A DNA stretch of 57,705 bases, counting the filler, from Sphacelaria rigidula (Eukaryota), in NCBI GenBank assembly GCA_964200075.2. It is 6 parts of 6 records of this genome, joined end to end, with 100 filler letters (N's around TTAATTAATTAA, not from the genome) between each part and the next. Parts side by side here need not be neighbours in the genome. Positions count along the whole stretch, not along the records: positions 38,539 to 48,072 come from CAXNAA020008277.1; 5 more parts are not named here. One strand, 5' to 3'. Numbering within the stretch: the first letter of the stretch is position 1; the number at the start of each line of letters is the position of its first letter. The notes below the pieces were generated by a model. It made no database searches. It was not told the origin of the DNA and saw only the letters and a program-made list of their open reading frames with translations. Of the stretch, positions 1 through 57,705 are shown in pieces. Made by a program: the position numbers and the translations under genes.

Positions 1-379
1 TTGAACCTCATTTTTTTTTCAACCCCATTTTCGAAAATCGGCTGTTTAATGTAGTTCGGCGCTTCTGGCCTAAAATATCATACAGCCTCTTTTGCAAGAG
101 AGAGCAGTGGAAGCAATACTGGGTTGCTGGGGAGAGTGAGAAGGGATGAGCGAGCGAGAGCGAGCCTCAATACTTTCCACTCTCTGGACAAAAACAAATG
201 CTGTACGTAAACCAAAAGATCTCAAAAACGTACCCTATATTACCATGAAAAAGGTACAGTAAAACGACACATACGTGGTTTACAGTTTCACCTGAACCGT
301 AACAAGTAACATTAAGTCGTGCTGCTTATGCATTACAGTAACTTGCAGCGGCGATTTCTATCACACACCAAGAACTTAG

Positions 380-781
380 ACTGTCCCGTCTAAATTTGCA
401 ACAGTTGGTGCTCATCACCCGCATGTGTTTGAGATCCAAAACATTGTTTTGGGTCGTGTTCAGACCGCCCATGCAGCTCGTCTGCGTTTTTTTGCAGACT
501 CATAGCTTAGTGTAACGGCAGACGTGGAGGATGCGTTTCAGCACGCTTTCAACCAGGGGCAATTTCAGATGGCTGGGATTGTTCGCGTGACAGAGGCAGA
601 GTATTGTTCGTTGATCCTATTGGTCGACTGGATTCGTTTTGAAGTCAAGGAGCGTACGTGGGAGCCTTTGAAAAACATTTTCGAGGCCGCTCCGGAATTT
701 CTCATAAAGGAGTTGCGTAAGGTGCAAGTGACTGGTTTCATTACTGCTCGCATTACGCGTGAGTTTGGTATTCAGTTGTGA
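380..781 (+). pseudogene. C-terminal part of Ty3/Gypsy integrase with chromodomain (degenerate)
   Basis: Frame reads HPHVFEIQNIVLGRVQTAHAARLRFFADS*LSVTADVEDAF...ILLVDWIRFEVKERTWEPLKNIFEAAPEFL. The HAARLRFF block resembles the post-GPY/F integrase region and LVxW...TWEPxxN is a chromodomain signature. One in-frame stop. Followed by a purine tract and an LTR. Confidence 0.8.
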
Positions 782-860
782 CTCGCTCAATCGTTTTGGC
801 GTAATTTTTCTGAGTGTCAAGCTTGTTGCTCGATTCTCGTCCAACGCGCTTTGGGGATGC

Positions 861-1114
861 TGTGACGAAATCATGCCGTCACGTTGAGTATGTAGTGATA
901 TTATCGATGATGACTTGGGATCTGTCGTGATGATATGGATGATGACATGGACACAGGGGTGATACCCTGATGTGGTTTATGGAGCCGCCTGGGTGGCACT
1001 CCACGATAATATAAGGTGTTGTGAAGGCTAACAACTGAAACCTGAGGTCAGTGGAACTGGGGAGTCCCTAAACAGCATTAGACGCTGCAGTACTAGCAAC
1101 CTGCTAGCGTCACA
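861..1114 (+). mobile_element. 3' LTR of Ty3/Gypsy (chromovirus-like) retrotransposon
   Basis: Begins TGTGACG and ends CGTCACA (perfect 7-bp inverted termini, TG...CA). Preceded by PPT-like TTGGGGATGC (851-860). Clearly homologous to 17887-18135. Confidence 0.85.
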
Positions 1115-2149
1115 AACCTCTATATCAATTTCAAAACTGTCATCCGGCAGTGCGGGGAAGCTTTTCAGGGCGTGTCTCGGCAAAAACAAAATATCGCGAT
1201 GGAATTGATTTTAGCGCAACTTGCACATTTCTGCCGAGTTGAATCCGATCGAATTTTCAAACTTTCGATCGAAAAAAGACGGTGAAATTTGTGCAACGGT
1301 ACATGGTCTCTCGTGTACGGTACAGACAGTCTGTACCATCTGCCCTACTTGCAAGCAGTGTGTCTCGAGTGCGTGTGTGCGTGTTTCGTTCAGAAGATTT
1401 TGAAGAGAAGAGGGTAACGTGCAGTGCAGACAGCCCAGGACTATCAGTTAACTGTGCCTACAATGCGACGTGAAAAGGATTTCAAGAATGTGCACCTGTG
1501 TACTGCCTGCACTGTCCATGAGCGTGTACGCAGCTCGGTTGCCCACCGTACCACGCAGTTCCGTCGCTGATCTTACCATGGAAGAAAATGCGTAAGTTTT
1601 CGCCAACAAAAACAAAAACAAAGCATACCCAACTACTGCGGCGTATCTATCCCTGTGCTCAACTCGTACTCGATGCTGCAGGGTTGGAATGGTAGCTGAG
1701 AATGCGTTGGATGGAGTTAGCATGGTTCTGTGAACGGGTGTTATCTGGCGTGGTGGTCTGTAAGATAGGAGTCAAGTGCCGCTTTGTGCCTTTCGACCGC
1801 ATGTTTTCGAGCGAAAAAACTAGCTTATTTGTTTTTGAGTTCTTCTCCGCGCGCCACTAATTATATATTGGACTTGAAGTCTTCTAGTTCTATGAGCAGA
1901 AAGGCGGTGGGCCTATCAGATCAAGAAAACAAAACGCCCGCACTTCAGACTACATAATAGTGAGTCCGTCCAAAATTGATCCAAACACGCAAATCAGGGG
2001 GAATCTGGGTATTTATTACTTGCGAAGGCAAGTCGTACCTGGCCCGACAAGCTCTGGCTTTTGCATAGTAAGGTGGGACCAGCTGCTGCACCGTGGGGAG
2101 TGTATCGCGTCCGTTATTACCGGGCGTACCCCCCTTATTTACCAGAGTA

Positions 2150-2480
2150 TCCCATACCGTGGTATGCGTAGGTATCGTAGGCATGAGTTTTGAAAATACC
2201 CGATTGAGCGGGCACGGTAGGTATTGAAATCTCGAAATACCGTGGTATCGTAGGTATTGTAGGTGGAAGTTTTGAAAATACCCAGGTGATTGAGCGGGTA
2301 CCGTAGGTATTGAAGTCTCGAAATACGGTCGTATCGTGGGTGTCGCAGGTATGATGTTTGAAAATACCCGATCGAGGGGGTACGGTAGGTATTGAAATTT
2401 CGGAATAATACCGTGGTATCGTGGATATCGTAGGAATGACAGTTGAAAATACCCGATTGGATCGGTATCGGTAGGGTATG
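2150..2480. repeat. Diverged tandem repeat, about 85-bp unit, about 4 copies
   Basis: Recurring GAAAATACCCGAT..GAGCGGG.ACGGTAGGTATTGAAAT.TCGAAATAC.GTGGTATCGTAGG near 2192, 2274, 2360 and 2444. Confidence 0.8.
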
Positions 2481-3614
2481 AGCTGTCCCAAATACCGGTA
2501 CCGGGTACCTACCTGACCTACGGTGCCTGTGAAGAATCCGTAGATCAGGTATACCTCGGCGAAATGTGGCCTACAAAAGGTAAGCGGTTTCTGGAGGCGA
2601 AATGTCCGTTTTGCATGGCCATATCTCTCGAGTAAAATGGTGTTTCCCGTTATTTTTTTCTAGTTCCGAGTGCCAATGCCCCCCCGTAATTATGTGCTTG
2701 GAAATCCGGAGCGAAAATGGTCAAAATAGGGCGTTTGGCTGCTTTCGCGTGTCTGGCCATTTTTCGTACCTGTCTTGGGCGAAAAACGAGGATGTATTTC
2801 TGTCCTAGGCAATTGCCCTGAAAAAATGACGCGCGCACCCAGAGAGTTTCTTCTGCACCAGGGTTTTAAAAAGTCCCTACGGAGGCACGGCAGCGCAGAT
2901 ATTTCTCTTAAATTTCGTGAAGCGCAGGTGCTGGGAGTTACAATCTGCGGCTTGCCGCGGGAAAAAAATGGGGGCGCACTTTTTTCGCTCCAGGTGAAAA
3001 ATCTTTCTGCGGCCCCTTTTTTTCGCCGGAGGCGATTCTTTTGAGGAAGGGGTCTTTTTTGTTTCGCCGGAGGCAAAATGTTATTTTCAACAGCTGTTAT
3101 CTGCTTTCATATTCATCCTTCTTGCGTTCAAAGGGAAGAGAACTACAAAACTCCCCTTTTTTTAATCGGAAATCCTAAATGTTGCCCTAAGTTGAGTTTT
3201 TGAGGCAAAAATCGATTTTCAGTCAGGTATAAGTAAAATGCCCTTGACTCATGAAAAAAACTTTGGGTCCTCGCCACTTTTATTTTTTCGCCCTATTCAT
3301 TGTTCATACCGAATTTCAGTGTTCAACTCTAGATATTGGCCGACGAATGGGCCTGCAAACTAATAATCCGCCTCTAGGCTGGCCCAGCTCGTATGAACTC
3401 GGTGCCTTTTGTCCAGGGTGCGCATTTATTTCTTCCACGATATTTTAACTTCAAATCGCCGTCGAAAGCAACAATAACCTGCTGTTCGAACGCGCTTGTT
3501 ACCGGTAAATACTACTCACTCATTCCGCTTTACACCGGTTTCCTCAAATGCAAGCGTATCGCGACTGTGTTAGATCATCGCACACAACTATGAGTCCATT
3601 TTTTCGTCGCCCCT

Positions 3615-3851
3615 CTATCGTAGGATCACTCTCCTGTGTCGCACTGCCCCCAGTACTACCTCCAGACACCACACTGGGAAGACGAGGTTGTGAAGGCACT
3701 TCAGTGTGGCGAAGTCCTCGGTGAGGCCGAGCTTCAAAGGTTTGCCACACAGGTTGTCAGTCCCAACAGCCTTGCCGTTAAGCAACTTGCCCGATGCTTC
3801 CTTGACTTTTTCCATTGAGGGCTCGGCCGCGAGAGCTGCGTTCCCCGACAT
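3615..3851 (-). mobile_element. Degenerate non-LTR retrotransposon (RTE-like LINE) fragment, N-terminal RT region
   Basis: LAAEPSMEKVKEASGKLLNGKAVGTDNLCGKPLKLGL...LHNLVFPVW matches the LINE motif PTxEEVxxAxxxLxNGKAxGxDxLxxELLK...LHxIxxxVW. The frame is lost downstream. Confidence 0.7.
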
Positions 3852-4804
3852 CTGTTCGATGGCTTTGATTTATGTAATTTAATTCAATGCGTTATCCTTA
3901 ATCTACGCAGAGGATACCCTATGGGCGTCAAGGCGTACCCAAAAACAACCAAACCGAGATCGAGATCGCGCTGCATAGTAGTTGCAAGCTCAGGCACGGC
4001 TTCGGGGACCAGCGCTTGGTGAAGCTACTACTATACATATCAGGTGAGAGCACATCACACGTGCTTTGCAAAATCGACAGAGTTGTGCTGTGCTCTACAA
4101 TCTTATGTAGCCTGCTCCGCTGTTGGCTGTGTTTGAATGCTGTTCTCAACGCCTGTGCAAGCGCCGCATGGAGGCAGTACAATATCAAACTACCTCACCG
4201 AGCTCGAGCACCATAAAATAAGGATGGTAGTCAGAGGACCCGTACGATGGGCCAGCACCAGCACCCACTTATCCGGCCATTCGCAGGAACTACTGCACAG
4301 CACAGACGTCACATTACAGTACAATCTACTTCACTGGAGATGACCTCCAGTGCTCAGAACCCCGTACATGTAGCCTCAGCAGGGCCGTACATGGTGCACG
4401 CTGTCGCTTTAGATCAAGTCTCCCTACCAATATAATCTCCGGAGTATGCTGTGGATACCGTTCCTGCGCTAATATTGAGTTGGGCTTGAAGCTATTCGTC
4501 TAGTGTCACGCAAAGAGCATGGACAATATTGCATCAAAATATTGTTCTGAAAATATCATGACGACCAGCAGCACCCAGTATTTCGCGTCGTTTAGTGTCA
4601 CGTTGTTCATCAACCCCTTTAGAAAACCATATACGGTGCGGTCAGCGGACTCGATAAAGCATTGAATCACTTTATATTTGCCACCCTAGAATGGGAAATG
4701 TCGATTGCTCCCTCGTCCGAGAACTCCAGCTCAATTACACTTTGGAGCACACAAAATGACGATCAGTATTTCTCAACCGCGGGCAGAACAGCTACTGATG
4801 AGAA

Positions 4805-5212
4805 GGTTGAAAACTGCCTTTTTGGCCCTTTTACGTCGTTTTACGCCCGGAAGAGGACAATGTGCATTTTGACACCTTGGAATGACTTGCTCTAGTCGGT
4901 GAGACCGTTCCAAGGTACGTTTGTCTTGTCCGGTGGACACAGTTTTTGCTTTGGCCAAACTTGGATTTCCAACAACAAAAGGTGACGTCATGAAAAACAA
5001 GGAACACGTTCTGCCAGTTTTCAAATAACTTGGCCGTTTGTTACTCACTTAGAATGCAAATTTGGCAAAAAAGAAACAGTAGCCACCGGAAAACATGAAG
5101 GTGCCCTGGAACAGTCTCACCGACTAGAGGACGTCATTTCAAGTTGTCACCATCCGCCTAGCCCTCTTTCGGGCGAAAAACAGCGGAAAAGCGCCAAAAA
5201 GGCCGTTTCAAC
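4805..5212. mobile_element. Long imperfect inverted repeat (foldback/MITE-like element)
   Basis: 4876-4918 CTTGGAATGACTTGCTCTAGTCGGTGAGACCGTTCCAAGGTAC pairs with the reverse complement of 5101-5143. Pairing extends outward (TTGAAAACTGCCTTTTTGG vs CCAAAAAGGCCGTTTCAA). Confidence 0.7.
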
Positions 5213-6439
5213 AGATTTTTTGTTGAACCATGCAGAGCGTACTTGGACCATTTTTGGGGGCACAAATTTGTACATGTTCGAATATGAGGATTTCGGGCCG
5301 TCTGTGGGCGATTTTCTCCCGGGGATTGAGTTTTCGGCCCCAGTCCGTTGGGCAACGTTTCTCCACCAGCTGTGAGAAAACAAGATGGATTCTCCGATTC
5401 TCTGCGCAATGACTTTCGGTATGGCACCTTTTCAACTCGAGAGAGACACTCACCAGTGTGTGTGCGAGAGGGACAAATTTGCGCAGATCTATATTTCGTA
5501 CACGCATATTCGAGAGTCTCGATCTGAGCAGCAAGGTGACGCACTAAACGCCAATGTCAGAGAGAGCCGGAATAATAACCTGGTTTTTCACAGCTAGCCG
5601 AGAAGCATTGCCCAACAGACTGGGGTCAGCAAAATCAATCGACGGGAGAATGGGTACAAATCCCAAATCTGCAGAGACCCCAATCTGTGCAAAATCAGGG
5701 TGATTCATTTTCGAAAGTTGGGTTTGCATGAGGCCGAATATATGGTTTTACGCATTGGTTGAAAATGGTTCTGTACACGGAGGAACGTTCTCTGCAGGGG
5801 CATGGTATCGCTTTCTAGTGAAGCCTGAGAACAGGCAAGCGGTGTTTCACCTTTCAAGTACAGTATCGCACCGTGCTACGCCACGGTATATTACAGGGCA
5901 CGACACTCCATCATCACAGTACACGACAATGATGTGCTGTAATACATGATGGTACAGTGAGTACTGTAGGACAGTGTGCGAGAAGAGTGCAGTACGAGTG
6001 CAGATCCGTACATCGCCCAGCAAGTTCGTCGGCAACAAACAGTGGGATAATACAGCAGCGTTCGCTCTGGTGATGGGCACGCCGTGCAGTGCGGTATAGT
6101 ATTATCGCCGCAGGGCACGGCACAACACTTCTCATCCGCTTATCGAACCCCGTGTGCACCACCGTTGCTGCGACGCGGCCCCAGCAGCTGGCGCAGGTAG
6201 GGACGGTCTGTGCTGTCACGAGACTGTCTGTTGCTGCGCTTCCAATACGATTGAACGCCTCTTGTCCTACTATCGTGCGTCACTGTACGTGCGTCACCTT
6301 CCTGCAGCTTTGGAGAACCTCAAGTTTCTCCCGATCTGTTAGCTCCCCCTATCTTCGGACAGATCGAAATTTTTGTCGCCATCAAAGCTAGACTTATCCC
6401 CGCCCGGGTCAACCCAGTTTCCCTCCAGCCGGGGATCAA

Positions 6440-7245
6440 ATCACTCTATCCCTTCTGTAGACACGATGGGGGTTGTGATCTACTGTATTTGCCAGTTACA
6501 CAGGCATGTAGACACGAATGGCGATGCCCCCGAACACGCAGGGGGCATCTTGAGGACTTGTCTAGCACATACTCTCCCCATGTCACCCCATCCTCCTCCC
6601 ACCTCCTTCCCCGGAGATGGACTCAACACATCCCCTCCCAGAACAATCTCAGCGGTAAGGGGGGTGTTATGAGACGTTGAGTCATTTGCGGTCGGAAAAC
6701 GACGAATCTGAACACATGAGCGTTACCAATAGGAAGCGAGCAATTCGCCCCATCAAGTTATAAATGTCGTTTTTCGTCACGGGGTTACGGACACCACGGG
6801 GTAGATATTGTTCCATTCCCTCGCTGAACATGCGCAGGGGTCATCATGCACCGTCTAGGGCACATTGCGTACAAATGGTGATGCCGCTGAACACCCAGCA
6901 GGCCTAGTCAGACCGTATCCACCCCACTTTACCACTTTACAACCCCTGCCCCTCCTCGCCGGGGATAAAATCAACTTATCCCCCCTACCCGCACGATCTC
7001 AGCGGGGAAGGGGATGTTTTCCGACGTGTGAGCTATTTGCGGCCAGACAATGATGAGTCTGAACACGTGACCGGTACCAATAGAAAGCCCACAACCTACC
7101 GTAACTCATTATTGTTCTCGTTTTAGCTAACGGGGTTATATACATCACGGCGGAGATGGTGTCCCACCCCCTCCCTACTTACGTACTGGGATCATGACCT
7201 ACCTTAGAGACCCGTTGAGTGGCGATGCCCCTGAACACGTGAGTG
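6440..7245. repeat. Diverged tandem repeat, about 350-bp unit, just over 2 copies
   Basis: TGGCGATGCCCC.GAACAC near 6519, 6877 and 7220; TCTGAACAC.TGA...TACCAATAG.AAGC near 6707 and 7058; ACGGGGTTA near 6779 and 7130. Confidence 0.7.
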
Positions 7246-9535
7246 GTCACTCAAATGTATGCATCTCATTCGCTGATCCGGGACAACCCTTCTTCCTTTC
7301 ACCGACGATGAGATGAGCATACAAGCTGGCCAATGGTCATCACCCAATATTGTGTCATCTGCAAAAACGCAAGGTTTTACAAATTGAGCATGTGTTTTTT
7401 TTCTCTTGAGGATGAACCTTGGCAAACTTCATAAGCATCAAACTACTTTCTCAGTACAGATGCGAATGCACTCTCCGGCCGTGATTCATGACCTAGCTTA
7501 TCTTCGAAAGAATTCATCCGCAATTAGTGACACCTCGCGTTGACACTAAACAATCTCGATTTTGGTTTATTCCCCTTCAAACGTGTTTTGTTCTTTGTAA
7601 GTACACCCTGTTGTCACGGAATTTTACACCGAAGAAATGATATTGTTTTCCGAGATGAGGAAGGCTGAACATCACCGTGGGATAGTAGTGTATTTGCATT
7701 TTGTTCCGAGGATATTTAAGTGCTTGCTAAGGTTCCCAAGTTTCCTCCTCAATGAAGAATCCATCCTCGCTTGGTAACATTCAGAATCAAATGCCTTCCG
7801 CATCACCTACGCAATAGTCGCATACATGGTATCATATCGGCCGTAATGAACAAACGGAGAGGTTGATAGCCGGAGTTGTGTTCAAGGCCATAGCAGTGGC
7901 GCTAAGGCCGAAAAGGTACCTCGACTAATCAGCGCTCCTTAAATTGTTCTGAAATCGAAAATATGACTTCTTAGCCCAATTTGTACCCGATCTCCACCCG
8001 CTTTAGATCGTAGTAACGGCCATCGACTTGGAAATCTAACAGAGAGAACAGATTTGAAGACTGTTTCTGTTACGATGGGATCAAACTAAACCCCGACTCA
8101 TCGTATTTCGGGCATACGGGGTTTCAGCGTTGTCGGATTTCAACTGATAGTACGCACGAGGAACCCAGGAAGCCTCTCGACGTGTTCCCTTATATATTTT
8201 GTGGAAAAGCTCAGGTCGCCCTCAAACGTGGCAGTTCTGCAAGTATTGGTGCTTCAAGTATAGGAAGAAAAAGGATGGTGATGAAAATAGTTCAAAGATC
8301 ATCTGCTCTTCACGGGCTGCCGGGGGTCACAGGTTGAAGATCCCCTGAAGGCGATACAAAACGCCTCAAAACAACATAACTGTGTTGCGCCCCGCGTTTG
8401 GTCACAAAACTCGAAAACCTCATACTGGTTTCGTCGCATGAAGTTGAACATTCGCGGAAAAGACTCTCATATTTAGAAAAAACACTTGACAGTTTGCACG
8501 TTTGAAGCTCACTTGATCACACAAAAGTGCAAAACTTTATGCCGCTTTTGATTCGGATATTTGCACACACGTAATATGGTTCATTTAAAAATTCGATGGA
8601 CGACGGGTTTTAATTTTGAATGTTCACTGTTTTTCCGGGCTCTATGGTACCCTTCCTTGGACCCCCGGAAAGCCGGGGGATTTAGTCGGAACGTGAAAAG
8701 GATCTCCGCCATCGAAAGATTTGTAGCGACCAATATAGTGTAGCACGTTCGTAGAACATTTCAGGGCCTAACTCCTAGAAATGGCGTGAAGCTTTGCAGA
8801 TGAAATGTCTGTAAAGTGATGACCGTGAACCATGCTGTGATATCTCCTGAAACACTCTCACCCGGGGGGTGTTACTTGAACGTGTGGGCTGTTTGTGGGC
8901 GGATTGCAACATGCTTTTAAACGCATGACATGTATCGTCAAAAGATCGACACCCTCACTGCGTACTCCTCGGATAGGCAGGAGCACCACCCTTCGTTTGA
9001 GACAAGACAAAACGTGGACGGCTACTTGCCTATCCCTTGTGAATTTGTGGGCCTAACCTCCACATGAGACACCATCAGTGCATCGGAGATGTTTTATATA
9101 TAGCCGGACATGAAATGTAGTAGGTTTTCGACGCTTGATAGGGTCTAGACTGTACTGAATTCGCCGAAAACAGAGCGGGGCAACGCCGGCCTGCAATCTG
9201 GTACAAGTGCAAATTAATTGGCCAGGACCGGTCGGTCCAAGTTCTGCCACTTGGTGTTTGCCAAGCCTGACGTGCCCCAACTTTGACAAACAATACATCT
9301 ATCCCCACTAATTACATAGTGTAGTTTCGGTATCCACGTTACCTTTCTTGATCCTTCTCCTTAACCCTTTTGGGACTGGGACTCCAAAACGACCAACGAG
9401 GCTGGTTAGGGATGACGTGTCCTGCATATGCATGAAACAGTGGCTTTATGTTGCTAAAAATCAACAAATGTATGTAACGGCAGGGTTAGATGAAGACCGA
9501 AATTTTCATTCAATCTATTTTCAGGTACAAACTGT

Positions 9536-9635
9536 NNNNNNNNNNNNNNNNNNNNNNNNNNNNNNNNNNNNNNNNNNNNTTAATTAATTAANNNNNNNNN
9601 NNNNNNNNNNNNNNNNNNNNNNNNNNNNNNNNNNN
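9536..9635. other. Artificial contig linker N44-TTAATTAATTAA-N44
   Basis: Identical 100-bp spacer with stops in all six frames. Also at 19171-19270, 28805-28904, 38439-38538 and 48073-48172. Confidence 0.97.
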
Positions 9636-10242
9636 GGAGGGGGGGGGGGGGGGGGGGGGGGGGGGATAACAACGGAGTAATTTGAGCAAAAGCGAGAGGC
9701 ATACAAAACAGAAGAACACAAGACAACGAAAACGAGAGGGAAAACAAGTAAAAGGAGAATGAAAGGAGGGTGAAAGGAGAATGAAAACCCGAGAAGAAAA
9801 CAAAACAAAACTGCTTCGATAAAAGTAATAATAAATGATGACAACAACAAGATCAACGCTGAGAAAGAGAAAAGTTGGAACAGCAAGACCTCTCGGAGCA
9901 TGTGTACGAATACGGCTAGGAACATCGCTGAGGCTGAAAGCCAAGAAAAGTCTTCAATAGCCGGTAAGATAAAATGGGGGCACATCAATTTCTTGCTACA
10001 CCCGCTACCCCCACTCACTCGCAGTCGGGTATAAATTGACTCACTCTCTCAGCCATTTCTTCCCAGCAAGAGAATTAAATATTCCACCGCGACAGAGTCA
10101 TGTTCACGTGGTGGAAGACACGAATCACAAGAAACCTGAATACGAAACTGAAAGTCGAACAAAAATGGCATCATAAGTTGCTTGCCCGTGCAATATAGAT
10201 ACCAACCACGGCCGAACTACCGCGAGCCGGGAAATGCCGGAC

Positions 10243-13200
10243 CTGCTTTGTGGCACGGCGTACGGCACCCATTTCTTCCCACTTGGCCTCTGCCTTGGCT
10301 TCTCTCTCCATAGCACTCGATTCCGCTTCACGCACGCGGCGCGCCTCATCTGCAACTCGTCGACTCTCTTCGCGAGCTGCGCACAGAAGGAGCACGCAGC
10401 ACGATGCACCCAATGTATGGAAAGAGTGCTTGCAGAGAAGTGTATTTGAGATCGGCGAATCCAACTTGCCAGGTTTCCTTGCTTATGTTTTCTTCTCTTT
10501 TTTCAGTTCTGTCTTCATGTCTGATTGAGCTTCCTCAAGCGAATGTTTTCGTCAAATTACCTCAAGTATTATTTTTCATTGTGAGATCATGGCTGGGCTA
10601 CATTTGTCGCGGGTCAATCAATTTGAGACGATTAAGCCAAGGAACCACTCGGCCAATGTATCAGGTTCGCTGGACTGCCGAACAAATAATATCTTAACAA
10701 TGTAAAGCAGCCCGGACATGTGAAGTACAGCTATCTGAAACATGACAATTTACACGCGTACTCAAGTTGCGACAACGAGAAAATGAGGACACAGCGGGGC
10801 GATCGCGGGCGATTCCGACACCTAGGTATCTGGAATCACTCATTGCGTACCCCCTCACGAGACTTTCCCTACCCAGCTTCACGTTTTCACTCATTTTTCT
10901 AGGAAGCAAGTTCACGGGTAATGGGGGCTCCGGGTGTGGGGCCCTGTTGATCTGCGACAAAATATTCCGCGCGTCACACAGATAAATGGGCTTTTAGAGT
11001 CGACCTCGAAGGCGCCAGCAATCGTCGTCGATGTTATTCCGGATCCCCTGCCTCCTGCCTTTTCTACTGTTCTACTCCAGTAGATGGTTTGAATGGCGGT
11101 CTCAGATGGCAGTATTTCAGATTAGCCGCACACGCCACGGATGTTCGTAGTCTACAAAATCAACATCTCCAAAGCAAACGTCGCCCAGGAACAGATTCTA
11201 AGGTGAGTTGACATCATTACCACGCTGTCCTTGGCTAGCTATTTCTTTTCAGTTACTAAACTGACTAGACCTAATCGGTCGTGCCCCCCTCCCCCCCCCC
11301 TCCCGAAGGGGAAAATGCTGTTCTTAACCTTGGCGTCGAGAACTTTCCAGCAGTGACCGTCCCTCCTCCAATGCCCTAAAATGGGGTGCCAGCAGGGCGA
11401 TTCTTGTGTCTAAAGCCGCCTTTTCCGCATCCAGCTTAGAACGGTAAGCTGCCATTTCGGCCCTTGCTGACTCCGCCTGCGAAGACAATGGGGGAGCAAT
11501 CGATGCGTTTTTTTCTTGTCGTGTGCCATGTAAGTCGCTTGTGGGGATCATGGGTCTGGCTTTCGAATGTTCGAGGTGTACTGTTCGGGGATCGATCGGG
11601 AGAAGTAGCAATAACTCAAGACAGGTAACGGAGACTCAGGGGTTCCTCCTGTTTGCGTGAAAGCAATCAATCAAAATGTCAGAGTTTGTTGCTCTTACCT
11701 GTCAAGATGAATCTAATCGGCGCGACATGTTTTTCTCTATTCGAATGCACTTGAATCAGGTTCCAAAATGGATCTAATGTCATGTAAGATAGGTCGAGAG
11801 ATCAGCCAATTTATCGGAATATCACGGAAACGCATGCTTTTCTTATCAACCTAAGTTTGTCAGATCAAGTATCTCACGAATGTCCACTTCCCTTAGAACT
11901 CGCAAGATTGCCCTCAGGGTTTTGAGTTTAAGACACGTGCTGTGTGAAGAGAAAAAGCGTGCTCAAAGGTTGGCTTCATGAGGTGTACACGCCGACAGGA
12001 ACGGGGCGTTTTCGAAACCCTCTCCGATCTGGTGCCTGTATGGCATGAAAGGGACGCTATGTCCATCCACAGAGGAGGACGTTTTATACGCTTCTACCAA
12101 GGAGGTAGGTCTTCATCGCAACCCCGGTTGAGCGGGAGTTTTGGGGCGGATCGAGATCGTTGCCGATGAAGTGACAATTTTCACGCATAAATGTGGGACT
12201 ACATATCAGCAACAGTTACGCCTCTATAGCAGCGATAGTGATGGACGGGGGGTATGGTGGGTGCACCCGTGGTGTTGACCCTAAGCCGGCAGAACAAGCA
12301 ACCGTATGATGAGTGAACGTCGGGCCATGTTGTCCCCTCGACCATGGCACAAAGATTCGGCAAACCTATCAGCAGAGATTACTTTTTGGAAAAAAACCCT
12401 GGAGGCACCCAGATCCAAGTGGCGTCAATCCAGTCCTACTCTGTGGGCCACCCTCCAGTATCGATGGTTCTGCAGATCCCCCCCCCCCCCTATTCCAACC
12501 TCTGTATCTCCTGTCCCAAGTTTGGGGCTAGTCAGCAGCCAACTACCCGGAACAACGTGCGAGCTCGACGGAATAGATGACACGTCGGACAGGTCATGTA
12601 TCGTGCTGCTGCGATTGCATGCAGTGCAAGTGTCAAAAGACTCAGGCAAACCGGAAACAACAAAAAACAATTGACGACTGATTAAAATCGCCGTTCGTGC
12701 GTCTACATGCGACGGCGGCGTCAGATGTTGGTGTGTTGAATCGGGCACTCGCACTGTACACAGCAACCGACCCCCCCACTCCCCCCCCCCCTTCCCCCCT
12801 CCCTCGATATGCTTTGAGTGACGGGCATCACCCCGACGTCCCCAGGGTTCTGCAAACTTTCCCACCTAGCCAAGGTCTACCAGGAGTTTTCCTTCATCAC
12901 CACGTGCTCGCTAACTAGCTGTTCGCCTGGTGGCCAACCCATCTTGCTTACACCCACGACTTCGCACAAAGCGAAGCCCGGAATCAGCATGGGTGCAGCC
13001 AGGTTTCCGGGGACGTATAGCGCCGCTCTGCGTCATCAAGTGGATTCCGCCATATACCTGCTATCTGTCCGTGTCCACACGCACTATTTTATCTCCGCTT
13101 CCCACCCGGTCCTCGGTAAAAGTGATACTTGCTCCCAGATACTCGCGAAAAAGTGCAAATCGACCGCGAGATAATGTTTCGACGCTTCGGCGGAGCAGTT

Positions 13201-16200
13201 AATTCTCGAGTGAAAGAGACAGCCAGGCGGGTAATGCCAACCAGTGATGACTTGTCCCACCATCTGAGAAAATTCTGGGACACTGTGACTATTTTGGGTG
13301 CATGCAGTTCGACTCCGGGTCAAAGGGAAATCAGGCACGTGTCGGGGGTCCCGGTGTGCACTTTTGGAACGAATAGATTCTACACCACTACATCAAATAC
13401 CGAAACCCGAGACAATCATTGCCCACTCGCACGGGCAGACCATAGCTAGGCCATACATGTACATTCCCCCAGTTACCGGGAAACATGAGGGCACAGGGAG
13501 TACCGTAAGTGTACGTTTGGGGGGGGGGTTGATAAAATGGGGGTATACCCCGTGGATTTATGGGAGTCGACACGATGTTTCAGGGTTACTCAGACGGTCT
13601 CTAGCACGCTCAAGCGTTGCCGACTTTGAAAAGTAGATCCCAAATTCTCACTTCGATCGGCGTTGCGCAGAAGTTCACGATGATTTTCTTCTCAACAGTA
13701 GACGAAGTCATCACGAGGTGGCGCTACCCGTTCGACCGTCTTCTCACGAGGACGATACTGTCCAAGGGCCGAACTCCGCGCTTTTGATCGGTTTGTACAT
13801 ACGGTCCCCTAAACAAAGCCGTTATCTGATACTCAATCCAGTTGAACTCGTTGGATGTCACCTCTACACCAGACTCGAGTTTCAGCTCATCACTGACGAA
13901 AATACACACGTCAGCCGCAATTACTCCAGCTCAGTAGGTCCATATCACGTATAAGTCGTAAACATGTCACTTCGTTCACATTGGGTACATACGTCTTGTG
14001 GATAATGACCATGCCTAGATCCCTCAACTATGACTAGTAAAAGTGCGACAATCAATCGATGGGTTTGTTTATTCTCCTTGTGCACATTGCCCTTGTGGCC
14101 ACGGCTAAATTCGTAACGTACCAGCCAATAATAGATGGCGTGTTTCTTTCCTCTGTATTTCCCGACTGCTACATATACCTCCACTTGTCTTGTCTGGCCA
14201 ACAGCCTCCGCTTTCGCCACCCGCTGCAGCAACTCTACCCGCTCTGTATCCAGTTTCGATCGAGCCAGTCCTAACTCTGCCTTCACTCTCCCTAGCTCTT
14301 CTTCGATTCTGGAACGCAGCTCCATTTCCACGTCTCTCATCTGCGATCGAAACGCCTCTTTTTCGGCCTGGCCCATGACACCGTGCGGGTGGGGAAGAAA
14401 CGAAGGGGGATGCAGCATGAAGTACACGTATTGACAAATTAGATAGGATTACAGTGGTGCATTTGTGCGAAAAACAGCTGAAATGAATTGAAAAACAAAT
14501 GCAAAAGCATGCTTAGTGTACCCTCTTTCCGTAGACGGCAAGCTCTTCGAGCGCACAACGAGAGAGCCCGCTGTGGAGCAGTACTTGCGACGAGGCCCCT
14601 CCGGGTCGCGACGAGCGGCTGTACGGGACAAACAAGGCAGAGGGGACAGTCGAACCCTTACCCTACTGCGATCCTGGTGGAAGATGGCAACAACGAGCAA
14701 CATAGTAGGACTGTCGGAACAACAATCATTCCCAGACGAGGCCTGGCGGTGAAAGGGTTAACTACCTGGTGCGCTTTCCCGCAACCCGTCCGTATCTTCG
14801 GGGAAACTGTTGAGGAGGCACAGAGAATATTCATTCATCTGATCCACTGGGGATTTGTGTCTTGGTGTTTCATCGAGTTATTGGTGTGAGTTGGTCTCAA
14901 GCTTTTCCTGTCTTTTTTTTTTCTGTCATTTGTCGGCACACCTCCCAGCTCACAACCCATCACGGTAAAGATGGATTAAGATTTGTACGAGTTGACTCCT
15001 CACGACATGACAGGGGTGAACCTGTATCCAAGTGTTGGTCCCGCATGCACCCAACGGTGACTAACCTATGCAGTAGTCATCTTAACCGCATACAGATGGG
15101 GAGAAAAGTACGACCGATGCAAAAACCATTTCATGACAGGATTCAACGATGTGCCGACTCTTCGTCCCGCACGGAGACATACGCATGACATAGATATAGA
15201 TACCATTCACGCCTCATGGTAAGTGTGGGTGGCATGTGCAATCGATCAATTCCGCATTTTTCTATAGGGGGTCAACATGTGTTCATGACCTACCCCATAT
15301 GACCTAAAGGGTAGGAACCAGGTGCCGTTGACGGTGTACTGCACGACACAAAAGCTCAAAAACCTATATGAACTACAAATGATGTATGACCCGTATAATT
15401 TATTCGTCGAAATGAGGAACATGAGTTGACTCATGATTTTATTTGTCCTAACCGTGCAACTCATGACAAGTCTGTGCACTGTCGAAGAACAGCTACTGAC
15501 TGCTATGCATCATTATGCACGAAAGAGCATACGACGGAAACATATTTGCCGCGCTGGTTCGAGCAACATTGATTACAAGGCTTACAAACTTCGATTAGCT
15601 GTTCTTCTTGTCCGCCACAAAGTCAGTGGGTCCTTGTACGGTGTACAACTTTTGCAACCCTTCTAAGTGGTTACAGTATGGCAGACAGCTCGCTTCGGGG
15701 GCAAGTGGGTGCCCTCTTGGTGAAGAGAGGTCTCCACATGGACTGCTCGCATGTGACACCCAAAAATGCTTAGAACGATATCAGCCGAGGTGAGGGTAAA
15801 TATCGCCTTCCACGACTTGCACGATGGCGACGGCGTGCCCCCGGGATCAAGGAACTGCCACACCGGGAATATACTCTTGATATATTTGGTTAAGCTACGT
15901 CGTCCGTGCAACAGTTAAAAGTGTCCAGGTTTGTGTGAAATGGCACTCATTATTTACTCTCCTCCCCGATTGCATTTATACATTCCTTACATGTTTTCGC
16001 GAATAGACCCCACGAAATCGTTGGAATCCCTCGAGGGCATGCGTGCGCGAGTAGTTCAAACCTACAGTGAGTGCCACAAGACCACCAAATGCAGCCGCCT
16101 CGGGCGATCAGACGACGCAGTTTGCTTTCGTTTTTGGAGTGATGGATGATCTGAAGCGCCCAACAGCCCATCACAGGGAAGGTTCAGGTCACTCTCGAAA

Positions 16201-17816
16201 ATGTGAAGAGATGCGTTGCACTCATTGTGCGATTTATCGCCCGGGGCGCCAGAATTAGATTGATTCTGTGCCACCACCCAAGCGTGATTTTTGTACCTTT
16301 CTCGCACGATTTTTGTACCACCTGCCCTTGCTTCGCGCGGCTTGCACATGGGATGACTTGGCTCGGAGGACTGCAGCGAAACTCCAAGGTCTAGCCAAAG
16401 CGTGAAGGAGGTCAATGAAAAAATAAAGGGAGACGGCTGCCGCCTATACGCAAACGTAAACGCCTTTACTTGTTGGATCAGTCATGAAAATCAAATTCGT
16501 ACAGAAACTACTTACCGAAAACGTAGAAGATTTTGACTCGACCCAAAGTCATCATCGTGGTATGCTCACGAACGAACAATGTTTGGTCCTCGGGTGGCCG
16601 ACAAAGGCAAGTGGGGGATAGACAAGAAGGTGGTAAACCATTCCGAACTTTGACCAAAAGAGGTAGGCCGAATGTTGGCAAAGAGGAGACTGAAGTTGTC
16701 GTTATAGGCCTACCACATAACCCATCATGTGTGAAGGTAAACCCTTTGTATCAAAGTGTGCTACCGCCGTGGTGAATTTCTTCTTTCCAGCGAAAACCAC
16801 AACCATGCTCGACTCCACTGCACGCTATACCACGCGTATCTAGCTCCTTCCTCCACCATAGAGCTTGCAAGGACAGCTCAGAGGAGTTTGTGCCATGCAA
16901 GACAGCTGCTATTGTATACCGTGCATACTGGCAGTACAGCGAAGGTACGGTGTACTACTGCCGTCGTCTGAAATACTGTTCAACCACACCAGTATCATGT
17001 TTGGATCTCGATCGTCGAAATTGCGCCATCTTGACGTTGCGTACATGTGACAGCCCAGGCAAACTGCTACTGCTATGACGCGTGCCGAACATGACCAGGA
17101 ATCAGAAAAAAAAACAGGTACTATATGCAAAGGATAAAATGACGACACGGTGGAGCAGGCAAGGCAAGAGGGGCACTTCCCAACTGTAGCAGAAAATAGA
17201 GGGTGTACCATCTACGCACGCCGCCAAAAGGGCGTGCGAGTACACCAGCATCTCAAGCGGGGGCGTACCTTGCCATTGATCAACGCCGTTTTCACTGCTG
17301 TTTCTTCCCTTCAATCAACGGTTTTGGTGACAGCACCGAAGGTTCAGGGACCAGAGTGGGTGATAAAACTTAGCGTGTACCCTTGTGAGCTTGCATTCTG
17401 AAACCTCTTGTATGGTGTATCTCTTCTCAACCAAAGTTTGGCGGTGTGGGGGTTATATATGCCCTGTTTCATCTCTTTCCCAAGTCACTGCTCAAAACAA
17501 GCCCTCAACTGTCAAAGTGCGGGGGCGGGGGGGTGGTTGGGAGAGGGTGAAGACAAAGACAGTAGTCGACGCCCTACCCTGATACGAGTACACCCATTTC
17601 ATCGTGTGGAATGCGGAGCTGATGATATAGCGCGCAGAAGCACTCATTGACAATACATTACATGCGAATGTGCGTTCAATTGACGGAATTACTGGAGCAA
17701 GACCTCATTGCATGGCACGTGAGTTGCCTCACGTTGTGCGTTTCCTCTCTCTGTCGAAGGCAAGCAGCCTCTGCTGCCAGTCGCTCCTCCCATCTTGCGA
17801 CCCGGCCCATCTCCGC
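10243..17816 (-). CDS. Multi-exon gene fragment encoding a coiled-coil protein of unknown identity
   Basis: AG/GT-bounded exons: 17816-17733 (AEMGRVARWEERLAAEAACLRQREETHN), 14618-14522 (tentative), 14367-14179 (AEKEAFRSQMRDVEMELRSRIEEELGRVKAELGLARSKLDTERVELLQRVAKAE...), 11476-11329 (AESARAEMAAYRSKLDAEKAALDTRIALLA...), 10376-10243 (AREESRRVADEARRVREAESSAMEREAKAEAKWEE...). Phases of the last four join correctly. Exons between 17733 and 14618 were not resolved. Confidence 0.7.
12200..13350 (+). mobile_element. Highly decayed Ty3/Gypsy pol relic (RNase H / integrase-like) in an intron
   Basis: Frameshifted blocks resemble RNase H (VGAPVVLT..., LQYRWFCRS) and integrase core (IYLLSVRV..., MFRRFGG..., SHHLRKFWDTVTILGACSSTPGQREI). 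Recognised by eye only. Confidence 0.4.
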
Positions 17817-17886
17817 CTGAATGGGGAAGTAAGGAAGTATGGACACGAGGAACACTTCGTAAATACCGCATGGTATTGCTGCATAC

Positions 17887-18135
17887 TGTGGCGAAATCAC
17901 GCCGTCACGGTTGAGTAGATAGTGGATCCTGGATGATGACCAGGGGACAAGGGCATCCTGTGAATGATGACCCTTGCTGTGTAGCCCAGGCCTGATGGTT
18001 GGCTGCAGGTGTTTACTCCGAAATAATGATAAGGTGTTGTAGAGGCTGACAACTGAGACCTTGAGGCCAGTGGAGCTGGGGAGTCCCTCAACAGCATTTA
18101 GACGCTGCAGTACTAGCAAACCTGCTAGCGTCACA
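17887..18135 (+). mobile_element. 5' LTR of Ty3/Gypsy retrotransposon (same family as 861-1114)
   Basis: TGTGGCGAAATCACGCCGTCAC...GACGCTGCAGTACTAGCAAACCTGCTAGCGTCACA is collinear with 861-1114. Followed by a leader and a gag-like ORF. Confidence 0.85.
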
Positions 18136-18442
18136 AAATATATAGTGCTAGTGCTTGGCGTGCTAGTATGTGCTATCGTTTGAGGCTGCTGAATATTTTA
18201 GCAGGAAGAGTCTGGACAACTAGTGATTAGCTTCGGGTACAGCGCTTCACGGGCGCGTGAGGAGGCTTCAAGCTGAGGTAGCTGAAAAGGTGCCTGGCCC
18301 GTGGTTGATCCAGACTGGAGACTTGCTGGAGCTGCGTACAGCGGGTGTTTATACGACCCCAGGGCTGTGTTAGAGCGGCGAAGCAAGCAGGTGTGATCTG
18401 AAGTTCCACAAGGTTTGAGAGATCTTCGATTTAGGCTCAAGA

Positions 18443-19170
18443 ATGTCGACTATGGAGGTACCGACAATAGAGCCAGCAGAAACAAGCGTAACCGCAGTCG
18501 TTCTAAGGGAAGAGTTGCGGCCGCCCACTTACGGGAGTTTGTATTCTGAGGGTGCCTCTCGATCGTTTTGCACGAGATACATGGAATACAAAAGGAGAGT
18601 GGAGCATGCGAATGCAGGGGGTGCGGTGAGGCATCAGGTGGTTTCTATGGCGCAACTGGTGCCTACCCCTTTGCAACGCGTCTTCGCGAGAAGATTCCAC
18701 GAAGAACATACCATAACGCCGCTGCAGTTGGCCGCAGCGATAAAAAAGCACGCAGGGCATGCGGCAGGAGCGGAGGTAGAGCTTACTCGGGCGTCCGCGG
18801 CCGTGGCGAAGGCTGTCGCAATGAAGTACAAGGGGAGGACCATGCGTGAGAGGGTGCAGCCCATAATGGGTAGGTTGGAAACGTATTTTGCGGAAAATCG
18901 CAACGTAGAGTTGATTCATCGTTCGTTCGATGGAAAATTTTGCCCAGGGCCCGCTGCGGTGGTCACCAAAGCGATGGTGGAGGGTCTGGTACCGGCGGAA
19001 TTTAAGCAGGCCGTGCTTGTACAGTGACAGCACGAAACAAGTTGGAAGTCGGACCCCTGTTTAGTCATGGATACCGTGGTGGCTGAGGCTCAGGCATGGC
19101 GGCGCGTCGAAGTATTCGGAAAATCATCCACTTCGTCGCCGCAGTCTTCGAGCTCGCGTAACCGCGGATC
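18443..19170 (+). pseudogene. Gag-like ORF of the LTR element, with an in-frame stop at 19025-19027 and truncated by the contig end
   Basis: 194-aa ATG ORF about 300 bp after the 5' LTR. Coding-like frame continues after the TGA (QHETSWKSDPCLVMDTVVAEAQAWRRVE...). Gag identity is inferred from position. Confidence 0.65.
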
Positions 19171-20566
19171 NNNNNNNNNNNNNNNNNNNNNNNNNNNNNN
19201 NNNNNNNNNNNNNNTTAATTAATTAANNNNNNNNNNNNNNNNNNNNNNNNNNNNNNNNNNNNNNNNNNNNGGAGAGATGGGTTGATCCCTTGAGACGACG
19301 GACTCATCCCGAGGAAGGGGAGGGGTTCAAAGTGCGACGAAAAACCTCGTGTGGTTCTTATAGTAGTGTTGAGCTCCTGTATCGACATATCCATGAATGG
19401 TGCTATCGTCATGATTAATACGCAAGTTTCTGCGTTCCTCACGTGTCGACGTGTGATGTGCACGGCAATACGTTGGCTCTACTCATCACGGGAAGGCATG
19501 TGACGATACGGAGAGAAGAGGCAGGGAGACATACAGTACAATCTCCGTCAGCGATTCTTTGAGGAGTATGTAGGTGGGAGCGATACCCTGTCCGCTGGTA
19601 TTGGTCGAAAAGGCCGACGTTTCAAACCATCAGGAAAGTTTGGTCGATCGCACCCCAAAGGGGACGAAAAAGCACGATTTGCTTTGAACGGAATTGTTTG
19701 AACGTCGATTACTCCAGCCGCGACCCTCGTATCGTTTCACGACGCCGAACGCGGTTGACAAAATTGTAAAAACAGGTAAATCTGTGGTCTGGCGCGAAAC
19801 TCGACCCACTTGCCATCATCGACCTCATGACAACGCCCTCGATCGCCGGCTTGCGACAGGTTGGTTACGTTGGTTACTCACCCGTCGGTTCTGTGTATCT
19901 TTTTGACGCCCTTCTTGATCAACCCGCGCAGACACGTGAAGGCACTCACCTTACTGCAGATTGTATTTGTTATTTGTACCTTGGTGGAGAGGCTTGGTTT
20001 TTCGTCCAGCAAACCGCTTTCCCCTATACGTGTCGGCGCCCATTTGTCCACACACGTTTTGCACCGTTGGAATTTCTAGCCTAAATTTGACGAAAATCAG
20101 ACGTGAGTGCAGATGCCCACGTCTACCCACAGTACAGTGCCAAGCAATTGGGCGAGGAGGTAACCCTCAGGCTCAGTCAACTTGCACTCTAGCTTCACTG
20201 GCCGAAAGTGTCATGGGTCCACCATTGAAAATAGCTCGTCGGTGATGCCGTAGAAACGGTCGGATACCAACCGGCTAGAGACAATTTCTTCCAGTAGCAT
20301 CATCGTCGGTGTTCCCCGTACTCATCCCCTGTTGTCAAAGTGCATGGCGAGCGTTCAAACCGACCAATTCAGGGTACAAGCGGGGTGATCCTTTGACATC
20401 TTACTGCTTAGTGTGAACGCAGTTGTACAAGAAGTGACTGACTGACTTTTGTTCCTTTTCGGGACCATCGGTTCTCCACGACAGATGGTTGTGTTTCTTA
20501 TGCATTCGTTTTTCAAACAAGAGACTACCGGGGAACAGATGGGTTGGTCCCTCGAGACCATCAGAG

Positions 20567-20648
20567 CATTAGACCATTAGACCATTAGACCATTAGACCA
20601 TTAGACCATTAGACCATTAGACCATTAGACCATTAGACCATTAGACCA
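20567..20648. repeat. (ACCATTAG)n 8-bp tandem repeat, about 10 copies
   Basis: Perfect array read directly from the sequence. Confidence 0.95.
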
Positions 20649-20820
20649 CGAACTCGTCCCCAGGAAGGGAAGGGGTTGGGAATGTGAAAAAAAAATGCAT
20701 ACCCCGGCAGGAGTCGACGTTACTTTCCCGCCAACCTGCAAGCGTCATAGGTCCTGTTCGCAGAGTTTGTGGCCCAACTTGATTGAGGTGCTGTTTCAAC
20801 TATCTCTGTCGGTTTTTCAG

Positions 20821-22241
20821 GTTCGTTCGGTGTGCCTATCCGCAGACGCTGCAAAAGTCCTCGTCGGCACGCTGGGCAGCGACATCCTCGAGCTAGCTGC
20901 CGTTGAGATGCCCAAGAACCTCGACGGTGAGAGCCGCTACTCACACTCTGAATGTTAAACTTTCTTTGAAAGTCATCATAGTAACATACTGTAGAACGCC
21001 TCCCTCGGAGATTATCTTGAATACCTATGTTGAGCATTTAATTTCACCTTTTGATACTGATGCCGACATTTATCAAAGACGAAGAAGAGGTCGAAGAGCC
21101 CGGGGCAGACGAGGGCGGAGAAGGGGAAGATGCAGCAGTGAAATCTTCAGGAATCGGACGAGTCCTGAACGATGGGAAGCCGTTGGCAAGCGGACATTGT
21201 CAGGGAATGTTGGGTCAGGAAGGCATCGATGGCGAACTGCGCAGTGTGGATGTTTCGCCACAGGGGGTAGGTCCAACCTGCGGGGGTATCGTGGTCTGCG
21301 AGTCGTTCGTGTGCATCTTTCCCTCTCTGAGCATAACGTGTCGGCGTTTTTGTACCGTGAAGAATCTCTCCGAGCATACCTCTCCCACCCTGTTTGTAAC
21401 CGCTACTTTAGTCCCTAGGAACGGCTGTATACCGATGTATGAAGTATTTTGAAGAAAGAACAAGCAGCAAAACATTGGGTATTGGTTCTTCTTCCATTTC
21501 TCCCACGCACTGCGTTTCATTTCTTGATGGTCAGGACCAGGGACGGTCAGGACCAGGGGTAACTTCGTCGTTGTATGCGTGGGTACATACGTGCATCTCA
21601 CTGTGAATGAAAAGAAAGACCACTGCTCTAAAGCTTCTTGCGGCCATGAAACAAACACTTCCGTGTGTTCTCTACAGTATTTCAAAGTCTAGCCCTTCTA
21701 TACATGCCGCGGTACACTTGTTCCCTGCTGGATCAAGGATCAATTCGTGACCGTCGGCGACGATGGCACGGTGCGAGTGTGGTCCAACGCCGAAAAAAAA
21801 CTCATCAGGGCGCTCAACCTTGGGTAAGTCGTGCATAGCGTATCAGCGCCACACACCCATAAGATTTGCACTCTCCACTGCGGACTACAATCGGCAAATG
21901 TGTGCGCACTCGTAGTGACTTCTTCTGTATCTTTGAAGGAAGAAATAGCTATTTCGTTGCTGTCCAGAGTATCTCAACAGTTTATACTCCCTTCGCTGGT
22001 CAAACTCCAGTTTGAAAAACCTTGTCGGTTCAGATCCTGACCGTGGAGTATTCTCAATACTGCAGCATCCCGGATTTCTGATGCCCGTAAAAGTGAGATC
22101 TCAACAGACTGCTTAGTGTGAACTAATAATCTCATAGCGGAATGCAAGTACCGGAGGAGGAGTGGATCTATTGGGTGAGACTACGGATTCGGGCTCGTCC
22201 TGGACAAGAAGGGAACCTTGAAGTACAAGGGCGACAAAAAT

Positions 22242-22299
<58 letters not shown>

Positions 22300-25200
22300 T
22301 TTCCTTGTAATGATTCGTCGACCGAAGGCAAGGCAAAACACGGGCTGCCACCAGTCGGCAGTCTTGCTTTCCACATGACCGGCCAGCCAAAACAATGATT
22401 GAGATCAACGACCAGAATCCCCGACGGCCTATTCGGCCGTTCTAATCACAGTTTTACAATGTTCCAACCGTTTTTCGTTCCTGACAAAATATGGAGTTTA
22501 TCGCACCGCGCACGCTTTGGTGAACGGCGTTTGTATGTGTCGGTTTTCGCGGAAGACTACCACAGTGCGTCAAAACGGCAAAATTCAAACCCCCTTCATC
22601 ATTGAACGACTTTAATGTGTTTGTTACCTCTGCATTGTCGACGGAAACGCCAGGTCCCCGGCCCTTTCGGTTGCCTTTTCACCAGACGCTACGTTCATCG
22701 CAGTGGGTTTACAAGGGGGAGGCGTGTCGGTTCTGAAGCCATCCGAAGATGATCCGTCTATTCTTGTCTTGGAGCAGGTGTGGGAAATCATTTTCAGATT
22801 ATGAATCGCACCATGGGTGCAGCAATTCTCTCGGGTCCTGCGCAGGGCTTTGCTTGAAAGAAGTATGGCTGTCACCATTCTATTAACACCCCAAACATAC
22901 CACATGTGCCGCTTGTCGTGTAGAGTATTTGACATTCAAGTATTAAATAATTGTTTTTTCCCCGATGCTCTGGAAAACCCGATCAACATACATATATTTC
23001 GGAAATGATGATAAATATCAAGTATTTTCTCAAGTTGAAAATGAATGCAGGTACAATACAGCAAATGACAACCCTAGACGTCCTTTTGCTTTGCCGGGGT
23101 GGCGAGGGGTTGCCACGCATATTGTGATACGTGCTGGCGGCGTTCGTAGTTCGTCGGAACGGTGGTATGCGTTACTGTTCTAAGCTAATTGTTCCGTACA
23201 CCTTTTGTCGACGAGCTTTGAGATGTACACATTCGAGTTACGAAATTTCGAACGTGGAAAACATGGAAAAACTTAATTTTTGGTCGATGAGTGGGCCAGG
23301 GGAGGGGGAAAGGAGGGGCGGGGGGACGCTACCACAGGTGCCTAAGAAATATGATACGAGCTCCCTTGGCGCTGCTCTTGTTTTATTGGCGATGCTCCAA
23401 AGTTTCCGGCATCTTTCAGCTATACAGAAAGCGTCCTACACCAATCCTTAACTCAACCATATTTTACCCCTCCCCTGGTGACATTTCAGAGTCTTGATGG
23501 CTTCAAGGCTTCGACCTCCAGAGCATCGTGCGTCCGTTTTTCGCCTACCGGTGGCGTCTTGGCCGCGGGTAGCAGCGACGGTACTCTCAAGACGTGGTGC
23601 ACGGTGGAGAGAGAGTGGGAATCCGCCGGATTATGTGACCGCCTGGTGAGCTGCTGCCACCATGCTGGTCCCCTGTATGTGATCTTCAGCAACACTGTAT
23701 ATGGAAACTCAATTCAGTTTGATTTTCACACAAATGGATCCGTTACTTGACCTACAAGCACGTTCCACGCTGTTTCATGGCAACGTGTGTGATGGTTCGC
23801 CAGTAGTATTGTATTCATTTCGTGAATACTATTGTACAGTACCCCAGCATTCGTCTATGGTGAAGATTGCAGGGATCAAGATAGTGCACGCGCGCGCCAA
23901 AAACGATGAGCTGGATATATTATTTTTGTGGAAATGCTACACCGATGAAGCAAGCTTTTTCGGCAGCTTGTTCAGTCGTGCCAACCGTTCATCAGCCATT
24001 TACAAGAAGGGCCTTCAATAAAGTTCAGGCACCGCAAAAGAGCAAAGTGACTGTAATAAGAATGTTCGTAATGGTGTGCGTCCACTCTACATCTACCACC
24101 AAAGGCACAAAGCTCCTACCCAGGGTGAGATCGTCCTTAATCTATTTCACTGTGTCAGTCTCACCACAGTGCAGTTAACGAGACCTATGCCAGCTTCATT
24201 CCGTCCGCGCTCGACCATGCTTCCTCCCTTGGTATTCCGTCTGATCAGGTACCCGGAGCGATCTTGAATATGGACTTCACGGTAGACGGAGAGTTTGTGA
24301 TGATCAACTCGGCGACTATGGACATGGCCATTGCCAACGCTGAGACGTGCAAAAAGGCCTCGCAGCAGGAGTTCAAAATTCTACGGTGAGACAACGGCAA
24401 AACAAAACTTGAAACGGAGTAATGAGGGCTGGAAGAACCTCCTCGCTCAATGAGAATGAAAGATATTCCTTGCACGTCTATATTCGCTTTCCGTCTCGTT
24501 GGATGGACTGGAATCATTTTCGACTACCGTTCGCAGCCAACGTTTAGGAATTCCAAACCGCGTACCCCGTGGCCTTCGAGATTGATCGTGCCTCATCCAT
24601 CAGTGAGGTTGAGGGTTCGTTTGTTGATCCTTGAACTTCCTTGCAAAGCTTCGGGGAGACGTCAGAGTTAGTGTTCCGTAGAACGAATGGCCTGCGGAAG
24701 TGCGGAGAGTAAGCGAGGAGAACGCTCGAAAGACTCTGCCCATTGTCACTTCATTCTTCGGTTATCGCTTTGTTTCCGTCTGGCCTCTCTACCAGAGGTC
24801 ATGCGACAGACGTCTGCTGTTATTCTTCTTGTTCTTACGTCACTGTGTGTGTGTTTTCCCTTCTTAACAGTCCATTATCTCCCCTCTCTCGAGCTTTCTT
24901 CGCTAGTTTCCCGTTTATTTACCTTCTGTGCGGTTATGGTGCGACCGTCGTGAGGTTTGCGGTGAATGACGTGATGTGCGATAACCGATAAATCAATTCA
25001 TCAATTGATTCATTGTTAACGAGCGAGTGCGATTGTCACCCCGCCGTGATATGATGCAAGACGGGCATCAAGAAATTCGTACTTGATCTATCGTAACCCC
25101 GACTTTTCAGCTATGATGCCATCGCGATAAAACCCCCCAAGAACAAACCTCGACGAAACCAACTATGAGCTAATTGTACAAAGCCTCGGTGCTCTTTGTC

Positions 25201-26975
25201 AATCCTTGCATCTTGCAGGGGCGAGGGGGAAGCTCCAGATTCAGCGGCGTGGGCTACGTCTACGTGCACCATGACCAACGGGAAACAGGTGCCGTACACA
25301 ACTCAACATCCGTGTTGGAGAGCCGGGTAATATGGTGTGCCCATACTGTAAGCAATAGGTGAAAACGGCTGAAGACCAGAACTTGGTAGGTGGCTATATA
25401 CCACGGCCACAAAACGAGCTTCTTCCGGTGGTGGTTCATTCATTTAGGGCTCGGCTGGGGTGGGAATCACGTCGTAGCTGCACAAAATATTCTTTTTCAG
25501 AGCCATGCCCCAAAATTACAGGAGTTGGTCAACGCAAGCTTTAGATGGCACGGCGTCTATTTTTTTCAGCGGCATTTCTGTTGTGGAATCACGGAGGAGA
25601 TACTCACATATTCCGATATCTCGTAGAATCAGATGTGTAGTCTTGTTAGTAGCGGAAACAACGCTCAGTCGTGACATCACTTTACCAATACATTACCAAG
25701 ACCGGAGACGTAAAACTGCAAGATACAATATCATATGACATGAAACGAATATTATTGGCAGCTGCAGATATTTGCTACGTAAAAGTACAGGTAGATCCGT
25801 TTAGACGCCGGTGGAACAGGCTATTGCCATCTGAAGCCAACACTCAGCTCGCCCCCTGACCACGGCCACCGCACCCACACTCTGTTCTCCGACTCGAACC
25901 CCGCCCTACCTAAACCACAGGCCGCATGGGCATCAATGCTACTGAGGGGTGGGGGTGCCGACACTTCCCCCCACCTCGTGGCCGACCCTGCCGAATCCAA
26001 TACGGTGACAGGGTCCGACCTGGTGAAGGGAGGCGAAATACCGGTGTTGCTTGCGTCGGATGCTCTCGGTCGCATTGGCCTTCTGCGGTACCCCGCTGAC
26101 TTTCCAGAGACCCCAATAATCCCCGTGGTCGAGCCTGCGTCTGGTGAGAACAGTGTTCGAGCGTTGGAGAGTGGGGAAGAGGGAAACGACCACATGTGTC
26201 CAGATACTGGAAATTTCATATGGATTAATGAAGAACGCGAGGTCGGAGCAAGCAATACTGGGGAAGTAAAAGTTAAATGATGCCTACTGCTAAGTCCGAG
26301 GTTGGACTTCCCCTCCCTTCTTTAAGACTTAAATGCCTCTCGTCCTCAAATCATTGCCTGGCGAGAGACCAGGCACTAGAACCAGGGCGGGGGAGGGGGC
26401 TCGAAATATTGGCGTTTAAGACGTGAACATGGCAACATCCGGACGCGTCTGGCATGAGATCAGAACTGCTAGGTGGTCTGCGGTAATGAGATATCCCTTA
26501 TTTCAGGCGTACCGGCTGATTGATTAACTGATTGATTGTTGAGCACTAACTGATGATTATCCAACAAGATAGGCATGCTCAGGATGAACAAAAAGGGAGG
26601 GCCCGCTGAACAAAGGGAAGAGTGCAAAAAACGATGGAACACGCAAAGCGTTGACTGACAAGCCAAAAACAAAACAAAACGAAACAACGAGATCGGAACG
26701 AACAAGGAAGGGGCAAACAGAAGCGAATTATGCAGAAAACAAAACAACGTGAAGAACAGGAGCGAACAAGAGCACGAAGCAAACGTAAGCGCAGAGGAAA
26801 AAGCAAAAGCAAAAGCAAAAGCAAAAGCAAAAGCAAAAGCAAAACATAAGCAGAAACATCAAAAACAAAAAACATAACGAAACAAAACAATACAAAACAA
26901 AAACAACAAAAACGATCAAAACAGAAACGGAAGCGAGACAAGAACAGAAAAACAAAAATGGAAACAAGAAAAACG

Positions 26976-27007
<32 letters not shown>

Positions 27008-28643
27008 CAAACACGAAACAAAGTCAAACCAGAATCAAAACCAGAAGCAAACGAAAACATCAACATACACATGAACACGAACATAAACATGAACATAAAT
27101 ATGAACAATAATATGAGCAAAAACATGAACAAGAACAAACGCAAACGAAAACGCAAAACAAAACAGAAAAACAAGCAGGAAAGAAATTGATAAGAAATAT
27201 AAAAAGTAGATATTATCGAAGATATATATATATATATTAGCAAAACGAACTAAACCTTGCACATGGCTTCAGGTGGATAAAGGTCGACACAAAAGTCGCA
27301 TGCACCCATACACAAGACAAGACAAAAAACGGTGGAAACACATCAACACGTCGACACCTAGCCGCGACACACGCGTCTTCCGACCTGCCTTTCCTTTCCT
27401 TCCCGAACTTGTTTTCTACTTCCACCTCGACTGGCGAGCAGATGACCCAAACGCACCGGCCTTAGGGGAGGAGGAAATCCTCGCAGCTAAGGCATTGGCG
27501 GTCGAGCAAGAGAAAGCTATGGCCAAGGCGGTCGATTTGGCGATCCCTCGCGTTTGTATGGTGAAAGCTCACTCCGGAAAGGTGGCGGCCACTCGTCAGG
27601 TCGGGGAGGGTGGTCAAGTACTCACGCTGGGTGCTGCCGACAGGTGACCTCTGCAGAGGGTACGGAGAAATAGAATGACACAAACTTGGAGAAAAGTTGT
27701 ACTCATCTAACCTGTGTAGTGCAAATAGAAACTGGACGGCATTCACGGCGACATGTGGTGTTAGCGGGTAGAAGTCTGATGGTTTGAGAAAACCCTGCTA
27801 GGCTAAGAGAAATGCCTAATATTTACGATAGGCAGTGATGTCGTTGAATGTTTAGCCGAAGCAAGCGGAAATAATTGGGGAAATCCACTGATTCGAGGAT
27901 ATCTACTGCTTTTTCGATTAACCGAACGTATCGGGTGAAGCCTTACGGCGCAATAGACCGTTGCAGCGACCCGCCAGGTTGGAGAGGGCTATCAAGTTTG
28001 CTCCGGATGCAATCGATAGACCGGTTTTCTATAACCTAGGACGCGAGTTTGGATGACGGGAAAGAGCGTGGCGAAATCGTGCCGGATACGTCCGCCTGTA
28101 ACGTTAAAGGCATTCTCATGTTCGGTTCGGCGAAGGGATTTGCCCGGTTGAATCAAACATTCGAGCATACGTAATTAGTGCAAGAAAAGAAATTTAATAC
28201 AAACCTTCATATATTGAATTCTATAAATTGCTACCCTTGCGCCACGTGCGCGTATTCGTGGCCCGTGACCGTAGACTACGGGGAGAAATGCGGCAGAAAC
28301 ATTCCAGACCAATCCGCTTGTAGCTGCACGTTGCGAAATACCTGGGGGGTATGTTTGCATGCTCGCACCAAGTGTGGCCAAATGCTTGAAACATTTCAAA
28401 GTATTTTTTGTTACTCCTACGAATATATCTAAAGTATTCGTGCTGTCATCAAGTCAAAAACATTGTGCTCATACCAGGTGCGTGTATCAGTGGACCGTGG
28501 CCTTGGAAGATGGAGAGGAGAGCGGTGAGGACATGCCGGACACACCCGCCTGTAACGCTCCACAGCCCAAGCCCGCCGCGGAAGGAGAAGGTGACGGCGA
28601 AGGGGAGGATGAGCCGGATGACGACGAAGAAGAAAACGTCAAA
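20821..28643 (+). CDS. Multi-exon EML (echinoderm microtubule-associated protein-like) WD40 protein, internal fragment
   Basis: Nine phase-consistent AG/GT exons: 20821-20926, 21079-21266, 21738-21823, 22654-22777, 23490-23645, 24249-24385, 25219-25288, 25921-26143, 27442-27643, plus 28478-28643 as a tenth. Motifs VLVGTLGSDILEL, FVTVGDDGTVRVW, SVAFSPD..FIAVG, CVRFSPTG..LAAGSSDG, MDFTVDGEF, WATSTCT, LLRYP, AHSGKV and DRCVYQW follow EML-type beta-propeller order. Confidence 0.85.
22244..22298. repeat. (GT)n microsatellite
   Basis: Read directly from the sequence. Confidence 0.95.
26585..27250. repeat. A-rich low-complexity tract of mixed microsatellites (AAAAGC, AAAAC, AAAACG, AACAT)
   Basis: Read directly; lies in an intron of the EML-like gene. 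Confidence 0.9.
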
Positions 28644-28904
28644 GTGAGCATTTCAACTCACGGTACATGGCATGTGTACGGCGTAGGCTACTTCACGTAC
28701 ATATCTTCTCCGCACCGTTGATCTCGAGGGTATGGGGTGTACTCATGATCATGCATGCCATAGTCATCAGATTATTGACCTCGCATCCCTACAAAGCCGG
28801 GACGNNNNNNNNNNNNNNNNNNNNNNNNNNNNNNNNNNNNNNNNNNNNTTAATTAATTAANNNNNNNNNNNNNNNNNNNNNNNNNNNNNNNNNNNNNNNN
28901 NNNN

Positions 28905-29235
28905 AGCCTCTCTATTTCATGTCTATGTCCGGGCAGTGTTTTAGTAGGTTAAATAAAAGGGAAGGTTAGCTTCTCTATTTCATGCCTATGTCCGGGCAGT
29001 GTTATGGTAGGTTAAATAAAAAGGAAGGCTAGCTTCTCTCTTTCATGTCTATGTCCGGGCTGTGTTATAGCAGGTTGGATAGAAAGGGGGGCTAGCTTCT
29101 CTCTTTCATGTCTATGTCCGGGCTGTGTTATGGTAGGTTAAATAAAAAGGAGGGTTAGCTGCTCTATTTCATGTCTATGCCCGGGCAGTGTTATAGTAGA
29201 TTAAATAAGAAGGAGGTTAGCTCTTCTATTTCGTG
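28905..29235. repeat. 63-bp minisatellite, about 5.3 copies
   Basis: AGCTTCTCTATTTCATGTCTATGTCCGGGCAGTGTTAT.GTAGGTTAAATAAAA.GGAAGGT units start at 28905, 28968, 29031, 29094, 29157 and 29219. Confidence 0.92.
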
Positions 29236-30239
29236 ACAGTCTGTACTTTTGTCTAGGTTTTGGTGGCTTGTTTTACAGCGCCGTTGCCACTCGACGCCAA
29301 CCCAAGAGTCTAGAGGTGAGGGGGGACACCGCGAGGGGGCGTACTCATTCTGCTTGCCTTAGTCATTTGACCATTGACCACGCAATCCTTCCGAGATGGA
29401 GCACCGTTCCTACTCCTGATAGAGACACCTCCAAAATTTCGGCACCCATTCCGTTTCTTCCATGTATTGCACAAAAACGTTCACATATCCTATCCCCGGC
29501 CTGTTTCGCCGTCTGTGGCCACCAACTATCTCCTAGTGTAGCCATCACTTCTCCGTACTGTCTCACGCATCAAAAGATTTCATGCCACCTTTGTTTACTT
29601 CCTGCATTTCCACCTCAAGCACGTCTCAAGGGTTGAAATGGGACGGGGGACAGGAGAGCAAGGCTGGTACGTGTCTAGCTTCTCGAAACTATCAATGGAG
29701 GGTTGTGGTATTTGGTTACATACGAAAGCTGATGGTCACGTGTGCGGCTTCCGTTCTGTTGCATCTGCGGGGCGCCCTTATGAAAGACGATTATCTTCAG
29801 TTGTACTCGGTGAATCACGGTAACGAATGAAGTCTTGTGCGCCAACGAGTTCTGTGCCATGGACGTTTCTATCACGAGATGTATTCGGATCTATGGACCC
29901 TAAGTTGACCGCATAGGCAGTACTTTCGAAACAGCAGCCCTTGTTAATCGGACCACCCTTTGGCGACTTCTGAATTATCGCTGCGTCTCTACCCTCGAAA
30001 TTTCATGTTCATTATTATCGTAGTTTTCCTTGAACCACTATATGGTGAAACACACAGAGGCAAGTAGTCGAGCTCACTTAGCGTTCGACAAAATCACGAT
30101 CGCCACTTGACGTATCAGTGTCAATTTAGTAGCACCGGTTATAAACACGGGCGGCTCAGCTATTTGTTTTGGGTGCTGAGCGACCCGTGTTCGGATGAAG
30201 GCTGGTCCCATCTTTCTATACCCAGCGACGCACATATTT

Positions 30240-30450
30240 CCCATGACACTATCAACGATGCCCCCTCCCCAAAACCAGCCCAAAAGTGTCACGAAAAAAT
30301 GGCCAGACAGCGCCTGATGCCTGGGTTCAGGCTGCATGAAGCGCCTCATGTTGGCAACATTGGCGAGAACGAACCCAAGCGTGGGAACTCCCAGCTGCTC
30401 GTTGTGCTCGTATTTTCCCATTCCGATTTACGTGAAGATTTTGCCTCCCA
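30240..30450 (+). repeat. Dispersed repeat family A (copies at 38240-38438 on + and about 54770-54915 on -)
   Basis: Shared AAACCAGCCCAAAA.TGT.ACGAA.AAA.TGGCCA.ACAGC...GCATGAAGCGC...AACGAACCCAAGCGTG.GAA.TCC..CTGCTCG.TGTGCTC. Confidence 0.85.
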
Positions 30451-30566
30451 GAACCATGCAGTGTTTTGGGGGAGGCTATCGCAGAAAGTGTCCCATGTCT
30501 CGCCGACGGCTGAGAACCACAGTGTCCGAATTTGTAAGCGAACTTCTCTCAATTGTGTAACTCCAG

Positions 30567-31835
30567 ATCATCACGGCAGACGCTGACGGCACATGTAGAC
30601 TGTGGGATCTCCGCACGTTTTCATGCCTGGATTCATTCACCATGAGGGCGACGGACACTAGCGCGAAGAAAAAGTCGAACAAGAATACGGCTGGAGCTAC
30701 ACGGGTACGGTGATGAGATAGCGGTCGTACAAGGGGATCACTATTTACTGCGTCTACCCCATCCGTAGTTTACCTGCATTATGAGGAACACGCACGGACT
30801 GCGGTAGCCGCAACTTGATATACGTATCCCACCGAACCACGTGTTATCATGACAGGAAACCCTGAGATCCCGGTGATATCCCCTTTAGCCTCGACATCCA
30901 CGATTTTGTTGTTGCATATCTTTTTGCAATTTCAGTATCGTTCGACTGCCCCAGCAGGCATCCACGCGCACGTGCATGACCGTGGTACCACCGTACAAGA
31001 GAGTTCTCGTGGGCGGGCGAACGGTGGACAGGTTTGAGGTGACTGCGTTGTGGTAAAGAATGGGCAGGGGGTGTACTCATTTGTTGCTTGCCTCAGTCAG
31101 TCGTTTGACCGTCGATCACGTTTCCCTTTTGAGACGAAGCATGCAATACGTACTCATGATCTTTCATGCCATAGTCATATGGCCACTGACCTTGCACCCC
31201 TACAAAGCCGGGACGGAGCACGCCGGGTTTTCACCGAACCAGGCTCGCAATCTATCACCGAGCGCGAAGCGCCGTGATCTGTTCGGCGAGTCGCATGAAG
31301 GGTAAGCTACATCCTGCTAAGATTGTTCGACCCAAAGCGTACTGACTATCTTGCATTTGGATGACAGCCTCCAATGAGTTGCTTCATTTTCTGGTATCGC
31401 CACGTCCAGAGACAGCCACGGCTCACACACCACCTCATGGGTGTCTCACCACCTAAACACGACGTAGTATAATCGTCCCCTCTGCGCGGAATCGATGTTC
31501 TCCCATTCCGCACATTATGATTTAGCTCGGCCACCATCATGGTTATCGCAAAAACCCCGCAGGCGCGCGACACAAATCGGTAATCTGTTTGCCCAGCATC
31601 CGCAGTGAGTGGCGTGTTTTATAGCGTCATTGTCAACCGACGCCAATCCCACAGGGGGTCCGTCCCTACAAAGCTGGGACGGAGCACGCCGGGTTTTCGC
31701 CGGACCAAGCGGGGAGAGGGGTGGGGTGGGGGGGGGGGGGGGGGGGGGCCCGCGGCAATGTGGCAGGGGGCCGTTTCCGGGGGTGCCCGCAACCTCCCCA
31801 ACNNGGGNNNNNGGGGGGGCGGCGGGGGGGGGGGG

Positions 31836-31870
<35 letters not shown>

Positions 31871-34800
31871 CGGGGGGGGGAGGGCTATCGGCATTCTTGA
31901 TAGGGTTCGTTTTCATGGTTGACATGACCATAGCGAACACGCGACGTAAAAGAGGAACCTACCCTAGCCCAGGGTTACAACGTTGATGCACTTCAAGTAT
32001 AGCTTGCTATGTTCGATTTTTTTCTTCTACCCATTGAGCCTTGTTTTATACAAGTCGCATGCAGAGCTTAGAAACCCTTTGGTGTGTAGGTAGAAACAAT
32101 GGGTAAAAACGTCGAATCCTCAGCGTGACAATGGGTGGGCATGTTGGGATTTTTTCAGCATCACGTAACGTCTCATCTCTCCTGAATCAGTTGTCGGTAC
32201 GAGCGACGAAAAATCTTCGTTTATAATCCTATCTATTCGCGATTACATTCCACGTCCTCCCACTGAGGTACAGGGGGCGACGTCGAGTCCGTAGCAGGTC
32301 ATTTCAAGAGCGCGACAAACGCTGCCGGCAGAGACGACATTAACGTAACACACCATGCTACTACAACACTTTCCAATACACCGACCGACATGAAGTGCGA
32401 CAGCTGCACCATTTTTGTCGGTGAACAACAGAGTCGCAGCGTTTGCCTTCTTTGTACGCGCCCCTGTCCGGCGGGTAGTTTGTTTTGTCACTGCGTATGC
32501 GTGTGTGCACCCTCGGTCTTGTCGCAGGTGCTTCGAGACGAGTGCGAAGATCTCACAGACGACACGGCGGTGCTCACAGTTATGTTCAACACAACAAACC
32601 TCACCTTTGTCACCGCCTCAGGTAAGACAAGAGCACCGCAACACCAACAGCACCCGAAGCTCCGGTATCCGCGGACAAGTGTGGTTTCGTTGTAATGGAT
32701 ACACCAACCCGGTATTGTTATGTGATGATACCAGCGAGACTTTCTTGTTTCACTTCTAGCCAAACACAAGCGAGACTGCAGGTAGGCACCGTTGCACCGC
32801 TTTACTTCACCGCCGTTTGTTAGCGTATGCTCCCTTCTCGCAATGTTTCCTCTTTCTGCATGTCCGGAGCCGATGCAAGTAGAGCCTAGAGCGGGGCGTC
32901 GCCACGAGTTGTTGTACAGGGATTAACTGTCATTTTGTTTTTCAGCTAGTAGTCCCGTACATTTGTGAGATTGACTTCGCCTTGTTTGTATTTTCGGTTT
33001 TTCATCCTGTGTTTCGTCAGCCTCGGCAGTCAAGGTGTGGGACGGGGCTACCGGGGAGCTTATTTGTGCGGATGCCCAACAATCTCCCGAAAAGATTGCA
33101 GGCGTGAAACCGGAGGTCACCTCCATGTGCCTGGGCACTGAGGGAAGGAGAACAATCGTTGGGGACGATTCGGGTCGTATCAAGGTGGGGATAGAGAAGC
33201 TTGAGCCATCTCGGAGTGTTGATGTAACGTATTGCGACGTCAAAGTACGGTTTGCCAAAAATGTGATGTGTCTGAGGGGCAATCGCTACGTACATCAGCA
33301 TCTCTTCCCCTGCCTCCTCAGCTGTTTCTGTCTTCGTCTGGCTGTCCGTCTGTCCGTCTTTGTTTTCTCTTTGAATTTGTTCCCACTGCACTAGTAAATG
33401 GGTAGCAGACCTCAGGGCTCCTTCTGTTGTTTCAAGTAGTCGATTTGTTGTTAGGCAACCAGCTGTCGAAAACGAAATGATCGCAAGGGCATAGGTCGAC
33501 TTGAATACAAGGTTGTTGACAGTTCACGTTTGGACCACTGGTCTTTGTGTATAGGCAGTGTTCCTTACTACGCATGTTGAAAGTACACTTCCCGTACTAG
33601 TACTCGTATTGCTCGCCTCCACACACGCTAGCGCTGCAGCACCGCAGCGCCGCAGCGCCCGTCACACACACAGCACCCCCTGCCGTTGTGCCGCTTAAAC
33701 ACTTGACACGTACCAGGTGTTCAACGACGTCAATCACTTCGAAATAAAGGACTACAAGTATCCGGAATGCATGGGAAGGGCCCATAAGGGAGACGTTCGA
33801 GCGCTGGTGTTTGTGGAGCAGTACGGTCTTGTGATATCTGCCTCTAGCGACAGATCGCTCGCCATCCACGATGACTCACAGGTCGTTGTGCAGCTAATCG
33901 TTGCGATGTAGTTAACACGTTGGTTTTGTGAATTCTCTGATGAGATCCTTCATTCCCGCTCCTTGTTTTTATTATGGAGGCATTAAGGCATTGAAGCATT
34001 ATTTATCGTTCTGGCTATCCGAGACTCGAAGGTCGGAATGATTGTACATGACATGTGTGTCACGAACACTCGGCGACTGTAGCGAACGCGATGCCCTGTG
34101 TATGCTACACATGGTGAAGTGATCATTGTATGCATTCCATCGAGGCAGTCAACACGTAAATATCTCGTCGACAATTGTTTGCAGTTCGTCATATGATAGT
34201 GCTTGTAACGATGGCTGGGATGTTGGGCATTTAGAAAGCGTAAATATCCTATTCCAGAATGCTGCTGTATTGCAATCGGTTTCGTGAGCTAACCTAACGG
34301 CCTTCTCGCAACCATGGCGTTAATAGTGCAAACACCGTATGTCGTAGGCGAAGAAATGGCACAATTCTCCATCCTCATCTCCCACTTTTCTCTCATATTT
34401 CACAACCTCTCTCGACCTCTCTCGACCTCTCTCGACCTTTCGCACACAAGTAACGAGATGATACAATGAATGACACTACAATACTAATGCACTTCCCCTG
34501 CCACCGCTCCCATCCTTAGCGCGACAATGGAGTTCTGTTACGACGAATCTGCAACGCATCTTGGTCGGAGATAACTGCTGTGCGATACAGCTCACATCTG
34601 GGTCTCATCGCCACAGGCAGTACCGACGGTTCTATTCAGGTGACTGCTGCATCTACTACTTTTTTTCGTCGCCAAAGATGTCGTCATCTTTCCTTCTATC
34701 CATAGTACACTTGTTATGGGGTTGGTCGGGTGCATGGCGGACACGAGGCGGCGAAAACCTACGGAGTGCGTGTGGGTGTAGTGCTACGTGGCATAGAGCG

Positions 34801-36801
34801 AGGACGTGAACGCATAATGATACTGTATCTATCGAGTGGCGGCACACTCGGCAGGAATTGACGCGCCACTTTAGCTTGTGAGATGACGAAGCTCAGGGAA
34901 AAGACGGGAGGGGAGATTCTGAATGTACTGCCGTTACGAAGTCCCAAACACTTACAGAGACGAATCCTGAGTAGGGTAACAAATTAACATGATCGAAGAC
35001 AGGTTATCTACGATTTACTGCCTCCCTTGATCTCCCCGCCGGCACATCCGCACACGGCTCCCGGCAATGTTGCCGCTTTTCTCTATCAACACAACTCAAA
35101 GCAGTTGTGGAATTTCGAGCTGGCGCGACACGAAGGATGCTGTTTAGAGAAGCACAGATATGCCGTTAGCTGCCTGTCGTTTCTTGACCCCTTCCCGGTG
35201 CTTTTTTCGGCTGACGTCGGTGGTTACATGGCATTGTGGGCGCTTCCTCCGGCTAGGAATGGACTCAGGTGAAATGCTGAGGTCGGAATATGTGCCCTGC
35301 ATGTTTCCTCTTGCTATGTCGTACACAAACTTCCGTGTTTTGCATGGGGAACCACGATTTTGTCCCGCTTTTTCTCAGATCCCGGCCCAAGCCGCGACGA
35401 GCACTGTAAAACGTCAGACACTTGGCCTAGACTATGGCTAGCAGGTGTGATGATGTAATGAAGGGCAAATCAGATGCTCACGTGTTGGGAGAGGATAAAC
35501 AACTCGCACGCAACTATAAAACCTGTTGATAAAATTGTAGTTCGGTTGCTGCTGCATATCTCGACAGCAAACAGCGAGTTAACGGCACGTCCGTACACGG
35601 TACAAGCTGTGTCATGTGAATTCATCTGCGCGATGCATGTCGAACTACAGTAGGGATCAACGATGCGAATTGCTCTCTTTTTTCGCCTTCTGCTTCGTCG
35701 TGCTACGCGTTTCCTTTACTTTGGTGTGACCATGATCAGAGCTGTAGCCTCCTACACGCCCCAAAGGGCACGCATATATTGTGCAGTATATAGACTATGC
35801 ATATAAACCCCATGTGCAGATGCTCGAGGATATACTGATCCACCCCGTCTAGTCTCCTTCCATATATCGGTCACAAACGATGTGTGTACTAATGTTGTGA
35901 ACACATCGCGCAGTCAAGATGTGCAGCAATAGATTCTCCATCATTGTGCACGGACAGTGTGTCTAAGGACGACAGTTTGGTAAAAAAGGCTTATAGCTGT
36001 CGATACACCGAGCTACAAGCCTCGAAGAACGCTGTGGGTACATGATTGCTGTACGGTCCAAAAGACTCGCCTCGATTTAGTACATGCAAGAGCGGCAAGT
36101 TTGACCATTGCGCTTAATGTTTGGCTCATGATTGGCGCCACGCACCGTGTTTGGTACTTGAGCGGGAAGCTACACACGTAATGCGTCGTGGTGTCAACTG
36201 ATAACGTCATACAGGTTCAAGCGCCTGTTCACATGGATCAACAAACAACCCAGATCGACAGATCCGTACGCTCAGGGAGGTGGAATCGATGGAACCATCC
36301 CTGTGGCCGTGACGGCCGTACAATGCCAGGTAAATTGGACAATACTCGCGGAGACTATCCATGGCTATACTCTGGGCCAATATTTACTGTACCAATGTTT
36401 GAAGAAGACCGTTCCACCGTGTAAGGAGCAGTGAGGGTCGACGAAGTTGAAAACACTCTAGTATCGCTCGGGTCACGGATGCCCTCGCCTGCTGTTCCCA
36501 GACCTTAACAAAATCATCAACCAAGTAATCAAGTGTCTCGACGCTGCATCCGAGGCCAAAGTTAGCGCACGATATGCAGTATAGTCAATACCGCCCCCAT
36601 CCGAACCGTGTTGTTCCGATGTGACTTGCAGGCCAATCACTCGGCGCACGACGAAGTCCCGTGCCGTCTTCCGAGTGCGCGCGTGCAGACGCACGAAACG
36701 CGACCTATGCCGTGGTACCCCTCCCCCTCGCACCCCCCCCCCACTCCTGTTTCGTCTTCTCAACGACGCGTGGCGAACGATCCAACAACCTGGGGCATGC
36801 G

Positions 36802-36861
<60 letters not shown>

Positions 36862-38144
36862 ACAGTCCTTCACCTCGACCCGCGTTATTTGCTGCTTTTT
36901 TTTGCTGCGATGGCACCACCAGATTGAGATGATAGCAAACTCGGTCGCTTCAATCAGCAGCTCTGCCACTTCTGCGGGCAACGTGGACTCTCAAGAGCTG
37001 GGAGACGTTCCCCTGTCGTTCGATGATCAAAGTAACGATTATGCTGAGGAGGACGAAGCTAGCAGCGAAGAAAGTGCAAACGATCCGGAAGGTATGAATA
37101 TATGAATGTAGATGAGTTGTCGACTTGTATCGATCAAGATATCGGTACATCGCAGTGTCAACCGTACATGGTATTATCAATCGCCATGTCAATACCTGTA
37201 TTGATGAGCCGAGTACCATATGTCGCCAATTTCCGTACGTGATTGCGCATCTCAAGAACCTACAGGGAACGGAGAACAGGCTGGTAGCGGTGACGCGAAC
37301 GGGAATGATGCTGAACGTAATAAAGCGGCAAACAGTGGAATGATTTGCAACGGTGCCGACGGAAGCGGGGGAGATAAGAGAGGCGGGAAAAAAAGCGATA
37401 AAAGCAGCCGACTTGCTGGTGCTGCTGCTGAAGCTGATCCTAATGCCGATGGCGATGCTGACGCCAACAGGACGGTTGTTGGCGAAAAAAGAGATGGGGC
37501 AGACGGGGGCGGTGATCGTGAACGCACTGTGCAGCCAGGCTCAGTATCGCAGTAAGATACTCTTTCAACGTAGACAAAAGCTCCACTCAGTAACGTCCGA
37601 TAGAGCCACAATGTTAGCTCAAGTACGAGTTTTGTCCATCCAGCTTCTTCCCTCAAGTCGGAAGGAAAATGAGGTCTTTCTGGTACAGTGTCATAGTAAC
37701 GTCGAGAGGTGGTGATTCCCTTCAGAGCGAGCACTACACTTGTCATCCCCCTGTTTATTTGTCTCTTCTCCAGCTGGCCAGAACTAGGGGTTGCTGCATC
37801 TCCTCGGAGGGACGGCATCATGTCATGTATTCCAACCGCATGGAGTTGTAAGCGAACCAATCGTATGGGTAGAAATGCAAGCGTCCAGTGATAGAGGAAC
37901 CAAGTGGAGATCATGTAATGCCTCGACTTTTGAAGAGATCAGATTGCTCCTTCGTCAATCTCTGTTTACTCCTCTGCTCATGTGCAAGCCGGGTTCCTCT
38001 CTTTCTCTCCCATATCTTGCCTGCTCACGCCAGATTTGGAAGCTCCAGTGCCAGCCCCGACGCGTCTGGTCAGAGTAGTCACGATACCTCGTTCCAAGAA
38101 CGCCTCGCCGCGACGTTCCGCAAGTACCAAGGACCTAGACATAG
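30567..38144 (+). CDS. Multi-exon WD40-repeat protein, internal fragment (resembles WDR49/WDY-type EF-hand WD40 proteins)
   Basis: Phase-consistent AG/GT exons: 30567-30709 (IITADADGTCRLWDLRTFSCL), 30936-31038, 32528-32621, 33021-33184 (VKVWDGATGEL...IVGDDSGRIK), 33717-33881 (AHKGDVRAL...ISASSDRSL), 34520-34639 (LIATGSTDGSIQ), 35105-35268 (FLDPFPVLFSADVGG), 36215-36329, 36923-37091, 37266-37551, 38034-38144. Family assignment is tentative. Confidence 0.8.
31303..31650 (+). repeat. Dispersed repeat family B (inverted copy at about 47715-48070; related pieces near 28735, 29337, 31067 and 55345)
   Basis: CCTGCTAAGATTGTTCGACCCAAAGC.TACTGA.TATCTTGCAT.TGGATGACAGCCT.CAATGAG...GAGTGGCGTGTTT.ATAGCGTCAT is shared with the reverse complement of 47715-48070. 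Confidence 0.85.
36805..36859. repeat. (CA)n microsatellite
   Basis: Read directly from the sequence. Confidence 0.95.
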
Positions 38145-40096
38145 GTAAGCTATTGTGGTATTTTCTTGTGCAGGGCGCCGGGTGCATATATGGTATAGTG
38201 TAGTGTTGCACTCTACCGCCGACACTTTCTACGATAATCCCCTCCCGAAACCAGCCCAAAACTGTGACGAAGAAAATGGCCATACAGCGCCTGATATTTG
38301 GTTTCAGGCTGCATGAAGCGCTTCATATATGGGCGACATTGGCGAAAACGAACCCAAGCGTGGGAATTCCCAGCTGCTCGTTGTGCTCGGCTTTTTTCAT
38401 TTCGATCAACGTGTAGATCTTTTCCTCCAAAACCAGTCNNNNNNNNNNNNNNNNNNNNNNNNNNNNNNNNNNNNNNNNNNNNTTAATTAATTAANNNNNN
38501 NNNNNNNNNNNNNNNNNNNNNNNNNNNNNNNNNNNNNNCTGATGCGCACCGCCTCTTTCCCCTCGCTGTCGCTGGCACCTTTTCCACGAACCAGACGAAC
38601 CTCCCCGACGGAGACACGATCGAGCTCAACAAGGCCTTGGAGGATGTCGTGTCTAATGTCGCCGGAGTCGAGAGTGCCCAGCTGCTCGGCATGATGAGTC
38701 CTCTTTTCGATCGTGGGTACCCGCCTAGTGTTGAATGTGTCGGTATCGTCTTCGCGTGGTGCCAAGTAAATGGATACGTTTGGAAGCATCATCCCCACAC
38801 GGGACAAAAGGACGTCTTGTTTGCGCCAGTTTCTAATTTGAAGTTGTTGAAATTCGCCCAACTGTACTGAAGCGCCCGATTTATCGACTGTAACCTGCCC
38901 CATTACTTCTTGCGATCGCCCGTACCCTTCGCCACTGCCCCCGATCTGTCATTTCCGCAGTATCATGCAGAAGACGTGCAAGACGCATCTCTTTCAAGTG
39001 TCGACGCTCGGCGTGACATCAAATTGCGCAGAATCAGCGATTTGTGTAGGCCACGTACTGTCCCTCAAGGAGGACAGCACGGATGGGGTAGAGGTGGAGC
39101 AGGAGCGGCGGTCTTGAAGTCTACCGAGACCCAGCGTCCGGTGTTCGTTGTACTGTTGATTGCTGTTCAGCACAGCATGACGGTTTGTTTTTGGTTAGCC
39201 AGTTCCAAGTGCTCCCGGTGTTTTGCAGCCGATTTGCTGATGCGGTAGCATTTGTTTTCCCCGTGTTGATGGCTTATGAGCTATTCTTGATGGGTGCGTC
39301 GGCACACGTTTCGGGTGCATTTTCGGAAATCCGATGCGGTTGGCAAGAGTCCCTGGCAAAATCGATTTGCTGCAGCTCATAGACGGGAGGCGCTCCATTG
39401 GCTTCGTGCAAGAGAATTTGTTATGATCCGCTGCCATCAAGGGTGAGATCATGTAACAAAACCCAGCGTCCCGCCACGTTTTTCGACTTTTCTCGGCACG
39501 AAAAGGCGGGATATCAGCAGTCATATCACACGCAATGACTTGCGCTTTCAAAAACAACGACGGAAACTGCGGCGGGATTGTTGAACAGAAAAGTGATTTC
39601 AAGAGATCCACGAGTCCCACGTCCACACGACGAATGGTGGCATCAACTGCATTTGCGAATGAATTCGGGCACAACCTGGCTAAATCGTATCTCTTACTCG
39701 AACCACACGACTCACACTACTTTGGAGACATCTTGAACGGTGCATTTTTCCACAAATGCGACCTGTGGGCCAGCGCGCAACATTTTTGAACATTATTCTG
39801 TCATTCCATTCCGGCAACGGGTGGCAGGAATTTTCCAACATGCTACATATGTAAACGTTTCGTCTCATTATCGGAACCGGCGCAGCGGGACATGTGATGA
39901 ATAAAACCTCACTCTCAATCGTACTTTCAACGCTCGATTTCACGTAAGCAATGTTAGGTTTGCCGGCAGGATTTTGCACCAATGTGCGAGGTGAGCGTTA
40001 TGTCCATTATTGATGCAGACACACCCGGCCGCTGAAAGCCATGAAAAGCCTGCTCTCAATCGTATCGTAGATTCTCAATCTCACGAAAACATTGTT

Positions 40097-40711
40097 GAGT
40101 GTGAATGATGCCGATTCAAGAACCTCCGACCCTCGCGGTCAAAGAGATGAGCAATCGTAGTTCTGACAGCTCTCATAGCTCATCCAGGGCAACCGTTCGC
40201 AGCTCACCTAGCTCTCGTCGCTCATCCAGGGCAAACATGGGTAGCTCATGCATCTCTCAAAGCTCATCCAGGGCAAACATGTGTAGCTCATGCAACTTTC
40301 ATTGCTCATTCGGGGCAAACATGCGTAGCTCATGCAGCTCTCATAGCTCACCCAGGACGAATATGAGCTGATGGGCTACGGGTTGGTAGCTCACCCAGAA
40401 CAAACATGCGTAGCTCATACATCTCTCATAGCTCACCCAGAACGAATCTGAGCTCATGAGCTACGGGTTGGTAGCTCACCTATCGCAAACGTGCGTAGCT
40501 CATACAGCTCCCATAGCTCACCCAGGGCGAATATGAGAGGACGAGCTACGGGTTGGTAGCTCACCTATCGCAAACGTGCGTAGCTCATACTGCTCTCATA
40601 GTTCACCCCAGGAAAAACATGCGTAGCTCATGTAGCTCTCATAGCTCACTAGGGAGCAACGCTCAAAAAGAGCTAGCTCGAGCTATAGGAAGCTGATTTG
40701 CCCGACGTGTG
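40097..40711 (-). mobile_element. Inverted sister copy (one end) of the TIR element at 41009-42363
   Basis: Reverse complement matches 41009-41477, including the terminus CCGACGTGTG and the AGCTC-rich subterminal repeats. Confidence 0.8.
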
Positions 40712-41008
40712 AAACGCTACCAGCAATTGAAGGAACGGAACAATATTTCGAAGATTTGTAGTGTATACGAAGGATTTCATTCTCCGGGATTCTCGTCCTA
40801 AATAAACAGTACATCCCCAATTTGTAAAATGCCGTGTTTATAATACAGTAGAGGACAATGCAGTACATGACACAGTACAGCATAGTGCGGTATAGTGCAC
40901 AGAACTGACTGCATCCAAACTCACGCTATAATGACGCATTTTCGACTGCACTTTTCACACACAGTTCAAAGTCGCCGACTGTACCACGAAACATGCATGC
41001 AAACATTT

Positions 41009-42363
41009 CACACGTCGGACAGATCAGCTCCCGATAGCTTGATGAGCTAGCTCCTTTTGAGCGTAGCTCCCAAGTGAGCTATGAGACTCCCTAGTGAGCT
41101 ATGAGAGCTACATGAGCTACGCATTTTTTTCCTGGGGTGAGCTGTGAGAGCTGTATGAGCTACGCACATTTGCCCTGGGTAAGCTACCACCCCGTACTTC
41201 ATCAGCTCAGATTCGTCCTGGGTGAGCTATAAGAGCTACATGAGCTACGCATGTTTGCCCTGGGTGAGCTACCAACCCGTAGCTCATTAGCTCATATTCG
41301 TCCTGGGTGAGCTATGAGAGCTGCATGAGCTACGCATGTTTGCCCCGGATGAGCTGTGAGAGATGCATGGCCTGTACATGTTTGCCCTGGATGAGCTATG
41401 AGAGCTATGAGAGCTATGATTGCTTATCCCTTTGACCTCGAGGGTAGGAGGTCCCTGCATTGGCATCATTCACACCCGAATGATAATATAAGTCATGCTG
41501 ATTTATGAGATCGCCAACCCTCGCGGTCGCAGGGCTCATCCCTTGACGGCGAGCATAAGTCATGTGTTGAATCGGCTCCAATTTCACTTGAAAAACGTAT
41601 GTATGACCAGATGGACTCGTACCCTCGCGGCCAACCGTTCAAAAGAAATGAATCGGTCGATTATTGTAGACACTGAGTGTAAATACTTTTTTCAACCATC
41701 CAACCAAGCGAACGAGGATACGTGTTGGCCTCTTTTCTTCCTATCGCAAGGAGTGAGGCAAAACATCACAACCTAATGATATATGGCGCCATCCATTCGA
41801 AACAAAATGTCAAATCATAAGCGACACGGGGTTGGCCAGCGGTGAGCTAGGCACATGACGTGAGTCAGCCACGTCCACGTGTCCCTGGGGTGAGCTACCG
41901 GGCGTAGCTCATCCGCTCATGTTTTCCCCGGGTGAGCTACAAGAGCTGCGTGAGCTACACACGTTTGCCTTGGGTGAGCTATTGAGTGTAGCTCATCGGC
42001 ATATGTTTTCCCTGGGTGAGCTGTGAGAGCTACATGAGCTGCACATGTTTACCCTGGGTGAGCTACCAACCCGTAGCTCATCAGCTCATATTCGCCCTGG
42101 ATGAGCTATGAGAGCTGCATGAGCTACGCATGTTTGCCCTGGGTGAGCTATGAGAGCTGCACGAGCTACGCATATTTGCCCTGGGTGAGCTACCATCTCG
42201 TAGCTCATCAGCTCATATTCGCCCTGGGTGAGCTACCAACTCGTAGCTCATCAGCGCACGTTTACCTTGAGTTGAGCTATCGGACTTAGCTCACATGTAC
42301 ATGTTTGACTACAAGTGAGCTACCGCCCGCAGATGAGTTAGCTCATGAGCTGTCCTACGTGTG
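41009..42363 (+). mobile_element. Non-autonomous TIR DNA transposon with 8-bp TSD
   Basis: TIRs CACACGTCGGACAG / CTGTCCTACGTGTG (13/14 match). Flanking direct repeat AAACATTT at 41001-41008 and 42364-42371. Dense GAGCT subterminal repeats at both ends. No long ORF. Confidence 0.85.
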
Positions 42364-43939
42364 AAACATTTGCTGTGCTTTTTTCGCGCAAGCATCATTT
42401 GACATGGTTCTTCTCCAGATGGACTGTATACATCATGGACGACCCTCTACGCCTCGCCAACCCGCCGATTACCGCCATGGCCAGCGACTGGCGGCGTACC
42501 ATTGCGGTCGCCAGGCAGCAATGCAAAGAATCAACGATCCATACCACGTAAAGCCGGAAACCGTCTCCTTTGCATTGAGAAGGCGGCACCGACTGCTTGG
42601 CCATGAATTAAGCCTTCCATCAATGCTGCTTGTTGGACCCCTTCCCCACATCGGGGGCGCAACCCTCATGTCAACTGTACATGCTCTGCGGCTGATTTCA
42701 ACTCAAAGATTATAGTACGACTTGTGTACGTGACCAGGCACAGACAAAAACAAATCTTCCCGCGTGAGACTGAGTAGCTTGCTTGCCTCTGGAGTCCTTG
42801 ACAACTTCAAGTAGGATATCGACATGTAGCTGTAAGCACACGCCAGAGTTACAAAGGTAAGCAACACAGAATGAAAGCTTAGTCAAAATTGAGCGGATGA
42901 TGAAACTCACTTTCGATCAACGCTCTACGCTCTCACATCAAAATATTGCTTACCGTACAGGGTAACACACCACAACAGTACGCCATGCTGCATCTTACGA
43001 ACTTCGAAAATTGCCGTTTTCGGTGATTATACACCAGCTGTGACGACGCAAATCTGTTGTAACTCCACCTCTACTATCAGACATGACCGTTGGCACACTG
43101 GTTCGGTATGGCACAAGCAGCGAGTGCACCAAACGGCGCCGCGTGCCGAGGCAGTCGCAAAACGACAACAACCGTGATCTCCGAATTTCTGCCAAAACGA
43201 CTGAAACGCCGTCAACACCACGATTCGCGGACGAAACAAAAGCAGGGCAGCTCCTACGCTGGCGAACAAGATTGATCTATACTGGGGTACTCTCTAGATG
43301 ATATCGTACAGAAAACAGGAATTTCCATGAGAGAATTGCCTGTACAGGTCCTAATTCTACTCGGTACAACCGTACGCGGGCTATCGGAAATGCGAGGCAC
43401 TGAATTTTCGCACGCATGCCCTCTGAAGCTCAGTCAACAAAACTTCATGCCCATAGATCTCGAGTTACGAGCTGAGCAGCGCGCAACGGGGCGAAAAGAG
43501 ATCAAACTTTGTCCTGAAAGTAATGTGTTTTCGTTCTCAGCCGCAGCACAGCTCCACCCCCTGTACTGACCCATTTCACCAGAACCCGTTGTATTCCCGG
43601 TGTGCAGCGGTATGAAGTAAGGCTACAACTGCACCTTCCTGCATAGCGACCTGCCGAAAGCGTCGAGGTAACTAGAAGCACCATGCCAATCGACGTGAAG
43701 TCAACGGAAAGTCAACTAGCAAGCAGATCACCATGCCCAGCAGAATATCACTGAAGATCAGCCCTAGTCACAGAATGATCGAAAAACATGTTTCGCCCGT
43801 GTGTGCCTCCACCAACTAACATGGAAACACAGCGACACCATACATCTCGGAAACAACCAAGCTAGTGCCTATCGCGTAAATCTGTACGAAATAATTGCCT
43901 GCTTACAAGACACACGGCGAAACATCACCATGTCGGATA

Positions 43940-46405
43940 TCAGCCGGGATAAGGATGTTCATGGACGTTCACATCAAGCAATAGATCTCGCGTGCCGGAT
44001 GCTGCCACTAACACTTGTCGAGAACGGGCGGAAACATCCAATTCTAACTTCACATCGGATCTCCTCTCTTCAGCCAACCCTTCATCCCCCGCTGCCACAT
44101 CGAATAACGGCTCCACCCGCAACGTTCTACGTAGCCGCTTTGCGTTCCTTTCACTAGCTATGCTACCACAACTCCCATTTAAAGCAGTGCTGCTGCAGCC
44201 GCCGTTGCCCATACTGATACTACTACTGGATAGCGCAGTATCTAGCTTGCTGCTGGTTCCTATACCCTCGAAACCTCCCTGAGACGTAATGGTCGCCTCG
44301 AGTTTCACTTTCATGCGCGTCTGTGCCCCACTTAGAGGTATCTCATGCACTGCCGCAGCGCCGGGGCATCGTCCCGAGGCGGCAGGCGATATGGTCGAAC
44401 CCTTTCCCCTCCGTTGTTCGACACGAACGGCACGCGGACTGCGACTAGAGTTAGCGCTACAGCTTCCCTCGTTCGTGTCGGGATCGGCATCCGATGGATG
44501 GCTGGATCCTTCATGATCATAAACACCGACACCATTCTCTCCCACGGCAGAGTCTTCGTCCAGGCGATTTTTTTCTTGGACACGTCCTGCTGTATCAGAC
44601 GCCATGGCCAGGTCATGTACAACATGACGGCTGGAGTTCCCGTGCTCCTGCACCCGGGTGACAGGAGGCTGCAAGGCGTATTCACTGCCATTCATAGAAC
44701 CTGCGCAGGCGTGAGTTGCGCAAAACGCCGCCTTGCTGCCACAAGCTGCATCGAACAATGGGTATTTGGAGCAGCCCTCCGTGCCGCACCGCCTGCTTCG
44801 TACGTCGACCATACCCCGCCGGGCATGTGTGGCGCAGAACTCCGCCTTCCTGCCAGCGGCTGCACCGAACGATGCTCGTCGAGAGCAACCCTCCTTGCCG
44901 CATCTCTTGTTTCTTACATCCACCATGTCTGCCGGGGCGTGTGCGGCGCAGAACTCCGCCTGCTTGCCACCAGCTGCTCCGAACGATGGGTATTTGGAAC
45001 ACCCCTCTCTGCCGCACCGCTTGCTCACTACGTTGACCATGCCCGCCGGGGCGTGTACGGCGCAGAACTCCGCCTTCCCGCCACGGGCTTCACCGAACGA
45101 TGGGTATTTGAAACAGCCCTGCTTCGCGCACCGTTGTTTTCTTATATTGACCATGTGTGCCGTGGCGTGTGCGGCGCAGAACTCCGCCTTCCTGCCCACG
45201 GCTGCACCGAACGATGGGTGTTTCGAGCAGCTCTCCTCGCCGCACCGCTTGTTTCTTACATGGAACATGCCCGCCGGGGCGTGTGCGGCGCAGAACTCCG
45301 CCCTCCCGCCACCGGCTGCACCGAACGATGGTTGTTTGGAGCAGCCCTCCTGGCCGCACCGCTTGCTCACTACGTTGACCATGCCCGCCGGGGCGTGTGC
45401 GGCGCAGAACTCCGCCTTCCCGCCCACGGCTGCACCGAACGATGGTTGTTTTGAGCAGCCCTCCTGGCCGCACCGCCTTTTTCTTACATTGACCATGTGT
45501 GCCGTGGCGTGTGCGGCGCAGAACTCCGCCTTCCAGCCACCGGCTGCACCGAACGATGGGCATGTGGAACAGCCCTCCTCGCCGCACCGTTGTTTTGCTA
45601 TATTGACCATGTGTGCCGTGGCGTGTGCGGCGCAGAATTCCGCCCTCCCGCCACCGGCTTCACCGAACGATGGGTATTTGGAACAGCCCTCCTCGCCGCA
45701 CCGTTGTTTTCTTATATTGACCATGCGTGCCGTGGCGTGTGCGGCGCAGAACTCCGCCCTCCCGCCCACGGCTGCACCAAACGATGCTCGTTGAGAGCAA
45801 CCCACCTTGCCGCACCACTTGTGTCTTACATTGACCATGTCTGCCGGGGCGTGTGCGGCGCAGAACTCCGCCCTCCCGCGACCGGCTGTACCGAACGATG
45901 GAGATTTGGAACAGCCCTCCCTGCCGCACCGCTTGTTTCTTGCATCGACCATACCCGCCGGGGCGTATGCGGCACACGACTGCGCCTTCCCGCCACCGGC
46001 TGCGCCGAACGATGGGTGTTTGGAACAGCCCTGCCTGCCGCACCGCTTGTTTCTTACATCGAGCATGCCCACCGGGACGTGTGTGGTGCAGAACTCCGCT
46101 CTCCTGCCACCGGCTGCACGGAACGAAGGGTGTGTGGAGCAGCCCTCCTTGCCGCACCGCTTGCTTACGACATTGACCATACCCACCGCGGCATGTGCGG
46201 CGCAGAACTCCGCTCTCCTGCTACCGGCTGCTCCGAACGATGGCTGCTTTGAGCAGCCCTCCTCGCCGCATCGCTTGTTCACTACGTTGACCATGCCCGC
46301 CGCGGCGTGTATGGCGCAGACCTTCGGCTTGCTGCTACCCGATAAGGCATACACCGCTCTCGTAGTGCAACTCATATGGGTGCACACAAACGGCATATCC
46401 TCCAT
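43940..46405 (-). CDS. EsV-1-7 cysteine-rich repeat protein, 15 tandem 38-aa C-x4-C-x16-C-x2-H repeats, single uninterrupted ORF (821 aa from the first ATG)
   Basis: Open frame 46483-43940; first ATG at 46405. Repeat consensus KRCGxEGCSxxPSFGAAGGxKAEFCAAHAxAGMVNVxx is the EsV-1-7 motif of phaeoviruses and brown algae. 114-bp nucleotide periodicity. An upstream exon cannot be excluded. Confidence 0.92.
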   Translation of the reverse strand: MEDMPFVCTHMSCTTRAVYALSGSSKPKVCAIHAAAGMVNVVNKRCGEEGCSKQPSFGAAGSRRAEFCAAHAAVGMVNVVSKRCGKEGCSTHPSFRAAGGRRAEFCTTHVPVGMLDVRNKRCGRQGCSKHPSFGAAGGGKAQSCAAYAPAGMVDARNKRCGREGCSKSPSFGTAGRGRAEFCAAHAPADMVNVRHKWCGKVGCSQRASFGAAVGGRAEFCAAHATARMVNIRKQRCGEEGCSKYPSFGEAGGGRAEFCAAHATAHMVNIAKQRCGEEGCSTCPSFGAAGGWKAEFCAAHATAHMVNVRKRRCGQEGCSKQPSFGAAVGGKAEFCAAHAPAGMVNVVSKRCGQEGCSKQPSFGAAGGGRAEFCAAHAPAGMFHVRNKRCGEESCSKHPSFGAAVGRKAEFCAAHATAHMVNIRKQRCAKQGCFKYPSFGEARGGKAEFCAVHAPAGMVNVVSKRCGREGCSKYPSFGAAGGKQAEFCAAHAPADMVDVRNKRCGKEGCSRRASFGAAAGRKAEFCATHARRGMVDVRSRRCGTEGCSKYPLFDAACGSKAAFCATHACAGSMNGSEYALQPPVTRVQEHGNSSRHVVHDLAMASDTAGRVQEKNRLDEDSAVGENGVGVYDHEGSSHPSDADPDTNEGSCSANSSRSPRAVRVEQRRGKGSTISPAASGRCPGAAAVHEIPLSGAQTRMKVKLEATITSQGGFEGIGTSSKLDTALSSSSISMGNGGCSSTALNGSCGSIASERNAKRLRRTLRVEPLFDVAAGDEGLAEERRSDVKLELDVSARSRQVLVAASGTRDLLLDVNVHEHPYPG

Positions 46406-48211
46406 GACCGTACGAGGAAAAAACACGAGGCTAGTCCCGCTGCTGCTGCTGCTGCTGCTGCTGCTATCTCCGCCGTCACGCACCCGCTCTTGAAGAACAG
46501 CTCACCAATCCAGCAGCAGCCTGTTTCAACCAACCAGCAGAGATCATGATACGTTGGGCCTATGAAGAAGGCAGGCGAACCGTTATATTAGAAGCTCGGT
46601 CGCGAGTATGCACGTGGGCCGGAGTGAACTGACCAGCCAACCGTGGAGTCACCAGTCGACAAGAATAGATACTGCACCACGGTCGCTACAGCGTGGACAG
46701 CGCATTTTCTATGAGAAATGTAGTACCGAGAGAGCTTTTCAAAAACGTTGGGTCGACTGAGCATACGGAGGAACATTGAACTCTAACTATGCAACAAAAG
46801 TCCATCGCGCCGACATCGCTCGTGCGGCTTCTCCACCGATCAGAAATCCTTTAAACACGATGCGTCCATGGCCACTCTAAATTTCGCGCCTCGCGTCGGG
46901 GGTCAGGTTCACGTGAATGATATCCGTCAGCAATAAACAATCGGCGCCGGGAGTTCACACTGGGCGAGTAATGAAGTAGGTGTACAGATCTGTCGATACA
47001 TCACGTGTTGAGCGTACTGTCATGCGCTGTTTGGAAAGACAGCTCTATCCTGCGTGGGCAGGCAAAGGGTCCTCCACAATGCATATAGTAACGCTAGGCT
47101 CTGACAGGGATATTGTAAACGCCACTGAACCAGTCACATGGAATTCGCCTGGGAAGCGTTACTTCGTTGTTGGATCTTTGCAGCAGTAGTAGTTGTTGTT
47201 GTTGCCACTGCTGGTGTGAACACCGATACGTGTGACGCTATGAGGTGGCGGGAGAAACTTGAATGAGCTGACAGGTGTTGGGCTCGGAAGTATTTGTCTA
47301 TACAAAACCTGGATGCGGAAACAATGATTTTCGGACACGCTCATCCCCCCAACAACCGGCGCCTTCCGGAACAACACATTAGCATGGCGCGAGACAACGG
47401 CTACCGGCGGGCCATGCAATGCGTGGAGCTGGGGGGCTACAGGGACTTGACTTTCTGTGGGGATAAAATGACTTGAGTAGCCATAGTACACGTGGGTTGA
47501 TCTTCCACACGGTGCAGTTCAGAAGCGCAGGGCTCAGTGGAATTGGAATCGGGACTGCTCTGAGGTCACAATTGTGGTACGTGGATACTCGAAGCCTCAA
47601 GCTCGGGCGTTTCTCTGCTGCTGGGGACGCCATACCCTGGCGTGACGTTTTCAATTCGAGGGAAAATTCCGCAGGGAACGTAAATGATAAGAACGCACGA
47701 AATCGGCGGACCATCGATGGGGTTGGCGTCGGTTGGCGATGACGCTATGAAACACGCCACTCGCTACGTAAGCTAGGCAACCAGGTTACCGGGGTTTGTT
47801 CGCGCTTGCGTTATTTGTTTTGCGGTAACCATGATGGTAGTCGAGCCAGATCATGTTGTGCGGCGTGGGAGAACCTCAACTCCGCACAATGGGGAGGGTC
47901 GTTCCACGTAGTGTCTAAATGGTGAGGCACCCATGAGGCAGTGTGTGAGCTGTGACTGTCTCGAAAAGTGATAATACCAGAGAATAAAGGTACTCATTGT
48001 AGGCTGTCATCCAGATGCAAGATAATCAGTAGGCTTTGGGTCGAACAATCTTAGCAGGATGCAGCTCACACTNNNNNNNNNNNNNNNNNNNNNNNNNNNN
48101 NNNNNNNNNNNNNNNNTTAATTAATTAANNNNNNNNNNNNNNNNNNNNNNNNNNNNNNNNNNNNNNNNNNNNCCAGAGAGGGGGACACGGGCGCACAGAA
48201 AAAAGGGGACC

Positions 48212-48212
<1 letters not shown>

Positions 48213-48269
<57 letters not shown>
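48213..48269. repeat. (CA)n microsatellite
   Basis: Read directly from the sequence. Confidence 0.95.
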
Positions 48270-48272
<3 letters not shown>

Positions 48273-48959
48273 GAACCCCAACATGGTGGCCATGCTAATA
48301 TCCTGGTGTCACCCATCTTTTCCTGTTTTTTGTCCTTTATTATCTTATCTCTTCTTTTCTTTCAGTGTACATTTTTCACAGATCTGACGTTTGTTTATTT
48401 ATTTTCCTTCCCTTCTTTCTTTCCTCTCCCCGTTGAACTTGGGGGAGCTACTTCTCGCCGGTTTTCGTGGCGTCTATCTTCTTATTTTTACGTTTGGTAA
48501 TAATATGTCTTGTAAGGAGTAGCAGGGACTGTCTGTATTGGAAAGGCGAGCCTACGTCTGTGACCACGGCTTCGCGAGATCGGACTAATGTGCCGAAATA
48601 ATAATGATAAAATAATAGCCTCTGCCCGACGATCTGGACAAGAGATCTATCAACGAGGGACTCCTCCAGTAGCACTGGCCTCACACTCGACAAGTCCTTT
48701 CTTCTAACTTGTTATTATCTCGGAGTGATCCTCAACAGACCACATCACAAGCCAGTAGCATGGAGCCACACAGATAAGGGCCAACAATGCAGGATCCCCT
48801 GTCCCCTGCCACTGCTCCAATGATGCATGCGATTATACTGAAACCTACGGCTTCGTATCATTCGGCTACAGGCTCCTTTCCCTCGCCTACCGTGAAGTCG
48901 GGTTTTGTGTACCCATGACATAGTCGCTCTTCGCCGTTGGACATGGTGTGAGAAACATC

Positions 48960-49066
48960 CCAGATCATATGACCGCAGCGTGATTCGAACCCACGATCCA
49001 ACCGTCAGAAGGTTTTGAGGTTTCGAGGTTTCGAGGTTGCCAACGGAGCCAGAGGGGCGGCCGGCC
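48960..49066 (-). mobile_element. tRNA-derived SINE-like head with Pol III A and B boxes
   Basis: Minus strand: A-box-like TGGCTCCGTTGG (49051-49040) and B-box GGTTCGAATC (48991-48982). No intact cloverleaf is evident. Confidence 0.5.
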
Positions 49067-51329
49067 AAATCATTGATCGATATGTACGTACGTCAAAACA
49101 CGCCTCCTTGAGCCTGCATGCGATCTGATCTCTCACGGCCATCCTCATCTCGACCGTACTGTACTTCCTGTACTGTACCGTGCTGAAACAGCTTTGTTGG
49201 TGGAAGGATGGCGAGAGTCGGGGCTGGCATCGTGGCGATTGCGGCTGTAATAACAATGGCAACTGCTTTCGTATCGCCAGGAGGTGTGTGAAAGAAATTG
49301 CGGAGTTGCGTTCGGTTCCCCACAGATGACACCCTCATAACATGAGCGGTGGCACCGGCAACTCCGTACAACCCTGTAGATACGAAGTTCAATGTACTTT
49401 TGAAGCCGGGCTTAGTAGGCGGTGAAAATCGCGAAACCTGCGCTATCACATCATTGGTTTCACTGTTTCGAGGATCGCGAACTACCGTCGCGGGTTTATT
49501 TGTTCGACTGATCATGTCCAAATGTGCACAGCTATTTCGGCGGGACTACTGTGATAGCATCATGTAATATACGGTGGATAACACCCTTTTGCCGCTCGAG
49601 GGGCGGCGCTGACTTTGGGGGGTTCAATTTTCTCTTGAAAGGGGAGACTCTTTTTCGCTGAAAAGAGCCCTTGTATGGTCAATCGTTTTCAACATGAATT
49701 TCAGCAGATATCAGTGTCGATGAAAGTATGATATCACTCTGCTGTTGTGGAAACTTGAGGCTGAAGAACGGGCAGTATATATCGTCCGCTACGCGTAAAC
49801 GCAACCGTTCCTCATCAACATCTTCAGTATCAACTCCGATCGTGGGGACCAGAATCGCGAGAGGGTTGGTCGGAGTAGACAAGAGATGCAATAAAAGAAT
49901 ATCAGAGTATTGTGTCTCCCTCTTGTGCGAAAAAGCCGCCCATGCGTATTGTGTGCCTAATATGTAGTGTTGTGGTTTGCGCCGGAAAATGTTCCGAAAA
50001 TATTGTATTTTGAAGACGGTTAAGGTTACATTATGAAGCCCGGTACTCAGCGTACATTAGCAGGCACACCTCCCCACAGATAAGGGTAACTCAAAGTGAA
50101 TTAAAATATGTTCGCGCGAGGTGTGCCGAGCGTTTGGAAATCGTCACTGGGCAAAAATCGAGGACCCACCCGAAATCAGGGAAAGAACTATCGAATGGGA
50201 CATGTCCTGTACCACTGTGCTGCAGCACAAACACACTCATCCTCTGTCTTGGGTGCTGTAGCTGTAGCTGTGTTGTGGTGTATTCAGGCCTTTGTGGAGA
50301 CGGATTGATCTCCGCTGGGAGTGCCTGAGTTGCTTTAAATGTCTCCATGAAGAATAATGTTGTCGGCACGCAGTCCTCTCTACACGCCGTTGGAACGTTC
50401 ATGGTGTGTTGGCTGTTTCGTCTCGAGTCAACGGGAATACGGCGCTCCCCAAACCCACCATTTCTATGCTGTAGTTCTCGCTGTGCTGTTGGGCATCTAA
50501 ACACTCCACGATGATCACGAAGCGATGTGCACTGGAGAGTGCCTGAGCAGTTGTACTACTGCATGCCGTATTTCAGTCTGCACAGAATCGGCGTGGGATC
50601 AAAGTGCTGTCGAAACAAAGAAAGGTTGAAACAATCGACACGTGACGGCTGTACAGCTGTCTGTTGCGTCTTCTCTGGTACTTCAGTTATAGTCGGGTGC
50701 TGTGATCGGGGAAGACACGCTAGGCGGGTGCGTGCAGGTTGGGACAAACAAACTGAGCCAGCACGGAGCTGCTGCATCCTCGTTTATTGCCGGTAGCAGC
50801 GGTCTGTGTCGCAGCGGCGCAATGTGTGGACCGATCGACGCTGATTTTTTACTTATCTCCCTCTCATATCTCTCATCTGATTGAACAAAGGTCGCCGCAT
50901 TTGGTTTCATTTAAAGACTTTGATTGGTCGAGAAACCTTGCCACTCATAAATCTCGCCCCTATCTGTGGGCCCAGTGCCTATCAGGGCTCACCTCCCACA
51001 GGTGGGGGTAACTCACAGCGGATTAAACCATTTTCGCGCGAAGCGCTAATTTTTTGGGGGGGGGTCAACTATTGATTCAAAAAGTCGAGCGAGCGAGAAA
51101 GACAGAGTTGTCATATATCGTTCGTTGAAGACTTCAAGTTGGCGTAACTCAACAACAGATTACTCGATTTGAGCACGGTTTGTTACGTTGCGTTCCTCAT
51201 GTACAACTTTCTTCAAGGTTGATTGCCCTCAAGATTGTTGTAGATCACAGGAAACAACTCAGAAATCACAAACAACAGTAGTGCTACATGAGAAATGGTG
51301 TAAATGCACTCCACTTGTTACCTCGGCTA

Positions 51330-51815
51330 GCTACATGCTTTTGCCGAATCTTGTGAACGATGTGATCGATTTAAATATGTTTTCGCGCTGTATTTCGTGG
51401 TGCCTCGCCTCATGCACAAGGTCATTGCCGTCCTTTTCAATATTGTAAACCACAACAAAACAACGAAAATAACAAACAGTAGTGGGCGCAAGAAAATGTG
51501 ATTCATCCACTTGTTTTCTTGGCTGGATACATGTTTATGCCGAATAATGTGGACGATGTGATCGATCCCAACATATTTTTGCGCTGTCCCGTCGTACCTC
51601 GCCTCGCACGTTGGGTTGTTGTCCTTTTCATCATTGTAAATCACCGCAAAAACAAGGGAAACAACAGTAATGGGCACAAGAGAAGGCAAATAAATTTGTT
51701 TTCTCGGCTGGATACCATGTTTTTGCCGAATCTTGTAAACGAGGTTGATCGATTTCAACATGGTTTTCTGCACTGTCCCATGGTACCTCGCACGTCGGAC
51801 TATTGTCGTCCTTTT
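51330..51815. repeat. Diverged tandem repeat, about 190-bp unit, about 2.6 copies
   Basis: TACATG.TT.TGCCGAAT..TGT..ACGA.GT.ATCGAT...GTACCTCGC recurs near 51333, 51528 and 51713. Confidence 0.8.
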
Positions 51816-53369
51816 GTTTCCAACGAGAAAAGGTGACAAAAGAAGCTATTTACAAGATTTTTCGAAGAGGACGATAAAATAGTAGTTTCGTAGTTTTGCT
51901 AGTAGTCAAAAACAGATGTTCTTAACCCTTTTCGAACCCACTGACGATTCTTGTGTTCGTGAGTCATCATTTTGACTTGAAAATGAATGAAAGTGATGCC
52001 GATTCACGAAAACAAAATCGTCAATGGGTTCCAAATGGGTTAATCCGACTCCAACCCCCCACCTGAAAAACGTTGGAATCCCGGTGATCACGACACGGGC
52101 ACACACCGGTTACAGCTACGCAACACGAAGTCACGTGGACCATCCCCAGTTCTTTCCCTCCCTGTTCTTGAGGTATCAGGCTGCCGATTCTCTGGCCGTA
52201 CCCGGGATCGACGACTCCCGGCCCTGCCCGCCCCGATACCTATCCTCGGTCGTGGATGATCGTGTAAACTCTTGAACTCGCCTTCCTGGATACAGTGGCC
52301 GCACATCTGGCACATGTGCGGTCGGTTCCTCCTGGGCCCCTTATATTTTGGCTCCGATTAGCATCTCTAGCAGTGACGCTTTTTTCGAGTTCTGGTGTCT
52401 CCTGGGTTCATCGAGTATGCGTGTAAATAATCAAATTTCCGTTTTTCACCGTGAGAGTGTCAGACACCATCACAACTCCGTGTATTTCCCATTACGCTCA
52501 TACTTTGAGGCACTGGCAGCTTGGGTCGAATATCGAACTTCGCACTCGTCGAAGGTCAACGGCGATGGAAAAATATTGCACTATCTCATCAAGCTTTCAT
52601 AAACAAAAAAAACGTCCCAGGGTGACGTGGAGCTGAAGGGCTTTGTGAAGTGTACTGTTTTCAGACTAAGGTGGATTCCCCCTACTTACCCATATATACA
52701 TGGGTGGTGCACTCGCTGAGATATTCATCACTTGTGACACACAGACGGTGCAGTTGGGATTGTTTTCATATATATATTTGTATGGGACACAATCGGAACA
52801 GAAACAAGTGCACTGCCTGTGTATATATTTTGTATGTCCAACTGCACCGTCTGTGGGTCACGGACGACTTATTTTTTCATTATTTTCGTATACATTTTAA
52901 TATGGGACATTCGTAACAGAAAAGTGTACCACCAATGTATACATGTATTGACCTTTGGGGGAGGATGGGGGGGGCTAGTTGAAAAAGACCGTCTTGCAAT
53001 TGGAACATGACTATACTCATGTACGGTAGTGTGTGTACGTTCTGGGGATACCCTGCCTATGTTTGGAGTCATGGCTCCATTTGTTTGTCTAAATAAGATG
53101 AGTACGGTAGATAACACCCTGCAAAAATCCTGTGAGCATGGTATGGGGTTGAGTGATTTTCTGACTGACTATTGGTGTCACTGTAGTCGGGAAATACATG
53201 TTGCAATTTTCATCGTCCGACGGTCGTATCTCATGGTCTGTGAGGGCGGGAGAAGAGGAGAATGTGAACCTTGTACGTCTAGGAAATGTCTTCTTGGGTG
53301 CCTTTTTTGATTTCCCATTTTGTTTTTGTATTCGCCTTCCTTCTTTCCTCGCCTTATCAATGTTCGCAG

Positions 53370-56322
53370 CGTGGACAAGAGGGTGTCTCAGATCCTCAAC
53401 GGTCACACGGGAACGTTTGCAACCATCAAAATCCCCGGGAGGGTCGAGCCCGCGCAGGTGAGATGGGTGTAAATGATTCTGAAGTATTTCTGCTGTATTT
53501 ACCTTGATCCGTACTTTGCTGCACCTGCTGGGTTTTAAGTGATGCATATGAAGCCAGCTAGGGCAGGATGTCGAGGGTCGGAATCGCATCATATAGGATG
53601 TGAGGACTTGAGTAGCATGCAGAAGTCGAGGAGAGTCGACCGTGTGCAAGATGAGTACAAGTAGTGCTGGTCCAGTCCGCGATACGAGAATGTTGAGTAC
53701 TTTCTGTGACGGGTGAATGTGAATTGTTGCATTGGTTAATCGATCTCATAGTGCGGTGGGCTCGTCTCGAGGAATGGGTACAAGCCGTGTTGGGTACATG
53801 CATGCGCGTACACTGACTGTCGAAATTTATCTCGCTCTTCGGCGCGCGTGGAACAGACAATGACTTGGTGAAAAAGCGATTCGTGTTTAGGAAACGAGGT
53901 CGTGAAACAATCAGACTGAGACTTCTGGAAAAATAAGATGTGTCCAGCTCCAGCGACCATCGCTTTACTAATCAAGGTTGAATGCAGTGGGCCGTGATCA
54001 ATCTTCGCACCTATGCGGCATCAGATGAAAAAAACTCGGGCTGAGCCTGGTTTTCATTTTTCATTACCTTCACTTTTCATTTGTTCTTCATAACATTTCA
54101 GGTCCTGTGCTTCGAGGAGAAGAAGCTGGATTCACCCGCAAAGCTGTATGTTATGGAGGTGGGGCGAGACAAAGACGCTCCTGGAGGCGTGTTTCGACTT
54201 GCGCCCCAGCAGATCCCCAATGCCGTGGATGCGCCCAACGACTTCCCTGTCGCCATGCAGGTTAGCATCGAATGAAAAGTTCACATCCCCCATTCCCTTA
54301 CCGGGGGGGGGGCAGGGGTAATGGGTCTTTAACAGAGCATGTTCTCTGTATCTTTAATCATCAACAACAAAGCATTCAATCCTCCATTTTCTTCTTGTTC
54401 GGTGGTGACTTTCGTATACATATATTTTCTCATGTGTATGGCAAGAAATACTCCGCTTCGTTTACAACAGGCGTTGGCTTGTTCATGTATCCTGACGTCC
54501 ATATGTCGCAATGTATCACTGGTTAATCGCAGTCAAGATCCAGATCCCAGACCCTTGGCCATATGGTTGAAACTGTGTAGTATTGTAGATCGAATATGTC
54601 GTATTCCATTCTGGCACGATTTTCCATCATTTCGTTCTCGTATAACTGTCTGACCGGTTTGGATGCTGACTAAGGGATGGACTCACGACTGATGCCATGA
54701 CAGTGCCTTCCCCAGGAAAGTGATTGGTTTCAGGAGACAACATCTACGTCAATCATGGGGACAAAAATTGAGCACACCGAGCAGTTCGGAATTCACACGC
54801 TTGGGATCGTTTTCGCTAATGTCGCGCTTACGAGGCGCTTCATGCGAGTCTGAAACCAGCTATTATGTGCTGTGTGGCCGTTTTCTTCGTTACAGCTTTG
54901 GGGCTGGTTTGGAGGAGGTCTATCGCGGCATCACTCCACCACACTTTTTTCCATTACTCTGACCAGGAGTGCAGGCCGTGTCTAACCAAATTTGTTGTCG
55001 ACTCGGAAACAAACGTACGGTGGAATCGAATTTTCTCGTACCTTATACGTCCACGGCATACATGTTCTCAACCATCAGAGAATATAAGTAGAGTTGACGA
55101 ATCAGAAACGAGCAAATTTGATCCGACCGCACGTTTTCAACACAAAAACAATTTGATAGACATGGCCTAAGTAGTTGATTTCGTCGAGGGGGGGGGGGGG
55201 GGGGGGCGCCCGCTTTTTTTTTTTTTGGTTCGGGCTCCGCGCAGGGGGGGGGGGGCTTCTCTTTTTTGTATTGCTTCTCCCTCNNNNNNNNNNGGGGGTG
55301 GGGTGGGGGGTGGGGGGGGGGGGGGGGTGGGGGGGGGGCGGGGGGGGGGCGTACTCATTTGTTGCTTGCCTTGGTCGTTCGACCAGGAAGTGGGTGGACG
55401 CTTTTTCATAGTAGCTTTGGCCCTCTCTCTGGAATACGACACATCCGCGGAAGTGGAACACGTGTTTGATGAAACATGGTTCACCCCGTGTGAACTATGT
55501 GGCCAATAGATGCACTGGACACAATGTTCTGGGTAAAGCTTAGGCCTACTGCAACTATTGACAAAAGTTGGAATGAGCCTATACTTCACCCAGTCCAATT
55601 TTTTTTTGTCTCATGCATATGTTTACCATTTTTTTGTCCAGGGCGTGAAATAGTTCCAACAAAAGACTTCGGTGTTGTGTTTCTTCCTTGGAATCCTGCA
55701 TTTTCTGACCGCAGGCCTTTTTTTCACTCGAGAAGGTAACGCTGAGATTTTGTTGAACTCATGAAGAATGGTGCTGGGATCGCCGTAGGTGTTGGAATTT
55801 TGTCAGGTGTACGTACATGAGCGAACAGTGGCGGCCTCATTGCACCAAAAACGTTGGGTAAAATTTTCGGAACCGTTCCGAGATTCGGCGCGCGTGATGA
55901 AAAAAGTCTTCACTTTGCTGTTGTGGGACTGTGCTTGTTGACCTCTCTCGCGGAGTCCAGCTTTGGCCGACCTCGAGCAAGGGTCAAGTCTATGATTTTT
56001 TTTTGGCGAGTGAAAACGTGAAAACGTCTATTGATTCTTTTTTTTCAGAGAAATGTGGAAAATAAATAAATTAAGCGATTACTTTACGCTGATCCTACCA
56101 CCCGTGCTCCTTCCCATCTTAACTTTTTTTTGTCCACCAAATTTCCGTTGTTTCTGTTTGTGTAATTCTGAATCTTGTGCGATTGAGCAGGTGGGTCCTA
56201 AGCACGACATCATCTTCATGATCACCAAGATGGGCTACCTGTTCCTGTTCGACATCCACTCGGGCAAGGCGTTGTACCGCGCCAAGATCAGCGAGCAGAC
56301 GATCTTCGTCACCACCACTCAG
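53370..56322 (+). CDS. CHC: Clathrin heavy chain, three exons of the N-terminal beta-propeller
   Basis: Exons 53370-53457 (VDKRVSQILNGHTGTFATIKIPGRVEPAQ), 54102-54260 (VLCFEEKK...KLYVMEVG...NDFPVAMQ) and 56191-56322 (VGPKHDIIFMITKMGYLFLFDIHSGKALYRAKISEQTIFVT) join in frame and match the conserved clathrin motif NDFPVAMQ....IF.ITK.GY..L.D...G...Y...IS..TIFVT. Confidence 0.93.
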
Positions 56323-57705
56323 GTACGGACCGCGGCTCAACATTCCGAGGTTGTGGTCTAAAGGGTATGTCGGCTGAAATTCGGGTATTTACAACACAAG
56401 TAGTGTGGAAGAGGTATCCTACGTGTGAATCCCTCTCCGAACCATACCGAAGTGTTGGGAAAGAGCCCGATACCCTGCTGGACCACACCGGAATGTCTGA
56501 TACACACTCTGGTATGGTTTGTAATGGTATGCCGACCAAAAATACCCCTCTTCCGGGTATACCCTACAAAAAACAGCTGTGGAACTTTACACACCTTAGA
56601 CAATGGCGAGAGAGTTTCGGAAAAATCTTTTTTGTCATTTCCGAGTGCAAATATCTCAGGATCGGAGAGCGAAATGAAAAGAACACCACGGGAAAAAAAG
56701 GAGCAAATACGACATCGGACGGAAGGGGAAATAATTTTTGGTTACACTGTGATCACGAGATATTTGTACTCTAAATTGACGAAAAAGAGCTTTCCCGATA
56801 TGTCTAATATGTATTCCGTAATTTCAATGGGCAAGAAATGTACTGCGTAAAGTACATACCTATTGCGACCATTGTCGGCCGAAAAAAGTCGTAATGGACC
56901 TATACTTGAAGCAGTACATTTTTGCCTATCGCAACTATTTATCATATACGGTCGAAGGTGTGGAACTTTCCGGGGCCATGTTTCCCAACTATTTGGGCGT
57001 ATTATGGCACGGTACCGTAATATTCAGGGCGTTTATCGTGGAAAAATCATCCCGTGGCAAATCGCACGGGAGATGGATTCCCGTATCCGTCCCGTCGTGT
57101 TTATGGGGGCGGAATACGGTCACGTCCTGTTCTCGGGCGTTCTGTTGGGGGGGAACAGGGAGCGTGAATTCACCAATCGACCACCGCTCGCAGTCCAGGG
57201 GTCATCACGTACATCTTACAGTAGTCAATCGGGATTTTGTTGTAGCTGATGATTCGTCATGTATACGAAAGCTTTAGAGGCAATAGACGGTAGAAAAAGA
57301 AGCGGGTCGTGCTCAGGACACACTTTCCGATCATTGGGGGGGGGGGGGGTAATTGACCGCACATGACCGACAATCACGTTTTTTCGGCAGTAGGGCAATG
57401 TACGTCGAGAAAAATAAAAAATAAACTCAAGACACAAGATCGTTGGTCACTACGATTCGGATTGGTTTGATCAAGCGAAAATATCACAGAGCGAAGAGGG
57501 AGGGCTGTGCACTTGTAGGACTCCCGAAGACCGGTGAGCCCGTATCTGTTCACAAGTGGCCTTGGACCAGAATTTTTATCCCCGAAGCTCGTGTCGAGTA
57601 CTCACGTCTCTCGATTTGTAATGTTTAGGATCAAACATGAATGGTGATGAGTCGAAGTAACCCAATGCCGGCCCGACAGCCAACCACCACAACCAGCCCC
57701 CAGAG

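Follow-up and report, generated by a model that had tools for sequence, protein, structure and literature searches.

An EsV-1-7 array of fifteen repeats in the brown alga Sphacelaria rigidula, with one position that varies between repeats and is mostly held between orthologues

EsV-1-7 proteins, which include the developmental regulator IMM, are among the largest gene-family expansions of brown algae, and in the parts of the literature available to us their function is still called unknown. One preprint (bioRxiv 10.1101/2024.02.19.579948), in its accessible text, counts 2018 family members over 31 genomes, speaks of a great expansion and regards the family as a possibly new zinc-finger class. 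The window analysed here, a stretch of 57,705 nucleotides made of six joined parts of the Sphacelaria rigidula assembly GCA_964200075.2, carries in its part from CAXNAA020008277.1 a gene with a long tandem array of such repeats. Could these repeats read a ligand unit by unit, and if so, through which residues? The initial annotation of the window, made from the sequence alone, had proposed a modular code borne by a hypervariable pair of residues at a fixed site of each repeat, by analogy with TALE, PPR and PRDM9 proteins.

The gene (Table 1) is an ordinary member of the EsV-1-7 family: the Pfam profile EsV_1_7_cys (PF19114) matches its product with an E-value of 6.7e-190 (615 bits vs. a cut-off of 25) in 15 stretches, and the first cysteines fall at residues 34+38i (i = 0–14), hence with a period of exactly 38 residues. 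Both the family identity and the 15 head-to-tail repeats read in the initial annotation are thus borne out by the profile, the reading frame and the cysteine positions. At the DNA level, Tandem Repeats Finder reports a single array (44718–46320; period 114, 14.1 copies, 81% matches, score 1799). We regard the gene as a probable single-copy host gene of the alga within this large family, and it may already figure in the list of EsV-1-7 members that the Phaeoexplorer preprint gives in its Supplementary Table S17. To judge from the sequence, it probably starts at the first ATG of the frame, with further exons possible upstream.

Table 1. Features of the EsV-1-7 gene, in positions of the window.
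Feature	Position	Strand	Remarks
Open reading frame, 847 codons + stop	43940..46483	-	Poly-Ser N-terminus, 15 EsV-1-7 repeats, 247-aa C-terminal tail
Probable coding sequence from first ATG (residue 27, MEDMPFVC...)	43940..46405	-	From sequence; start inferred
EsV-1-7 repeat array, 15 x 38 aa (114 bp), residues 31-600	44684..46393	-	
Column-12 codon, repeat 1	46358..46360	-	For repeat r, 114*(r-1) bases lower; computed from frame
Repeat 4	45938..46051	-	Tyr for zinc-binding His; Ser for conserved Phe before Cys3
C-terminal tail, residues 601-847	43943..44683	-	Without Pfam match
(GCT)9 microsatellite	46439..46465	GCT on +; ORF on -	Nine Ser in ORF, upstream of first ATG

For the description of single repeats, columns are numbered from the third residue before the first cysteine (column 1). 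The pattern C-x4-C-x16-C-x2-H, which had been ascribed to all units, holds in 14 of them; the three cysteines are present in 15/15, while repeat 4 has a tyrosine (TAC) in place of the histidine, a point absent from the initial annotation, and is possibly a weakened unit. Going by this ligand pattern, columns 4, 9, 26 and 29 are the predicted ligands, and the Cys3His set of each unit presumably binds zinc. The array is strongly basic (net charge +48 over 570 residues, pI 9.5). Repeats 2–14 are 69–92% identical in DNA, while the outer units are more divergent from the others (46–61% for repeat 1, 46–74% for repeat 15). The recurrence of an 18-mer motif, also noted before, is real: it occurs 11 times at up to two mismatches (seven exact), at spacings of 114 or multiples thereof, and in none of 100 shuffles.

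Before any meaning is attached to the units, their number has to be considered. Of the contig pieces listed for four sequencing runs, none reaches across the central part of the array; the count of 15 is therefore that of the window's assembly alone, and the Sphacelaria relatives have only 4–7 repeats of the strict Cys/His pattern. Along with the histidine lost from repeat 4, these observations would suit a recent, functionally idle expansion of a repeat-prone gene, or its inflation by the assembly. We nevertheless hold this to be very improbable, given that an uninterrupted frame of 847 codons runs through the 15 units, that the ligands are intact but for that one histidine, that scaffold columns undergo synonymous but not amino-acid change (e.g., TGC and TGT, 7 and 6 times, in column 9), that dN/dS between repeats is 0.42 outside the variable columns, and that both edges of the array are reproduced without differences by contigs from two studies. 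Three small runs, only guessed to be RNA, give contigs without differences at 42813–44851 and 45850–46429 and almost zero depth at 46430–46940, while a DNA-like run covers everything; this coverage is at most a weak hint of a transcript and was not used as evidence. In bins of the array, summed word depth exceeds the depth of the flanks up to about 100-fold, which may reflect numerous similar repeats at other places in the genome, contig depth not being a copy number.

Which positions, then, distinguish one unit from the next? The residue pairs listed in the initial annotation for repeats 2–15 (KQ, TH, KH, KS, QR, KY, TC, KQ, KQ, KH, KY, KY, RR, KY) are all exact, and so is its list of variable repeat ends. 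A per-column entropy calculation, the check suggested there, shows that the two residues of the pair do not behave alike. Column 12, the third residue after the second cysteine, reads R Q H H S R Y C Q Q H Y Y R Y from repeat 1 to 15 and has the highest entropy of all columns within the array (2.45 bits, six residue types over repeats 2–14). In contrast, column 11, which holds the first member of the pair, has K in 9 of these 13 repeats (1.35 bits) and is less variable than columns 6 (1.95), 1 (1.83), 33 (1.67), 21 and 31 (1.57 each); across the family, 143 of 334 repeats have K there and 272 have K, T or R. The hypervariable pair is thereby reduced to its second member, and a di-residue code is not supported. 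The rule that R in column 12 is always followed by A is true of this array (3/3 repeats with R vs. 0/12 others) but not of the 334 other repeats, where the two residues are uncoupled (R and A, 14; R without A, 75; A without R, 34; neither, 211; odds ratio 1.16, p = 0.72), and in repeats 6 and 14 the combination may have been inherited together.

The prominence of column 12 extends to the family. Over 26 arrays of at least five repeats, it has the top within-array entropy (1.86 vs. 1.45 for the next column), and when the family is divided in halves (34 and 62 arrays of at least four repeats) it again ranks first in both (1.88 each), though closely followed by runners-up at 1.77 and 1.84; in this wider set, columns 10, 14, 17, 28 and 31 come near to it in variability. 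What sets column 12 apart is its near lack of an array-wide signature. Its identity between adjacent repeats (0.19 over 457 pairs) is the lowest of the 38 columns and comes close to that between different proteins (0.14), a ratio of 1.35 compared with 1.94–3.61 for 13 other variable columns. Moreover, its strongest coupling to another column is weak (z = 7.5, vs. 10–16 for columns 6, 10, 17 and 31). The commonest residues at this position across the family are R, Q, H and I. In many relatives, the neighbours two positions away from column 12 vary as well.

Variability of this kind could simply mark the most tolerant position on the surface of the repeat. Under that reading, the array would bind nucleic acid or chromatin by charge and without sequence preference, and any conservation of column 12 between orthologues would reflect a short divergence time. 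The within-array rates leave room for it: between repeats, pS is 0.278 and overall dN/dS 0.55, and column 12, with the highest pN of all columns (0.55), has a synonymous value of 0.58 in the same codon, while several other columns are almost equally variable. In a parsimony count, columns 6 and 12 underwent seven inferred changes each, but the neutral yardstick of this count consists of only three four-fold sites, which voids its ratios and P values. A dN/dS ratio of 1.47, obtained for hand-picked variable columns, was discarded as circular evidence of positive selection.

Comparisons between homologues are more telling. A tolerant neutral site would be expected among the fastest between orthologues, yet column 12 combines the highest between-repeat difference of the variable columns compared (0.89) with a difference between homologues of 0.18, a value shared by column 27, the other eight of nine variable columns lying at 0.20–0.32. 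Close orthologues have the same column-12 residue in 35 of 37 repeat pairs, and in one deep orthogroup the series R-I-N/T-(T)-I-Q has persisted across three lineages: column 12 differs there in 15 of 125 orthologue pairs as opposed to 128 of 144 between-repeat pairs, and other variable columns differ in 28–60% of orthologue pairs. For 15 orthologue-like groups, column 12 differs in 9 of 82 comparisons and the nine other variable columns in 173 of 729 (Fisher p = 0.008), a contrast that leaves out two same-species Sphacelaria paralogue groups dropped post hoc, after the data had been seen. With all 17 groups, it is not significant (16/91 vs. 194/808, p = 0.19), a further point in favour of binding by charge alone. 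In the two paralogue groups themselves, column 12 differs in 7 of 9 pairs and the others in 21 of 79. Column 12 thus differs from repeat to repeat and between recent paralogues, but mostly stays the same between orthologues. Together with its entropy, this pattern is consistent with a specificity-determining site and speaks against neutrality. The original idea of one fixed position with repeat-specific, apparently non-neutral residues is thus supported, subject to the non-significant result for all groups, and we consider that binding by charge without any preference is unlikely, also in view of the missing array-wide signature, which the other variable columns do have.

The shape of the unit was approached by prediction. 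AlphaFold2 models of four repeats and of one repeat (mean pLDDT 91 and 80.6) agree on beta-bridges at columns 3 and 12 and on strands at columns 15–17, 23–25 and 34–36 (DSSP), with a helical turn at 27–29 in the four-repeat model only and no helix of four or more residues in either. At a pTM of 0.54, there is no confident solenoid or fixed arrangement between repeats. The units are therefore predicted to be small beta/zinc-knuckle modules rather than helical repeats of the TALE or PPR type, contrary to the solenoid first envisaged. With neither model did Foldseek return a match in the PDB at an E-value of 0.001 or lower, the array sequence itself had none in the PDB at E up to 10, and two profile searches of the PDB (E up to 10 and up to 1) gave one chance-level match each. 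The wide VIA-align searches retrieved RING and B-box fingers, with Z scores of 2.1–2.4 for the four-repeat model and of 2.0–2.8 in the second search (38–43 residues aligned); the best match (Z 2.8, rmsd 3.1, 43 residues) lies far below the level deemed meaningful for this tool. SBP, WRKY and GCM structures do not appear among the fold matches listed, an absence that does not exclude them.

RING and B-box fingers being the only structural neighbours found, the array might instead be a protein-binding scaffold of such fingers, in which column 12 tunes partners or the packing of units and nucleic acid plays no part. Repeat-specific residues conserved between orthologues would suit protein interfaces too, and the portion of the EsV-1-7 literature available to us contains no demonstrated DNA binding, nor a ligand, structure, repeat-specific residue or code for the repeat. 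We nonetheless place this alternative on the unlikely side: apart from the low Z scores, a charge of +48 over the array is unusual for a scaffold of this kind, and fusions of the repeat to nuclease-like and transposase domains (see below) put it where DNA-binding domains usually sit.

The domain partners of the repeat differ among its relatives. The closest relatives of the protein, three from S. rigidula, share its C-terminal tail (40–49% identity over 216–234 residues in BLAST) but have fewer repeats. The tail is mildly acidic (net –5), conserves the motifs KRLR and FDVAAG...VK.ELDVSA and has neither Pfam matches nor ESM Atlas leads; a large-database search with residues 601–847 alone was blank although BLAST finds the three tails, so that the blank reflects the sensitivity limit of a word index. 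With Pfam, neither a nuclease nor another effector domain of known type was found in the 15-repeat protein. In contrast, 31 aligned metagenomic relatives combine an array with a shared C-terminal domain that has invariant PD...E.D...H columns. One of these fusions matches the Hjc resolvase weakly, with scores that miss the cut-offs (E 7e-4 in Pfam, E 4e-5 in NCBIfam), and the domain may accordingly be nuclease-like, of the PD-(D/E)xK (Hjc/Vsr) type. PHROGs gave no family for six proteins of this nuclease cluster, and a single-protein query of viral contigs gave 12 pattern matches and no relative. An N-terminal EsV-1-7 domain is also borne by a mariner-type transposase of Ectocarpus, according to the available part of the source (PMC12477816).

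The repeat itself bears a faint likeness to the SBP (SQUAMOSA promoter-binding protein) DNA-binding domain profile of Pfam (PF03110) only if sub-threshold matches are considered: two repeats match positions 1–35 of 75 without gaps (E 0.02, 15.6 bits vs. a cut-off of 27), and of 93 relatives nine reach E 0.1 or lower (0.0021 at best). No C2H2 family was matched at E up to 0.1 with the whole protein or up to 10 with two repeats. Our literature searches found no paper pairing the SBP domain with the spacing formula, and none joining WRKY19, zinc finger and EsV-1-7.

Altogether, we favour, with a probability of roughly 0.4, a basic string of one-zinc units that would bind a long ligand, most likely DNA, with column 12 as the main preference residue and an effector or regulatory tail. 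In this model, each 38-residue unit would bind one zinc through columns 4, 9, 26 and 29 and fold into two hairpins, the first of them the zinc knuckle, and a short helical turn. Column 12, situated in the knuckle hairpin with a bridge to column 3, which is conserved and basic, would be the main source of unit preference, and the conserved, slightly acidic tail would act as effector or regulator. That DNA is the ligand is hinted at by the charge of the array, the nuclease-like and transposase fusions and the SBP match. A stronger version, in which the EsV-1-7 repeat would represent a novel type of modular zinc finger that reads sequence, with column 12 setting the preference of each unit for a short DNA (or RNA) step, appears doubtful to us. 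Of the code initially proposed, the repeat-specific position survives, but not the residue pair, the R–A coupling, the TALE/PPR-like fold or the parallel with a PRDM9-style homogenised minisatellite.

What is useful here is how one repeat position behaves across the family, since it provides a concrete residue and a hypothesis on binding. Were the repeat a modular DNA reader, this would explain both the expansion of the family and the nuclease-like and transposase fusions, and EsV-1-7 would add a new programmable scaffold. Were the units to read sequence, a single scaffold would have served brown algae and giant viruses to make regulators, transposases and nucleases by the hundreds, each with its own address.

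How does the array compare with known systems? With the EsV-1-7 family (PF19114; Ectocarpus IMMEDIATE UPRIGHT, EsV-1 gene 7), it shares the repeat, the ligand spacing, the tandem 38-residue units and the brown-algal host, but 15 units are long for an array (up to 14 Pfam stretches in the 10 scanned of 108 homologues), and the tail is common only to the three Sphacelaria proteins. The metagenomic nuclease-like fusions have the same repeat, with the same column-12 behaviour and residue alphabet, and differ by their additional domain. The first zinc site of SBP domains has the same C-x4-C-x16-C-x2-H spacing, and one repeat (residues 4–38) aligns ungapped with that half of the profile, below cut-off as said; the second zinc site and basic tail of SBP are absent from the EsV-1-7 repeat. 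RING and B-box treble-clef fingers have two zinc sites where the EsV-1-7 unit has one. C2H2 arrays (KRAB-ZNF, PRDM9) resemble it as long tandem zinc units of an expanding family, in which few positions vary on a held scaffold, but their ligand pattern and fold differ from those predicted here, where the candidate residue lies in a beta hairpin and not in a helix. Moreover, the EsV-1-7 repeats differ at synonymous sites (see pS and dN/dS above) and thus do not look like a homogenised minisatellite in the manner of PRDM9. Finally, TALE and PPR proteins are helical, whereas the EsV-1-7 array is predicted to be neither helical nor a confident solenoid, varies at one residue rather than two and has no known target or repeat-to-base register; what it has in common with them is one fixed position that differs between repeats and is kept, repeat by repeat, between orthologues.

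All sequence features listed in the initial annotation are present in the EsV-1-7 array, whose 15 units, as assembled in the window, are each exactly 38 residues long. Only the minus frame is matched by the Pfam profile EsV_1_7_cys (PF19114; E 6.7e-190, 15 stretches); the long plus-strand ORFs across the array are by-products of the G+C-rich repeat, without a protein-family match. With column 1 set three residues before the first Cys, the conserved ligand columns are Cys 4, 9 and 26 and His 29, a set that is broken in a single unit of the 15 (repeat 4). The 18-mer said to recur almost unchanged has 11 matches, seven of them exact, versus none in 100 shuffles. A profile built from the repeats and searched against all six frames of the window recovered the 15 matches at this locus and one chance match (E 1.6), but no further EsV-1-7 copy.

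Coordinates of the features discussed (positions along the window)
Feature	Position	Strand	Details
Tandem repeat	44718-46320		114-bp unit, 14.1 copies, 81% matches, score 1799 (Tandem Repeats Finder)
EsV-1-7 ORF	43940-46483	minus	one ORF, 847 codons
Repeat 4	45938-46051	minus	Tyr (TAC for CAC) at the zinc-binding His; Ser at the conserved Phe (column 25) before the third Cys
(GCT)9 microsatellite	46439-46465		read in the ORF as nine serines, 5' of the first ATG
Satellite blocks	40166-42255		42/85 bp, both orientations, just downstream of the EsV-1-7 gene; very high sequencing-run word depth
High-depth region	47476-48000		very high sequencing-run word depth
A-over-T stretch	26001-28000		strong; AT skew 0.355, well in excess of that elsewhere in the window
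Paired 44-N runs	9536-9635, 19171-19270, 28805-28904, 38439-38538, 48073-48172		five pairs, runs 12 bases apart within a pair

Long ORFs are scarce in the window: its 57.7 kb contain 20 that reach 150 aa or more, seven of which overlap the EsV-1-7 locus. The G+C content is mostly about 43–55%. The high word depth on both sides indicates that the gene sits between high-copy repeats. Read contigs ending at 46429 are uninformative on the transcript start, because the microsatellite was skipped in read mapping. The paired N runs recur every 9634 bases or so, a spacing too regular for natural gaps, and hence look like a masking or assembly/processing artefact.

The closest database relatives are Sphacelaria rigidula proteins (45–55% identity over 60–64% of the query), and further matches include Ectocarpus, Scytosiphon, Pylaiella and Ascophyllum, together with many metagenomic proteins. 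No Pfam match was found in the 247-residue C-terminal tail, which aligns with its counterparts in the three best Sphacelaria matches at 40–49% identity over 216–234 residues, the motifs KRLR and FDVAAG...VK.ELDVSA being conserved among Sphacelaria tails. From the brown-alga relatives and this common tail, we infer a brown-alga host gene belonging to a small, tail-defined subfamily, with an unusually long array; its three best Sphacelaria relatives have four, seven and five units with the strict Cys/His pattern. Some units of two Sphacelaria relatives (P0002 and P0004) lack one or more of the cysteines, with e.g., Arg or Tyr at the Cys columns, so that in this subfamily arrays not only expand but also decay. 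In the available part of a preprint (bioRxiv 10.1101/2024.02.19.579948), the EsV-1-7 family is presented as possibly a new class of zinc finger, including the developmental regulator IMM; related accounts exist (10.64898/2026.04.27.720984, PMC7457493, PMC12993054), and the available parts of all four sources name no ligand. The family is already described and, judging from its sequence, the window gene adds a new member.

According to the initial annotation, a hypervariable residue pair (columns 11 and 12) could form a TALE/PRDM9-like recognition code. Among repeats 2–14, which are 69–92% identical at the DNA level, the second residue of the pair lives up to this description, as entropy peaks at column 12 (2.45 bits; Q, H, Y, R, S or C), but the first does not: column 11 is K in nine of 13 repeats (1.35 bits) and is exceeded by columns 6, 1, 33, 21, 31 and 19. 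Pooled Nei-Gojobori estimates between repeats are pS 0.278 and pN 0.169 (dN/dS 0.55), and the highest pN of all columns (0.55) is again that of column 12. Parsimony on the repeat tree yields seven changes at codon positions 1+2 for column 12, and likewise for column 6, against a neutral yardstick of only three sites. The coupling of R with a following A holds in the window array (3/3), but 98 other proteins, with 334 repeats between them, show none (odds ratio 1.16, p 0.72).

Column 12 also stands out across the family, its commonest residues being R, Q, H and I. Over 26 arrays with at least five clean repeats, mean within-array entropy is highest there (1.86, the next columns reaching 1.45 and 1.37). 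When all detected repeats are taken in, column 12 comes first, by a narrow lead, both in the 34 arrays of the cluster with a nuclease-like tail (1.88; columns 10, 28 and 14: 1.77, 1.77 and 1.74) and in the 62 other, mostly brown-alga arrays (1.88; columns 10 and 31: 1.84 and 1.75). Among 457 pairs of adjacent repeats, the fraction that agree at column 12 is 0.19, the lowest value of the 38 columns, versus 0.14 for repeats of different proteins; the resulting ratio is 1.35, whereas it ranges from 1.94 to 3.61 for thirteen other variable columns. At those thirteen columns, the repeats of an array thus share a signature that is missing from column 12, and mutual information agrees.

Between close orthologues, by contrast, column 12 is identical in 35 of 37 repeat pairs. 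An orthogroup of Ectocarpus and two further lineages retains the column-12 series R-I-N/T-(T)-I-Q, with differences in 15 of 125 orthologue pairs vs. 128 of 144 between-repeat pairs, while columns equally variable between repeats differ in 28–60% of orthologue pairs. These proteins (P0080/P0082/P0086, P0060/P0065 and P0050/P0059) have a long N-terminal domain and five to six C-terminal EsV-1-7 units, a layout reminiscent of that given for IMM in the Phaeoexplorer preprint, where a unique N-terminal domain precedes five repeats. A further database search provided 214 proteins (1337 repeats), from which one pair was taken in each of 17 groups (at least 65% identity, one isoform pair dropped), orthology being assigned from identity alone. 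Over all 17 groups, column 12 differs in 16/91 homologous repeat pairs vs. 194/808 for nine other variable columns (p 0.19). Two all-Sphacelaria rigidula (paralogue) groups account for seven of these 16 differences (7/9 pairs vs. 21/79); without them, the figures become 9/82 vs. 173/729 (p 0.008), for a split chosen after seeing the data. Column 12 is unlike between units, mostly held between orthologues and quick to change between young duplicates; the window array, itself young, matches what is seen in duplicates. Sites that determine specificity usually behave in this way, and column 12 would then be one of them. A non-specific binder merely tolerant at column 12 would share the variation between units but hardly the retention between orthologues, and we regard it as unlikely.

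AlphaFold2 modelled four repeats (93-row alignment) with a mean pLDDT of 91 and a pTM of 0.54, and one repeat with a pLDDT of 80.6. In both models, DSSP assigns a one-residue beta-bridge to each of columns 3 and 12 and strands to columns 15–17, 23–25 and 34–36, the four-repeat model having an additional 3-residue helical turn (columns 27–29) at Cys-x2-His. The predicted unit consists of a knuckle hairpin, another hairpin and the beginning of a helix, arranged as in treble-clef-type fingers. Column 12 would lie opposite the conserved basic column 3, as the bridge pattern suggests that the two pair. In relatives, the variable columns (10, 12 and 14) are interleaved with conserved ones (11, 13 and 15), so that in an extended strand the variable ones would all point to the same side. 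Foldseek returned no structure at E 0.001 or better for either model, PDB sequence searches found no match, and the best VIA-align scores (Z 2.4–2.8; RING and B-box fingers, coronavirus nsp13 zinc domain) include no convincing match.

The case for a nucleic-acid ligand of the array is circumstantial. The array is strongly basic (84 K+R vs. 36 D+E, net +48, pI 9.5) and the tail mildly acidic. A non-repeat region, mostly C-terminal, is common to 39 of the protein's database relatives. In an alignment of 31 metagenomic relatives, P-D, E, D and H columns are invariant (consensus RPDF...VIxExDExQH...FIRxNPD), and two extra C-x2-C motifs separate the array from this conserved C-terminal domain, which looks like a PD-(D/E)xK nuclease. 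One member of the cluster weakly matches Hjc, a Holliday-junction resolvase (Pfam E 7e-4, 19.9 bits for a cut-off of 21.1; NCBIfam E 4e-5, 23.4 bits vs. 70); altogether, Hjc is matched at E 0.1 or better by three of 93 scanned relatives. A PDB profile search and PHROGs gave no match for the domain. Two repeats align ungapped to positions 1–35 of 75 of the Pfam SBP DNA-binding domain (E 0.02, below the Pfam cut-off), which we take to be the first SBP zinc site, whose ligands are spaced as in the repeat, and nine of the 93 relatives match SBP at E 0.1 or better. Since the score is sub-cut-off and the second zinc site of SBP is missing from the repeat, this is resemblance, not membership. Partial cross-matches among the 93 relatives also involve Zf_WRKY19 (10), the nsp13 zinc domain (9) and zf-primase (7). 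Single predicted proteins join an EsV-1-7 repeat to C2H2 fingers, a Sir2 or a chromo-like domain, but these may be gene-model fusions. Finally, a mariner-type transposase described from Ectocarpus bears an EsV-1-7 domain at its N-terminus (PMC12477816).

Altogether, we favour, with a probability of about 0.4, the reading that the zinc units of the array bind nucleic acid and that column 12 contributes to their specificity. That the array is instead a protein-binding scaffold, for which column 12 could equally individualise the units but to which the basic charge and the nuclease-like domains fused to relatives' arrays lend little, seems rather doubtful, and a strict code of one unit for one step is improbable. 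Compared with TALE and PRDM9, the proposed recognition code loses its pair to one residue and its R-A rule to a local feature, in units that are not TALE-like, but it keeps a fixed, repeat-individualising residue that seemingly evolves in a non-neutral way.
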